From: a virus
Taxonomy: Duplodnaviria; Caudoviricetes
Strand: one strand, 5' to 3'
Virus record (IMG/VR): IMGVR_UViG_3300028920_000078
Location: 1-58,532 of that record
Length of the DNA: 58,532 bases
Made by a program: the position numbers and the translations under genes. Below are positions 1 to 58,532 of this stretch, piece by piece; positions within the stretch are counted from its first letter, which is position 1, and every line of letters begins with the position of its first letter. The notes under the pieces were generated by a model. The model saw nothing but the letters and a program-made list of their open reading frames with translations, made no database searches and was not told the DNA's origin.

Positions 1-2519
1 CCTGTGAAATAGTTGGAATACACGAAGTTGTCGTATGATGCTCCAACAGTGAAATAGTTCCTTGATGAAAAGTCGTTTCCTGTTGTGGCTAAAGTGGTGT
101 ATGCGTCTATGCTTCCGTCTCTGTATATGCTGTAGTTCGTTCCGTCTTTTACCATTGTGACCTGTGTCCATGTGCCAGAAGTCAAAGCCTTGTTTCCATT
201 CATGTAGTACGTTCCACCTGTTTCGTTTCTGATAAACCATCTTATTCTACTGCTCTGTATCTGTGCGTAAGACTCAACTTCATATCCGCTTTTGTTGGAA
301 ACATAACCGAAAGGCACTTGACCATTACCCAATGACATGGGCTTTATCCAAGCTGACATAGTGTAATCGTCCACGTTATCTCTAGGAACATAAGTTGGGC
401 TGAACTTCTTGGCTATTGTCGAGCCGTTGAAATAAAGCGAATAGTCTCCTACAACATAGTCAGTTGAGTATGACGCTCCTACAATGGTTAGGTCGTCATC
501 GTTTCCTGAAATGTCTTCTGCTACAGAGCCGCTACCTTCCTCGAATCCGTAATTGAGCAGGGTATCATCAAGGTTATATATTTCCTTTGATGTTACTAAG
601 TACATCTCTTTTATTTCATCTGCTGTAAGGCTTCTGTTAATTACCATAGGTGATTCTATTGTGCCATTCCAAAATAGAGTATCAGTAGTCGTGTAAGTTG
701 CACCTATAAATGAAGTATTTGTCTCTATGTCTGTGTCGCTTGTTTGTGATGAATTGCTTGCTAATAATAAACCATCGTAGTACAAGAATGACCCTGATGA
801 TGATTTAACTCCTACTATATGATGCCATGTATCTTTTTCGAAGTTGCTTGGGTGTGATGCTACAATGGATTTTATTGCGCCAGATTCAAACCATGTGAAC
901 TGCAACTCGTCTGATAAATCCCTTGAGTACAATGTTTTCCTTGTGCTTGCTATGGGTACTGACATAATCATCATATTGTTTCCGTTTCCTGCTGTGGAAG
1001 GGTCTACAGCAGGCTTGACCCATGCTGAAAATGTATAATTATTAACAAGATTGCTTATAGATACATCAGCAGGTATTTCAACTTTGTTAGACCCATCAAA
1101 GCTCAATGCGTAATTGCCAAGCTTTGCGTCTGTAGTTCGTGTCGCACCTGTAATTGTTCCATCGTTTTCGTATTTGCTTTCATCGTATGCTGTGCTTCCT
1201 GCGCCTTCCTCGAATCTCCATAGTCCTACTGTGTCTTCGTCTGGTGCAAAGTCTATGTAGGAGCTTAAAGTGGTGTTTATTCCTGTTACTGAGTCATTAT
1301 ACCTATCCCAAGGCTTTGCGTTGAAAAAGTCTCCAGAAGTGGTGTAATTAAGCCTTATAGCATTGTCTGAGGGGCTTGCGGCTGTGTTCGAGTAGTTATA
1401 AGGTTCTGTTCCGTTTATCTCAAGGTAATCCCATGTCGGGTCGAATGTAGATACGAAAAGGCAGGTGTCGTTCTCTATGCAGTCGCAGTTGGGTACTGTA
1501 GTTCCCCAGTAGACTAAATCCCATTTACCGAATGACTCGTTTATGTCTGGCTTGACCCATAGCTTGTATTCGTGGCTTTCGTATGCATCGAACTGAAGAC
1601 CTATATCTGACTTGTACCATTTCTTTCCATTCTTGTTTATCTTGGTGAAGTAGTCTGAATAGTCTGTCCAGTTGCCGTCATCGTCCTGAATCCACAATTT
1701 CCCTGCTCTTATGTTGTTGTCGAAAGCGTAAGCCATGCAAAGCCTTCCTGTTGCTCCTTTGTTGTTGTCTATCTTGAAATCGTACTTTAGCCAGTTGTCA
1801 GACCAATCTGAGATATGGTAAGGCTTTACAGTCATGTCTATCCATGAATCTTCGTAATAACCAACATTGTCTGTTACGTTCCATGTTGGGTCTGGGTCGA
1901 ACATCCTGAAGTTATATACTTCATAATCACTATCAATTAAATATTGAGCAGATATAGAATCTTCACCATAAGGCCATCCTGCTTTCGCCCAGATATATCC
2001 TTTATTTAATACCACTTTTAATTTTCCAAACTGAATCTCTAATTCTCCATTTAAGTCATATCTACCTGTATTAACATAAATATCATCAATTGTATATCTG
2101 TATCTAGTAGCACCTGAACTATATCCATTTATAATTTCAACCTTGTGTCTATAAGGGAACCAAACTTTATCTTTGATATCACCACTAAAAAATATTGTAT
2201 CTATTATTGTAGCTCCCCTTTGATAAGGTGTTACTCTCATAACTACAAAATCATCTTCAACATCCAAATTATTTTCGTTTGTTTCAATATATATTCCTGT
2301 TCTATCTCTATTCATTAAACTAGAACCATCATAAAGTCTATTATATTCTCTTCCAGCAACTATCCACCTGCTTGTATCTTCATTCATGATATACAATGTA
2401 TTTTTATCATTATCTATTCTAAATTTGACATTTTCTCCTTGTAAATTAACATATACAACTCCAGAAGAAAGTATTAATACTGTCAAAAATCCTATAATAA
2501 ATCTTTTATCTATCTTCAT
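1..2519 (-). CDS. Large secreted LamG/concanavalin-A-like domain adhesin or surface glycoprotein (runs off window start; absent from ORF track)
   Basis: Manual translation from ATG 2519 (ATGA overlap with upstream stop): MKIDKRFIIGFLTVLILSSGVVYV (signal/TM), then two LamG-type repeats (VGLWRFEEGAGSTAYDES...YALSFDG...TFSAWVKP...WHHIVGV; YGFEEGSGSVAEDISGN...TMSAWIKP...WTQVTMV); open to base 1. Confidence 0.85.
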   Translation of the reverse strand, partial: MKIDKRFIIGFLTVLILSSGVVYVNLQGENVKFRIDNDKNTLYIMNEDTSRWIVAGREYNRLYDGSSLMNRDRTGIYIETNENNLDVEDDFVVMRVTPYQRGATIIDTIFFSGDIKDKVWFPYRHKVEIINGYSSGATRYRYTIDDIYVNTGRYDLNGELEIQFGKLKVVLNKGYIWAKAGWPYGEDSISAQYLIDSDYEVYNFRMFDPDPTWNVTDNVGYYEDSWIDMTVKPYHISDWSDNWLKYDFKIDNNKGATGRLCMAYAFDNNIRAGKLWIQDDDGNWTDYSDYFTKINKNGKKWYKSDIGLQFDAYESHEYKLWVKPDINESFGKWDLVYWGTTVPNCDCIENDTCLFVSTFDPTWDYLEINGTEPYNYSNTAASPSDNAIRLNYTTSGDFFNAKPWDRYNDSVTGINTTLSSYIDFAPDEDTVGLWRFEEGAGSTAYDESKYENDGTITGATRTTDAKLGNYALSFDGSNKVEIPADVSISNLVNNYTFSAWVKPAVDPSTAGNGNNMMIMSVPIASTRKTLYSRDLSDELQFTWFESGAIKSIVASHPSNFEKDTWHHIVGVKSSSGSFLYYDGLLLASNSSQTSDTDIETNTSFIGATYTTTDTLFWNGTIESPMVINRSLTADEIKEMYLVTSKEIYNLDDTLLNYGFEEGSGSVAEDISGNDDDLTIVGASYSTDYVVGDYSLYFNGSTIAKKFSPTYVPRDNVDDYTMSAWIKPMSLGNGQVPFGYVSNKSGYEVESYAQIQSSRIRWFIRNETGGTYYMNGNKALTSGTWTQVTMVKDGTNYSIYRDGSIDAYTTLATTGNDFSSRNYFTVGASYDNFVYSNYFT

Positions 2520-2869
2520 ACGTCCTCAACCTCGAAGCTTATATTAGAATTAACTACTCCTCCGCCAAATCCATGTTCAGTTATTCTTATAGAATTAGGA
2601 TCAAATGGTGCCAAGCTTGTGTTCAAACCAATTTGCTGTAATTCTTCCGTGAAATTAATAGTGGCAGATATCACAGAATCTGTCAGATTTGTTGAACCAT
2701 TATTATAGATTTTTACCTGTATTCTATAATGAAAATCGCTCATATTCTTATCCCAATGAGGAATTATTCCTATCTCCTTTTTGGGGATAATTATATTACC
2801 TTTAACCATTACAATAATTACAGAACTGGATATCAATAAAATCAAAAATACTATTATTAAGCTTTTCAT
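2516..2869 (-). CDS. Small secreted protein resembling the N-terminal half of a DUF2341-like domain
   Basis: Hydrophobic N-terminus; W..FHYRIQVKIYN...INFT...FDPNSIRITE pattern. Confidence 0.55.
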   Translation of the reverse strand: MKSLIIVFLILLISSSVIIVMVKGNIIIPKKEIGIIPHWDKNMSDFHYRIQVKIYNNGSTNLTDSVISATINFTEELQQIGLNTSLAPFDPNSIRITEHGFGGGVVNSNISFEVEDV

Positions 2870-2906
2870 ATTCTCCTCCTATTAGGATAAATCCTCCAAT
2901 CAGGAT

Positions 2907-3311
2907 TTAAGCAACATCAATATATACAACATTCATATTAAGCTTAGAACCTACATTGGCTCCAAGACTAGCATATATTTGGAGTTTCTTTGTGCTTTCT
3001 AAATATAGACATCTTACCTTATTATTAGCTCCAAGATATGATTCTCCTATCCATACTCCGGCACTATCAGCATGAGTTATATCTCTCTCATTAGCTGACA
3101 TGGCAGAATCCTTTCTACCAAGGATGACATAATTATTATCGTCTCCTGCTGGATAATAACAATCTGCCCACAGAATTACTGGTGTCGTACCTTTAGCCAA
3201 TGTCACATTATAACTTCCAGCACCTGTATAACTAATGCTAGCTTTCTGTTGATATATTTTGACGTTACCCTTCATTATCCTATCCAATAATTGAATTTCC
3301 GTTAATGCCAT
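2907..3311 (-). CDS. Hypothetical virion protein
   Basis: GGTGA SD; beta-rich; located in structural operon. Confidence 0.5.
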   Translation of the reverse strand: MALTEIQLLDRIMKGNVKIYQQKASISYTGAGSYNVTLAKGTTPVILWADCYYPAGDDNNYVILGRKDSAMSANERDITHADSAGVWIGESYLGANNKVRCLYLESTKKLQIYASLGANVGSKLNMNVVYIDVA

Positions 3312-3320
3312 AATTTCACC

Positions 3321-3611
3321 TTAACATATTAACATATTATCTAATATTCCTCTACATTTGTCACCTAACGATTGTAGGTTATCACATCTAACCATTTTTG
3401 AAAGTATTTTCTTGTTTTTATTTTCTTCATCACATTCTCTTGTAATTTCACGAAAAAATGATAATCCACCTTGTATTCCTGAAACTATAACCGCCGCATA
3501 AAATAATAAATCAAGAGGGATTGACTGTGTTAATCCTTGCAGAGTTATCAATCCCCCAAGAGTACTAAAAAAGGCTGTGCCAGTCACGCCTAAAACTTTG
3601 ATCCATTTCAT
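3321..3611 (-). CDS. Two-TM membrane protein (holin-like)
   Basis: Two hydrophobic helices plus charged C-terminus; SD GGTGA. Confidence 0.5.
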   Translation of the reverse strand: MKWIKVLGVTGTAFFSTLGGLITLQGLTQSIPLDLLFYAAVIVSGIQGGLSFFREITRECDEENKNKKILSKMVRCDNLQSLGDKCRGILDNMLIC

Positions 3612-3626
3612 CGTATTTCACCGCGA

Positions 3627-4094
3627 CTAAGCTTGGGCCCTATTCTTTAGGTCTGTCAACTCGTAGACAACCTTTATAAGAGAATGTCCAAATGCTACTC
3701 CAGTGCCTCCGCTTATTGTGGCTACTGTGACAACATCACCTGCTGTCAAATATTTATGTGTGGAATTGAGAGCGGTTGCCGCCGTATCAAATCCTACCAT
3801 ATCTATTTCTTTGTAAGCACCAAGAACAGTTCCTCCTGAAATTGTATTTCCTGTCGTACCAGATATGATTACATTGGAATCTGTCCCAGCCGAGCCCTTG
3901 TCATAAAAATATATTTGTTCATAGTTTGTGTCGCTTCTAGCTATGGCTGTATCTGTGGCAAAAGATATCTTTCTAATTACACAATTGGCTGGTGCTATAA
4001 ATACAGGAACCTGTATATTGGCACTACCAATGGCTTTATCTTTCAGGTAGAACAACGATTCTCTTGTCTGATCTCCTTGCTTTATCTTATACAT
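3627..4094 (-). CDS. Putative minor virion protein
   Basis: G/T/A-rich beta protein directly after the capsid gene; SD GAGGTGA. Confidence 0.5.
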   Translation of the reverse strand: MYKIKQGDQTRESLFYLKDKAIGSANIQVPVFIAPANCVIRKISFATDTAIARSDTNYEQIYFYDKGSAGTDSNVIISGTTGNTISGGTVLGAYKEIDMVGFDTAATALNSTHKYLTAGDVVTVATISGGTGVAFGHSLIKVVYELTDLKNRAQA

Positions 4095-4109
4095 ATTTCA
4101 TATCACCTC

Positions 4110-4138
4110 AAATAAATAAAATAAGGGAGTGACCCTTA
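4110..4138 (-). terminator. Hairpin plus T-rich terminator after the major capsid gene
   Basis: Minus strand TAAGGG-TCACT-CCCTTA followed by TTTTATTTATTT. Confidence 0.55.
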
Positions 4139-5095
4139 GGTCACATCCGTTATCTTATATATTCTATGCGTCAAGGGAGTTGTTTCGCTGTATGTGTTGA
4201 TTCCATCCCAAGTCACCAGAGCACCAGTTGCCATTTTCTGTGTGTACATATCTCCACGACCGTGTAGTCTGCTGTGTTCAACTAGTTGCACCTGCCTTCT
4301 TGTCGCTTCTGCGGTACTGAAATCTAGTCCCTTACAAGTTCCCTTACCCTGCACGAAAACCAAACAGTCATCTTCTAGACCATTTAGGTATGCTGTTCCA
4401 TTTTCGTCTACTGGAGGTCTATAAGCAAAGAATCCCAGATTGAAACTCTTTCCTAGATAGTCCCCAAGCGTTCGCTGTACATTCTGTATCAGGGTTAGTT
4501 TTTGCAATTCAAAAGCGACGTCTGCTGGCATAACACAAGACATTTTCTCGGTGAATTCACCATCTGCATTAGCTTTGACGTTTGAATTCGCCATTATTGT
4601 ACTAAGTGCTGTGGTTATATCACCTTCTATATCTGCGTTATTTGCATCCCAATTGGCTGTGGCTGCCGCTGATGTGCCCATACCATTCATCAATGCACTT
4701 AACACTCTATAATCTCTCACCGCCGCAAAGTACTCAGATGCTGAACTAACCGCATCTTTCCAAAGCGTAGAGGGATCTCTAGACTGCAATTTTGCACCTT
4801 CTGTTATGAGATATGGATATATGCTCCATTTAAGATTTGTTTTCATCTGCCTATATCTTATTCTGGTTGGATCAAATCCACCGTCAACTTGGACGTCATC
4901 CTCTCCCTGTCTTCCTCGTGTTACATCTTCCTTATACATCAAATCGTTGATTGTCATGGTCGGAATACCGGCCATTGATGTGACTGCCATAAGCTTTGAC
5001 GCCTGATATATTATATCCTGCGCCTGAACGGCCTTCTTAGGCACAATCGTCCTCGAGTAGTCTCCGTATCTTTCTAGTCCTGCCATATTAAACAC
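4136..5095 (-). CDS. Major capsid protein (HK97 fold inferred)
   Basis: 319 aa; position after protease/scaffold and decoration genes; ends IYKITDVT; followed by terminator; likely start 5086. Confidence 0.7.
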   Translation of the reverse strand: MFNMAGLERYGDYSRTIVPKKAVQAQDIIYQASKLMAVTSMAGIPTMTINDLMYKEDVTRGRQGEDDVQVDGGFDPTRIRYRQMKTNLKWSIYPYLITEGAKLQSRDPSTLWKDAVSSASEYFAAVRDYRVLSALMNGMGTSAAATANWDANNADIEGDITTALSTIMANSNVKANADGEFTEKMSCVMPADVAFELQKLTLIQNVQRTLGDYLGKSFNLGFFAYRPPVDENGTAYLNGLEDDCLVFVQGKGTCKGLDFSTAEATRRQVQLVEHSRLHGRGDMYTQKMATGALVTWDGINTYSETTPLTHRIYKITDVT

Positions 5096-5097
5096 CT

Positions 5098-5550
5098 CTA
5101 ACTGTTACCTGCTCCTTTTGCTGTTCCTTGATGGGTATCAAGTAAGACAGTAACCAAATCACCTGCTGTTGCTGTTACGTCAGCGTCTTCCATGTATGTT
5201 CCAATAACCTTGGCACCATTTCCGGCACCACCATTGTCCATACAGTATCCCGCTGTATTTCCTACATGAACTCTTTCGTTCATGGCTGTATAGGTGACTG
5301 CTGTTGACTTAACTCGGACCATATGCCCACTACCTAGAAGATGTACACCTATCTTTTCTCCACTTCTAGTACTTCTTGCTGTTCCTTCATCATCTACAAC
5401 TGCATCATCTGCAATCGCTACGGCTGTATCACCAGATGCTGATGTTGGAGTCAAGTAAGCACCAGATGCCTTCAAGATAGTACCCTCATAGATAGTTTGA
5501 CCTGCATAAACAGGCCTATTTATTGGTACTGAGTTATCTACTGATGTCAT
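5098..5550 (-). CDS. Head decoration/capsid cement protein
   Basis: Small G/A/T-rich protein (AVAIADD...ATAGDLVTVLL) between scaffold and MCP genes. Confidence 0.6.
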   Translation of the reverse strand: MTSVDNSVPINRPVYAGQTIYEGTILKASGAYLTPTSASGDTAVAIADDAVVDDEGTARSTRSGEKIGVHLLGSGHMVRVKSTAVTYTAMNERVHVGNTAGYCMDNGGAGNGAKVIGTYMEDADVTATAGDLVTVLLDTHQGTAKGAGNS

Positions 5551-6716
5551 TTATTAACACCCTGCTTTACTATTGATGCTACAAAATCTTCCTTGGAACT
5601 TCCCCAAAGAGATTCAAACGACCCTTTATCGCTATTGTTGTCGTCAGCTGGTAGTGAACCACTACCCTCATTAGAGGCTGAAAACTGCTTTACGGCCTTC
5701 AACTCAAGGAGTTTTCTGTCAAAATTCTTTGCTGACAAATTCTCTTCTAGTATGGAAGCTATAAGATCCTTGTGTTCTTCTTTGTCGAACACATCTTCAA
5801 GCTTTGCTTTTCTTTCTGCTTTCACATACTCCTGTAGCCTCGCTTCTGTCTTTTCAAGCTTCTCTTCTGTTTCCTGTACTTTCTTCTCTGCTTCCTGAAG
5901 CTTCTCTTTTGTTTCCTCTTCCTCCGGCGACTTGGTTTGGGTTTCTTCGCCTTCTGAAGGAGGTTTATCAGACAGCTCACTAACTTTGTCATTTAGATCT
6001 TCTATCTCGCCGTCTTTCTCTGCGATGACTTTGTCTTTCTGTGTTATCTCCTCGGTCTTGGCTTCTAATTCCTTCTCTTTGCTAGCCAGTTTTTCCTCCG
6101 ATTCCTTTATTTTTGCTTCAAATTCTTTTTTCTCCTTCATGTCCATTTTACCACCTTGTATAGCCGCCATCAGAACGTTGTTTATGTTACCTGCACCTAC
6201 TTCTCCATAAGCTGGCTCTGATGTCAGCGAGTGTTCCCGTAATTTGGAACCATAACAAGTAACCCTGCAGACTTCTCCTTCATACTTCTTTCCTACTAAG
6301 TGTTCACATTCTCTTATATCCTTTCCACAAACACTACATTCTGCTTTTTCGTAGGTTACTTTTGGACTAACTCCCATATTCTCTGCCGTCCATTCACCAT
6401 TCTCGAACTTTTCTATAACTTTTGGATTTGAACTTTCCGACTTATAATTTAAATCATCGGTGTTAGTATCATAAAAAGCTTCTAACCCTTGTCCTACAAC
6501 ATTAAAGTCATCATCAGAATGTTGCATCTTCAAAGGATTTCCTTTAAATTTAGAAGCCATCTTCTGTAAATCTTCCGAAACACTTCTCCAATTATTTTCG
6601 TTATACTTAGAATTCATTAATGTTCCCATTATAATAGCTTTTTTCTTTCCATCTTTCCCTGCTATAACTTCTATTTTCGGTTTACTTGCCATAAATTCTA
6701 ACTGTAAAGGTTTCAT
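5547..6716 (-). CDS. Prohead protease fused to coiled-coil scaffold
   Basis: GNPLKMQH, MGVSP, CSVCG..CEH, EHSLTSEPAY protease-like motifs; E/K-rich coiled-coil C-terminal half. Confidence 0.75.
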   Translation of the reverse strand: MKPLQLEFMASKPKIEVIAGKDGKKKAIIMGTLMNSKYNENNWRSVSEDLQKMASKFKGNPLKMQHSDDDFNVVGQGLEAFYDTNTDDLNYKSESSNPKVIEKFENGEWTAENMGVSPKVTYEKAECSVCGKDIRECEHLVGKKYEGEVCRVTCYGSKLREHSLTSEPAYGEVGAGNINNVLMAAIQGGKMDMKEKKEFEAKIKESEEKLASKEKELEAKTEEITQKDKVIAEKDGEIEDLNDKVSELSDKPPSEGEETQTKSPEEEETKEKLQEAEKKVQETEEKLEKTEARLQEYVKAERKAKLEDVFDKEEHKDLIASILEENLSAKNFDRKLLELKAVKQFSASNEGSGSLPADDNNSDKGSFESLWGSSKEDFVASIVKQGVNK

Positions 6717-7315
6717 TTGCCTGTCTCCTTTCTTAATATATTTTGTAATTCTTTCCTCGTCTTACTTTTCATTTCTGCTGACATAGAAACGGGTTTTCCT
6801 TTCTCCAATCTAGCTATTGCATTCCTCAAATGTGGAATATCAACATTTCCTTCTAAATCTTTATAAGTCAAATGTCTTTTCGCTCTAGGAGTAGTTTTTC
6901 CTTCTTTATCTTTCTTTCCGCCTGTTTCTATCCAAGCAAATGCGCTATCTGGCAAATTATTAATATATGCTCTAGACCAGGTAACGTCATTTAATGAAGC
7001 AGAAGGCTTAGGAACTTGTCCTCTTCGTTTAATAGACTCCTTGTGAATCATGTCTTTCTGTTCATCAGTCAGCTCATTAAACATCTTCTTAAATAGTTCC
7101 TTCGCCAACTTGTCCCGAAACCTAACAGGTTCTGTGTACGCCTTCATACTCATAATCTCCGCCTTGGCAGATGCTGTAATTTTTTCTGGCATTGGCTTGG
7201 TGTCATCTAGCTTATATTTGTTGAGCCAACTAAAATAGTAAGAATCGCCTTTCTCTTTACCATATCTACGAATAAAAGAATCATATATTTTTTGGAAATC
7301 TTTATGTTTTGGCAT
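6713..7315 (-). CDS. Conserved head-module protein
   Basis: MPKHKDFQKIY N-terminal module and WSRAYINNLPDSAFA...RHL.YKD..G.VD.PHLRNA.AR module typical of viral head-gene neighbourhoods. Confidence 0.5.
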   Translation of the reverse strand: MPKHKDFQKIYDSFIRRYGKEKGDSYYFSWLNKYKLDDTKPMPEKITASAKAEIMSMKAYTEPVRFRDKLAKELFKKMFNELTDEQKDMIHKESIKRRGQVPKPSASLNDVTWSRAYINNLPDSAFAWIETGGKKDKEGKTTPRAKRHLTYKDLEGNVDIPHLRNAIARLEKGKPVSMSAEMKSKTRKELQNILRKETGK

Positions 7316-7405
7316 ATACCATCTACTCTTCAATTGTGACTTGACATTTAAATATATACAGTATTAAGAATTAAAGATTGATTAATATTTTGTTTGAATT
7401 ATGAA

Positions 7406-7600
7406 TTATTTTTCCTTTAACACAACAAATTTCTCTCCGCCACGTACTCGAACACACATTTTATTTCTAAGCTTTACCAAACTTATGCTTGCAGAATATT
7501 CTGCCTCTTTATCTATCAACTTAGAATATTCGTGAGGTAGGACCACGGCTAATCTCCCATTAGAAACTCTTGTCAACTTTCCATAAATACAAACCTTCAT
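7406..7600 (-). CDS. AbrB/MazE-like small DNA-binding protein
   Basis: GKLTRVSNGRLAVVLPHEY swapped-hairpin pattern. Confidence 0.4.
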   Translation of the reverse strand: MKVCIYGKLTRVSNGRLAVVLPHEYSKLIDKEAEYSASISLVKLRNKMCVRVRGGEKFVVLKEK

Positions 7601-8052
7601 AAGAACATTCTCCCGGCCACCTTTCCCATGTATTTATTTACCTGTATGGCACCATACTCCACAAAGAACTTACCTCTTACAGGAGGATGTTTAACCTTTT
7701 TAAAGTATGCCACTCTATCCAATTTATCCCAATGAAATCTCATAGCCTTTGTATTTTTTGGTTGTATGGTATAATAATGTCTTATTCCTCTATTCACATA
7801 AGCCGCATATTCTAAATCAGAACCTACTTGCAATAAAAGATTATCTGCAGATGTAATTAGATTGTATACTCCATTAGCACTAGGATTTCCAATACTATCC
7901 CACAACTTTCCTCTAGGAATCTCTCTTCTCATGGAATCTATCGCTACATCACCAATCTCCATCATTAATTTGACTTTATTCAGCTTTACATTTCCTTTTA
8001 TTCTGTCAATCAAATTCATCCATGGTGTTAAATCTAATCTTAAATTTACCAT
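7597..8052 (-). CDS. HK97 gp10-like neck/tail-completion protein
   Basis: GKLWDSI...VGSDLEYAAYVNRG...I.PK..KAMRF.W...VKHP...FF. Confidence 0.65.
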   Translation of the reverse strand: MVNLRLDLTPWMNLIDRIKGNVKLNKVKLMMEIGDVAIDSMRREIPRGKLWDSIGNPSANGVYNLITSADNLLLQVGSDLEYAAYVNRGIRHYYTIQPKNTKAMRFHWDKLDRVAYFKKVKHPPVRGKFFVEYGAIQVNKYMGKVAGRMFL

Positions 8053-8053
8053 A

Positions 8054-9616
8054 TTATCTACTTGTTTGTTCTATTGGACCAGGAGAACCTTTTGGAATGG
8101 GTTTTCCTATTTCCGGATGTTGTCTGTCTTTAGACATTATTTTCTCTTCTTTACCTAAATCCTTCAAATCGAATCCCCATTCCTCCACCAATTTGGGAGG
8201 AAGTTTTGTATAACCGCTCCTGGCATAGTTGAATATCGTTGCACTCTTCATTCTCTCAACTTCTACATTTCTCTCTATCTCTAACCTATCTAGAGGCTTT
8301 CCTTCAATTCTCAAAATATTTTCCGAATATCCCCCTTGCTTCAATAGTGGTTTTATTAATTCATTATTAAATACAGAAAAGTCGTTATCCCTGATTAGCG
8401 CCAAACTGTCTTCTAAATCTCTTGGAAGCCTTTCTAACATCTTTGAGCTGGTAACGTCTATTCTTCCTGGAAAATCAAGACCGAATATTCCATTCTTTAT
8501 GAAATCCGAATACATTTGTATAAATTCTATATATTTGGGAAGATTGGCGCTAGGATTAATTACTTTCACATCCAAACCATACTCTGCTAACATTGCCAAT
8601 GTTTCACCTGTTGACCATTTCGTAACCAACGTATTAAGATTTGAGAAGATATCTTTTCTATATAATTCTCTAGCCTTCTCTGCTGTACCATCTCCACCTC
8701 CTTCAGATCGGAAATATTTCTGCGGAATTTGAGCCGTAGCCAAATTAACATTCTCGTTTCCTACTACAACCCAAACCTGTGGTCCGTATCTTCTACAAAC
8801 CAGTTCAACAATATTTTCTATCGTTTTCTTTGCTTCAATTAATCTTAATGCTCTCTTCACAGGAGATACACATTTAAATTTTCCTCTCTCTCCTAGAGTG
8901 AAAAACATCACCTCTTCTCTGGTAAAGTAAAACCAGTTATTAGTATATGAAGGATTTCCTTGTTGGTCATATTGTACAATATTTCCTTGCTGTACTAAAG
9001 ATATTTCTGCATTCTTTCTTTTCGGATCTAATCCCTTTCCAAGCTTTCCTCCTAACTCGCCTGTGGAAAGATTTCTTATTGGATTACAATCTTTTGGATC
9101 TAACTCAACCAGTCCAACAATATTTCCATGTTTATTAAGAACCTTTTTAACTGGAGACCATCCAAGAATGGCCCTATTCATTATTATAGAGTTATATTTC
9201 CTCCTAAAATCAAGCTTATTCAATTTAGAAATCATATATTCTTTGGCTTTCTCAGCCTGTTTATTTTCTTTATCACAAATGATTTCATATCCATTATTCA
9301 ATATTGAACACAATCTCATCACGTTTCTATAAACTACAATATCATTCTCAAACGCCCATAGACATCCTTCATCATCTCTGTCAATATGTATTCTAACAGA
9401 CCTATCATCTTCTGTTTCTTCCATAGATGCGGAATCATCTATTGGCTGACTGCCATGAGTATCTTTACTTGTTACCTTTCCAGGCATATCCCCCACTATT
9501 GTACTTGCGGCCACAAAATATGTGGCTCCCTGTTTATCTGTTCCGGCTACTTTAAGGTTTCCATCCGCTACTCCTTGAATAACGTCATCTTCATTTTTAT
9601 ATTCCTTATCAGCCAT
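8054..9616 (-). CDS. Portal protein
   Basis: About 520 aa directly after TerL; GGAGGTG SD before MADKE; portal-like SP...A..L and RYG.P motifs. Confidence 0.7.
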   Translation of the reverse strand: MADKEYKNEDDVIQGVADGNLKVAGTDKQGATYFVAASTIVGDMPGKVTSKDTHGSQPIDDSASMEETEDDRSVRIHIDRDDEGCLWAFENDIVVYRNVMRLCSILNNGYEIICDKENKQAEKAKEYMISKLNKLDFRRKYNSIIMNRAILGWSPVKKVLNKHGNIVGLVELDPKDCNPIRNLSTGELGGKLGKGLDPKRKNAEISLVQQGNIVQYDQQGNPSYTNNWFYFTREEVMFFTLGERGKFKCVSPVKRALRLIEAKKTIENIVELVCRRYGPQVWVVVGNENVNLATAQIPQKYFRSEGGGDGTAEKARELYRKDIFSNLNTLVTKWSTGETLAMLAEYGLDVKVINPSANLPKYIEFIQMYSDFIKNGIFGLDFPGRIDVTSSKMLERLPRDLEDSLALIRDNDFSVFNNELIKPLLKQGGYSENILRIEGKPLDRLEIERNVEVERMKSATIFNYARSGYTKLPPKLVEEWGFDLKDLGKEEKIMSKDRQHPEIGKPIPKGSPGPIEQTSR

Positions 9617-9627
9617 TTTAACACCTC

Positions 9628-11313
9628 CTACCATGTCAAAACATTATCATGTCCTCTAATCGGAACACCACCAAACACTCTACCCGTAGATACAGGTAAA
9701 GCTGTCTTTCCTCTCTCATCAAATGATGTGGCAGAGAAAGAAGGTTTAGAATACTTAAACCCAAAATCTGCCGCCAATAAACATTTAGACCAAAAATGGT
9801 CGTCTCTTTTCGCTTCACCCTGTTTTCCGCTATATCTTATCTGCTTGCTAGATGTTTCTAATCTCTGTATTCCCAAAACATGATGAAGAGCATAAGGATG
9901 ATCCACCAAAAAGTAATTATTCTTAATTAAAGACTCTTTGAAATTCATCGCCAGGTATTCTGTCATTCTCATTCTCTTATCCTCTAATTCAATAGTAGAA
10001 GCAAATTCCACTCTAGTTACAGGAACTCCCTTTCTTGAAAGTATATCAGCCAATCCCCTGCCAATACCAGTATTATCTATCCTAACCTCAATTGGCTTAA
10101 ACCTTTTACATATATTTTCATAAATTTTTTCTCCCTGAATCGTGTAATCATCCTGCATCTCTTCAATAAACCTTTCCCACACTTTTCCATCTGCATCTAC
10201 CTCTCCTACTGTAATTGCACTCATATCTCTTTCCTGACCTACATCAATTCCTACTTTATATATTTTTCCTCTTTCCGCATAAGTCCTTTCTTCGCTCTTT
10301 ACTCTAGGATACAATAATTCAGGACTTATAAACCTAAACTGCACATCATAAGGTATACCAAGACACCATTGTTTAAAGTAATCCAGATCTCCAGACCTTT
10401 TCTGCTCTAAAATACCTATATCCCACCAGAAGTATGGTATTTTCATATCTTGCATCCATACTTTTTCTTTTTTCTTTTCATTAATCTTTATGTTTTGTTT
10501 TTCTACATACCATTTTCTATCTTTGACAGGTATTTTTTCATACTCTAAATAATATAGTGGTATTCTCAAATTAATATCTCTCCAGTTCTCTATTATGGGA
10601 AAATGGAAGGCAATTGCACCAAATCTTTGAGGTTCTGAATATATTTTCCAGAACAAATCACTCTTTACCTGCGGAACACCTTGCATGGTAAGTTGTCCTC
10701 CCTGTGACAGGAAGTAAGTAACAGCATCATATGTATCTCTCTGTTGATTTTGTCGCTGACACATCAAAGGCATCTCATCCATAACAACATTCAATGCCAT
10801 CGGTCCCTGAACACTTTCAGGAGAAGCGGATAATCCTGTAATATAAGAATATTCTATTTCTTTTCTAGCACTTTTTGGGAAATGTCTAAGTAACTTCTGC
10901 AACTGACTACTTTTCAAGGAGTCCAAATCTATAAATCGTGAACCGTCAAAATTGAGACGGGCATCTTTAGCCAGCTTTTCCACTCTATCCCGCAACCAAT
11001 CTTTTGCTTGTCCTTCCTTTGTCGCTATATAATACTGGTGTGTATTAGGCATTAGCTGTGCTATTGCCAAACATTCCACGGCTATAAAATTGGAAAATCC
11101 TTCTTGGCGACCTTTTGATACAGCTCTAGTTAAAATAGATTTATCGCCTAATAATCCTGATTTAATCAACTTCTTGTGCGGATCCACTAATTTGTAATCA
11201 TTCAGCTGTCCTTTATTATCTCTAACTCTAAATACTGCTTCTATCAATTTGCAGATATCATTATTTATCTGCTTTTTCATTTCCTGTATTTTGTTCTTGT
11301 CCATGAATATCAA
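9628..11313 (-). CDS. terL: Terminase large subunit
   Basis: KGRQEGFS Walker A-like, VVMDE Walker B, VGIDVGQERDMSA and RIDNTGIG nuclease motifs, RDDHF. Confidence 0.9.
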   Translation of the reverse strand: MIFMDKNKIQEMKKQINNDICKLIEAVFRVRDNKGQLNDYKLVDPHKKLIKSGLLGDKSILTRAVSKGRQEGFSNFIAVECLAIAQLMPNTHQYYIATKEGQAKDWLRDRVEKLAKDARLNFDGSRFIDLDSLKSSQLQKLLRHFPKSARKEIEYSYITGLSASPESVQGPMALNVVMDEMPLMCQRQNQQRDTYDAVTYFLSQGGQLTMQGVPQVKSDLFWKIYSEPQRFGAIAFHFPIIENWRDINLRIPLYYLEYEKIPVKDRKWYVEKQNIKINEKKKEKVWMQDMKIPYFWWDIGILEQKRSGDLDYFKQWCLGIPYDVQFRFISPELLYPRVKSEERTYAERGKIYKVGIDVGQERDMSAITVGEVDADGKVWERFIEEMQDDYTIQGEKIYENICKRFKPIEVRIDNTGIGRGLADILSRKGVPVTRVEFASTIELEDKRMRMTEYLAMNFKESLIKNNYFLVDHPYALHHVLGIQRLETSSKQIRYSGKQGEAKRDDHFWSKCLLAADFGFKYSKPSFSATSFDERGKTALPVSTGRVFGGVPIRGHDNVLTW

Positions 11314-11851
11314 GTTTTATTAAATCCTTCAAATCTATCTTGGTGGATTCCTCTGGAAGTTCTTTCTTTAATTTTAACTTCATCTCAACATACTTTCTCA
11401 ATTCCTCGCAGGTAGCAAGATATTCCGATCCTAGCTTTCCTTCTTTCTCTAACAACAACTTCCTTCCATAAAGAGAACGTATAACAGAATCCATCGCCTT
11501 TTTCTCATCCACCTTGCTATTATCTGGATCGCTCAATATAAGGTGAAAATCAGAAGCGGCTTTCTTTCTAACTTCTTCATCGCTTAGATGATGAACTATA
11601 ATATGATTCTTATGCTCCTCTAAACAATCTTCGTCTATTATCATCTTAAAATTTCTGTGAACCATGGATGATAATACATCATAAGGTACATCTGCGGTCA
11701 AATACGGCGATAACCAATCACATAAGGCATCTTCCTGGCATATAGGACAATTATCTCTCTTTATCACCTTATATTCGGCATTCCGACATATATTGTAATT
11801 CCATCTAAGCTTTTCTTCGTCTTTTTCCAACATTCTATCATCTAGTTGCAT
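11261..11851 (-). CDS. Putative terminase small subunit
   Basis: Immediately upstream of and overlapping terL; CPIC...H..H Zn/HTH-like N-terminus, helical C-terminus. Confidence 0.55.
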   Translation of the reverse strand: MQLDDRMLEKDEEKLRWNYNICRNAEYKVIKRDNCPICQEDALCDWLSPYLTADVPYDVLSSMVHRNFKMIIDEDCLEEHKNHIIVHHLSDEEVRKKAASDFHLILSDPDNSKVDEKKAMDSVIRSLYGRKLLLEKEGKLGSEYLATCEELRKYVEMKLKLKKELPEESTKIDLKDLIKLDIHGQEQNTGNEKADK

Positions 11852-11907
11852 TATTATTAGCAGAAAGCTTTAAAAAAGCTGTTGATTTTTGTTGAATTTT
11901 TAAGATT

Positions 11908-13167
11908 TTACTTTAAAATTATTATCTTCCTGTTTTTATCGCCAGAAACTTCGTGAATAGTTTTGTCTTTAACCATATTCTCTATAAGAGTCAATGTCCT
12001 ATTTATACCTAATTCCCATTGTCCTTCCTCGTATAATTCATGAAGTTTTTCTTTTAACTCTCTTTTATCTATCTTTCCTCCGGCTCCGGATATGATATTT
12101 ATTATAGAACGCCTTCTTTGTTGGTCAACACTTATCTTGACTTCGCGTCCCATTATGTCAAATATTCTAAGAACACTATCAAGATGCCACCTATTTCTGT
12201 CTATAGAATATATTATATCTTCATATCCTACTGTAAGTCTGTTATTTACCAAGGCCCTTTGCGCCGCCACCTTGTCTATAAGTAAATGAAACCTGTTGAA
12301 GAAGGTTTCCAAGATATCCTGCTTTAATCCCGTATAGTTGCCTTCAATATATTCGCGATATATCTGTTCCATTATAATATTGTATTGCTCTATTGCCTCC
12401 CTCTCGAAAGTTATCCATTTATTCGTGGGCAAATTATTACAGAACTTTTTGAGGGCTTCAATAAGATCCTCAACCCTCTGCGCACTGGTATTCATCTTTA
12501 GCATACCAATACCTATTCTAATATTCTTTAATTCCTGCGCGGAGAAAGTTTTATAAGATATGCCCATCCTTTGAAGCAAACCTTTTTCCAATAAACCCTT
12601 CTTTAGTTCTGGAACCTTGTATGTTCCTGCCATAATAGAAGCATTAGAAGGATATCCCACAGTTCCGAGCCTCATACCTTTACTAATCCAACCGGGCTCG
12701 TCCATTACACCCATAAAGTCTTCTTGTAATTCGCTCATGTAAGAACCGGGTTCTACGAGTAATCCTCCCTCATCCCAATAATAAGCAAAAAGATGGCTCA
12801 AAACACCTTTTCTTATTTGTACTTTATTTTCCACCTTCTTTCCTGTCTGCACTCTATCCATATAAACCGTTCCGGAAGCACAAGCTTCATTATCCTTCAT
12901 TGTGTATCTGCTAGGAATAGCTAGAGCCTGTAGAAGCTTATTTGCCGCCTTCATAGTCTCTCCTTTCCCTGTTCCAGATTTCTGGAAACTGAAAACATGG
13001 TAGCGAGTGGACATCTTCCGGGCAGATTCTATATAGCCATTATTTCTGACGGTAAGAAGTATCCCTATTATGTTATTAAATACCATTTCTTTTAATTCTT
13101 TATTACCAACAACATAGTAGTCTATATATCTTCTCCATAATATCCTAAAATCTTCCATTTTATCCAT
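11908..13167 (-). CDS. MCM-like AAA+ helicase lacking the N-terminal domain, with C-terminal winged helix
   Basis: HVFSFQKSGTGKG (Walker A), IRKGVL, YYWDE (Walker B), MDE..WISKG..GTV.YPSNASIMAGT, LLQRM arginine finger, in MCM motif order. Confidence 0.7.
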   Translation of the reverse strand: MDKMEDFRILWRRYIDYYVVGNKELKEMVFNNIIGILLTVRNNGYIESARKMSTRYHVFSFQKSGTGKGETMKAANKLLQALAIPSRYTMKDNEACASGTVYMDRVQTGKKVENKVQIRKGVLSHLFAYYWDEGGLLVEPGSYMSELQEDFMGVMDEPGWISKGMRLGTVGYPSNASIMAGTYKVPELKKGLLEKGLLQRMGISYKTFSAQELKNIRIGIGMLKMNTSAQRVEDLIEALKKFCNNLPTNKWITFEREAIEQYNIIMEQIYREYIEGNYTGLKQDILETFFNRFHLLIDKVAAQRALVNNRLTVGYEDIIYSIDRNRWHLDSVLRIFDIMGREVKISVDQQRRRSIINIISGAGGKIDKRELKEKLHELYEEGQWELGINRTLTLIENMVKDKTIHEVSGDKNRKIIILK

Positions 13168-13168
13168 A

Positions 13169-13468
13169 TCACTTTCCTCTAATTCTTTGTGCCATCATTA
13201 GTGCCACTAAAATCATGTCTAAAAGCTCATCATAACATTTATCTGAGAATATATTCTCATTCATAAACTCGTGGTATTCTTCTTCTATCTTCTCCCTTAA
13301 GAAAAACAAATCGCAGGTTTTCCAGCTTTCTCCTTTCTTGGGAAGATGTTTTTCATACTTTTTAATAGCATCACATATTATCTCCGAGAAAGGATTCTCT
13401 TCTATAATATTAACATTTCCAAAATTTCCATGGAATGCTACATTCTCAATCGCTCTTGCCACGCTCAT
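13169..13468 (-). CDS. MazG-like all-alpha nucleotide pyrophosphohydrolase (putative)
   Basis: KIEEEYHEF...DELLDMIL acidic EExxE/ExxD pattern. Confidence 0.45.
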   Translation of the reverse strand: MSVARAIENVAFHGNFGNVNIIEENPFSEIICDAIKKYEKHLPKKGESWKTCDLFFLREKIEEEYHEFMNENIFSDKCYDELLDMILVALMMAQRIRGK

Positions 13469-13683
13469 TTCTTTCTCCCCCAGGGTAATGTCTTCGACCA
13501 GACAAATGTGTTATATACTGCATAACTGACAAAAAAGCCAACCAGAGAAAGGACGTTTGCCCATATCCATGCCGGCAGGCCCAAAACATCATATATCATT
13601 ATCTCCCAGAACAGATAGAAGAAATGCATGAAGATGCAAGCCAAGCCAAATCGCCTAGAAGGGATTAGTTTTCGTCTCGCCAT
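13465..13683 (-). CDS. Small membrane protein
   Basis: Two hydrophobic segments; overlap coupling with neighbours. Confidence 0.45.
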   Translation of the reverse strand: MARRKLIPSRRFGLACIFMHFFYLFWEIMIYDVLGLPAWIWANVLSLVGFFVSYAVYNTFVWSKTLPWGRKK

Positions 13684-13981
13684 TTAAAACCTCCACATTC
13701 TTTATACAAACATATTCTCTATCATTTTCGCAATTCCATAAAGATAAACCACACCCATTTGTTCTGTGTCCAGAACAGGTAACAGTTGTATCATCAAATC
13801 GAAACGTGACGGGATCATTCGTTTGTGACCAATGTGATTCGTGAAAAATCACTAATGAGCATATCAACAGAGCAAATATGACAACCATCATAATAGTCCA
13901 TCCATATTCTTTTAACCATTTCCAAGAAGGATTGGAATCTCGTGTTGTCATGTATTTGTACATGTCACCATCATTTGCCAT
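13655..13981 (-). CDS. Membrane-anchored Cys-containing protein
   Basis: One TM followed by a C...CG..L..C...C domain; SD GGAGG. Confidence 0.55.
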   Translation of the reverse strand: MANDGDMYKYMTTRDSNPSWKWLKEYGWTIMMVVIFALLICSLVIFHESHWSQTNDPVTFRFDDTTVTCSGHRTNGCGLSLWNCENDREYVCIKNVEVLNGETKTNPF

Positions 13982-14246
13982 GTTTTTCCTCCTCCTTTCT
14001 CCTGGCTATCGTTTCTTCCATTGTTTCTTGGTCAGTAATGCCTATAGTTCTCATCACGTCATTCAAATAAAATTGTGTGCTACCGCTACAGGTCCATACC
14101 GCTTTTCCCACCCTCTTGCTTTCCTTTATTAGTTTTCTCAGCAAGGATTCAGGAGGTAACTCAATACCAATACTAGGACTTCTAAATCCACAGCACGGAC
14201 AAATTCCCGTCTTCCTATATTTTATTATATCAGTTATGCTAGGCAT
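13971..14246 (-). CDS. Hypothetical protein (CxxC)
   Basis: SD GGAGG; CPCC motif. Confidence 0.5.
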   Translation of the reverse strand: MPSITDIIKYRKTGICPCCGFRSPSIGIELPPESLLRKLIKESKRVGKAVWTCSGSTQFYLNDVMRTIGITDQETMEETIARRKEEEKHGK

Positions 14247-14664
14247 GATAACCTCCTTTATATATCATCATTCCTTCTTGAAGTAATTTTTCACCACATT
14301 TATTACAAATTCTGTCTCCATTATCTTTCTCTTTGTAGTCAAAACATAATCCACAGCTACATACTCCTCCTGGACATCCTGGAATATTGCTCATTCTAGC
14401 ACCAGAATAACCGAGAGCCTCAGAAATTTTATTTTGAATTTCATCAGGATTTAATCCTTTATCTTTTCCATAAAATAAGAGGTCCTCCAAATTCCGCTCT
14501 TCCATTCTCTTTATGGAAGCGAGCGGCACACTTTCAACCCGCAGGTCGTGTATCGGGTTGTAGAACCATAGAAGGTGGTCGTCTTTGTCTTTGTAAACAA
14601 TCCACTTTCTGCGGGATATGTCGCGGTCATCTTCGTATGTCAATAGGAATATCTTGCCTTCCAT
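14239..14664 (-). CDS. Hypothetical protein with C-terminal Zn finger
   Basis: CSCG...CNKCG; first gene after the minus-strand TATA at 14721. Confidence 0.55.
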   Translation of the reverse strand: MEGKIFLLTYEDDRDISRRKWIVYKDKDDHLLWFYNPIHDLRVESVPLASIKRMEERNLEDLLFYGKDKGLNPDEIQNKISEALGYSGARMSNIPGCPGGVCSCGLCFDYKEKDNGDRICNKCGEKLLQEGMMIYKGGYHA

Positions 14665-14720
14665 AAAAACCTTTTTCCATCTTCCATTTGCTTGTGTTAT
14701 ACTTGCATATATGTGATAGA

Positions 14721-14736
14721 GTATTTAAAAAGTTTT
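14721..14736 (-). promoter_or_regulatory. Archaeal BRE/TATA promoter of the leftward operon
   Basis: Minus strand AAAACTTTTTAAATAC, same motif as at 19084, 22409 and 29158. Confidence 0.65.
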
Positions 14737-14882
14737 GCGTGGGTGAATAATATGGATAGTGTGAATATGGATTTGAAAATTGACATATTGAAAATCATGT
14801 ACCTGCCCATTATACACAGCGAGGGTGCGACGATTTAAAACGGCTGAATTCGGTTATTTACTGGCAAGTAGTAAAAGAAACA

Positions 14883-15108
14883 TTGGAAAAAGGTGCATTG
14901 GAAAACGGGGGTATGGGTATTGGAAAAAAGAAAAACGAGAAAAAAGAAAAACGAGAAAAAAGGAGCTTTGGAAAAGGAGCTTTGGAAAAAGAAGCTTTGG
15001 AAAAAGAGGACATGGGCGCATTGGAATTGTTACTATATAGTACTAACACAAATATTATTTGGAATTGTTTGGAATTGTTTGAAATTGTTACTATATAGTA
15101 CTAATACA
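14883..15108 (+). repeat. TTGGAA-core repeat cluster (candidate packaging or terminus signal)
   Basis: Nine TTGGAA copies, including GCTTTGGAAAA x3 and AATTGTTACTATATAGTACTAA x2. Confidence 0.8.
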
Positions 15109-15327
15109 AGAAACATAAGTTAATACTACGAAAAACGCAAATACAAACACAAATACACGACACACGCAAGAAATACACTATTTTTGACAAGATTTTTTGT
15201 TGTTAGTATATTTATACTAATTTTAAAAGAATGCGCTTAAAACGTAAAATATGCGGTCGACAGAATTGCTTATAGTTACTACTATTTAGTAAAAAAAAAA
15301 GAAATAGTTTTGCGCTGTATATTGTTA

Positions 15328-15561
15328 CTACTTTTTAGTAGCAATATAATAATTTTTTATGTTAGTACTGCGCAGTAGTTTAAGCTTATGCATACGCTTT
15401 ATCGAGTTATATGCTTGATTATAGTTGTTAAAAAACAACTGTTTTAATATATTTGTTGTAATATACATTTTCCAGTTGCTTAAGTATTTGTTACATATAA
15501 GTTGTAAATACTCGTCGCGCTTACCTGTATATTGCATATATGCTGTATTAACACTAAACAC
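15328..15561 (-). CDS. Small basic wHTH-like protein
   Basis: AGGAGGTG SD then GTG; NQAYNSIKRMHKLKLL...NYY pattern. Confidence 0.5.
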   Translation of the reverse strand: MFSVNTAYMQYTGKRDEYLQLICNKYLSNWKMYITTNILKQLFFNNYNQAYNSIKRMHKLKLLRSTNIKNYYIATKK

Positions 15562-16262
15562 ACAAAACACCTCCTTTTTTGTTATACATAGTATATACTA
15601 TGCATAATCATACATATAAGCTTTAAACAGCGCAAAATCACGCTTTCCTCTTGCTTCTTGTATAGTCAAATATACACATTTTAAATCACATATTACATAA
15701 TATACATTCAAATATAACCATTGCATTGTGTAACTACTCCTCAGTAATCACACACAAGCAAACATTTATATATAACCGTACGTTTTTGCTCAAAACCGAT
15801 AGCAGTTAGCTTATTGCTTACATAGTATATACAGTAAACAGCATTACAGCAATAGTGCAGTACTACTGCACAAGCATAAGCTTGTAGTAAAACAGCACAA
15901 AACAGCGCATTTTTTGCGCAAACACAGCATTAAACTGTTTAACTTGCTTACATGAGCATTTTATGCTACTTGCTTATAGTAACAATGTCCTAAGCACATT
16001 AAGTGCGTAAGCAAAAACAACAGCTAACTAAACATTAGCATAGTAACGTCTAGCAATTAAAATTAAAATTGCGCATTGTATTTATTTACCAGTAGTAACA
16101 ATAAGCTAAATCTTTTTTACTGCGTAAAGTAATTAAAGTGTTACTTATGTGTAACAAAATCATAAAATATCACTCATATAACGCAATTACTCGCAAAATT
16201 ACAACTAAACGTCTATGTATGTGCGAGTACCTGCAATTAATTAGCAAACCGCGTAAATCAAC

Positions 16263-16294
16263 AGTATTAAGCGAGTTTGTTTAATACTTTTTTT
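16263..16294 (+). terminator. Hairpin plus oligo-T terminator
   Basis: AGTATTAAGC...GTTTAATACT followed by a T run. Confidence 0.55.
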
Positions 16295-16357
16295 ATTATT
16301 TAGTAGTAAAAAAGAAGCTAAAATTAGTTTACTGCTCAAATTAAAGGGAGGATTAAC

Positions 16358-16654
16358 ATGAAGAAATTAAGAAAGGGAAGTTTGGCATACAACATTATAA
16401 AACAATTAAAAACTGAAGGCTGGTTTTACAGACGACAAGCGACTAAAATTGCAATTAAGCTTGATGTTTTTAAATACGGTTTTGTAAGCACAGACACAAA
16501 AAGAGAGCTTGACAGACTATGTGAAAGAGGCTTATTAAAAAGTAAAGTAGTAAAACGTGGATGGAATTTTGGACGTAGCTCAAAAATACCGGTTTTGTGT
16601 ATGTATGCAGTAACACAAGAAGGAATAAAAGCATTAGAAGAAATAAAAAATTAA
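16358..16654 (+). CDS. Winged-helix DNA-binding protein (PadR/MarR-like)
   Basis: LDRLCERGLL...YAVTQEGIKAL; SD GGGAGG. Confidence 0.65.
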   Translation: MKKLRKGSLAYNIIKQLKTEGWFYRRQATKIAIKLDVFKYGFVSTDTKRELDRLCERGLLKSKVVKRGWNFGRSSKIPVLCMYAVTQEGIKALEEIKN

Positions 16655-16728
16655 TTTACTCTTTATTGAACAGCGGTAAGCTGATAGCTAAAATTAGTTT
16701 ACTGCTTAAAATAGGGAGGAATAATATT

Positions 16729-16959
16729 ATGTGCATACAATACAATAAACTAACGGAAAAACAGAAGAAACTCTTTAAAAATACGACAGTTAAATTAGGA
16801 AGCGCAACAATTAGCTTTTATAAGCGCAATAGTGAGGAGTGTAGCATTTTTTTGGAGGGAGAATTAGACGACACGATTGTAGATATGAACTCTCTTAAAA
16901 AATTAGAAAATGCTATAAAATGCGTGAAGAAGCAAGACTTTTATAGCGTTTATTTTTAA
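16729..16959 (+). CDS. Hypothetical early protein
   Basis: SD GGGAGG after a repeat copy; start corrected from 16597. Confidence 0.55.
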   Translation: MCIQYNKLTEKQKKLFKNTTVKLGSATISFYKRNSEECSIFLEGELDDTIVDMNSLKKLENAIKCVKKQDFYSVYF

Positions 16960-17141
16960 CTATTTTAAACAGCGGTAAACTGATAGCTAAAGGTTTTTAC
17001 TACTGAAAGCAAGTAAAAAACCGCCTCAATAACTCATTTACAAAAGGGGCGGAGGCTGGTTGGCGACAATTAGTTTCCGCCTCTCATTTATGGTAATCCG
17101 AGCGTTACGACGTGATGAAATTACAAAAGGAGGTGTTGGCT

Positions 17142-17450
17142 ATGCCAATATCAGAGAAAGAATTTGCGGAACTCAAAGGAGCTCCGTCAAGAGTCGGGGG
17201 TGTCAATCCAAACTCAATGGCACAGAGGATATTAAAAATCCTTCCTGCCAAGGGCGGAATGACAGCGGAAGAAGTAATTTCCGAAGTCAGGGAAGACGGC
17301 GACGACGAAAAGAAACTGAAGCAGGCGCTTGACGCCCACACCTACGACAAAGTAAAAAACGCAAAGGGTGAAAGAACCACGAAAGCAGTTAAGAAGTACA
17401 ACGGCGAAGGAATTGCTTTCTACAAGAAAAATCCCGAGTATTTCAATTGA
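17142..17450 (+). CDS. wHTH-like DNA-binding protein, paralog 1 (MPISEKEF family)
   Basis: GGAGGTG SD; clear paralog of 22706-23047. Confidence 0.7.
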   Translation: MPISEKEFAELKGAPSRVGGVNPNSMAQRILKILPAKGGMTAEEVISEVREDGDDEKKLKQALDAHTYDKVKNAKGERTTKAVKKYNGEGIAFYKKNPEYFN

Positions 17451-17478
17451 GCGGGGTTATTCCCCGTTCTTTATATTT
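17449..17478 (+). terminator. Hairpin terminator
   Basis: GAGCGGGG-TTATT-CCCCGTTC followed by a T-rich tract. Confidence 0.6.
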
Positions 17479-17500
17479 CATTAATTTTGGAGGTGAAAAC

Positions 17501-17659
17501 ATGAAGAAAATATTAATTACAAAGACTGAAATAAACAAAATAAGAGAATTGATGGCGAGAGAAAAGTTAGATGCCATATTTTTAGACATGAACAAAGGAC
17601 ATTTTTGCCATAATATTGATTTTGAAGAATTACTGAACCGTTTTCATGAAAAAGATTAA
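17501..17659 (+). CDS. Hypothetical early protein
   Basis: GGAGGTGA SD. Confidence 0.55.
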   Translation: MKKILITKTEINKIRELMAREKLDAIFLDMNKGHFCHNIDFEELLNRFHEKD

Positions 17660-17776
17660 GGAGGTGAAAGGCATTACAATAGAAGATTTGAAATTCTGGA
17701 ACAAGGTTTTTGACAGGGCGTACACATTAGACCAGGTATATGAAATGAGGGCATGGCAACAGTATGCCTATTAATT

Positions 17777-17854
17777 ATGTCCTGTCAAGGAGGTAGGAAG
17801 TTCTGCTCCAATAAATTATGTAAGTGGAATGTTCAAGGAGTATGCTTCAAGTAA
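17777..17854 (+). CDS. 25-aa Cys-rich microprotein
   Basis: MSCQGGRKFCSNKLCKWNVQGVCFK, a C.N..CKWN..G.C Zn-binding-type pattern; no clear SD. Confidence 0.4.
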   Translation: MSCQGGRKFCSNKLCKWNVQGVCFK

Positions 17855-17855
17855 A

Positions 17856-18034
17856 TCCTGCAATCAACGACGGTGATTTAGGAAACATTAGGTGAAGGGG
17901 TACAGCGCCAGTCTAGCCGAGGCCCGTTCCACCGACTATCTAATGTCATTGAATGGCATTAGACGTCAGGAATAAGCCTAATGTGGTTTGCAGTATTAAC
18001 CTTAAACTGCCGTGCACCGTCGTTGGCAGACGGA
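17856..18034 (+). ncRNA. Structured intergenic RNA closed by a strict BHB motif (predicted 168-nt excised product 17864-18031)
   Basis: CTGC/GCAG 4-bp helix, AAT and ACG bulges, 11-bp perfect inner helix CAACGACGGTG/CACCGTCGTTG, further internal stems. Confidence 0.65.
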
Positions 18035-18042
18035 GGTGAATT

Positions 18043-18258
18043 ATGGAAGAGAAAATTAACATTCTCCATAAATTTGATGAAGCCAAGAAAAGACAACTTA
18101 TTAAATTCTTGGCTAAAGTAGATAATGCGATTAATTATGTATGTGAATCTATGGAGATGTTGAATCAAGATAATCCGAAGCAGGAAAGAATCTGCAACAG
18201 ATTAAGAGCGGTACACATTCAATTAAATTCTATCTATAAAGACATACAGGAGGATTAA
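18043..18258 (+). CDS. Hypothetical helical protein
   Basis: GGAGGTGA SD. Confidence 0.6.
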   Translation: MEEKINILHKFDEAKKRQLIKFLAKVDNAINYVCESMEMLNQDNPKQERICNRLRAVHIQLNSIYKDIQED

Positions 18259-18517
18259 AATGAAAGGCAAAATTACCTTTTATGGTGGCGCTCTGACTAT
18301 GGATCAGGAACTATTTGAGCGCCTCATAAGAATAAGAGATTAGCGATTTTTGGAGCGATTGTAAAGGCCACCTTGAGTGTGAATAAATCACATTAAAACA
18401 GACACACCCGCTCCTAATTATATTCTCATAATACCGCGCATTATATTCCAAATCTATGGCGCATGAAATTAAGACAGAAAGGCGCGGTCACAATTAGAAA
18501 CTTGGGTTCAAAAACCT

Positions 18518-19082
18518 CAGTTTTAATTAGTTTTACGCTAGATTCACAGTTTACACGGCTGTTTTTATGCGGGCGAAATCGTGTGAAAATTAGCCGCTTG
18601 CTATCGGTTTTATAGATTTACTGTTTACACGGCGCGACAACCGCGCTTGCTACTGTATTTTAGTTTTCACGGTTTTTAGTACCCCCATTTTTACAAATTT
18701 AAATTTTTGGATATTTAAGGGTGTATATGGAACGATGGAGAGCCTGGCGCATATATGTCATTACATATTTATATATATAACAATTAGAGTTTGGATAGTT
18801 ATACGACTATTGTTGATTAGTTTAACCAATTAATTATTATTATATATCAAGATATACAACTAAATAACTGAATCAGGCTATCCATTAACCTTTATCCTTT
18901 ATTCTGTATCTCTAAATCTATATGTTAAAATGACGCTGTTAAAAACCATTAAAACTAAAAAACAGCAACAAGCGAGGCTATGAGGCCATTAAAACTGTAA
19001 AACTACAAAACCCGCAATAAGCGGCGCAATTCCCGGCTTTTCCTCGTGCATAACAACAGCCATTAAAACTGTAAAACTGCCA
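18518..19082. other. Putative replication origin: inverted arms and iterons around an AT-rich core
   Basis: 18644-18678 vs 18940-18974 inverted repeat (30/35 by hand); CCATTAAAACT x3; GTTTACACGGC x2; AT-rich centre; non-coding. Confidence 0.6.
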
Positions 19083-19083
19083 T

Positions 19084-19098
19084 AAAGCTTTTAAATAC
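19084..19098 (+). promoter_or_regulatory. BRE/TATA promoter (leaderless transcript likely)
   Basis: AAAGCTTTTAAATAC about 27 nt before ATG 19117; no SD. Confidence 0.65.
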
Positions 19099-19116
19099 TG
19101 CCGTTAATACTGTATT

Positions 19117-19419
19117 ATGATAACCAAACTAAAGCGCCAATTGAAGGAACTGAACAAAACAATATCTAAGATTATATTAGACCTCGATGACGACAAAGAA
19201 TTGAACATTATCCTCGAGGTGGTTAGTGCCTACAGAGAAATAAGCGGCACTACACTAACAAACGAACTATTATCAATGAGAAAAACACATCTTTGGAACA
19301 GCGGAATTAACAAAACCCGGCAAATGATCCAAAAAGCGGTAGAATACGGATTAATTACAAAAATGGTTTTGCCGCATAATAGATTTGTTTATAAGGTCAA
19401 GGAGAAATTAAATGTATAA
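19117..19419 (+). CDS. Stand-alone winged helix homologous to the MCM-like C-terminal domain
   Basis: Ungapped hand alignment with the C-terminus of 11908-13167 (W..GIN+T...I...V....I.......NR). Confidence 0.65.
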   Translation: MITKLKRQLKELNKTISKIILDLDDDKELNIILEVVSAYREISGTTLTNELLSMRKTHLWNSGINKTRQMIQKAVEYGLITKMVLPHNRFVYKVKEKLNV

Positions 19420-19615
19420 AACTTTCTTATGCGGTTTGTTGGTAGGCCTGCTATTAGTGGTCGCAATAGCATACATTACAGAATTATCTGCGAAGTCTCA
19501 TCTGACTATAGAAACACAGATGAAATGCGAAAACGGAACCTGCTGTGACTATTATGTTATAGTGGAGCCATGTCATTATACCATACCGCGCGGTTTTGAT
19601 TGTATAGGAGGTTAA
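19412..19615 (+). CDS. Small membrane-anchored Cys-rich protein
   Basis: N-terminal TM; GGAG SD. Confidence 0.5.
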   Translation: MYKTFLCGLLVGLLLVVAIAYITELSAKSHLTIETQMKCENGTCCDYYVIVEPCHYTIPRGFDCIGG

Positions 19616-19617
19616 AC

Positions 19618-19794
19618 ATGAAACCCAAACTAAAGTTGGTGGGCGAAGATTGTAATGCTTTTGCGATTCTCGGCCGTGCCAGAAAAGTAGCAATAAAAAA
19701 TAAGATGGACTGGGACAAAATAAGAAAAGAGGCGACAGAAAAAGATTACAACCATCTACTATTGACCATAGCGAAATACTTTAAGGTTTATTAG
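19618..19794 (+). CDS. Conserved small phage protein
   Basis: L.GED.NAFAILG...A...DY.HLL motif; SD GGAGG. Confidence 0.6.
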   Translation: MKPKLKLVGEDCNAFAILGRARKVAIKNKMDWDKIRKEATEKDYNHLLLTIAKYFKVY

Positions 19795-19969
19795 AGGAGG
19801 GTCTTATGAAAGGATTTATTGTCCGCCTAAACATACAGCGGCAAGCGACCGGTGTGGTTTATGCGAACAGCAAGATAGAAGCAAGAGAAATGGCAATGTA
19901 TCTGCGAAATGTAGAACAACTAGAAACTGAAGAAGAACAAATAACAGACGCAACAGTGGAAGGCGAAGC

Positions 19970-20278
19970 ATGAACACACAAGAAAAAAAGATATTGGTTT
20001 TCATCATCATGTGCTGTTCGATATTATTGATATACCCGATGGTGCACGAAGACATACATATGCAGATATATAAACATTATAAAATACCTGCGAAGGTGGT
20101 GGTGGAGTTGCCATTCACAATATATACACAAGCTGACATAACGAATGTGTCACTTGAAGATTACAACGAAGCGCGAAGATTAAATATGCAGGCAGAAATT
20201 GTTGGTTACAACATTGGATGGCTGGGCCTGTTAATCTTCGCTGTCGGTATGACGAAAGTAATCATGAGTGAGGAATAA
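19970..20278 (+). CDS. Membrane protein
   Basis: N- and C-terminal TM segments. Confidence 0.5.
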   Translation: MNTQEKKILVFIIMCCSILLIYPMVHEDIHMQIYKHYKIPAKVVVELPFTIYTQADITNVSLEDYNEARRLNMQAEIVGYNIGWLGLLIFAVGMTKVIMSEE

Positions 20279-20442
20279 AATGAAAAAATTAAAGATATGC
20301 TATTATCTGCTCCTCATAAAGAAGAACCACATTTCATGGTGGCTATACGACAATGTACTGGTTAATCTTTATAAGACAATGGATAAAATGGATGAAATGT
20401 ATTGGAATATCTTTATAAGAGTATTCCTAAGGAGAGAATAAT

Positions 20443-20865
20443 ATGAGAATAAAATTAGTATCAGCCGGTTATGTGATATTACAGAAGGGAAAGAAAGGAA
20501 TCAAGTTCTTTCCGATAAAAGATGGTAAGATTGAATATGAAAATCCTCTTTATTTCTCGGCCAGAGGAAATTACTATCCTGTTGGTCAGGTAGTAAGTGT
20601 GAACCAAATAAATGAAAGAAGTTTCAGGAATTGGAAACTGGAAAATGATTCTTGTGACATTATTCCCGAAGAATCTCTTGAACGATACAAAGTAGAAAGC
20701 GAGCTGAATCGAGAAGAATGTAACATAATGATGCTTCAAAGAAGGGCAGCCAGAATGGAAAAAGATTTCGGAAAAATGACAATAAAAGAGATAAAAGAGT
20801 TCATCCGGAAACACCCACACAAAAGGCATGAGGTTGTCTATTATATTATGAAGAGGTTATATTAA
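20443..20865 (+). CDS. Hypothetical protein
   Basis: SD AGGAG; strand-consistent. Confidence 0.55.
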   Translation: MRIKLVSAGYVILQKGKKGIKFFPIKDGKIEYENPLYFSARGNYYPVGQVVSVNQINERSFRNWKLENDSCDIIPEESLERYKVESELNREECNIMMLQRRAARMEKDFGKMTIKEIKEFIRKHPHKRHEVVYYIMKRLY

Positions 20866-21166
20866 GGAGGTAATTATGGAAGTATATACTCTAAAGGCTT
20901 CGGACATTGTGTCCGGACAAGACTTTATAAAAGAAACCAGACAACTAATAAAACAAAGGAGGTTGGCGGAAGCATCAAGAAATTTAACCAAGATTAATGA
21001 TATTTTCTTGGACGCCAAAAGAATATGAGAATACCAAGACAACTAGATAAGAAATTTAGAAAGGCTTCGAGATGCGTGATATGTGGTCAGCCCACGAAGT
21101 ATCACCATCTTTATTGTCCTAAACATCATCCGAAACATAAAAGGAAATTTAAAAGGAGGTAAGAAA

Positions 21167-21430
21167 ATGACAGAAAGAGTCAGTAAAAGAGGATTGCCGA
21201 TGGTATTTAGCGTCAGAAGAATAGAGCAGATGGATATCTCGGAACTAGATAGAGAGGAGAAAATAAAAGAATACAACAAAATAGCGAACGACGATAACAA
21301 GGATTGTTCGTTCGACAATGAATTTATCCATGAATCCAGCAATATAATAGTAAGACATGGAGAATGGATAGAAGTAGATCCAAAGGAGGAGAAAGAATGG
21401 ATGAGCAAGAAACTTACTCAAGACAATTAG
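21167..21430 (+). CDS. Hypothetical acidic protein
   Basis: AGGAGGT SD; start corrected from 21083. Confidence 0.55.
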   Translation: MTERVSKRGLPMVFSVRRIEQMDISELDREEKIKEYNKIANDDNKDCSFDNEFIHESSNIIVRHGEWIEVDPKEEKEWMSKKLTQDN

Positions 21431-21673
21431 CCTCGGCGGCTAGAGGAAGGGCGATCCATGCGACAATAGCACTAAAAGGTATGTCGCAGGAAGAGATAGA
21501 TTTAGGAATTGCCAAACTATCTAAAATCGCCCTGAAAAAGAATTGGAATAAGCGACCAGAGATATTCAGACAGATTTGTCCTATATGTGAAAATCTGGTC
21601 AAACATGACAGACAGCCGATAATTTATGGAGTGCATAACGACTGCCTGTTAAAAATAATAAGGGAAGAACAAA

Positions 21674-21913
21674 ATGAGACAAGAGACAGGTGATCCGGAA
21701 CCGATATGTAGTGTGATAACACACCTTAGAGATATCAAAGAAGAAAAAATCCCGGTTGTTTGCGGAGAGAAAACTTCTTGGTATTGTGACGAGTGTGGAC
21801 AAGGGTGTTGTCATGACCATTTCGTGACTATGGGTGGAGGAAGAAGAATAATATGTAAAGAATGTCTACCTAATTTAATCAAGAAGTCACAAGAAAGACT
21901 TGAAAGTATATAA
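21674..21913 (+). CDS. Zn-finger protein
   Basis: C..C...CC.DH...CKEC. Confidence 0.55.
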   Translation: MRQETGDPEPICSVITHLRDIKEEKIPVVCGEKTSWYCDECGQGCCHDHFVTMGGGRRIICKECLPNLIKKSQERLESI

Positions 21914-22408
21914 GGAGGGATAATATGTTGACAAACAGATGTATTAAGATGGTAATACTGAAGTTTGCGAAACGAGAATCAGAAAGGCGCCTTCGTGTAT
22001 TGAAAAAATATAAGGTTGCGCCTTTGGTGAATGGAAATATTCCAAAAGGGAGGAATGAGGTAATATGTTAGAATTTATTATAATGGTAATTGAACTTTCC
22101 ATTATAATAACCTTCTTTTTGTGGTTAAGAAGAAAGATAAGACAAGAACTAGAAAAATTCAAGTGGTGGTGTTATAGATACGAGAAGAGAACAAAACCTC
22201 TATTTGAAAAATATAAGAAGTTTATGGAGGACTAAATGCAAAAATTTAATTGCACGGTTTGTGGGGCAAGATTTAGAATACAAAGACAAAATATATCAAT
22301 AAAGTATTGTCCATTCTGTCGTGCAACAAACTTGGAGGAGGAGAAATAGTCGTATAAAATCAAAAGTTTATCTAACAAAAACCAAGCTAAACACCGTCTT
22401 AATAGGAT

Positions 22409-22423
22409 AAGCTTTTTAAAGTA
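22409..22423 (+). promoter_or_regulatory. BRE/TATA promoter
   Basis: AAGCTTTTTAAAGTA in an intergenic gap. Confidence 0.6.
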
Positions 22424-22705
22424 TACTACTAACTATAAGCATCCGAGAAGTATTATGCCAGAAAGGAGATGGAAAAGTTGTTAAGGACTATGGAAGAATG
22501 CGAGAAAATGCCGGAGTGGCAACATAGATGGAAATCTGTTATTATAAAAGATATGTATCCTCAAGAAGAAAGAGAAAAATGTTTAGAATGTAAACAGACA
22601 TTCGGTAGTAGGGTACCACATTTCCCATGCGATTGGGTTCATGGTGATGTAGCGGCATCTAGTGATGCAACTACGTCCAATAAAATAAAAGGAGAGGTGA
22701 ATGAA

Positions 22706-23047
22706 ATGCCAATATCAGAAAAAGAATTCCAGGACCTCGCAGGAAAGCCCAAGGGCGGTTTTGGGGCAGACCCCAACAGCCTATCACAGAGGACTTTCCG
22801 AGCCTTGCCAACCGAAGGTGGCGTAACAGCAGACGAAGTAATAGAGACAGTAGGAGAAGACGCAAAGAAAGTGAAGAACGCTCTGAATGCTCTCTGTTAT
22901 GACGGAAAGATAAAGAAGGTCGTGAAGAAATACGATGAGAACGGAGAGGCCTACTACAAGCAGAATCCGGAATACGTCCAGAAGCAGGAAGGCAGCGGTG
23001 CTGAGGAAGAGACTGCATCCGAAGAGGATGTTGATGCTGAGGAATAA
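22706..23047 (+). CDS. wHTH-like DNA-binding protein, paralog 2, with acidic tail
   Basis: GAGGTGA SD before MPISEKEF; frame is open upstream to 22469. Confidence 0.7.
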   Translation: MPISEKEFQDLAGKPKGGFGADPNSLSQRTFRALPTEGGVTADEVIETVGEDAKKVKNALNALCYDGKIKKVVKKYDENGEAYYKQNPEYVQKQEGSGAEEETASEEDVDAEE

Positions 23048-23065
23048 GTCCTCAGAAACCTAACA

Positions 23066-23380
23066 GGTTCGGCGGGCCTTGTAAGCCCCCGAACTCATAC
23101 CCACGAGAATACACAATCCCCGGTTAGTGGTGGCTCGAAACCCCACTAACCCATTGGCTTCCGAAGTCCGGAATACTTGAACCACCAAGTTGCGTGAGAA
23201 GCCGAATAGGGAACGGAATGTGGTCGACTGCTGGTAACAGCAACTTGTTCTATTCCCATAACTATATGGAATGATGGATATGTTTTATAGAAAGGATAAG
23301 AAAAGTTCGTTTGTTGAACAATACTGGAGTTTTTTAAATAGGGTATATTATAAGCAACAACACCAGTCCTGTTCAACAGG
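23066..23380 (+). ncRNA. Hairpin array containing tRNA-like modules
   Basis: Five consecutive stems; GGCCTTGTAAGCC anticodon-arm mimic; GGTTAGTGG.GG-CTCGAAA-CCCCACTAAC-CCA minihelix; GTAA tetraloop. Confidence 0.55.
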
Positions 23381-24729
23381 TTCTCCATTCATGCTTCATA
23401 TTTTAAAGAAAGGCATGATTTCAGCTCGAAAAAATTTAAACATACAAATACACACAAAACTTAATACCGTTTCAAAATCACGCCAAATAATGCAAATTCC
23501 AACGGAAGAAAAATCGCAGTCAAACGCATTTAACAACATGAGGAAGGAGATACAAAATGGCTAATGCAGGAGCTGTTGCCGCTGTTGCTGGTGGCACCCT
23601 CTTAATACAAAGAGGACATGAGATTAATGAAAGTGTAAGGAAAGTTACTATTGATGAAGAAATGCCATTAATTTTCTTATTGATTCTGTTGTTTATAGGG
23701 ATTATGATTGTCTTAATTGCAAAACTGATATTATCAAGAAAAAAGGAGGCGGTCTGAATGAAGAAGATTATAGAATATCAGTTGAATCATGAAGACAAGA
23801 ACGGAGATATACAAGACTGTGACCATCGTGAAACCTTAGAAGAAGCACTAAAAGAATTTGAATCAAACAATTATTGGACTTCAATAGAAAAAGTTACAGA
23901 CTACTGGGAAGGAGACGACCTTAAATATAGATTTCATGAAACAGTAAGAAATAAGGAGGTGGAAGGAAATGAAAAGAGAAAAAGCAGAACACGAAATGAA
24001 CTTCCATAGGTATATGTCAGAGTGGCACAAACAGAAAATGTACGAGTGCAAGGACAGGCTGAAGATGCTCAGAAACGAGAAGGAAGACGTAGAGGTGATG
24101 GAATGATTAGAAAACCGACAAAAAAAGAATTGTCCACAGATGAAACAATAAGCAGTTTACTATCTGAAATCAAAGGCGATTTAGTCTGGTGGAGGTTGCC
24201 TGAATGAACTACAGAAACAAGCAGATAGACAAGTTAAAACCACAAGTCAAACACCCAAAGCAGGAAACGTACAGAAGGCATTACCTGTATAACGTATATC
24301 GTCATGGGGGGAAGAAGTAATGAAGCCAAAAAACTTGAAGGATTTGAAAAAGTATTTGCTAGAATTCAAAATGCCTGTAGATATGGTCACAGGAATTGTT
24401 CATACATTTGATGAAACAGATTCCCTCATAAAGGACAGGATAAAGGAACTGGAGAAGGAAATGAACGACCTATTCATGGATGGAAACATAATTACTATGG
24501 GAGAAACGAGACTGTTCCGATTCTTAAAGGCACATGCGGTAATCAAAGAACTAAAAAGACTTTTAGGAGATGAATAGATGACTGAATTAAGCTGTAACAA
24601 ATGCATGACGTTCTACAGCGTCAAAAAAGACCGAAAAGGGAACAGTTCAGACTTACCTATATATTGTCCCTATTGTGGTGAGAAAGTGGCTACAATACAC
24701 AATAATTACTTCAAGAAGAGGTTAGAGCC

Positions 24730-25665
24730 ATGATTGAAGTAATGTTGGCTAAAAGAGCGGAGAAAGATTGTCCGGAATTAGATAGTAAGGAATGGGTGGC
24801 AGAGAGAAAATTCGACGGCACAAGAGCCATAATGATGAAACTCGGTAGAGAAATAGAATTCTGGACGAGAAGCTGGAAAACAGAATTAAGTCAAAGTTAT
24901 CCTGATATAATAATGGAAGCACATAAAAGTCTAGATATATCAGGTTCTTTCATTATTGACGGAGAAATTGTCGCTTATGATAAAAAAGGAAATGAGAAAT
25001 TTATTACAGCCAGAATGACACCAGAAACAAGGCAGAACTATAAGATAGTCTATCACGTTTTTGATATTATATTACTAAACGGTGAATATATAACAAAACT
25101 ACCTTATCTACGAAGAAAAGAGATGTTGATAAAATTAATAGAAAAAAATGAAATAATAAAGACTACGAAGATATGGCAAAACAAAAGAAAATTATTGCAG
25201 GAAGTGAATTCTGCAGGTGGAGAAGGAATCATACTCAAACATAGAGATTCCGTTTATGAAATAGGTAAGAGAAGTAAATATTGGCTTAAGGTAAAGAATG
25301 AAAAGACAGCCGACTTAATTGTGAAAAGATGGCTTCCTCCCTCGGAAGATTTGAAAACTGATAAAAGGAAAGGAAAGTTTGGAGCATTGGTATGCTATCA
25401 ATACGATAAAGAAGGAATACTATTAGAAGTCTGTAATGTAGGCGGAGGATTTACAGATGCAGACTTAAAGATGATAACTGATAAATATCTTCTACCAGGA
25501 GGAAAAGTAAAAGAAGAATTCATTATTGAAGCAAAATATTTGAATATAACAGAAGATGGTCATTATAGAATGCCTACCTTTATGAGATTGAGAGATGATA
25601 AACTTCCAAGACATTGTATTATGGAAAGAGATATCAAGAGAGGAGGATTGGAAAAATGGTTTTAA
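24730..25665 (+). CDS. lig: ATP-dependent DNA ligase
   Basis: ERKFDGTR, IIDGEI, VFDII, EGIILK, WLKVK, VGGGF, R.P.F.RLR.DK. Confidence 0.92.
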   Translation: MIEVMLAKRAEKDCPELDSKEWVAERKFDGTRAIMMKLGREIEFWTRSWKTELSQSYPDIIMEAHKSLDISGSFIIDGEIVAYDKKGNEKFITARMTPETRQNYKIVYHVFDIILLNGEYITKLPYLRRKEMLIKLIEKNEIIKTTKIWQNKRKLLQEVNSAGGEGIILKHRDSVYEIGKRSKYWLKVKNEKTADLIVKRWLPPSEDLKTDKRKGKFGALVCYQYDKEGILLEVCNVGGGFTDADLKMITDKYLLPGGKVKEEFIIEAKYLNITEDGHYRMPTFMRLRDDKLPRHCIMERDIKRGGLEKWF

Positions 25666-26092
25666 ATATATTTAGAAGAAAGAAAGAACCAAGCGAACAG
25701 GAAGTGATAACATATAAGATGTTATTATTAATAGAGAAGTTCATTAAATTGATAGAGACAATGGAGCAACAACAAGAAGAAATAAAAGAAATGATGGAAT
25801 TTAATCAACAGATGGTTGCTTCGATGTCTGCACAAACGGGAGTTAATATGGCTCCAATGGGTGGTTAAATGAAATGTTATTTTTGTGATAAAGAAGCCTG
25901 TTGCAAGGTAGGAAACAGTAAAGGAAATATACTCAGAGCCCTATTAGGTGGAAAGTGTTGGGAGAAGACAGAATGGTATCTTTGTAATAGGTGTCACGAA
26001 ATTTATAAAAGAATAAGATCCCGTACAAACAACTTTCATAAAATAGAAGAAGATTTGATGTTATTTAGAAATCAAGAATTAAGAAAACATAA

Positions 26093-26214
26093 GCGGATGT
26101 AGCCGACTGGGAAAGGCAACAGGCTTAGGCTGTGAAGGCGGCTAAAGGTTGAAGCTCAAGAACATGAGATACCTGTTCTTAGTGATATTGGAGGTTCAAT
26201 TCCTCCCTTCCGCA
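26093..26214 (+). tRNA. tRNA-Leu(UAG) with 41-nt intron (26130-26170) at canonical position 37/38
   Basis: D arm GCC/GGC, anticodon arm ACAGG-CT-TAG-G|A-CCTGT, long variable arm, GGAGG-TTCAATT-CCTCC; strict BHB (CTTA/TGAG helix, GGC and ATA bulges); one T-T mismatch in the acceptor stem. Confidence 0.85.
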
Positions 26215-26898
26215 TGGAGGTGAAAGCATGACACCAGAAGAATGTGAAGAAAATGGCGGCCTTGGTAAATTCGCAATAGAAATTTGTAAATACTGCACAG
26301 ATTCAAAAGATTGCGAGATAGCAAGAGAAGGATTTGAAAAATTAGAAGAAAAAAGACAAAAGGAAAAAGAAGAGAAAAAGAGACTGGCAATAAAAAGGCT
26401 TGGAGGAAGAGCAATCACAAAGAAAGATTTGATTTGTATGTACTGTCAAAGAAATGCACTGAAATGTAAATGCAAGAACAAATCAGAAGCTAGATTCAAT
26501 TTGAGATTAAGAAATGAGACGAGGAAGTTTTTCTAATGGGCAGCAGATATTGGATTACAGGGGCACAGCTTGGTATTCTCCAAGAAATGACAAAGGAAAA
26601 AAGAGAAAAGTTAATAGAAGAAATTATAGATAATCAATTTATAGGAAATGTTAGTACATATGAAGAAAGATTGGAATTCAAAAAAGCTGTCCAATCATTA
26701 GAAGGAAATATCAAAATATTTCTAGCAGTTAGAAGAATGAAAGAAAAAGAAATTTTGAGGGATTAAGATGCCAATATGGTATTGTAGATGTTGCAATAAA
26801 AATTTCATTGCGGCAAATTGGGTAAAGTCATGGAAGGTAAGGTGTCCTCATTGTAAGAGTAATGAAAGTATAGAATTAAAAGGAGAGATGAAGAAAAG

Positions 26899-27318
26899 AT
26901 GGTAGAGCCGAAAGTAAATCAGAGAAAGAGAATATATTCATGGACAGAATTTGATATTGATATTAAGAAATTAGCTGAGAAAATCAAGAAAAAGTATCCT
27001 AACCTAACTCATGTCTATGGAATAGGGAGGGGTGGACAAGTCGCCGCGGTAGCGATTAGTCATCTATTGGATTTAATTTATACACATGATAAAGATTTAT
27101 GTTATAGATTTTCTAATGTAATGAAAGATGCAGAGGATAGTATGATAATAGTTGACGATATATGTGATAGCGGATCTACAATGTGTCTATTTGGGCATAG
27201 AAAAACCGCGACCCTCTTATTAAGAAGAGGAAGTTTACATAAACCAAAGATTCATGTTAAATTAATCAAGAACGACGATTGGATAATCTTTCCGTGGGAA
27301 TATGATGAGACCTTGTAA
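26899..27318 (+). CDS. Type I purine phosphoribosyltransferase (Gpt-like)
   Basis: YGIGRGG, IIVDDICDSGST PRPP-binding loop, WIIFPWE. Confidence 0.85.
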   Translation: MVEPKVNQRKRIYSWTEFDIDIKKLAEKIKKKYPNLTHVYGIGRGGQVAAVAISHLLDLIYTHDKDLCYRFSNVMKDAEDSMIIVDDICDSGSTMCLFGHRKTATLLLRRGSLHKPKIHVKLIKNDDWIIFPWEYDETL

Positions 27319-27500
27319 GTTTAACAGATATCATATGTGTAACACTCCGTGTGGATCAGAGATAACTGCGCCTCCGCATTGGTGTAAAGGATGGAAGAAT
27401 ATGGATGTTACTAAAAAGCAGTATGAAGAAAGGGGCTACAAGAAAATATATGACAAAATGAAAATTGGAAAAGGCAAAGACTTGACAGGAGCAAAGTAGT

Positions 27501-29159
27501 ATGGAAATATGGATTGAAGGAAATAAGATTGGTATAAAATTTCAATATGACATTGAAACAATAAAGAAAATAAAATCAATACCTGGAAGAGAATGGAATC
27601 CGCTATATAAAAGATGGGAATTACCTAATACAGCTCAAACATTGGAAGAACTAAGACAACAAGGATTTGATATTTCTAATGTTGAAATACAAAAGGAAGA
27701 AGCTAACAAGAATATAAAGAAAGTATTTTCTGAAATGAAAGCGAAAATAAAAGAGACATATCCCTTCCTTTTTGATTTCCAAACAGAAGCGGTTGCTAAA
27801 GGATATTTGAATAATAGATTTCTAAACTTAGACTTAATGGGATTAGGAAAAACATTGGAAGGATTTGCTCCAATGGATAGATGGATGCAAAAAGGAAAGA
27901 TAGATAGGATAGTCATATTCTGTCCTGCTACAATTAAATGGCAGTGGAAAAGAAAAATATTGGAGTTCTTTAATCGAGTTTCTATTGTTATTGAAGGAAC
28001 TCCAGAGAAAAGAAAGAAGCTTTATGCTTCCAAGCCGAATATAATGATTCTAAATTATGAACTACTTCTTAAAGATTTTTTAGACATATTTGATTTATCG
28101 ACAAATCAGGGTATTATTTTAGACGAAATTACCTATGTGAAGAATCCAGATGCAAAAAGAACTTTTTATGTTAAGAATTTAAAACCAAAGTATATGTTTG
28201 GATTAACAGGAACATTGGTAGAGAATAAGCTAATTGACGCCTTTCATATAGGAAACTTAATTCATCCGGGTTGGATGACAAAATCAGAATTTTATAATTA
28301 TTGTATTTTTGAGGAGAAATTTGGATATTCAAGTCTGGCGGGATATAGAAATCTAGATATGTTTATGGAAAGACTCATGGAAATTTCTATAAGAAGAACG
28401 TGGGAAGATGTAGATATGGAAATGCCTAAGAAAATTGTTGAAGAAAGAAACATACCCATGTCTTCCTACCAAAAAAAGATAAGCCAGATTTTGATAGACA
28501 AGCTAGATGACGATTTGCATTCAGACGAGAAGGTTGGAGCTACATTAAAGAAGTTTGTGATATTGCCGATGCTAGAGGACAGCACGCAATTATTGAATAT
28601 GAGCTCCGCACCTACTTTAAGAAGTATGAACGAACTTAATGTATCACATCCTAAGATAGATGATTTAATGAATATTCTAGAAGAATCTTCAGACAAGAAA
28701 ATAATAATATTCACCAGGTTCGCTAGAATGGCACAAATTATTTTTGAAAAATTGAATGAAAAACACAAAACACTATTGATTACAGGAAGCACATCCAATA
28801 AACAAAGAGAAAATATTATACAAAAGTTTAGTGAAGGTGATGAAAGAATAATGGTATCCACAGATGCGATGTCACACGGAGTCGACTTTCCTTTTGTATC
28901 TCTATGTATTAACTATGATATTCCTTGGAAACCATCAACTTTATATCAGAGAATACATAGATGTTATAGGGCGAACAGTCAATATAATAGACTGCTAGTT
29001 ATAAACATGGTATCTGACGGGTTAGAAAGTTATATTTATGATGTAATGAATGCCAAGGATGCTCTATTCAAGAAAGTCACCAGTTTTGATGTAAATCGTC
29101 AATTATTATCATATATTCACAAATTCACTAGCCATAAGCTTTCAAACTTAAAACCATAA
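27501..29159 (+). CDS. SNF2-family helicase/annealing ATPase with HARP-like N-terminus
   Basis: IKSIPGREWNP..KRW; MGLGKT; ILDE; LTGT..EN; HPKI; IIIFT; NYDIPWKP...QR..R. Confidence 0.88.
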   Translation: MEIWIEGNKIGIKFQYDIETIKKIKSIPGREWNPLYKRWELPNTAQTLEELRQQGFDISNVEIQKEEANKNIKKVFSEMKAKIKETYPFLFDFQTEAVAKGYLNNRFLNLDLMGLGKTLEGFAPMDRWMQKGKIDRIVIFCPATIKWQWKRKILEFFNRVSIVIEGTPEKRKKLYASKPNIMILNYELLLKDFLDIFDLSTNQGIILDEITYVKNPDAKRTFYVKNLKPKYMFGLTGTLVENKLIDAFHIGNLIHPGWMTKSEFYNYCIFEEKFGYSSLAGYRNLDMFMERLMEISIRRTWEDVDMEMPKKIVEERNIPMSSYQKKISQILIDKLDDDLHSDEKVGATLKKFVILPMLEDSTQLLNMSSAPTLRSMNELNVSHPKIDDLMNILEESSDKKIIIFTRFARMAQIIFEKLNEKHKTLLITGSTSNKQRENIIQKFSEGDERIMVSTDAMSHGVDFPFVSLCINYDIPWKPSTLYQRIHRCYRANSQYNRLLVINMVSDGLESYIYDVMNAKDALFKKVTSFDVNRQLLSYIHKFTSHKLSNLKP

Positions 29160-29172
29160 GCTTTTTAAATAC
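29158..29172 (+). promoter_or_regulatory. BRE/TATA promoter of the replication operon
   Basis: AAGCTTTTTAAATAC about 29 nt before ATG 29193. Confidence 0.65.
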
Positions 29173-29192
29173 TGTAAATAAGTTATACATAG

Positions 29193-29618
29193 ATGGTTAT
29201 GTTGCTAGTATGTCTAAACCCAAAATGTGGATGGCGATGGGATTATAAAGGGCAGAAAAAAGTGGGTGAATATACTAGCTGTCCTGGATGTCATTCGTCG
29301 GTTAAAGTGACAGACAGATGGGAAAAATCAATTTCACAAATCGTATCAAAAGGAGGTACTAATATGCCAAAACCAAGATATACACAAATTCCAGACAATA
29401 AAGTTGTCGGCGATAAAACTGTAATAGATGATATTGCTGACATTCTAAATGAACATGGACGATTTTCAGTCGTCAGAGATTCTCTAGTAATTACAATAAT
29501 AGAGAATCCTGCATGGGAGAACAAGTCTATAAAGAAAGAATTCAGAGCTCCTTCCATGAAGGAAGTAACAAAACTAGAAACTAATGATAGAGGACAGATA
29601 AAGGTCCCTAAATCTTAA
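29193..29618 (+). CDS. Zn-ribbon protein with in-frame internal start at 29364
   Basis: C....CG..W.Y.G.......CP.C; internal AGGAGGT SD before MPKPRY. Confidence 0.55.
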   Translation: MVMLLVCLNPKCGWRWDYKGQKKVGEYTSCPGCHSSVKVTDRWEKSISQIVSKGGTNMPKPRYTQIPDNKVVGDKTVIDDIADILNEHGRFSVVRDSLVITIIENPAWENKSIKKEFRAPSMKEVTKLETNDRGQIKVPKS

Positions 29619-29636
29619 TTATGGAGGTAGATAATA

Positions 29637-30758
29637 GTGACAGGACTAATAGAACAAATTTCCAAAAAAATTGGAAAAAATGAAGAAGAAGTTAAGAAAG
29701 AACTAAATGAGATATATGCAGACTTGAAAGGTAAAGTATATCCTGACCAAAAAGAACTCAATGAAGACCAGAAAAAACAAATAAAAGTGATGTCTGTTGG
29801 TAGAATAAGGTCGCTTTATAGAAAGCAATTGGCATCAAATGCCCAGACTTTTGAAAATGTTATTTTCATAGGGGCAACAGAAGCAAGAGATATAATTGCA
29901 AAAAAGAGGGCAAAGGCAATAGAAGAATATAACAAAAATCCGGAAGAAGCAGTAAATGAAGAGATAGTGGCGAAAGAAGGAGATAAAATAATACCTCTTT
30001 ATTGGTCACCTCCGGAGGAAGCAGAGAAACTACCTAAATTTATGAAAGATAGATTAGGAAAGCCTTTACCAGAACAAAAGATTGAGAGATATGTCTCTGG
30101 TGTTATAGAGCAAAATGGAAAGTGGGTGGACCTTTTCTTCAAGGTCAGAGGAGATAATACACAAAAACCAATACCCAGATTTTCAGTAGTGAAAGTGAAT
30201 GGACTGAAAACAAATGCATCTACTGATACTCTAGTTAAGATAAACGATTCTGGAGAGCTAAACATAGAAGTACAGAAGAAGCTTTCAGAAAAGGAAGCAA
30301 TAGAACTATTGACAGTAGCATTGAAAAGTCACAACATTCAGCTAAATGAAATAGAGACATTCGTGAGCGAACATCAGGAATTCGAGAGATTTTCAATATC
30401 AAAGGTATTCGTATCTGAGATATTACCAGAAATTACCACATCAGCTGGAAAACCATTACAAATGATAACAGTAGAAGATGAGTCAATGGGATTTTTGGAT
30501 AATCAAGAAAATGCAGTGAAACCAATAACTTGTTTCGTGCCAATAAAAGAAAAGATAAACTTTCCGGAAGGAAGCATGATATATGTTATAGGACAACCAG
30601 GCGTATCAGAAAGAGGAAATACCATAAGTGTTATGGGATTTTATGTGCCTGAATACTGCAGAAATACAATACCAAAAAAGAAGGATATACAGAGCGAAGG
30701 AAAAGAAAGTATTCCTAAGCCCAAATCACAAGTTCCTGTACCTGAAGAGGATTGGTAG
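29637..30758 (+). CDS. Putative OB-fold ssDNA-binding (RPA-like) protein
   Basis: Position in replication module; ITVEDES...ITCF...IYVIG OB-like strands; acidic EEDW tail. Confidence 0.5.
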   Translation: MTGLIEQISKKIGKNEEEVKKELNEIYADLKGKVYPDQKELNEDQKKQIKVMSVGRIRSLYRKQLASNAQTFENVIFIGATEARDIIAKKRAKAIEEYNKNPEEAVNEEIVAKEGDKIIPLYWSPPEEAEKLPKFMKDRLGKPLPEQKIERYVSGVIEQNGKWVDLFFKVRGDNTQKPIPRFSVVKVNGLKTNASTDTLVKINDSGELNIEVQKKLSEKEAIELLTVALKSHNIQLNEIETFVSEHQEFERFSISKVFVSEILPEITTSAGKPLQMITVEDESMGFLDNQENAVKPITCFVPIKEKINFPEGSMIYVIGQPGVSERGNTISVMGFYVPEYCRNTIPKKKDIQSEGKESIPKPKSQVPVPEEDW

Positions 30759-30803
30759 GGGTAAATCCCCTTCCTTTATTATTATTTAAGTATGGAGGTT
30801 AAT

Positions 30804-31706
30804 ATGTCAGAAGAGATAAGTTTTGGATCAATTACAGAGGATACAAAGAAAAAGGTTGAAACAACAAAAGGACCAATACCGCAAGAACCTAAAAAGAATG
30901 ATGGTATAGCATTACTACCAACAAAACAAATAGAAAATATGATAAAGAATTCTATTGGTAATGTTGATAAAATAGAAAGGGGTCTTAATTGCGCTATTTT
31001 CGGAAAAGATGGAACAGGAAAAACAGGAATCTGTATAGATTATTTGGAAACACTTTCGAAGAAATCTTTAATAGTGGATCTTGATGGAAGTGCTAGAAAA
31101 CTAGTAATGGTATATCACAAGGAATCCTTCAATAGTGGTAAAATAATACCTCTAAATCCTATAGAAATGACAGAGAATGCAGAAACAGGAGATGTAGTTA
31201 TAGACTATGTGAAAACATTCCATAAAATAAAGGCTATGATTAAGTATGTAAGTGATAACAGAGAACAATTTTCTGCTATTGTATTAGACGGTATATCTGA
31301 CCTATTGAAGTATGCAGAAAATCAGATGAGATTGGAGAAAAACATTAATGCAGATGGCGGTGTAAATTATCAATATTGGAAAAACAGGAATCAGAGATTT
31401 GCAGAGGTATTAGAAGGAATGAGACACATTTCAGGTGTTGATAAGTTTTATATAGGACATGAAGACTTTATAATAGGAGAGGATTCTGCGTCCGTTAGAG
31501 TGAAAACAAATCAAATGATGCAACAAAGAATTTTGTGCAGGAGAAAAGAAACCAAGAAGACAGAAGGCGGAAACATAGTAGAATTTGTGGCTAAGATTGA
31601 CAAGAGCAAATATAATATATCTCTTGAAGGAAAAGAAATAGTATTCGGTTCCATAAAAGAAGGACAATATACCTGGGACACAAAAGAAATATTTAAAGAC
31701 CTTTAA
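30804..31706 (+). CDS. P-loop ATPase, Sak4/AAA_24-like recombination protein
   Basis: GKDGTGKT, IVDLDG, IVLDGIS, YIGHE. Confidence 0.7.
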   Translation: MSEEISFGSITEDTKKKVETTKGPIPQEPKKNDGIALLPTKQIENMIKNSIGNVDKIERGLNCAIFGKDGTGKTGICIDYLETLSKKSLIVDLDGSARKLVMVYHKESFNSGKIIPLNPIEMTENAETGDVVIDYVKTFHKIKAMIKYVSDNREQFSAIVLDGISDLLKYAENQMRLEKNINADGGVNYQYWKNRNQRFAEVLEGMRHISGVDKFYIGHEDFIIGEDSASVRVKTNQMMQQRILCRRKETKKTEGGNIVEFVAKIDKSKYNISLEGKEIVFGSIKEGQYTWDTKEIFKDL

Positions 31707-31788
31707 TGGAAAGTTCATAATATGGAGAGAATGAATCAGGCCGTGTGTCGTGTTTCCTCCACTCTCGATATCTGAACCCATAATAAGG
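31701..31788 (+). ncRNA. Intergenic hairpin RNA closed by a relaxed BHB motif (predicted excised 31712-31783)
   Basis: ATGG/CCAT helix, AAA and AA(T) bulges, GTTCA/TGAAC, ATAT/ATAT and GAGAG/CTCTC inner stems, CTTTA/TAAGG outer stem. Confidence 0.5.
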
Positions 31789-31796
31789 AGTATAAT

Positions 31797-32546
31797 ATGA
31801 AAGTAGATAAGAATTTGTTTTTACAATTCCTAAACAAACTATCAATAGATGGAAGAATAGAAAGTTGCGTATTGAATTTTAAAGAAGAAGGAATATTTGC
31901 CAGAACATCAGACAAGAATAAATATTTTTTCATGTCGTCGAATATAGATGCCAGCTTTATTGAAGAATATAAAGCAATAGGAGAAATAGGCATCAAGGAT
32001 ATAAAGAAACTATCTAGCATGGCGGCGGCATTCAAAGCATATTTCTATATGAATATAGATAAAAATATGATAACGCTGAGATCCATAGGTGGAAATAAGA
32101 AGATACAAACTACATTGGCAGACAAATCTTTTATTGGTATAACAGGAAAACCAAATATACCTTATGAAAATAGTTTATTTCACTTGAAAACAAATGAACT
32201 AAAAGAAATAAAAACGGATGCACAATCCATATTTGGAAAGTCAGATAAAGATTCATCAACAAAAAGTATTATTACCTTTTTGTGTGAAAAAGAAGGTGAA
32301 TTGTGCATAAATATAGATTCTGGAACAAATAAGATACAGAAAAGAATAGTCGTTAGTGAATTAAAGCATAAATTTAAGGTGAGTTTTGGAGATAGAATAT
32401 TTTCGAATATGGTAAATTGCCTTAGTGCGGAGAACGTATCTATAACAGCGCAAACAAACTTTCCTATGAAGATAGCAGAGAATGATAGAATAAAGTCAAT
32501 ATTTTATATAGCACCAAGAATAATGGAAGAAGGCGAAGAAGAATGA
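31797..32546 (+). CDS. pcn: DNA sliding clamp (PCNA-like)
   Basis: 249 aa; LNFKEEGI...D; C-terminal FPMKI...FYIAPR; adjacent to clamp loader. Confidence 0.75.
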   Translation: MKVDKNLFLQFLNKLSIDGRIESCVLNFKEEGIFARTSDKNKYFFMSSNIDASFIEEYKAIGEIGIKDIKKLSSMAAAFKAYFYMNIDKNMITLRSIGGNKKIQTTLADKSFIGITGKPNIPYENSLFHLKTNELKEIKTDAQSIFGKSDKDSSTKSIITFLCEKEGELCINIDSGTNKIQKRIVVSELKHKFKVSFGDRIFSNMVNCLSAENVSITAQTNFPMKIAENDRIKSIFYIAPRIMEEGEEE

Positions 32547-32755
32547 AGATAGAGGTAGAAATTCCGACAATAGAACAAGATATAGTAAATAGAACAGAGG
32601 TACTTTGTAATAAATGTGAAATTGACATGAAAGAATATGTGTCACAAGGAATAGATGAGACTATGTGGACAAAATATACTTGTCCAAAATGTGGAAATTC
32701 AATATCCATTAGAGATGAAGTGACAAGAACAATTCAAAGGGTGAAATCAGAATGA
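32543..32755 (+). CDS. Zn-ribbon protein
   Basis: CNKC...YTCPKCG. Confidence 0.6.
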   Translation: MKIEVEIPTIEQDIVNRTEVLCNKCEIDMKEYVSQGIDETMWTKYTCPKCGNSISIRDEVTRTIQRVKSE

Positions 32756-33696
32756 AGGATTTAGTTTGGACTGAAAAATACAGACCAAAAAATCTGGACG
32801 ACTATATATGTTCGGATTCTAGAAAGGAGAAGATAAGAAATCTCATAAAGAATCCGAAATCTATGCCTAGTTTTCTATTTTATAGCAAGTCTCCTGGTAC
32901 AGGCAAGACCTCTCTAGCTTATGTGATTAAGAAAGAGATAGGTTGTTCCAATTCTGATTTCTTGATACTAAATTCTTCTGACGAAAGAAAGATAGAGACA
33001 ATAAGAGGAACGGTAAAAGATTTCGCTATGACTTTAAGTACGAAAAAGGGAATACCTAGAATAGTATTATTAGATGAATTTGATGGGATGTTGTCCTCTT
33101 CTCAAGAAGCACTAAGATTTATAATGGAAAGATATTCTTCTAATTGTAAGTTCATATTTACCGCCAATGATATAACAAAGGTGATAGAACCCATAGTTAG
33201 TAGATGTACTCCTATAGAGATAAGAGAAACTCCAAAAGAGAAGATAAAAGAAAAGTTAAATCAAATAATGAATGAAGAAAATATAAATAAAATAGGAGAT
33301 ACGCCAAAAGCCATAACTAAACTGATTGATATTTATTATCCGGATATGAGGAGCATGATTAATAAGATACAAGAGTTGGCTCCAGATATAACTCCGGAAA
33401 AGATAAAAGCTCCACAAACCTTAGAGTTAGAAGTTTGGAAATTGCTAAAAGAGAGAGATCCATTCGAGGCTAGGAGATTCTTCCTGCAAAATGGAATGAA
33501 TGGTAGAGACCTGCTAAAATATTTATGGCAGAAAATGTTGAAAGATGATGAATTAAAACAATTTGATGGTTACAAGGATAGGCTAAAAGAGGTACTTTGG
33601 TATGCGGCTGAGATAGAGTATCGCATGAGAATTGGAGCTGATGAGGATATTCAGCTTCTTTCCTGGATGTTAAAATTCCTACATATTTGGAGGTAA
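32752..33696 (+). CDS. rfcS: Replication factor C / clamp loader ATPase subunit
   Basis: WTEKYRP, PGTGKT, LNSSDER, LDEFD, SRC, DMR. Confidence 0.92.
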   Translation: MKDLVWTEKYRPKNLDDYICSDSRKEKIRNLIKNPKSMPSFLFYSKSPGTGKTSLAYVIKKEIGCSNSDFLILNSSDERKIETIRGTVKDFAMTLSTKKGIPRIVLLDEFDGMLSSSQEALRFIMERYSSNCKFIFTANDITKVIEPIVSRCTPIEIRETPKEKIKEKLNQIMNEENINKIGDTPKAITKLIDIYYPDMRSMINKIQELAPDITPEKIKAPQTLELEVWKLLKERDPFEARRFFLQNGMNGRDLLKYLWQKMLKDDELKQFDGYKDRLKEVLWYAAEIEYRMRIGADEDIQLLSWMLKFLHIWR

Positions 33697-33702
33697 AATC
33701 TC

Positions 33703-33797
33703 TAAGATTCCAACCATACAGACTTCGTAACAAAAAAAGCTGTTAATATACCCTATTTGAGGGTTGATGTAACGAAGAATGTAAGGTTGGAATCTTA
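33703..33797 (+). other. Long intergenic stem-loop (possible ncRNA or regulatory element)
   Basis: 13-bp perfect TAAGATTCCAACC/GGTTGGAATCTTA, plus CTTCGT/ACGAAG and ACCCT/AGGGT. Confidence 0.6.
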
Positions 33798-33824
33798 CGG
33801 GTTAAAAAATAAAGGAGAAAAAAT

Positions 33825-34304
33825 ATGGCAAATCCATTCGAGGACATTAAGGTTTTATTTACAAAAAACGGAGAGCTGGACAAGACTACCCAGCCTTATA
33901 TTTTAAATCGCTTCTTGTCTTTCAATAAATCAACATTCGGAATATCTAATAAGTTGAATAAATATATATTCTGGATAGATAAAGAATTGTCCATTTCTAT
34001 AATGGATTGTTGCATACCTAAACAGAGGACACCCTTCTTCCAATATGTCAAAAAGCAGAAGAATTTAATAGACGAAGAATTTAATTTCATATTAACACCA
34101 ATGAAGAAATACTTCAATTGGACAGAGGAAGAATTTAAGGCTATGTATCCCTTATTGAAAGTGAAATTCAAAGATAAAGACTTTCTTTATAAGTGTATGT
34201 GTTTTGTAGGATGTGGACAACATCTTTTCAAAAAACAAGGATTTGAATTTAAAGAAAAAGAGGTGATAGAATGTCAGAAGAGTCTGAGCCGATGGGAAAA
34301 TTAG
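33825..34304 (+). CDS. Clamp loader small subunit (T4 gp62-like)
   Basis: PYILNRFLS...LNKY...F.QYVKK pattern; directly after rfcS. Confidence 0.6.
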   Translation: MANPFEDIKVLFTKNGELDKTTQPYILNRFLSFNKSTFGISNKLNKYIFWIDKELSISIMDCCIPKQRTPFFQYVKKQKNLIDEEFNFILTPMKKYFNWTEEEFKAMYPLLKVKFKDKDFLYKCMCFVGCGQHLFKKQGFEFKEKEVIECQKSLSRWEN

Positions 34305-34469
34305 ATAATAGAATAAGAATAAAGTCGGGAAGTATAGAAGTTGAAGTAGAAAGTAAAGAAAAGAATTTAATGCATTGTTTGGCCATAGCAGAAGGTCTTG
34401 TGTGTAGTTTTGTTGAAAAAGATGGACACATATATTATGAAAAAGGATTAGGATTTAAAGGTAAGTAAT

Positions 34470-34949
34470 ATGAATATAGGAAAAGATGAAATAATAGGAT
34501 TTGAATCTGCGCATTTTCTTACAGATTATAAAGGAAAGTGCAGAAAGCTTCATGGTCATAGTTACCATGGAAAGATTTCCATCACTGGAATAAAAATAAT
34601 AAATGGATTATTGGAAGGAATAGATTTTGGTGATATTAAAAATGTGGTACATAATACCTGCAAACATTTGGATCATAAGATATTAGTTCCAGATGAATCT
34701 ATTGATGTAAATATAGAAACAGATCCTACAGGATTCAAAGTAACATGGAGAGATTGTCATGGAAAAACAAGAAGTTGTGAAGGACCCGTAGGAGATTTCG
34801 CTTTTCTTCCTTTAAAATATACTACTGTTGAAAGTATAGCGAAATACCTTAAATCTGTACTAAAGAGAGAAATTGAATTCAAAATCAAGAGAAAAATAAA
34901 GGTAAAATTAAAACTTTATGAAACAAAGACAAGTTTTGTGGAGGTATAA
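34470..34949 (+). CDS. queD: 6-carboxytetrahydropterin synthase
   Basis: FESAH...C..LHGHSY, DFG, LDH, TVE, YET. Confidence 0.9.
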   Translation: MNIGKDEIIGFESAHFLTDYKGKCRKLHGHSYHGKISITGIKIINGLLEGIDFGDIKNVVHNTCKHLDHKILVPDESIDVNIETDPTGFKVTWRDCHGKTRSCEGPVGDFAFLPLKYTTVESIAKYLKSVLKREIEFKIKRKIKVKLKLYETKTSFVEV

Positions 34950-34950
34950 G

Positions 34951-35622
34951 ATGTTAGAAGTTAATGAGATATTTCAGACAATCCAGGGAGAAGGTCCCAA
35001 TATGGGTAAACCTGCTATATTTCTAAGATTAGCAGGATGCAATTTAAGGTGTGATTTTTGCGACACAAAATATTCCTGGAAACATGGAAAGAAAATGAAC
35101 AATGAGCAAATAATAGAACTATTTAAAAAGGTGTCTCCATGTAGATTATTGGTTGTAACAGGAGGCGAGCCAATGTTACAGCAAGGAAAGATGGGAGAAC
35201 AGCTTGTAGGATTTCTTCATGAAGTTAGAGAGAGAGAAGATTTGTGTATTGAAGATATAGAAGTAGAAACAAATGGAACATTGCTTCCAAATCAAGATAT
35301 GTATTGGAATACTGATAGTCTTGTAATTAGCCCAAAAATATTTACAGAAGATTCTGCAAAATTATTTGATAGAATATGGAATGAATGTCCTGATATAATT
35401 TCTGTAAAATTAGTTATAGGAACAAAGAAGGAATTTCAAGAACAAATTAATTGGATAGGAAAAATGGTAAAAGCACCAATAATATCACAAGATATATTTG
35501 TTATGCCGAAAGGAACAGATAATAGAACTTTGAAGAAAAAAGCAAAATGGATTATACCTATATGCATACAACAAGGATTTAGATTTAGTCCGAGATTGCA
35601 ATATTGGGTGGGAATAAAATGA
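34951..35622 (+). CDS. queE: 7-carboxy-7-deazaguanine synthase (radical SAM)
   Basis: EIF.TIQGEG, CNLRCDFCDT, TGGEP, ETNG, SPK, PRLQ. Confidence 0.93.
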   Translation: MLEVNEIFQTIQGEGPNMGKPAIFLRLAGCNLRCDFCDTKYSWKHGKKMNNEQIIELFKKVSPCRLLVVTGGEPMLQQGKMGEQLVGFLHEVREREDLCIEDIEVETNGTLLPNQDMYWNTDSLVISPKIFTEDSAKLFDRIWNECPDIISVKLVIGTKKEFQEQINWIGKMVKAPIISQDIFVMPKGTDNRTLKKKAKWIIPICIQQGFRFSPRLQYWVGIK

Positions 35623-36191
35623 AAGAACAAATAGAAAAATCGACATTAGATAGTTTAATAGCATTGGGAGAAAATCCCCAAAGAGATGGTCTTATAGAAA
35701 CACCTAAAAGAGTAGCTAGGGCATATGAGGAATGGTTTAGTGGATATAAAGTAAAGAATCCAGAAAAGATTCTAGAAAAGGAATTTAAGCTAGAATATGA
35801 CACTTCCGGAATGGTGACAATTGAAGGAATAGAATTTCATAGTTTTTGTGAACATCATATGGCGCCATTTTTTGGGCAGGTATATATTGGATATATTCCT
35901 AAAGGAAATGTTGTTAAAGGATTAAGTAAATTTGTCCGTCTTGTAGATGTATTTGCACGAAGACTACAGACACAGGAAAGAATGACAGAACAGATTGCAG
36001 ACACAATACAGAAAGCATTACAACCATTAGGAGTTATTGTGGTATGTAAAGCCAAACATCTATGTGTATGCAGTCGCGGAGCAAAGAAAAATATAAATAT
36101 GGGATATTCTGCACTTCGTGGAGTTTACCATAAAGAACAGGTGGCAAGAATGGAATTTTTTGAAACTTTAAAAGTAAAGGGGGCAGATTAA
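35619..36191 (+). CDS. folE: GTP cyclohydrolase I
   Basis: ETPKRV, SFCEHH, GLSK, RLQ.QE, H.C...RG. Confidence 0.93.
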   Translation: MKEQIEKSTLDSLIALGENPQRDGLIETPKRVARAYEEWFSGYKVKNPEKILEKEFKLEYDTSGMVTIEGIEFHSFCEHHMAPFFGQVYIGYIPKGNVVKGLSKFVRLVDVFARRLQTQERMTEQIADTIQKALQPLGVIVVCKAKHLCVCSRGAKKNINMGYSALRGVYHKEQVARMEFFETLKVKGAD

Positions 36192-36590
36192 ATGCATTCA
36201 TATATCATGACTAGAGGAATAAAGAGAGAAGTAGAAACTTTTATAGATGACCTACAAGCACAATGGACAAAATATAATATGCATGGTAAATCTCATATAC
36301 TGAAAGTAGGAGTAAGACCTATTCAATTATGGGAAATAGTTTATCCAGAACAATGTCAAGATGATGTAATGAAGATGCTAATGCCATATGGACATTACAA
36401 AACAGAGGCCATAGGTAAGGGGCTATATTTTGTTCTAATGCCCTTTATGAAAGCATTGGGTATAATGAAGAATAAAATAAAGTCTATTGGTAAATATCAT
36501 AACTATAAAGTATATCATCCATTCGTTGATGTTGTTGTGTTAGGACACAAGAAAGACAGGATTGATCCTGATGGTACAGAAAAAATTTAA
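36192..36590 (+). CDS. Conserved hypothetical protein in the queuosine-like cluster
   Basis: MH.Y..TRG...VRPIQLWEIV.P; coupled to folE. Confidence 0.6.
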   Translation: MHSYIMTRGIKREVETFIDDLQAQWTKYNMHGKSHILKVGVRPIQLWEIVYPEQCQDDVMKMLMPYGHYKTEAIGKGLYFVLMPFMKALGIMKNKIKSIGKYHNYKVYHPFVDVVVLGHKKDRIDPDGTEKI

Positions 36591-36936
36591 GACTCCAGAA
36601 TATGTATTTAAACAGATTTATTATAATGCAAAATGGAGAGATAAGGATAAAATACTGCCAGAATTAGTGAAAAGTATTCATATATTGAATAAAAATAAGT
36701 ACTCTTATTTAGAATTGGAGACAATTCAAATAATGAAAGAATTCAAAAGATGGCTCTCACAACTTTCATATAAAGACGAAATCAAAGATGATTTAATTCA
36801 TATATGGAGAGTTATGATAACATATTTGTCTTTTGGTTTGCATTTTAAAGGAGACGGATTTGATTCTATTCAAAAAAGATGGGGATGGAGCAAATGGAAG
36901 AAAGAAATAATAGAGACAAAAGTAAAGCGATTGTGA
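36562..36936 (+). CDS. Hypothetical protein
   Basis: Fills the gap between cluster genes on the same strand. Confidence 0.45.
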   Translation: MILMVQKKFKTPEYVFKQIYYNAKWRDKDKILPELVKSIHILNKNKYSYLELETIQIMKEFKRWLSQLSYKDEIKDDLIHIWRVMITYLSFGLHFKGDGFDSIQKRWGWSKWKKEIIETKVKRL

Positions 36937-37577
36937 TTTTGAGCGGAGGAATGGATAGTACCACACTTCTATACTATATGAATAGAAAATACGATGTTCA
37001 AGCAATAACATTTAATTATGGACAAAGACACAAGAAAGAAATAGAATGTGCTAGAAAGACTTGCGAAGTTTTGGGTGTTAAACACACAATAGTAGATATT
37101 TCTAAAATGGCAGGACAACTAATGAAAGGTTCGTCTTTAACAGATAATATAGACGTTCCAGAAGGTCATTATGAAGATGATACTATGAAACTTACTGTTG
37201 TACCAAATAGAAACTCTATAATGCTGAATTTAGCTATGGCCAAAGCAATTAGTGAACATATACAAATAGTGGCTTATGCCGCTCATAGTGGAGATCATGC
37301 TATTTATCCTGATTGCAGACCAGAGTTTATAGAAGCCATTAAAAACTTGGCGAAAGTTGTTGATTATGAATCAATTAAAATAATGGCTCCATTCAAGAAC
37401 TTTGATAAAGGGCAGATTGCAGTTCTTGGAGATAGTTTAGGTGTTGATTTTAGTTTGACATGGACCTGCTATAAAGGACAAGATAAACCATGTGGAAAAT
37501 GTGGTGCTTGTGTAGAAAGAGCAGAAGCATTTCAAACATATAAATTAAAAGACCCACTTTTAAATAAGGAGGAATAA
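36879..37577 (+). CDS. queC: 7-cyano-7-deazaguanine (preQ0) synthase
   Basis: SGGMDS, YGQRH..E, VPNRN, YPDCR, TWTCY, CGKCGAC. Confidence 0.95.
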   Translation: MGMEQMEERNNRDKSKAIVILSGGMDSTTLLYYMNRKYDVQAITFNYGQRHKKEIECARKTCEVLGVKHTIVDISKMAGQLMKGSSLTDNIDVPEGHYEDDTMKLTVVPNRNSIMLNLAMAKAISEHIQIVAYAAHSGDHAIYPDCRPEFIEAIKNLAKVVDYESIKIMAPFKNFDKGQIAVLGDSLGVDFSLTWTCYKGQDKPCGKCGACVERAEAFQTYKLKDPLLNKEE

Positions 37578-37579
37578 AT

Positions 37580-38032
37580 ATGGGAGATTCGTACTATGAA
37601 CAGGCACAAAAACCGTCAAAAGAAATAAAGTTACCTGAATTGGATACAGTAACTTATCAATATCCCGCAAATCCAACTGTGGTAGAGCATACATATCCAG
37701 AATTTACTTGTGTATGTCCGAAAACAGGACTACCTGATTTCGCAAATGTTACCATAAAATATATACCAACCAATAAAATAATAGAATTGAAATCATTCAA
37801 ACTATACATGGTAGCATTTAGAAACATTGGAATTTTTCACGAACATTTCACAAACAGGATATTGGATGACTTTATAAAAGTAACAAAACCTCTATGTGCA
37901 GAGATTATAGTGAATGTGGCGAATAGAGGTGGAGTATATACCACAGTTCAAAGAGAATATAAATCAAAAGACTTTATTGAATTAGGACCAACATCTCAAA
38001 TATTCCATCAATGGATGGAAAGGAGGATTTAA
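37580..38032 (+). CDS. queF: NADPH-dependent preQ0 reductase (unimodular)
   Basis: PEFT..CP.TG.PDF, QueF motif ELKSFKLY, FHE, RGG. Confidence 0.9.
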   Translation: MGDSYYEQAQKPSKEIKLPELDTVTYQYPANPTVVEHTYPEFTCVCPKTGLPDFANVTIKYIPTNKIIELKSFKLYMVAFRNIGIFHEHFTNRILDDFIKVTKPLCAEIIVNVANRGGVYTTVQREYKSKDFIELGPTSQIFHQWMERRI

Positions 38033-38224
38033 ATGGAAAATAAAATGGAAACACTATATAGAATAATGCCAATAATACATAAAAAAAGAAAGCGCGGTTA
38101 TTCATATAGAGACCTTGAATCTTGGTATGGAGGCAAATGGCATCATACAACAATAAGAAAACATTACAGAATATGGCTATCAAATAAAAACATACTTTGG
38201 AAGATAAGAGAAAGATTCTTTTAG
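38033..38224 (+). CDS. Small HTH protein
   Basis: R.RGYSYRDL......HHTTIRK. Confidence 0.5.
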   Translation: MENKMETLYRIMPIIHKKRKRGYSYRDLESWYGGKWHHTTIRKHYRIWLSNKNILWKIRERFF

Positions 38225-38233
38225 GTAGATATA

Positions 38234-39451
38234 ATGAATAATGCGATATTTATTCCAGCCATTGGAATTCAATTCACTAATTACTGGCACTACAATAGGA
38301 CCCTGTTACATAATGGGATAGACTTGAAATTTTTCTCTCCCAAATCTGCCTTCCAATATCCATATATGCTCATAACCGCATTTTATGGAATGGACTATAA
38401 AGATAATAACTTTCGTGAAGAAATCGGATATCCAAAAAAGAATAAATTAATGGGAGATAGTGGAGGATTTGAGGCGGCTACAAAAGGAGTTAGACCAAAT
38501 CCAGAAGCTGTTCTCAAATGGTTGGAAGCAAATACGGATTATGCAATGAATTTAGATATACCATATGAGCAGGCCTCAAAAAGATTACCTACTAGAAAGG
38601 AATTCGATTTTTCCTTAAAAGAAAGTGCCAGTAATTTTGAATATTTTGAGAAGCATAGAAAAAATTATGATACTAAATTCTATAATGTTCTGCATGGAGA
38701 ATCTTGGAAATACATGAACGAATGGTATGACAAAGTGAAGCATCATAATTTTGAAAGTTGGGCTATAGGATTAAAACCTCCAGAAGATATATATACTCAG
38801 ATTCTCGGATTTTCTTACCTTTATGAAAAGGGAGCATTGGAGAATTCTGATGGTCTGCATTTTTTTGGAATGAGCGGAACAAAAATTACGCCTGTTATTG
38901 CATATTTAACCAGGAAATATCTCAAAAAAACCACAGTAACGTTCGATAGTTCATCTTACAATGTAGGTGCAATATATAGAGCATATTTTTGCCCGTTCAA
39001 ATCCCCCGGCTTACGCAGATTATTCTTTGGAGAGAAATTTAAAGATGAAAATCCATATATGAAGACACTTCCATGCTTCTGTCCTGTCTGCTCTAAATGT
39101 TCTGTTGAAGACTATATGGCATCTGGAGATTATAGAGGATGTTTAATATCATTGCACAATTTATGGTTAACTATACATTATACAAAATGGGTTAATAGCA
39201 TGATTGGAGACGAATCCAATTTTTCCGAGGATCTTCAAAGAGCCTTTGAATTTGCAGATTTCTGTGTCGAGAAAGGAACAAAGGCGGGATTTGAACACAA
39301 AAAGCCAGAGATTAAACAAGGAAAAAATGCCAATATATTTTCTTTTGATAAAGGGACACCAAAAATATCTGAATTAATGAATGACATGAATAAGGAAAAA
39401 GAAAAGGATTTAGAAAAATTACAAGAGTTAGATATGTGGAATGATATTTAA
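38234..39451 (+). CDS. dpdA: TGT-fold deazaguanine DNA transglycosylase (DpdA-like)
   Basis: DSGGF, NLDIP, VLHG, LHFFG, FDSSS, C.CPVC...HN Zn site; between queF and polB. Confidence 0.8.
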   Translation: MNNAIFIPAIGIQFTNYWHYNRTLLHNGIDLKFFSPKSAFQYPYMLITAFYGMDYKDNNFREEIGYPKKNKLMGDSGGFEAATKGVRPNPEAVLKWLEANTDYAMNLDIPYEQASKRLPTRKEFDFSLKESASNFEYFEKHRKNYDTKFYNVLHGESWKYMNEWYDKVKHHNFESWAIGLKPPEDIYTQILGFSYLYEKGALENSDGLHFFGMSGTKITPVIAYLTRKYLKKTTVTFDSSSYNVGAIYRAYFCPFKSPGLRRLFFGEKFKDENPYMKTLPCFCPVCSKCSVEDYMASGDYRGCLISLHNLWLTIHYTKWVNSMIGDESNFSEDLQRAFEFADFCVEKGTKAGFEHKKPEIKQGKNANIFSFDKGTPKISELMNDMNKEKEKDLEKLQELDMWNDI

Positions 39452-41697
39452 TGTCGCTAATAATGGAACAAGTCGGACAGAGAAATATTTGGATAAAAAG
39501 CAGAGATAAGGATGGAAATCCTTCTGTCAGGGTTGTGGAAGATTTTATGCCCTATTTTTATGATGATAACAAGAAAAAGATATTTGTGGACAGCCCGGGC
39601 GATATAAAGGAATTAAGAAAAAAATATAAGAAAACGTATGAGGCGGACATAACATACGTCCAAAGATATATTATAGATAGAATGAAGGTTCCATTACCAG
39701 AAGAACCCATTAGAATATGTTATTTTGATATCGAAACAAATAAATGTCTGGATACCAAAGAAACTCCTGAACCTATAATAAGTATCGCATTTTATGATTC
39801 ATTTATGAAAAGATTTGTTGTGTTTGTTTGGAGAGAAGATTTAAAGACTACCAAGGAGAAAATGAAAGTAAAATTTGAGGAATTAGAAATTGATGAAGAT
39901 GTTTCTGTTTACAAATTTAGCACAGAAGAAGATATGTTGAATAAAGTGATAGAGTTTATAGATAGTACAGACCCAGATATTATTGCGGGATGGAATTCAG
40001 GAGGGGAATTTTCGGGCAATCATCCATTTGATTTCCCATACTTATTAAATAGAATGGACAGATTAAATTTGAAGAAGGAGAAATTGAGTCCGCTGAGAAG
40101 AATTAGTATTGAGGAATATTGGAATAGAGTATCTATTAAAGGAAGAATCGCAATAGATTTAAAAGAAGCTTATAAAAAGAGAGAAAGTTCCGTTAGAAAT
40201 TCTCTAGATTTTGTATCAAAAGAAGTATTAGGTAAGAAAAAGTTAGAAATTGAAATGAAAGATATATGGAAAGATATAGACAATCTGGTAAAATATAATA
40301 TTGTAGATGTATATCTAACCAAAGAAATAGATGAAAACAAAAAGCTAATTGAAGGATTTAATAATCTTAGAAGAATTACAGGATGCGTCTGGAGCGGTCT
40401 AGTTCATGAGTCTATGATAACAGATTCTCTAATACTAAAAGAAGCAAAAAGAAAAGGAATGATACTCCCGACAAAAAAGAAAAATGTGAAGAAAAAATAC
40501 AAGGGAGGATTTGTCCATAAAGTTAATCCTGGATTACATAAGAATGTGGTAGTTATGGATTTGAAATCTCTATATCCTAGTCTAATTTGTCAATTTAATA
40601 TATCTTTTGATACAATAAAGAAGGAAGCCGAAGAAGGAGACATAACTCTAGGTAATGGAGCTATATTTAGACAAGATGTAGAAGGATTGGGACCGTCTAT
40701 CTTGAAAAATTTGTTTATATTGAGACAATTATATAAAGATGAAAGAAAGAAGCATAAAAGACACTCTCCGGAATGGGAAACATATGAATCTCTTCAATAT
40801 GCAACAAAAAGAACAGCAAATGCCCTTTATGGTCAGTATGGAAGCGAAAAGTCTAGATACTATGCCAGCGAGGCGGCAGGAAGCATAACATGGTTGGGAA
40901 GAGAAACTATTCTTTGGACTATTAAATTTGTTGAAGAAAAAGGTCTAAAAGTAATATATGCAGATACAGATTCTGTATTTATAGATTTTAACAAAAAACC
41001 ACAGATAGATGATATAAATTTATTATTAAAGCAGATTAATGAAAGTTACTCGAAGTTCGTCCAAAAGTTTGGCATGTCTGTGAATAGTTATTTGCAGTTA
41101 GATTTTGAGGGTATTTATAGTTCTATCTGGTTTACTAATGCAAAAAAGAGATATGTTGGATGGCTAACAAATGATGGAAATAAAGATATAGAAAGAGAGT
41201 TAAAGGTTAAAGGATTTGAAATGAGAAGAAAGGATCAAAGTATGTATGGAAAGAATATACAGAAAGAAATATTTGAAATGTTATTAGATGAGAAGAACAA
41301 GGAAGAAATTGATAGATATGTACTAAAAAAGAGGGCGGAAATGAAGAAATGTTCCATTACACAAATAGCAATAAGTAAGAGAATAACAAAGGAATTAGAT
41401 AAATATACTAGAAAAAATGCTATTCATAAAGGTGCAGAGTTTGCCAATGAATATTTGGGAGAAAATTTTGGAGCCGGAAGCGAGATGTATTTTATTTATT
41501 GTAATGAGGTAAAGGTAGGAAGTAAATGGTGGCCAATAGAAGCGATATGCTTCTCACATAATAATATACCTGAAGTCAAGGTAGATTGGGAAAAAATGGC
41601 TGAATTAAATATAGACAATAAGGTAGAGAAGATTTATGAGTCTGCGGGATGGAATGCAGCCATAGGTAATACTACTATGGATAAGTGGTTACAATGA
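39451..41697 (+). CDS. polB: Family B DNA polymerase
   Basis: FDIET, FD.PY exonuclease motifs; DLKSLYPS, K..AN..YG, YADTDS, KKRY. Confidence 0.95.
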   Translation: MSLIMEQVGQRNIWIKSRDKDGNPSVRVVEDFMPYFYDDNKKKIFVDSPGDIKELRKKYKKTYEADITYVQRYIIDRMKVPLPEEPIRICYFDIETNKCLDTKETPEPIISIAFYDSFMKRFVVFVWREDLKTTKEKMKVKFEELEIDEDVSVYKFSTEEDMLNKVIEFIDSTDPDIIAGWNSGGEFSGNHPFDFPYLLNRMDRLNLKKEKLSPLRRISIEEYWNRVSIKGRIAIDLKEAYKKRESSVRNSLDFVSKEVLGKKKLEIEMKDIWKDIDNLVKYNIVDVYLTKEIDENKKLIEGFNNLRRITGCVWSGLVHESMITDSLILKEAKRKGMILPTKKKNVKKKYKGGFVHKVNPGLHKNVVVMDLKSLYPSLICQFNISFDTIKKEAEEGDITLGNGAIFRQDVEGLGPSILKNLFILRQLYKDERKKHKRHSPEWETYESLQYATKRTANALYGQYGSEKSRYYASEAAGSITWLGRETILWTIKFVEEKGLKVIYADTDSVFIDFNKKPQIDDINLLLKQINESYSKFVQKFGMSVNSYLQLDFEGIYSSIWFTNAKKRYVGWLTNDGNKDIERELKVKGFEMRRKDQSMYGKNIQKEIFEMLLDEKNKEEIDRYVLKKRAEMKKCSITQIAISKRITKELDKYTRKNAIHKGAEFANEYLGENFGAGSEMYFIYCNEVKVGSKWWPIEAICFSHNNIPEVKVDWEKMAELNIDNKVEKIYESAGWNAAIGNTTMDKWLQ

Positions 41698-42422
41698 AAT
41701 TATCTAAAAGTAAAATGTTGACATATTTGATGTGTCCAAGACAGTTCAAATTTAAATATATACAATATCTTCCACAGAAAAAGAACAAATATATGAAGGC
41801 AGGAATAGAAGTACATGATATATTAGATAAATTTTTCGACAAAATAGATATTTATAAACCTGACTTTTTTGGAACCATGAAAGAAGTGGCAGGAGATATG
41901 TATTTGGAACACCAACAATATTTAGATAATTTCATAAAGTATGAAAGTCAAAGATGGGAATCATTAAAGAATAAAATATGGTACAAGCCTATGAGAAAGG
42001 AGAAAAAGATATTTGAGAAAGATTTCAATGCCATAATAGATAGGGTTGATTATATTCCTGATAATGGATTCTTTTTGATAGATTATAAGACAGGAAACTT
42101 TTACAAGAAGAAATGGGAAGAAGCAAGATTTGAATTGACATTTTATGCATATTTGTTTGCCAGAAAGTATCATAGGCCAATATGGAAAATTGGAATTATG
42201 GCATTAAAGACAGGCAAAATGTTCGAAGAAGAGTTAACCAAGGCTCACTATGATGAAATGTTTAGAATTGTTGAATGGGTGAAAAAAAGAATTGGAAATG
42301 AAGAATATCATCCAAAACCAGGAAGTATGTGTTATTGGTGTGACTATAGAGAAATATGTGAAGAACTCAGAAAAAGTGAAAAGAAAAAAGACTTATTTGA
42401 TGATTGGGAGATAGACAAATGA
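41694..42422 (+). CDS. Cas4/AddB-like PD-(D/E)XK exonuclease
   Basis: CPRQ, G..VH, IDRVD, IDYKTG, CYWC.Y..IC. Confidence 0.85.
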   Translation: MKLSKSKMLTYLMCPRQFKFKYIQYLPQKKNKYMKAGIEVHDILDKFFDKIDIYKPDFFGTMKEVAGDMYLEHQQYLDNFIKYESQRWESLKNKIWYKPMRKEKKIFEKDFNAIIDRVDYIPDNGFFLIDYKTGNFYKKKWEEARFELTFYAYLFARKYHRPIWKIGIMALKTGKMFEEELTKAHYDEMFRIVEWVKKRIGNEEYHPKPGSMCYWCDYREICEELRKSEKKKDLFDDWEIDK

Positions 42423-43447
42423 TACAGAAGGGAAATGCTACAGAAAAGATATTTGGTACTTTTCCTAGGGAATTTGGAAAGCATAGGTCTTTTATTACCA
42501 ATAAAACAGATTTCTATTATATGGCAAATAAATATAATGGATTTATGAATTTATATGCTTCAATATATTCTATTCCAGAAAAAAGAAATTATCGTGATGC
42601 TATCGTCGATAAATTATACTTTGATTTAGATAATATGCAGATGGTAACATACATCAATCCAAGATGCTGGTTGGCCACCAAACGATTACACTTCTATCTA
42701 AAAGATAAAAAGTTAAAGCATATGGCATTTCTGACTGGAAGGGGATTCAATGTTTTTATATTTACCGAAATTAAAAAATTATATAATCCAAAAGAAGCCA
42801 TCAAGAATGCACAAGAATATATAGCACAAGAATCAGAACTAAAGATAGGAGGATGTCAGAAATCTGATATAGATGAGCATATAATTGGAGATATTGCAAG
42901 AATTACTAGAATTCCAAATACATGGAATTTGAAAGCAAAAAGATTCTGTATTCCTTTAATTGAAGATGACTTCTATAAAAGTTATGATGAGATTTGTATG
43001 ATAGCAGAAAAACAGCGATTCAAATTTGAAGTTTTTGGAAACAAACTATTAGACCTAGCTGGATTTGATTCTTTAAAGTCTAATGAAGAAATAGAATGTT
43101 TAGAAGATTTTGACGTTCCAGAAGGTTGTGATTTTGAGATTTATATAAAAATGTTACCGCCTGTAATACAAAGGCTACTGATTACAACAAAATGCGGATG
43201 GAGAGATAGATATTTAACAATATTGGCTATAAAAGAAATAGGATTACCTAAAAGTCTATGCAATAAAATATGTCAGAAATATTGGACACCACAAAAATAT
43301 AGACACGCCGTAAGAGATGAGCACCAAATTGATTATATTTATAGAAGGGAAAATTTGATGTTTCCAAATTGGAGTACAATAATTCATGAAGGATATGAGG
43401 TAACTAAAAAAGATTTGGAATTCAAATTTTATAAGGATAGAATATGA
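42419..43447 (+). CDS. Archaeo-eukaryotic primase (PriS-like) with C-terminal accessory domain
   Basis: FPRE, YFDLD, TGRGFN, D.ARITRIPNT.N. Confidence 0.8.
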   Translation: MIQKGNATEKIFGTFPREFGKHRSFITNKTDFYYMANKYNGFMNLYASIYSIPEKRNYRDAIVDKLYFDLDNMQMVTYINPRCWLATKRLHFYLKDKKLKHMAFLTGRGFNVFIFTEIKKLYNPKEAIKNAQEYIAQESELKIGGCQKSDIDEHIIGDIARITRIPNTWNLKAKRFCIPLIEDDFYKSYDEICMIAEKQRFKFEVFGNKLLDLAGFDSLKSNEEIECLEDFDVPEGCDFEIYIKMLPPVIQRLLITTKCGWRDRYLTILAIKEIGLPKSLCNKICQKYWTPQKYRHAVRDEHQIDYIYRRENLMFPNWSTIIHEGYEVTKKDLEFKFYKDRI

Positions 43448-43781
43448 AAAGAGGAAGAAAGCCAACTTGTGATTGTGGTATATGTAAGAAGTGTATTCAA
43501 AGAGAATATTCTAGAAAATACAGAGAAAGACATGAGGTGAAAAAAGAACAAAAATTTGAGAAAAAGAAAGAACCAAAAAAGATAGTCAAAAGACATCAAA
43601 GAGAAATTACAAGAATTTTGGTTATTAATGATATAGGAATTCCCATAAAAACAAATTGCCACATAGAAGGATTTCGTACCGTAATTGTTAATGTAAGTCT
43701 AGGAAGCCCTGATGAACCTTTCGAGAAACAGCAATATCATGACATTAATAAGTTAGATAGAAGAATGGTGAAAAATTTAAT

Positions 43782-44210
43782 ATGCTAATATATATAGGAG
43801 GAAGGGGCAAACATGGAAAGTTTGGCGGGAAGTATGGATATATTAAGTATGATAAAAATTTGAAATTGAGCGAACAGAAATATAAGATATTCAAAAATGA
43901 GAACATAAAGAATAATGAAGCAGATTATATGGCATTGATTAAATATTTAGAAACAATGAAAGAAGATGAATCTGCATACATTATGACAAATAATATGTTG
44001 CTGGAGAAACATTTCAATGAGAAATGGAAGATTAAAGAAAAGAGGTTAAGGGATCTATTACAAATGTCTAAATCAATATGTATATTGAAGCGACTGAAAC
44101 TCAATGTTTGTTGGATTCCAAGAAAATATAATAAGATGGTGTTGATACTTGAAAAAGAAAATGATAAAGTTTCATTTAACAGGAAAAAAGAGAACAATAA
44201 TCCAAATTAG
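43782..44210 (+). CDS. RNase HI-fold protein with degenerate active site
   Basis: IYIGG, NNEADYMALI, TNNMLL...N.KWKIK, WIPR.YN. Confidence 0.6.
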   Translation: MLIYIGGRGKHGKFGGKYGYIKYDKNLKLSEQKYKIFKNENIKNNEADYMALIKYLETMKEDESAYIMTNNMLLEKHFNEKWKIKEKRLRDLLQMSKSICILKRLKLNVCWIPRKYNKMVLILEKENDKVSFNRKKENNNPN

Positions 44211-44589
44211 ACAAATTAGAAAATATTATATTTGGTTACACAAATTAAAGAAGCCTAGAAATTGGACTAACAAATATATACATTTCCAAAGAATATATGG
44301 ATTGGGAGAAGGGCAATTAGGATTCATAAAAAATATAGCGAATATAACAGGAGTAGTAAATATATTGAATTTTGTCAAGCTATATTTTCCTGAATATGCA
44401 AGTAACTTTCTCTCGGTAACTCCGATTATAGTGATATCATATATAGTAATTGGATACATGATGGGAACAATTTTAGATAAGAAACTAAAGATGGTAGATA
44501 AGGTTAGAGGATGGGACAACAAACGAGATCCTGCAACAAGAGAAATATTGCATAGATTGAGAAGACTTGATAGAGGAAAGGTGAATTAA
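44149..44589 (+). CDS. Membrane protein
   Basis: Hydrophobic central helices. Confidence 0.45.
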   Translation: MKKKMIKFHLTGKKRTIIQIRQIRKYYIWLHKLKKPRNWTNKYIHFQRIYGLGEGQLGFIKNIANITGVVNILNFVKLYFPEYASNFLSVTPIIVISYIVIGYMMGTILDKKLKMVDKVRGWDNKRDPATREILHRLRRLDRGKVN

Positions 44590-45287
44590 TGTTTTATGTA
44601 GACAGTAGAGAACCCGAACAGATAATAAGAAAAGTCAAAAAGTCTGGTGAAAAGTTTGAAGTTAAATCTTTGCCAGTAGGAGACTTTGTGAAGGGTGATG
44701 TATGTATAGAAAGGAAACATATAGAAGATTTTGTGAATTCTATTCAGAGTGGTCATTTACAGAAGCAACTTCTACAGATGGAAGATAATTTCAAAAGACC
44801 ATATCTTATAATAAGTGGAGATAGAGAGAGTCTTAAATGGAATCTGCATTATAGGAAGTGGACCGTTTCTCATCATAATGGAGCTTTGGCTCATTTAACT
44901 AGATATCCCAAATTAAAAGTGTTCCAGGTTCCCAATGATAACCAATTAGTAGATTTAGTTATTAGAATAATGAAGAAAAGTTTTGACGGTAAGGTAGTTA
45001 GTATTATGGATACAGAACTATTGCGAAATTCAGTTTCATCTGATGATATTAAAACTAGAATGATTTGTGCCATTCCGGGAATTGGATTTGAAAAGGCCAA
45101 ATTATTGAGACAGAGAATAAATATACTTCTATTAAATGAAGAATGTGATATCTGTAAAATTAAAGATATAGCAAGACTTTCCGGATTTGGAGATTCAACA
45201 GCGAAAAAGATATTGAAGATACATCTATTGCTTCCTAAATCAAAACAAGAAATTAGAAAGACTATTGCTAGAAGCATAAAGCTTTAA
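44589..45287 (+). CDS. ERCC4/XPF-family nuclease with HhH motifs (putative resolvase)
   Basis: VDSRE, L.VGDF, IERK..DF..S, IPGIG..KA, GFG..TA. Confidence 0.88.
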   Translation: MFYVDSREPEQIIRKVKKSGEKFEVKSLPVGDFVKGDVCIERKHIEDFVNSIQSGHLQKQLLQMEDNFKRPYLIISGDRESLKWNLHYRKWTVSHHNGALAHLTRYPKLKVFQVPNDNQLVDLVIRIMKKSFDGKVVSIMDTELLRNSVSSDDIKTRMICAIPGIGFEKAKLLRQRINILLLNEECDICKIKDIARLSGFGDSTAKKILKIHLLLPKSKQEIRKTIARSIKL

Positions 45288-45441
45288 TTTGAGCATATAA
45301 AATCATGCAAAATGCTTTCAAAACCATTAAAAATTTTAATGATTCTTTAATACTGGAGTATTACTACTTAGAAAATTTTGTGCAGTTTTAGAATGTAATT
45401 TCAAATAAATCAAAATGCCTCATATCATCAGCAATCTTAAT

Positions 45442-45741
45442 CTATATAAAATTCAACCATTTAAGGACGCCTTTAATTATATTTGTTCCCCATTCGACAG
45501 CACCAACAGAAGCAAGACTTGCCATTGTGGCATCTATTGACACTTCTGATATTGGCATTCCTGAGTATCCTAAATAAGCTCCAACACATCCCGTGAAGAC
45601 CATCGTAGGTACAGCCTTTTTCCATTCTACCCCTCTCCAATCAACATTTGGCTTATTTTTTATAATTCCTGTAATGGAAGTTACAGCACCAACACCAAAT
45701 CCTATTGCCGCACTAGTTATCACATCTATAATAATTATCAC
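45442..45741 (-). CDS. Membrane protein, putative holin
   Basis: Multi-TM small protein at the end of the tail operon; GGAGGTGA SD. Confidence 0.5.
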   Translation of the reverse strand: MIIIIDVITSAAIGFGVGAVTSITGIIKNKPNVDWRGVEWKKAVPTMVFTGCVGAYLGYSGMPISEVSIDATMASLASVGAVEWGTNIIKGVLKWLNFI

Positions 45742-45746
45742 CTCCC

Positions 45747-47288
45747 TTATTGTCCCTGCTTTTTGTAAAGTATGCTAGCAGATGTTAATTTTGTGGTGAG
45801 ACTAGCAAAATGAAATTTCGCTATTATCACTTTTCCTCTCTTTGATGATGGAATTTCTACCAAGGTGTCAGGTTCAACATCAACATAGTTAGAACCATCT
45901 GTAGTTATCTCACATCTAAACCATGTCTCTCCCTCATCAGACTTAAAATTGTTTCCTGTTACTTTCAATAATACATGGGTTATTTCTGCATCTTCGGATA
46001 AAGTTTTTGTTTGCGCTTCACCACTACTTTCATTTAGTTGCAACATCAAGGTATTATCCCATACCAAAGTCTTTGTCAGAGAATCTAATTGTGCATCATC
46101 ATTTGGATCATCTCCGCTCTCACCATAATCTGTATCATTAAATGTTATATAATGCGTTCTCGTCATCCCATGTAAATTCTTATTTTGTATTCTTTCCTGT
46201 TCTGTCTTTTTACTTTCTATAATCATTTCCATAATACCTTTCTCTTGTTCTTGATAAGAAATAGAGGTAATAAATCCACTGGCATCAAGAGAATGAGATA
46301 CGTCTACAACTGTCTTAAATTCATTTAATTTAAGAAAAGGATTAATAAGTAATATCTCTTCGCCTGGAACCAATGTAGGCAGACCATAAGATTGACAACT
46401 TCCTTTTTGTTCCATTGTGGAACTTACACTATTCAAATTGGAAGATTTGTTAGATACCTGGTCATAATTTATTAAGTTAGTATCCTCCACCATTGTTTCT
46501 CTAATATTATAAGAAGATTGAGATGTAGAATCATCATCCCTATGTATCAATATATTTCCCAATTCACTAGAACCGACTACCCATGTTCTATTCTTCATTG
46601 ATTGTAAATCACCATCAATATTATTACCGCTAATCATATTTCCTTGATAAATAATACCTAATCCACTAACCACAGTTCCTTTTTGTCGAATATGCCATAC
46701 TTTATTTGAATCAATTCTGAAGGTATGATTACCTCCGGATTCTTGTATGCAATCTCTTATTGCCTGTAGTAATGGTCTTCCATTCCAACTTGGAGTAATA
46801 TTTGTTTGTATCGTATCTATATAAGTATTAGAAGAACTATGTCCTGACGCATATTTATCTCTTAAATATTTGATAACCTCCGAGGTAGATGTTGGTGTCG
46901 CAGAGAAATCTTCGAAAACCAATCTATCAGCCTCACACATATAATCTCTTCCTGAAATCTGCAAATATAATGCTCCATTATTCTCCATTATATATTCAGG
47001 AACTTCAAGACGTCCTTCTATCATCGGATCTCCGGTAAATACATTATCATAATTAATCCAAATTTGTACTACGGAATTTTTGGAAAATGTATCAGTATAT
47101 CTACCATTTCCATTATCTAAAAGAACACTAAACGAACCGACCCGATTGGTACTACCTAAATCTACATGAGAAGAAACAACATGACTAGATACATCTGTAC
47201 CTCCTATAGTAACTTTCCTATATACTTTTCTTTTCGCGAAAGCCCTAGTATCATATATCACTCTAGCAATATTTGTCTTTATTGGCAT
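45747..47288 (-). CDS. Baseplate hub/Tal-like tail protein
   Basis: GSFSVLLDN..G.Y, GR.E, ISGRDY, N...V.G, S...Y.IRE, G.P.L.PG. Confidence 0.7.
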   Translation of the reverse strand: MPIKTNIARVIYDTRAFAKRKVYRKVTIGGTDVSSHVVSSHVDLGSTNRVGSFSVLLDNGNGRYTDTFSKNSVVQIWINYDNVFTGDPMIEGRLEVPEYIMENNGALYLQISGRDYMCEADRLVFEDFSATPTSTSEVIKYLRDKYASGHSSSNTYIDTIQTNITPSWNGRPLLQAIRDCIQESGGNHTFRIDSNKVWHIRQKGTVVSGLGIIYQGNMISGNNIDGDLQSMKNRTWVVGSSELGNILIHRDDDSTSQSSYNIRETMVEDTNLINYDQVSNKSSNLNSVSSTMEQKGSCQSYGLPTLVPGEEILLINPFLKLNEFKTVVDVSHSLDASGFITSISYQEQEKGIMEMIIESKKTEQERIQNKNLHGMTRTHYITFNDTDYGESGDDPNDDAQLDSLTKTLVWDNTLMLQLNESSGEAQTKTLSEDAEITHVLLKVTGNNFKSDEGETWFRCEITTDGSNYVDVEPDTLVEIPSSKRGKVIIAKFHFASLTTKLTSASILYKKQGQ

Positions 47289-50200
47289 AATACACACTTG
47301 GATTCCCAAAAATAATAGGGTTCATAATACATATTTGTATCACTACAATTTGTATAATTATTCTTTAACCATATTCCACCACAATATGATTTTTGACCGG
47401 AAGAACAATTATTCAAAATTTTCTGTCTTGTTGTATTTAGTATTATGACACTTTCAAATCCAGAAGTATTGCTAGCCATTTCTACCATACATGAATCCGT
47501 ATTATTTGAACTTAAATATAAATCAAAGTTTTCTATGTTTGTAAATCCGGTTATATTCAATACAGGATATGTTGAATCTTGTCCAAAAGGCTCCACATTC
47601 TTGCTATTATTTGTTCTCGGAACAAAATAAATATCATCAAAGAAATCATATTGTGGTACAATATCATAGCTATAATTGGAATATCTAACAAAAAGATATT
47701 GCCATGTATTATTAGTGCTGACGTTATAGTCTACATCACCATAAAAGTTAGAATATATATTGCTTATTTCAATTTTATTACAATCATCACAGGATATACC
47801 AATGCTGTCAGTATTGTCTATTATATCAATTCTGCTGGAAGTATAATTTTGGTGAGTCAAATTATATGTCAAATTTATTAGGCGTATTTCAACAATTCCA
47901 GAAGTTACAGATTTTATTCCGGTAGATAATACAAACCAATTATCTGTACTACTTTCAATCTCACTTTGAACTTCACTTCTCATGGTTGAATTTCCTATCT
48001 CTATTTCACTATTCAGCACACCTGAAGTCTCGTACTCATAGTCTCCATTAAATCCAACATCTATACTAACATTTTCAGGATATGTCAAATTAACCTTTAC
48101 AGTAATATTGGTATAATCCGTACTAATATAATTGTAATTACAATTATTCAACATTATCCAGGCAAAATTTATCACTCTATATTTTAACCAAGTATTATCT
48201 ATAATATTACTAAATCCTGAATCTATATAAGCTGTAGTTTGACCATTTCCTAGACTACTATCTAAATCATACCAGGAAAAGGTAGTATAATTATATACCT
48301 GGAAAGCTTTTTTGGGAGATTCTAGACCGCAATCTCCACCATACCAATTATACAGAGTTCCATTCCATAAAAATGTGATATTTGATAATGTATCGGGATC
48401 TTCTGAGATTTGAAATCTATATTCCTGTGCGGAACCACCATAGACTGAATGACTACAACCATAATATTGGTTTCCATATTTCCATTGTGTTAGAGCGTTC
48501 ACATTGTCTTCGTACCATAATTTTTCGTATGCCTCATCGGTGAATACTCCGTCAGATGGATTACCACAATTTCCAGATCCTTCTGCATATTTATCTCCCG
48601 TCTGAGAAGTAGCATCCAAAAAATCCTCGCTATATGTATAATTATTAGCATAACTATATCCACTAATAGTCATATTATATTGTTCACAGGTGGTATTTGC
48701 AGGTAGTGTTATATCAAATGAATGAATTCCAGCAGATATAAATGTTAGATTAAATATTTTGTCTCCATCATCAGTTGTATTCACATAAAATTTATTTTGC
48801 TTTAATTTACCCGGAAAATGTAAATCATATTGTCCGTCTTCATCTTTATCTATTGTTATATTTTCCGGATATCCTGACACATCCCATCCATAAATATCAA
48901 AAGAGGTATTCAAATGCTCTTTCTTATCACCAATATATAGACTTGAATCAGTTGTTAAGTTTATAGATAATGAGCCATTATATTCATTACTTTTAGCGAA
49001 AGTATTAAAGTTATATGTCACATTATCCTGAGAGCAATTCATGCTTTCATATCCTGTTAAATTAATTCCAATACATACATATCCATTGGAAATTCCTGTT
49101 AGATATGCCACAGAACCATATTCATAATATGCACTTCCATTGGTTCCGTTCAAACACATAAATTCAGTATTATAAGATTGAGGAAGATAATCTATATTTT
49201 TAGATGATATTGTATATGTAGAATCACATATACCATCCCCATCACAATCTTGACAAATCTGTGAAAATCCATTTCCACTAGAATCATTTATCCACATATT
49301 TCCTTTTTCACTATTATTCCAATAATTTGAATATTCTGTACCTTCAAACCACACAGGTTGTCCAGTATAATTCACATAATTATTATAAAATGTATTATTA
49401 TAAGCATTAGAATATCGAATAGCATACGATAAATTGGTAATTATCGTATTATTCCAATATCTATTATCATGACTTTGGGTAATTATTGCATATTCTTGCC
49501 AATTAAAAGTACAGTTTGATACATTTACATTGGTATTAACTGTCGCCCATACTCCCCAATAATAATCAAAAGTGCTATCTTGCACAATAACATTATTTCC
49601 TCCTGATACATATACTCCTATATCTGTCACATTAATATACACATTTTCAATATTTACATCTGATCCAGAAAATGCCCAAATACCATTATACCAATGAGAT
49701 ATTCCATCACAATTTTTTATTGTTATATTATCACCTTGAGTAATAAAAGCCTTTGTACTTCCTCTTATTCCATCAATCTGATGACCATCACAATCAAAAA
49801 TAACATTACTAGCACTTATAGTAAAGCATACAGAAGAATCATTATTCAAAATATCAGTAGTTAAATTATATCTACCAGATTCATCTATATCTTGACATTT
49901 GGAAACTTGTATTTCTTCAGAAGTACCAACTGTCACATTTTCTCCAAGAAGTCTGTAGCTCATTTCTTGAACCCAAGACTGATTTTTGGCTTCCGAAAAA
50001 TGATAAAGTTCATCTATATAAACGCTGGTTGCTCTAACTCCTGAATCATAATATCCATTTACAGTATTTATTGATCCTCTATTACTACTACCATATTCTC
50101 CACCTGTAGAATTATATTGATAAATTGTTATTGTATCTGTTCCATCCCATACCCAAGTTGCCACAAACCAAGTATTATTATTTGCATCTATATTTGTGGT

Positions 50201-51826
50201 TTTCCAGTCGTTATAATATCCTCCCCATTCCAGTTCACTATTTGCTTTGTCAGGCTTTATTCCACAAAAGAAGGCTGTATCATGAAAATTATTTCCTTGT
50301 ATATTTAAGTCTCCATTTCCTCCCGAACCATTCATATAAACCAGTCCCATTATTGTTCTAGGATTATTGCCTATTATTCTTCCTCCAGAAGTAACCTCAT
50401 AAACTTGGCTTGGACTACCATGAAAATCACTATTTCCATTACCGTGCAAAAAACCGTCCAATTTTCCAGAAGAATTTATTTGTATTGCACCAGGATTATT
50501 TTCAAAATTATTCAAAAGAGTATCATTAAACGAATTATTTATATAATTAAAGTGATGTACTATTACCGCATTCTCGTCTGTCCACATATTTTGGGGATTT
50601 CTTCCTGTTATGGAAGACGCATTTTCATAATTCTTAACTGCTGTTCCGTTTGCTATCTCCACGTCTCCAGAACAATCTTCGCTATCACAATACACATATA
50701 AAGTTTCAGAACCAGTAGCATTTTGTATCCAGAAAATATCATCTCTATTAGGTATTGGAATAGGGAAAAGATTAACATATGCATATTCTGTATTTATTTT
50801 AAATCTATAATAAGATATATTCCACCAATCGTATTCCTTAAATTCGTACCCATACAATACCGGAATATGTTCTATATTTCTTTGTCCTGTCATAACCTTT
50901 AGTTTACCATAAACTCTTGCTAGTCTACACTCACCCGGCTTTGTTTCAGGTATGTCTTGACTCCAGTAGATGTTCTCATATGTTATATTCTTCTTTTCGT
51001 AGACGGGCTCCCATCTGGAAAGGTTGAGGCAAGTCTCGTTCTTTTCTGTTTCATAACATTTGATATCCTTTATCCATTTTCTCCCTTTATACACATTAAC
51101 TTCTTTTATAGCCTGCTCTTTATATTGATATTCAATTTTCCAGTCATCAACATAATCAGATCCCGAAGAAAAATAAGTGTTAAATCCTTTTTGTTCACTA
51201 CTTATAGTTTTATCTGTTGGATTACAATCCCAATATTGTGTCCAAGCATAATCAAGACCTATTTCTCTAGGTAATTCTTTTTCTTTCGGTTGTACTATTC
51301 TGAAATAATCTTCTTTATCATGTTGTCCTAAGACATATGGACAATTTGGAAAAAATTTCAGCTCCAAATCTTCCCATGGTTGTTTTCCTTCTATCTTATA
51401 AAATAAAGTGTAAATATTTCCTTCTCTAAATGCATAAGAATATTTGGCGGTAGCTCCATATTTGCACCAATAACAACCACACCATGAGCCGGTACAATTT
51501 TCTGGTAATTCTCTAACATTATGTATTTCTCCTTGTTCATCAAAATAAGGTTCTCCCCAATTCCTATAGATAGTTATATTTAATCCATACTTATTCTCGA
51601 ACCAAGATTCATTAGAATAATAAGCCCAATCTTGTAAGGTCTTAAAAGTAATATTAATCCAGCATACGTCATCTGTGCAAGTTACATCTGTATTTTCACT
51701 AAGTATCTGTATATATCCTAATTGTGAAAGAAAGAAAGGGAGAGCAAATATTATAGCCGCAACGGGAATAGATCCCGCTACCACATACTTCTTTGTTCTA
51801 TCAAAATTTATACGTTTTAATCCCAT
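47279..51826 (-). CDS. Giant membrane-anchored surface glycoprotein/adhesin (LamG-like and beta-helix/NosD-like domains)
   Basis: N-terminal TM; CQDIDESGRYNLTTDI...CFTISASNVIFDCDGH beta-helix start; N.W....GN.W; dozens of N-x-S/T sequons. Confidence 0.75.
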   Translation of the reverse strand: MGLKRINFDRTKKYVVAGSIPVAAIIFALPFFLSQLGYIQILSENTDVTCTDDVCWINITFKTLQDWAYYSNESWFENKYGLNITIYRNWGEPYFDEQGEIHNVRELPENCTGSWCGCYWCKYGATAKYSYAFREGNIYTLFYKIEGKQPWEDLELKFFPNCPYVLGQHDKEDYFRIVQPKEKELPREIGLDYAWTQYWDCNPTDKTISSEQKGFNTYFSSGSDYVDDWKIEYQYKEQAIKEVNVYKGRKWIKDIKCYETEKNETCLNLSRWEPVYEKKNITYENIYWSQDIPETKPGECRLARVYGKLKVMTGQRNIEHIPVLYGYEFKEYDWWNISYYRFKINTEYAYVNLFPIPIPNRDDIFWIQNATGSETLYVYCDSEDCSGDVEIANGTAVKNYENASSITGRNPQNMWTDENAVIVHHFNYINNSFNDTLLNNFENNPGAIQINSSGKLDGFLHGNGNSDFHGSPSQVYEVTSGGRIIGNNPRTIMGLVYMNGSGGNGDLNIQGNNFHDTAFFCGIKPDKANSELEWGGYYNDWKTTNIDANNNTWFVATWVWDGTDTITIYQYNSTGGEYGSSNRGSINTVNGYYDSGVRATSVYIDELYHFSEAKNQSWVQEMSYRLLGENVTVGTSEEIQVSKCQDIDESGRYNLTTDILNNDSSVCFTISASNVIFDCDGHQIDGIRGSTKAFITQGDNITIKNCDGISHWYNGIWAFSGSDVNIENVYINVTDIGVYVSGGNNVIVQDSTFDYYWGVWATVNTNVNVSNCTFNWQEYAIITQSHDNRYWNNTIITNLSYAIRYSNAYNNTFYNNYVNYTGQPVWFEGTEYSNYWNNSEKGNMWINDSSGNGFSQICQDCDGDGICDSTYTISSKNIDYLPQSYNTEFMCLNGTNGSAYYEYGSVAYLTGISNGYVCIGINLTGYESMNCSQDNVTYNFNTFAKSNEYNGSLSINLTTDSSLYIGDKKEHLNTSFDIYGWDVSGYPENITIDKDEDGQYDLHFPGKLKQNKFYVNTTDDGDKIFNLTFISAGIHSFDITLPANTTCEQYNMTISGYSYANNYTYSEDFLDATSQTGDKYAEGSGNCGNPSDGVFTDEAYEKLWYEDNVNALTQWKYGNQYYGCSHSVYGGSAQEYRFQISEDPDTLSNITFLWNGTLYNWYGGDCGLESPKKAFQVYNYTTFSWYDLDSSLGNGQTTAYIDSGFSNIIDNTWLKYRVINFAWIMLNNCNYNYISTDYTNITVKVNLTYPENVSIDVGFNGDYEYETSGVLNSEIEIGNSTMRSEVQSEIESSTDNWFVLSTGIKSVTSGIVEIRLINLTYNLTHQNYTSSRIDIIDNTDSIGISCDDCNKIEISNIYSNFYGDVDYNVSTNNTWQYLFVRYSNYSYDIVPQYDFFDDIYFVPRTNNSKNVEPFGQDSTYPVLNITGFTNIENFDLYLSSNNTDSCMVEMASNTSGFESVIILNTTRQKILNNCSSGQKSYCGGIWLKNNYTNCSDTNMYYEPYYFWESKCVLCQ

Positions 51827-52033
51827 CTAATAACCTCTATCCACTAATTGTTTAACTCTGCCTCTAAATTTAGGACTTTCTGTATCTATTTCTAAAACAA
51901 AATCTTCGCCTGTATATTTCCACATTTGAACATGATTTACATATATCAAGAAAGCGTGCCATCCCTCATTATCCGATGAAATAATACTAGCCTTTCTTCT
52001 TGCATCTTCAATACTCATTCTTGTTCTAAACAT
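51827..52033 (-). CDS. Hypothetical protein
   Basis: Coupled within the tail operon. Confidence 0.45.
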   Translation of the reverse strand: MFRTRMSIEDARRKASIISSDNEGWHAFLIYVNHVQMWKYTGEDFVLEIDTESPKFRGRVKQLVDRGY

Positions 52034-52038
52034 AGCAA

Positions 52039-52380
52039 TTACTGGTCGTATTCATATCCTCTAATTGAGAAATTATAGTGGTTGGGCTGTCCACCAACAG
52101 TAGGTATAATAACAGCAGATACAATCATGGTGAAATTATTAGTTCCATCATTATATGTTTGTGTTTCTCCTTCGTATCCTTCCAGAGTCGCTTTATCTGT
52201 ATCTTTACTAGCACCTTTTAATATACCTCTTATTTCAACTGTATTACTACTTTTTCCTACAGTTTGAAACACATCACCTTGTCTTCCTGGTATTGGTATT
52301 CTAATAACCCTTGATGCTTGGTGAACATCAACATAATCACAATAAAGAGTTACAGAACCGAGAGTAACTGTAGTTATCAT
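52039..52380 (-). CDS. Distal tail protein (Dit)-like
   Basis: IPIPGRQGD..Q..G....EIRG; directly after the tape measure gene. Confidence 0.65.
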   Translation of the reverse strand: MITTVTLGSVTLYCDYVDVHQASRVIRIPIPGRQGDVFQTVGKSSNTVEIRGILKGASKDTDKATLEGYEGETQTYNDGTNNFTMIVSAVIIPTVGGQPNHYNFSIRGYEYDQ

Positions 52381-54572
52381 GACATCGACCTCGCCCTACT
52401 TGCTACCGCTTGTCTTTGTATTTGTTCAAATATCATTCTAGCATCCATATTAGGTGATACTGTAAATGCACCTTGACTGAAATTATAATTATAAGTATTA
52501 GAAGCATTCACTTCTCTAGATGACATTACCGATTCTCCTTCATGAAGCTTATATAAACCAGTTTTTGGTATATAACCTCCTGATGCTCTTCCTGGCGGCA
52601 TATCTATAAGAGATTCTAAACCCTCTTTTGATAATGTCTGTATTCCTTCCCAATTAATATTTATGAATTCTAGTTGGCCTTTAACTTTCTCCAGTTTTTC
52701 TGATAAAATATCGAGAGGTTCTTTCATTTCTTCAATTGCTTCCTTATTATCTTTCATAGCCTCATTTTCTTCCCACATTTTTTCTGTTAAACTAGTTATT
52801 CTACCTTCGAGAATTCCTTTCGCTTCTTCTAGAGCATAAGTTCTTCCGTCTAATTCTATGGTAGTAACAATCTGTCTTTGTAATTCTTCTATCTCCTTCT
52901 TCAACTTTTCAGTCAACTTGCTTTCCTCATCAGCTAATTTAATCTTTTCTCTTTTAGCCAAATCATGTTGTCTTACATATTCCTGATATTGACGAGGTTC
53001 TACTCTTTCAAACATTTTTGCTCTGGTACTCTCTACCTTCTCTTCTGCTTTCTCCAAATCTCGCCTAACATCTTGCAACAAATCTTCTGTCGGCATAAAT
53101 TTTTGAGGATCTAAAACTTTCATTTTGCTTTCTAAATCTCTAACAATATCTGCTTGACTACTCATTACGTCATTTACTAAAGATAATTGATTTCTCAAAT
53201 CATGAAGTTCTCTACTCCATTGTTTTGTTTGTTTTTGAATCTTCTCATTCTCATCCATATATGTTGTCATGGCTTTCTGTGTATCTAACATTTGGTCTTC
53301 TATATTTTTCTGAGCCGAAACATAATCTTCCGCAAGCTTACTATTTGCTATTGTTTCTTGTTGCAAATCAGCAAAATCCTCAATTAACCATTGAATTTGT
53401 TTATCATATGCTGTTGTTTCTCCCTCGGTATATTGCATTATCTTTGCCCAATTAGTCATATAAACAATTCCTTTCTCTGTTTCATTATTCATTCCCGTTG
53501 TGGCAGTCTTTAGTGTTTCTAATAATGCTTCTCTGGTTTTCATATTTCTATCTATTTGAGGCCAATCTTTCTGTTCTCTAATTATGGTTAATCCAAATAA
53601 TCCTTGCTTTGCAGTAGCCTTCTCTAATTCATTACCATATTTCTCTACCGCCGCAGCAGTTTGTGCCATATCTCTAGCTCCAGAAATAAGAGTAGTCATA
53701 AAGTCATATGCTCCCTTAACTAGTTGTGCATCGGAAATATTTTCAACTAACTTCTTCCATTCAGCATTAAGTCCAGCAATAGAACCTTTCGCTGTATCTG
53801 CCTGTTGAGCATACAATCCTGTAAATTTGGCAGTTTGTTCAATTATTTCATTATAAAGAGCTTGGTGTATCTGAGCCTCTGATAGAAGATCTGCCGCCAC
53901 ACCTAATTCATCGGAAGCCTTTCTTCTCAGTCTATTTAAGTTTGTAGTGACACCGATATTGTCAAGAATATTAGCCGTTAACTGCTTATAACCTCTAGCC
54001 AGTAGAGGAAGCTGTTCATCTGCTTGATATCCCATAGCAGCAGAACCATCTTTGACTGCTTGAACAAATTTCTTTATTTGTTCAGTATCTAATTCTGTTG
54101 AAAGCAATCTCAATACACCTGGTGCTAGAGAAGCCTTAGTCATAAATGCATCTGTCTCAGAACTCATTATTTCCATAACAGAAGCATAACTTCTTCCTGT
54201 AGAACGGGCAGTAGATTCTAAAGCCAACATAGAAGCTTCTAGTTCCACATTTCCCATTATTAACTCATTTATTGCACTTGTCACTGTGGTTATAACTCCA
54301 TTCATTGCTTGCCATGCCACGCTCATGACAAAACCTGTCTTGACTAAATTAGTAAAACTTCCTATTGTACCATCAACATTCTTGGATAACGTAGTAACTC
54401 TCCTGCTGGTGGAGGCTGCAGATTTTTCAACATTAGAAAGAGAACTAGAGGCGGTATTGGCAGACTTTCCCATTCTAGCCATTCTAGATTCTATGGTACT
54501 AAGTTGTTTTTCCACATTCTGGAATCCTTGCATCATTAGTTCCAGTATTGCTCTACTTTTTGCATCAGTCAT
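52377..54572 (-). CDS. Tail tape measure protein
   Basis: Helical/coiled-coil; ILDNIG; C-terminal RASGGYIPKTG...LHEGE.V. Confidence 0.85.
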   Translation of the reverse strand: MTDAKSRAILELMMQGFQNVEKQLSTIESRMARMGKSANTASSSLSNVEKSAASTSRRVTTLSKNVDGTIGSFTNLVKTGFVMSVAWQAMNGVITTVTSAINELIMGNVELEASMLALESTARSTGRSYASVMEIMSSETDAFMTKASLAPGVLRLLSTELDTEQIKKFVQAVKDGSAAMGYQADEQLPLLARGYKQLTANILDNIGVTTNLNRLRRKASDELGVAADLLSEAQIHQALYNEIIEQTAKFTGLYAQQADTAKGSIAGLNAEWKKLVENISDAQLVKGAYDFMTTLISGARDMAQTAAAVEKYGNELEKATAKQGLFGLTIIREQKDWPQIDRNMKTREALLETLKTATTGMNNETEKGIVYMTNWAKIMQYTEGETTAYDKQIQWLIEDFADLQQETIANSKLAEDYVSAQKNIEDQMLDTQKAMTTYMDENEKIQKQTKQWSRELHDLRNQLSLVNDVMSSQADIVRDLESKMKVLDPQKFMPTEDLLQDVRRDLEKAEEKVESTRAKMFERVEPRQYQEYVRQHDLAKREKIKLADEESKLTEKLKKEIEELQRQIVTTIELDGRTYALEEAKGILEGRITSLTEKMWEENEAMKDNKEAIEEMKEPLDILSEKLEKVKGQLEFININWEGIQTLSKEGLESLIDMPPGRASGGYIPKTGLYKLHEGESVMSSREVNASNTYNYNFSQGAFTVSPNMDARMIFEQIQRQAVASRARSMS

Positions 54573-54760
54573 GCTCCTTCTCCTTTGTAAACCTTAAATC
54601 CATCCAATACCTGTTTTATTTCTTTGTATGTCAGTTGCCCCATATTAAAATAATTGTAACCTGAATAATGTAGGAACCACTCGACTCCTAATTCACCACT
54701 TACTCTTTTTGCTTCTTTGAAAAGTTTATCCGTTATTTCTATTTGTTCACATTTTTTTTT
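54569..54760 (-). CDS. -1 frameshift extension of the tail assembly chaperone (gpGT-like)
   Basis: A9 slippery run; -1 frame open (…FLHYSGYNYFNMGQLTYKEI…) to a TGA overlapping the TMP ATG. Confidence 0.7.
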   Translation of the reverse strand, partial: KKKCEQIEITDKLFKEAKRVSGELGVEWFLHYSGYNYFNMGQLTYKEIKQVLDGFKVYKGEGA

Positions 54761-55188
54761 AAGTCTTGTTCTTGCTTTTCAATAGGTTTTTTATCTTTTC
54801 CTTCTATATCCACACCAGAGATTTTGTATATTACAGTCACAAAAAGATCCCAAGCTTTATAAAATTTGGGTAATCCATCTTTACCCTTGTATCTTATTGT
54901 TTTTACTGCATCACTAAGCAATTCCTCTGACGTAAATAGAGGTTTATCTGTTTTCGGATTTAATATATATTCTGCGGCAAATTCTGCCATTATCCTATCA
55001 TGCTTCTTTTGGTCGTTCTGTTTCATGGCTCTTCCTGCTTCATTAAAAACTCGCAATATCTTTCCTCTTGGAGCAGGCTTTACTAGAAGAACTCTTCCGC
55101 CCAATTCTGGACAAGGATATTCTATTGGCAATAATTGCCCTTTTTCATCTCTTTCATGAAGTAAAAAGTTTTTCTCCAAATAACCCAT
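54739..55188 (-). CDS. Tail assembly chaperone (gpG-like)
   Basis: Between tube and TMP genes; ends DLKKN at the slippery site. Confidence 0.7.
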   Translation of the reverse strand: MGYLEKNFLLHERDEKGQLLPIEYPCPELGGRVLLVKPAPRGKILRVFNEAGRAMKQNDQKKHDRIMAEFAAEYILNPKTDKPLFTSEELLSDAVKTIRYKGKDGLPKFYKAWDLFVTVIYKISGVDIEGKDKKPIEKQEQDLKKNVNK

Positions 55189-55244
55189 CTAATTACACCT
55201 CCTATTAGGTCTAAGACCCCCAATTAGGTCTATCATTAAATCAC

Positions 55245-55625
55245 TTATGACCAATTTATGCCCTGGAATGTTATAGATTCCATGAGAACCTCTGTTCCCG
55301 GAGCAATTCTCATATTCCTATCTCCTGCTTTACAATCGCTTATAGTTATCGAACCCCCGCCCGTAACTGTTATAGCAATATCGAACTCATTGTCATTGTC
55401 TACAAGATTTTGGAATAAATCATTTGTGGTCCATCGTCTATTAATTGTTCCTTCTGCTGTTTTCATACCTGTTGCGTGCATTGACACATTAGTGCCTACA
55501 GGATCAAATTTCGCTCTCTGCTTTCCTAGTGTAACATTCGCTTCACCAAGTGTTCCACTTGCTCCTGTAATCGTTGTACCACTAACTGTCAAGCTGGCAA
55601 CGGTTCCCGTTAATGTTGATGCCAT
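55245..55625 (-). CDS. Tail tube protein paralog 2
   Basis: GMKT.EGTI, F.G motifs; near-duplicate of 55646-56062. Confidence 0.65.
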   Translation of the reverse strand: MASTLTGTVASLTVSGTTITGASGTLGEANVTLGKQRAKFDPVGTNVSMHATGMKTAEGTINRRWTTNDLFQNLVDNDNEFDIAITVTGGGSITISDCKAGDRNMRIAPGTEVLMESITFQGINWS

Positions 55626-55645
55626 ATAATTACCTCCTTTTCAAA

Positions 55646-56062
55646 TTAGGACATTTGTCCCCAATCTAATCCAGTGAATGCTAGTGTTTCATTCATAACC
55701 TCTGTACCTGGTGCTACTCTAATATTTCTATCTCCAGCTATACATCCACTAACAGTAGCTGTTCCCCCTCCAGTCACATTTATTGTCACAGAGAACTCGT
55801 CATCACTATCAGCCAATTGCTGAATTAACTGTGCACTTCCAGATGAAACCTCGTTAGCACTTGCTACCCATCTTTTCGTTATATTACCTTCTACAGTCTT
55901 CATACCAGTTGTATGCATAGAAACATTTGTTCCAACCGGATCAAACTTTCCTCTTTGTTTTCCTAGTGTTATTGTAGCTTCGCCCAATTCACCACTGGAT
56001 CCTGTTATTGTAATTCCGCTAACTTGAACTGCCGCCACTGTTCCTGTTAATACTGAACCCAT
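55646..56062 (-). CDS. Tail tube protein paralog 1
   Basis: Same motifs as paralog 2; GGAGGT SD. Confidence 0.65.
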   Translation of the reverse strand: MGSVLTGTVAAVQVSGITITGSSGELGEATITLGKQRGKFDPVGTNVSMHTTGMKTVEGNITKRWVASANEVSSGSAQLIQQLADSDDEFSVTINVTGGGTATVSGCIAGDRNIRVAPGTEVMNETLAFTGLDWGQMS

Positions 56063-56714
56063 TCTTATCTACCTCCATTCTTGATTTGGAAGAAGTATTC
56101 TTCCTTATAAATACTTTATATATTTCTGATTTCCCGTTAAATTTTTCAAATTCATATATCTTCTTTATGTCGTGTCTTTCATTTGGAATCTGGCTAAAAA
56201 ATCGCTTAAAATTTTCTACGTTTAAGACTACCTGCTCGGTAGATTGCTTTAAATTTTTGTGCGATTTTGAAAGTATTTTACGTGGTTCTGTCTCGCATTT
56301 TACTCCCTGCTCAAATATCAAAACGACTTTTCTAGCTATCCTCAGACATTCTTGAATTAATTTTACAGGAAAGCCTATATCTTGTATTACATACAACCCA
56401 TAAACTAAATCAAATTCATCATTTTTGAAAGATGTATTCAATGCATTACCAAATTCTACAGGCTCTCCTCTTCCTCTAGCCAATTCTATGGCCTCTTTAT
56501 TTATATCTATTCCTTTTATTTTGAGAGAATTACTATTCCCCATATTATTCCACATTCTTTTTAGAAGCTTAATGACTATTCCCGATCCTGCTCCTATTTC
56601 TAGAATGTTAGGACATTCTTTATTTGTCCTAGCATCATCTATTTCTTCCATTATCGCTTCTAATTCTTTACTTGCTCTATTATTGAAATAATCTTCTCTT
56701 TCTGTATAATACAT
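56019..56714 (-). CDS. Class I SAM-dependent methyltransferase
   Basis: ILEIGAGSG, GIDIN, GNA...F....FDLV. Confidence 0.85.
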   Translation of the reverse strand: MYYTEREDYFNNRASKELEAIMEEIDDARTNKECPNILEIGAGSGIVIKLLKRMWNNMGNSNSLKIKGIDINKEAIELARGRGEPVEFGNALNTSFKNDEFDLVYGLYVIQDIGFPVKLIQECLRIARKVVLIFEQGVKCETEPRKILSKSHKNLKQSTEQVVLNVENFKRFFSQIPNERHDIKKIYEFEKFNGKSEIYKVFIRKNTSSKSRMEVDKNGFSINRNSGGSSS

Positions 56715-56715
56715 A

Positions 56716-56961
56716 CTATAATACTCCTAATATCTTTTTCTTCTTCTTTCTAGCAGATTTAACAACTTTCTTCTCTATCTGCTTCTCTTCTTTTGGCTTA
56801 ACCACTTCTTTTATAATTCCATCTAAACTGGAATCTGCGGCAACTATATTGTTTCCATCAGTCACTATCTTTCCACTTATACCGATAAAGGTATCATTTG
56901 GATATCCTGATGATGTTACCACTTCTTTTATTTTATTCATTTGCTCGTCTGTCACTCTCAT
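56716..56961 (-). CDS. Hypothetical protein
   Basis: GAGGTG SD; Lys-rich tail. Confidence 0.5.
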   Translation of the reverse strand: MRVTDEQMNKIKEVVTSSGYPNDTFIGISGKIVTDGNNIVAADSSLDGIIKEVVKPKEEKQIEKKVVKSARKKKKKILGVL

Positions 56962-56971
56962 AATACACCTC

Positions 56972-57427
56972 CTATTGTAATATATATCTCGAAGTAGAAA
57001 TTCTATATAAACCTGTCTTTAAATTTCCCCCAAGAGATATTCTATTTAACCAATTAATTCCTGATATTGATGTAGCATTAGTTAATAGTTGTTTATCTAC
57101 AATCTCTATAATCTTATCTAAAAGGAATGTCCTCTTATATTGAAAATTATTAACAGTACCACAATCATTCATTCTAATCACAACATGAATATCAAATACT
57201 AAATTATCCAATCTCTCTGCCGTTCCAGCAGATTGAAATCCTTCTGACGACGGAACTCTTTCTATAAATATTGATGGTGTCTTTCCTGTCTTAACAGATT
57301 CTAATCCTGATTCTAATGTGTCATAATGTATCCATTGTCCCATTCTTTTTATTGGATCTTCAATATTATCTCTAAGATAATCTCTCAATGCTTCTCCTTT
57401 GGTCTTTAATGGTGTATCTTGTGTCAT
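56972..57427 (-). CDS. Putative tail terminator/completion protein
   Basis: P.IFIE...FDIHV pattern; position in operon. Confidence 0.5.
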   Translation of the reverse strand: MTQDTPLKTKGEALRDYLRDNIEDPIKRMGQWIHYDTLESGLESVKTGKTPSIFIERVPSSEGFQSAGTAERLDNLVFDIHVVIRMNDCGTVNNFQYKRTFLLDKIIEIVDKQLLTNATSISGINWLNRISLGGNLKTGLYRISTSRYILQ

Positions 57428-57428
57428 A

Positions 57429-57848
57429 TCACTCATCCGGCATATCAGCAACATAGTCTGCAGAATCTTCTTGTGATGTTACAGAACTGGCTCCACCCTG
57501 AAATGCTATACCCTCACTCGTTGATGTGGTACCTTTTGAAACCAATCTTAGTAATCTTTTATACTCTTCATAATATGGAGAAATTCTAGTTTCCTCTCCA
57601 ACTAGTGCCATTTTATGTGTGGCTATCTTATGAGCCGCTAAAAATGCCACGGCCTCCTGTGCAATAGTATAGTCACTATCTGTAGATACGAAAGTTCTTC
57701 CTGCATCTCTAAAAAATTCTATTTGCGCCTTCGTTATAGCATTATTTCTTATTGTTGCGGAATTTGCTTCTTCTCCTACTTCTTCTGCTGATATTCCTGT
57801 CAATTCTAGAAAATCATTTGCATCAATTATATTAACCAATTTCTCCAC
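57429..57848 (-). CDS. Head-tail adaptor-like protein
   Basis: AI..A...; A.EAVAFLAAH; Y..EY.RL helical pattern. Confidence 0.55.
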   Translation of the reverse strand: MEKLVNIIDANDFLELTGISAEEVGEEANSATIRNNAITKAQIEFFRDAGRTFVSTDSDYTIAQEAVAFLAAHKIATHKMALVGEETRISPYYEEYKRLLRLVSKGTTSTSEGIAFQGGASSVTSQEDSADYVADMPDE

Positions 57849-58143
57849 CTACCCTAACTTCTATATTGACTCCGGTTGTTATTGTTGAACCGGAAACAAC
57901 CTCTACTTCTCCTTTATATATTCCTTCTGTATCAAAATCTCCAGATGAAGGAGTATATGTGCAGGTTCCAGCAGAACCGCTTACTATTACACAAGAACCA
58001 CTAACTTTATGTGTGGCTGTTCCTTCTTTCTTCATTCTAAATGTTAATGTTGATCCTGTTATATCTATAGTATTTCCATCTGCATCTATCGCCGTTAGAC
58101 TTAACGACACTAAATCATTTTTCTGAACTTTAAATATTGCCAT
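57832..58143 (-). CDS. BppU-N-like Ig-fold virion protein
   Basis: KND...L...D.DG..IDITG.T..F.M...G..TY....DFDT.G.Y..EVEV. Confidence 0.7.
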   Translation of the reverse strand: MAIFKVQKNDLVSLSLTAIDADGNTIDITGSTLTFRMKKEGTATHKVSGSCVIVSGSAGTCTYTPSSGDFDTEGIYKGEVEVVSGSTITTGVNIEVRVGGEIG

Positions 58144-58144
58144 A

Positions 58145-58532
58145 TTATCTTTTCCAATAATTATTAACTTCCCACCACAATTCTGTCCAAGAAGCTACAA
58201 CTTCATATAATCCTGTTATTTCACTTCCTTGACTAGAACCACTTCTTTCAGGTTTCTTTTCGCTTTCACTTCCATTATAATAGTCATAATATATAGCAAA
58301 ATATCTAGATGTATTAATTTCCGTAATTCCGCTCATTGTCCACTTTATGTCGCAATATCCGCTTGTGCATACTGTGGTTTCTGAGGACGAATCTCCAAAC
58401 CATTCTGTTAGGTTGTAAACGTAATCTGAATATAACTCGTCATCTGATGTCATGTTGACTTTGGTCTGGAAGAACCTTCCGCTTGCGCTATCAACGTCTC
58501 CCCAGTCTCCGTAATCCAGTGCAGATGTTTCA
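58145..58532 (-). CDS. C-terminus of a large surface protein, probably the same gene as 1-2519
   Basis: Frame open to the window end; same GC-richer codon style as 1-1915; ends in a DUF2341-like KWTMSG.T..N..RYFAIYYD segment. Confidence 0.6.
   Translation of the reverse strand, partial: ETSALDYGDWGDVDSASGRFFQTKVNMTSDDELYSDYVYNLTEWFGDSSSETTVCTSGYCDIKWTMSGITEINTSRYFAIYYDYYNGSESEKKPERSGSSQGSEITGLYEVVASWTELWWEVNNYWKR

Follow-up and report, generated by a model that had tools for sequence, protein, structure and literature searches.

We find that positions 17,856 to 18,034 on the + strand of a viral DNA record hold a folded, tightly conserved element that lies between two cistrons and carries bulge-helix-bulge (BHB) geometry at its base. 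The record as a whole, 58,532 bp in length, is referred to here as the window. The fold of the element, its conservation, its position and its BHB geometry are established here, as is the reliance of the virus on its host for BHB splicing of the viral tRNA-Leu. We read the element as a structured RNA, with a DNA-level element being less likely, and, as the homologues seen come from strains of this virus only, we propose that it represents a new and so far virus-specific RNA family. The single most likely mechanism, to which we assign a probability of roughly 0.35, is that the element is an RNA gene within an operon, which the EndA of the host would release at the BHB-like stem base and RtcB would circularise. 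An uncut, cis-acting spacer in the mRNA is nearly as likely.

The window is an archaeal tailed virus, based upon its gene content, its matches to Halorubrum viruses and its intron-bearing tRNA-Leu(UAG). The virus contigs come from marine-sediment metagenomes, with no entry for RNA among the 7 sequencing runs listed, and the IMG/VR record has an estimated completeness of 58%. It encodes a large terminase, a family-B DNA polymerase (PolB), an SNF2 helicase and an ATP-dependent ligase, as well as a Cas4-like nuclease, a subunit of an RFC-like clamp loader and a gene set for the synthesis of 7-deazaguanine (preQ0/preQ1). The only GenBank phage records matched by the terminase are Halorubrum tailed viruses, at 22% identity, and PolB is nearest to that of Halorubrum tailed virus 27, at 28.5% identity. 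The best 80 loci for QueC are 49-59% identical and nearly all bacterial, one of them being a Promethearchaeota MAG, and a search of 400 Promethearchaeota genomes with the terminase gave a weak match in one (E 3.9e-6). All genes from 16358 to about 45300 lie on the + strand.

Immediately upstream of the element on this strand, a reading frame of 25 codons with four Cys (the micro-ORF, 17777-17854) ends in a TAA at 17852-54, and the element starts 1 nt beyond this stop. From the outside in, TC at 17856-17857 pairs with GA at 18033-34 to form the outer helix (T17856-A18034 and C17857-G18033), and CTGC at 17858-17861 pairs with GCAG at 18026-18029 to form a central helix of 4 bp. The 5' bulge, AAT (17862-17864), separates the central helix from the closing stem P1, in which CAACGACGGTG (17865-17875) and CACCGTCGTTG (18015-18025) form 11 bp, while the 3' bulge, ACG (18030-18032), lies between the central and outer helices. 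Within P1, the MFE fold contains P2 (17885-93 with 17976-84, spanning 17885-17984), which encloses a three-way junction with one arm at 17894-17929 and another at 17932-17970, the latter including an 11-bp hairpin (17939-49/17953-63). A further hairpin, P3 (GCAGT.../...ACTGC), follows at 17990-18010; read by eye, its loop ACCUU is complementary to GAGGU in the SD of the downstream gene. This SD, GGAGGTGA, occupies 18032-18039 and precedes an ATG at 18043, which begins a gene of 71 codons (18043-18258) that matches no Pfam family above the cut-off and is kept in the related locus L004 described below. The element thus fills the gap between stop codon and SD exactly, as the tRNA-Leu gene of the virus does.

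With two 3-nt bulges on opposite strands and 4 bp between them (scan match 17858/18026), the flanks have canonical BHB geometry. The 3' bulge adjoins the outer helix and the 5' bulge adjoins the inner helix, as in the canonical hBHBh' motif, the definition of which we took from the main texts of PMC4090602 and PMC7714728. The reverse complement shows the mirror stagger, and the BHB motif therefore exists on the + strand only. A cut after the second base of each bulge would fall at 17863/17864, by analogy with the tRNA-Leu intron, and at 18031/18032, as predicted from the geometry; the released piece would be 168 nt long (17864-18031), and the first G of the SD (18032) would be the very first base of the predicted 3' product. 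Much of this arrangement had been described in an earlier, sequence-only reading of the window, and its statements about the sequence and its coordinates (stop, helices, bulges and SD) all proved correct. These include the start just after the stop, the overlap of the 3' bulge with the SD, the outer helix of only 2 bp, the 168-nt length and three named inner helices, all of which are present in the MFE fold.

The same reading had equated this geometry with that of the BHB in the tRNA-Leu intron of the virus, which we could confirm. The tRNA-Leu(UAG) gene lies at 26093-26214 on the + strand and is recognised by Rfam and by ARAGORN run with introns; default ARAGORN misses it. Its intron of 41 nt follows position 37, and the precursor reads ACAGG-CUUA-GGC-UGU...ACA-UGAG-AUA-CCUGU, which gives, from the outside in, the canonical order of outer helix, 3' bulge, 4 bp, 5' bulge and inner helix. 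Since no gene for EndA or RtcB is found within the virus record, itself estimated to be 58% complete, this intron must be processed by host enzymes. The 5' end of the tRNA abuts a TAA stop (26090-92) and another copy of GGAGGTGA serves as an SD at 26216, one base past the 3' end. Thus, junctions between cistrons do serve this virus as sites for processed RNA genes. The element and the tRNA-Leu have in common this carrier slot (stop-RNA-SD), and the element and the tRNA-Leu intron share the layout of bulge, 4-bp helix and bulge on the same strand. They differ in the helices on either side: in tRNA-Leu, the 5-bp anticodon stem serves as the outer helix and only 3 bp make up the inner one, whereas the element has 2 bp outside and 11 bp inside. 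The tRNA-Leu intron also lacks a conserved fold of its own, whereas the longer piece predicted for the element contains a conserved multibranch core.

The element is folded beyond chance. On the + strand, its MFE is -64.5 kcal/mol, against -50.9 +/- 4.5 in 200 dinucleotide shuffles, none of which folds as well (z -3.05; 0/200). Its GC content is 0.49, compared with 0.345 across the window, which places it at the 99th percentile of 150-nt windows, and the seven highest 150-nt GC peaks include the element, the tRNA-Leu and a noncoding element at 23048-23270. GC-rich islands within AT-rich genomes are a usual sign of structured RNA. Four CAUUAG/CUAAUG segments permit a second pairing, of the first with the second and the third with the fourth, at -57.6 kcal/mol. 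A bistable switch was considered as a reading of its own and set aside, as this alternative is 6.9 kcal/mol less stable than the MFE fold.

The minus strand folds about equally well (z -3.45), and the fold of each strand contains 3 G.U pairs. Because both strands fold similarly, thermodynamics fails to fix the strand, which is fixed by gene orientation and by the stagger of the BHB, and strand asymmetry offers no proof of RNA. The equal folding is also consistent with a DNA-level element, in which proteins would bind dsDNA at the inverted repeats and at the four CATTAG/CTAATG half-sites, these sites serving, for example, as operators for the neighbouring winged-helix-like proteins. Two other noncoding stretches, which are likewise conserved in L004 (1/57 sites differ at 16301-16357 and 15/716 at 18401-19116), point the same way. 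However, the full conservation of the element spans 139 nt and thus extends beyond the repeats, nested multibranch helices and high GC are typical of RNA, and the + strand structure loses 6.7 kcal/mol when mirrored onto the minus strand. We therefore consider a DNA-level role quite unlikely.

Conservation was assessed with loci from a metagenome scan that used the upstream 105-aa protein, the family of which is rare (5 relatives among 5.8 billion proteins). Three loci were recovered. The first, L003, is the same strain, and its element is 100% identical. In the second, L004, the 105-aa protein is 94% identical. The third, L005, was considered as a distant relative and rejected, as it is the paralogous region that the window itself carries at 22.4-23.6 kb, seen in a variant strain. 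Across seven flanking genes, L004 and the window differ at 104 of 1443 sites (7.2%), the rate being 11.0% for third codon positions compared with 5.3% for the first two. At the rate of these flanking genes 12.9 differences would be expected in the element, and only 2 of its 179 positions differ (P = 2.4e-4). In the 139-nt interior no position differs (0/139; P = 4.5e-5), and the P2 region (17885-17984) is likewise free of differences; both changes fall in the stem/BHB region. The peptide of the micro-ORF, translated by eye, has 5 amino-acid and 3 synonymous changes in L004 and keeps all its Cys, and indels and replacements lie close outside the element on both sides: 46 letters are replaced at 17767-73, and TTT follows 18038 as an insertion.

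Contigs from four more studies bear on the same region, and the differences within the element are taken from L004. Two of these contigs (X3 and X4) carry an L004-like haplotype. In the other two, one contig (X2) covers the whole element and one (X5) covers 17725-17983, which includes 17856-17983 of the element; each shows no difference among those listed, with single-base differences listed as far as 17716. No contig from the four runs skips the element, and the DNA contigs show no joint at the predicted cut sites. Taken together, the sequence comparisons argue strongly for purifying selection on the element, which we take to be functional. A recombination mosaic may underlie the uneven conservation.

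These observations leave little room for the view that the element has no function, either as a chance fold or as a decaying MITE-like insertion bounded by 11-bp terminal inverted repeats. Perfect 11-bp terminal inverted repeats, a GC content unlike that of the surroundings and the lack of homologues found elsewhere would suit such an origin. Yet the element is conserved far more tightly than the neighbouring coding sequence, it is carried by the X2 and X5 contigs and missing from none of those of the four runs, and with one copy in the record and no target-site duplication at its ends it was rejected as a MITE or other repeated mobile element. We regard a functionless element as very unlikely.

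An invariant 139-nt core, with both changes confined to the stem/BHB region, is also what a trans-acting viral ncRNA made without EndA could show. Such an RNA would arise from a promoter of its own within the micro-ORF, or by nuclease trimming down to the 11-bp stem, and its partner would be of host or viral origin. By eye, a TATA-like stretch rich in A/T, AATAAATTA, can be seen at about 17811-19, ~40 nt upstream. On the other hand, no oligo-T terminator follows the element, and no significant complementarity to a target was found: the best antisense candidate is 13 nt long, falls on codons 8-12 of folE, away from the folE SD, and has ~0.15 expected by chance on the strand, and was set aside. 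This origin is improbable in our view.

Searches for known families and for homologues gave no further relatives. The sequence-only reading had called the element a non-tRNA, and indeed ARAGORN with introns predicts no gene either in the region itself or in the 168-nt piece when placed in tandem, so that both a tRNA and a permuted tRNA were rejected, and the Rfam tRNA model has no match on the element. A known RNA family was rejected as well, with 0 matches of Rfam 15 on 17856-18034 at the gathering score; at E up to 10, there are 4 weak matches in 17500-18400, none of which overlaps the element. A covariance model, R1, searched against 1.43 Mb of loci from 85 sources, returned 4 matches, all of them the window and L004 themselves, and it matched none of five whole related viral records. 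No homologue was found by exact patterns (a stem pattern and a 19-mer in IMG/VR viral contigs, a 22-mer in GTDB genomes), by blastn against GenBank phages or in one Asgard-phylum genome, and none was reached by searching viral contigs with the 71-aa protein, PolB, the ligase and a wHTH alignment. The wHTH relatives P0002-P0004 share 65-70% identity. Three viral genomes with PolB 39-42% identical (G401, G402 and G404) show no analogous BHB-bounded element in a shallow look that comprised GC peaks, ARAGORN and BHB scans, with Rfam on G401 and G402 only.

How far, then, do the flanks themselves exceed chance? Given the stem, the BHB geometry occurs in 0.34% of random flank pairs (400,000 trials, with flanks drawn from the window), in 0.24% if at most one G.U is allowed in the central helix, and in 0.047% with six Watson-Crick pairs, as in the element. 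However, two Watson-Crick outer pairs after a 3-nt skip appear by chance in 7.7% of trials, and if the 4-bp extension is merely the stem base, then the 2-bp outer helix alone makes the BHB, and the BHB-specific evidence is weak. The BHB itself is only conditionally beyond chance. A scan for BHB motifs across the window, compared with shuffles as the sequence-only reading had recommended, showed no excess, with 2428 on the + strand and 2702 on the - strand against 2800 +/- 68 in 20 dinucleotide shuffles. Restricting the scan to inner stems of at least 11 bp left 2 (+) and 0 (-) motifs, against 0.75 +/- 0.94. Since none of the real counts exceeds the range of the shuffles, the scan is unable to single out the site. 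The tRNA-Leu intron ranks low in these scans, owing to its inner helix of only 3 bp.

In the predicted ensemble, the closing stem P1 has a pair probability of 0.8-1.0 in every context. The central helix forms with a probability of 0.81-0.87 when the element is folded by itself, 0.64-0.67 within 300 nt of context and 0.07-0.09 within 560 nt, and the outer pairs range from 0.01 to 0.14. In the 5' bulge, A17862 and A17863 are unpaired with a probability of 0.81-1.00, and T17864 with 0.42-0.87. Relative to the MFE, enforcing the full motif requires 2.6-2.8 kcal/mol, which an enzyme could pay. The BHB had been called strict, and this description is formally correct for its geometry; energetically, the folding predictions indicate that it is not strict, given the weak outer pairs and the cost of the full motif. 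The BHB reading of the flanks is plausible, and they are a candidate substrate of EndA.

The two changes in L004 both touch this region. C17861T turns the central C-G pair into U.G, with pairing kept, and G18022A breaks the C17868-G18022 pair of P1. Of the 60 pairs, 58 are invariant in this single variant haplotype, one changes from C-G to U.G, one is broken and none is compensatory. U17861 of L004 can also pair with A18030, and in the L004 ensemble an alternative register, CUGU with ACGG, reaches 0.5-0.6, compared with 0.13-0.16 for the central helix in the BHB register; the BHB there costs 3.5 kcal/mol. For the BHB, the comparison with L004 appears neutral to slightly negative.

The main rival to EndA release is that the element remains uncut in the mRNA, as a structured spacer that acts in cis on the stability or translation of the mRNA or on translational coupling of the 71-codon gene, possibly as a protein- or ligand-binding switch or as an exonuclease barrier. 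In that case, the 4-bp helix and the AAU bulge would simply form the stem base, and the outer pairing of 2 bp would be a coincidence, for which the 7.7% chance rate and the register favoured by the stem base in L004 both speak. The element lies exactly within the 5' leader of the next gene, the second pairing of the CAUUAG/CUAAUG segments is switch-like, and the P3 loop could pair with the SD. Yet that alternative conformer is the worse by 6.9 kcal/mol, the predictions show neither a terminator-like nor an anti-SD helix, Rfam riboswitches and leaders give no match even with E relaxed to 10, and the stop-RNA-SD slot, parallel to that of tRNA-Leu, points to a released RNA. Moreover, the SD is mostly free in the predicted ensemble. 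In folding that is free of pseudoknots, 6 of its 8 bases are unpaired with a probability of 0.55-0.92, and G18036 and T18037 with 0.16-0.32 in longer contexts; only G18033 and A18034 would pair within the motif, in the weak outer helix, and no state that sequesters the SD, as a cis-regulator of that kind would have, appears in the ensemble. It had also been suggested that splicing might unmask the SD. As the SD is already largely unpaired in the unspliced RNA, before any excision, we reject this idea. We hold an uncut spacer to be a serious, if still doubtful, explanation.

Release by EndA, our preferred reading, could proceed as follows. The element would be transcribed within the polycistronic RNA of a + strand early operon and would fold co-transcriptionally into the 11-bp closing stem and the multibranch core. 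Host EndA would cut after A17863 and after C18031, and host RtcB would close the excised ends into a circle of 168 nt. The mRNA could then have one of two fates. First, it could be re-ligated, leaving an ordinary spacer of 11 nt before the SD. Second, it could be left as two pieces, with the downstream piece starting exactly at GGAGGUGA. The invariant core would be the functional part, acting on a partner, and the BHB a release device only.

Several observations favour excision. The geometry is exact, strand-specific and of the same layout as the virus's own tRNA-Leu intron, and the host enzymes that act on that intron would also meet the RNA of the element. In L004, C17861T leaves the central pair in place as U.G, and the 5' UTR of HVO_1309 offers a precedent in the account given by the main text of PMC7714728. 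The reading is weakened by the weak outer helix, the lack of a scan excess, the register shift and broken pair of L004, and the low probability of the central helix in the 560-nt context. The fuller scenario, in which an archaeal virus uses host EndA and RtcB on a non-tRNA transcript to cut an exonuclease-resistant 168-nt circular ncRNA from an early operon, with the downstream cistron re-joined or freed at its SD, is one that we put forward tentatively, as possible and no better than that.

If this scenario is true, the element would be the first virus-encoded non-tRNA RNA released at a BHB and, among archaeal viruses, the first circular ncRNA; we found no report of a virus-encoded, BHB-bounded non-tRNA RNA in the main texts of the literature searched. 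If excised, it would imply that the host tRNA-splicing enzymes are a general service for RNA release and circularisation that archaeal viruses exploit, and the BHB with its 11-bp stem would offer a compact natural scaffold for making circles in archaea. Even if uncut, the element would represent a new family of structured RNA whose conservation exceeds that of the adjoining proteins. The family belongs to a poorly known group of sediment archaeal viruses, and its partner, whether a host factor, a defence system or a viral protein, deserves to be identified.

Beyond tRNA and rRNA there are few BHB substrates; those named in the main text of PMC7714728 are the cbf5 mRNA intron and the HVO_1309 5' UTR intron. 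The splicing of strict versus relaxed motifs (hBH, HBh') is tied to the architecture of the splicing enzyme, as described in the main texts of PMC4090602 and PMC7714728, and according to the main text of PMC12558985 a BHB is not required for every archaeal circle. The cbf5 pre-mRNA of Crenarchaeota has a BHB-type intron in the transcript of a protein gene (PMC2738675). That intron interrupts coding sequence and its re-ligation restores the frame, whereas the element lies between cistrons, so that ligation is unneeded for coding.

The processing stems of 16S and 23S rRNA, as the main texts of PMC7714728 and PMC12558985 present them, have a BHB at the base of a long closing helix and pass through a circular intermediate. 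The element resembles them in its long closing helix with a BHB at the base and in the large structured RNA that this helix encloses. They differ in that the BHB of the rRNA stems is flanked by a long helix on either side, whereas the outer helix of the element has 2 bp and its RNA is without a known family. The tRNA-Trp intron, which the main text of PMC12558985 describes as a C/D box sRNA excised as a BHB-bounded circle, is similar in that a small RNA is delivered as such a circle, for which the element is only a candidate. There, the carrier is a tRNA and the RNA a C/D box guide; here, the carrier is an mRNA spacer, and no C/D boxes are seen by eye.

Finally, the 5' UTR of HVO_1309 in Haloferax volcanii contains a BHB intron of 46 nt that the splicing endonuclease excises, for which the main text of Schwarz et al. 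2020 (PMC7714728) gives a circle by circRNA-seq and cleavage in vitro. Like the element, it is a BHB-flanked segment of mRNA outside tRNA and rRNA and lies in a leader. The HVO_1309 intron, as that text describes it, is cellular and short, with no elaborate fold and with verified cleavage, whereas the element is viral and intercistronic, with a predicted length of 168 nt, a conserved multibranch core and an outer helix of 2 bp.

A tRNA gene in the window encodes tRNA-Leu(UAG) and carries a 41-nt BHB intron; it was detected by Rfam and by ARAGORN run with the -i option, while ARAGORN with default settings reports 0 tRNA in the window. This gene is slotted in after the upstream ORF's stop codon (26090-92) and ahead of the following gene's SD, the whole arrangement spanning 26090-26223. 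Among BHB-geometry matches, the best-scoring one in the window lies at 47376-47660 on the plus strand, (outer helix 5 bp, inner helix 12 bp, 277 nt). It runs antisense to a 1515-aa ORF and probably represents an inverted repeat that arose by chance. In the related virus G401 (L168), an intergenic GC peak at about 27,640-27,830 on the minus strand holds strings resembling a D-arm and a T-arm, and neither ARAGORN -i nor Rfam with its gathering score calls a tRNA there.

Immediately before the structured RNA candidate at 17856-18034 lies a 25-codon micro-ORF (17777-17854) with four cysteines, spaced C-x6-C-x4-C-x7-C. The peptide is retained in L004, a metagenome locus from a strain with diverged flanking genes, where it has its own SD. 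Further upstream, the gene for a 105-aa protein (17133-17447) has a paralogue of 192 aa (22469-23047), the two products being 51% identical in their shared part. Few parts of the genome are richer in GC than these two genes, and their products give a weak winged-helix-like Pfam hint; only 5 relatives were found in a collection of 5.8 billion proteins. Directly 3' of the paralogue begins a second GC-rich noncoding stretch (23048-23270, GC 0.51), which adopts a stable multi-hairpin fold (z -3.37, with 0/200 shuffles equally good). This stretch matches nothing in Rfam and lacks a convincing BHB, and it differs from L005, a strain variant of the same region, by 4 bases and one 5-nt indel.

The 7-deazaguanine pathway set at 34470-38032 comprises QueD (PTPS), a radical-SAM QueE-like protein, GTP cyclohydrolase I, QueC and a QueF-like protein. 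The set adjoins PolB and a 405-aa ORF without assignment, suggesting a modified guanine in the viral DNA. Separately, positions 17935-47 of the structured RNA candidate are perfectly complementary over 13 nt to 35642-35654, codons 8-12 of the GTP cyclohydrolase I gene; chance alone would give about 0.15 matches of this kind on that strand.

Two longer noncoding regions were also recorded. A divergent region of 1.6 kb (14700-16340) contains short tandem repeats, and a motif of approximately 35 nt (…AGCTAAAATTAGTTTACTGCT…) precedes each of the first three early genes, at 16317-16339, 16670-16709 and 16970-17005. The second, an 800-nt self-complementary stretch at 18300-19116, matches its own reverse complement at 64.5% across 586 nt and contains repeated words resembling CCATTAAAACTGTAAAACT. 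Most of it (18401-19116) is strongly kept in L004, with 15/716 differences, and the stretch may serve as a replication origin or control region.
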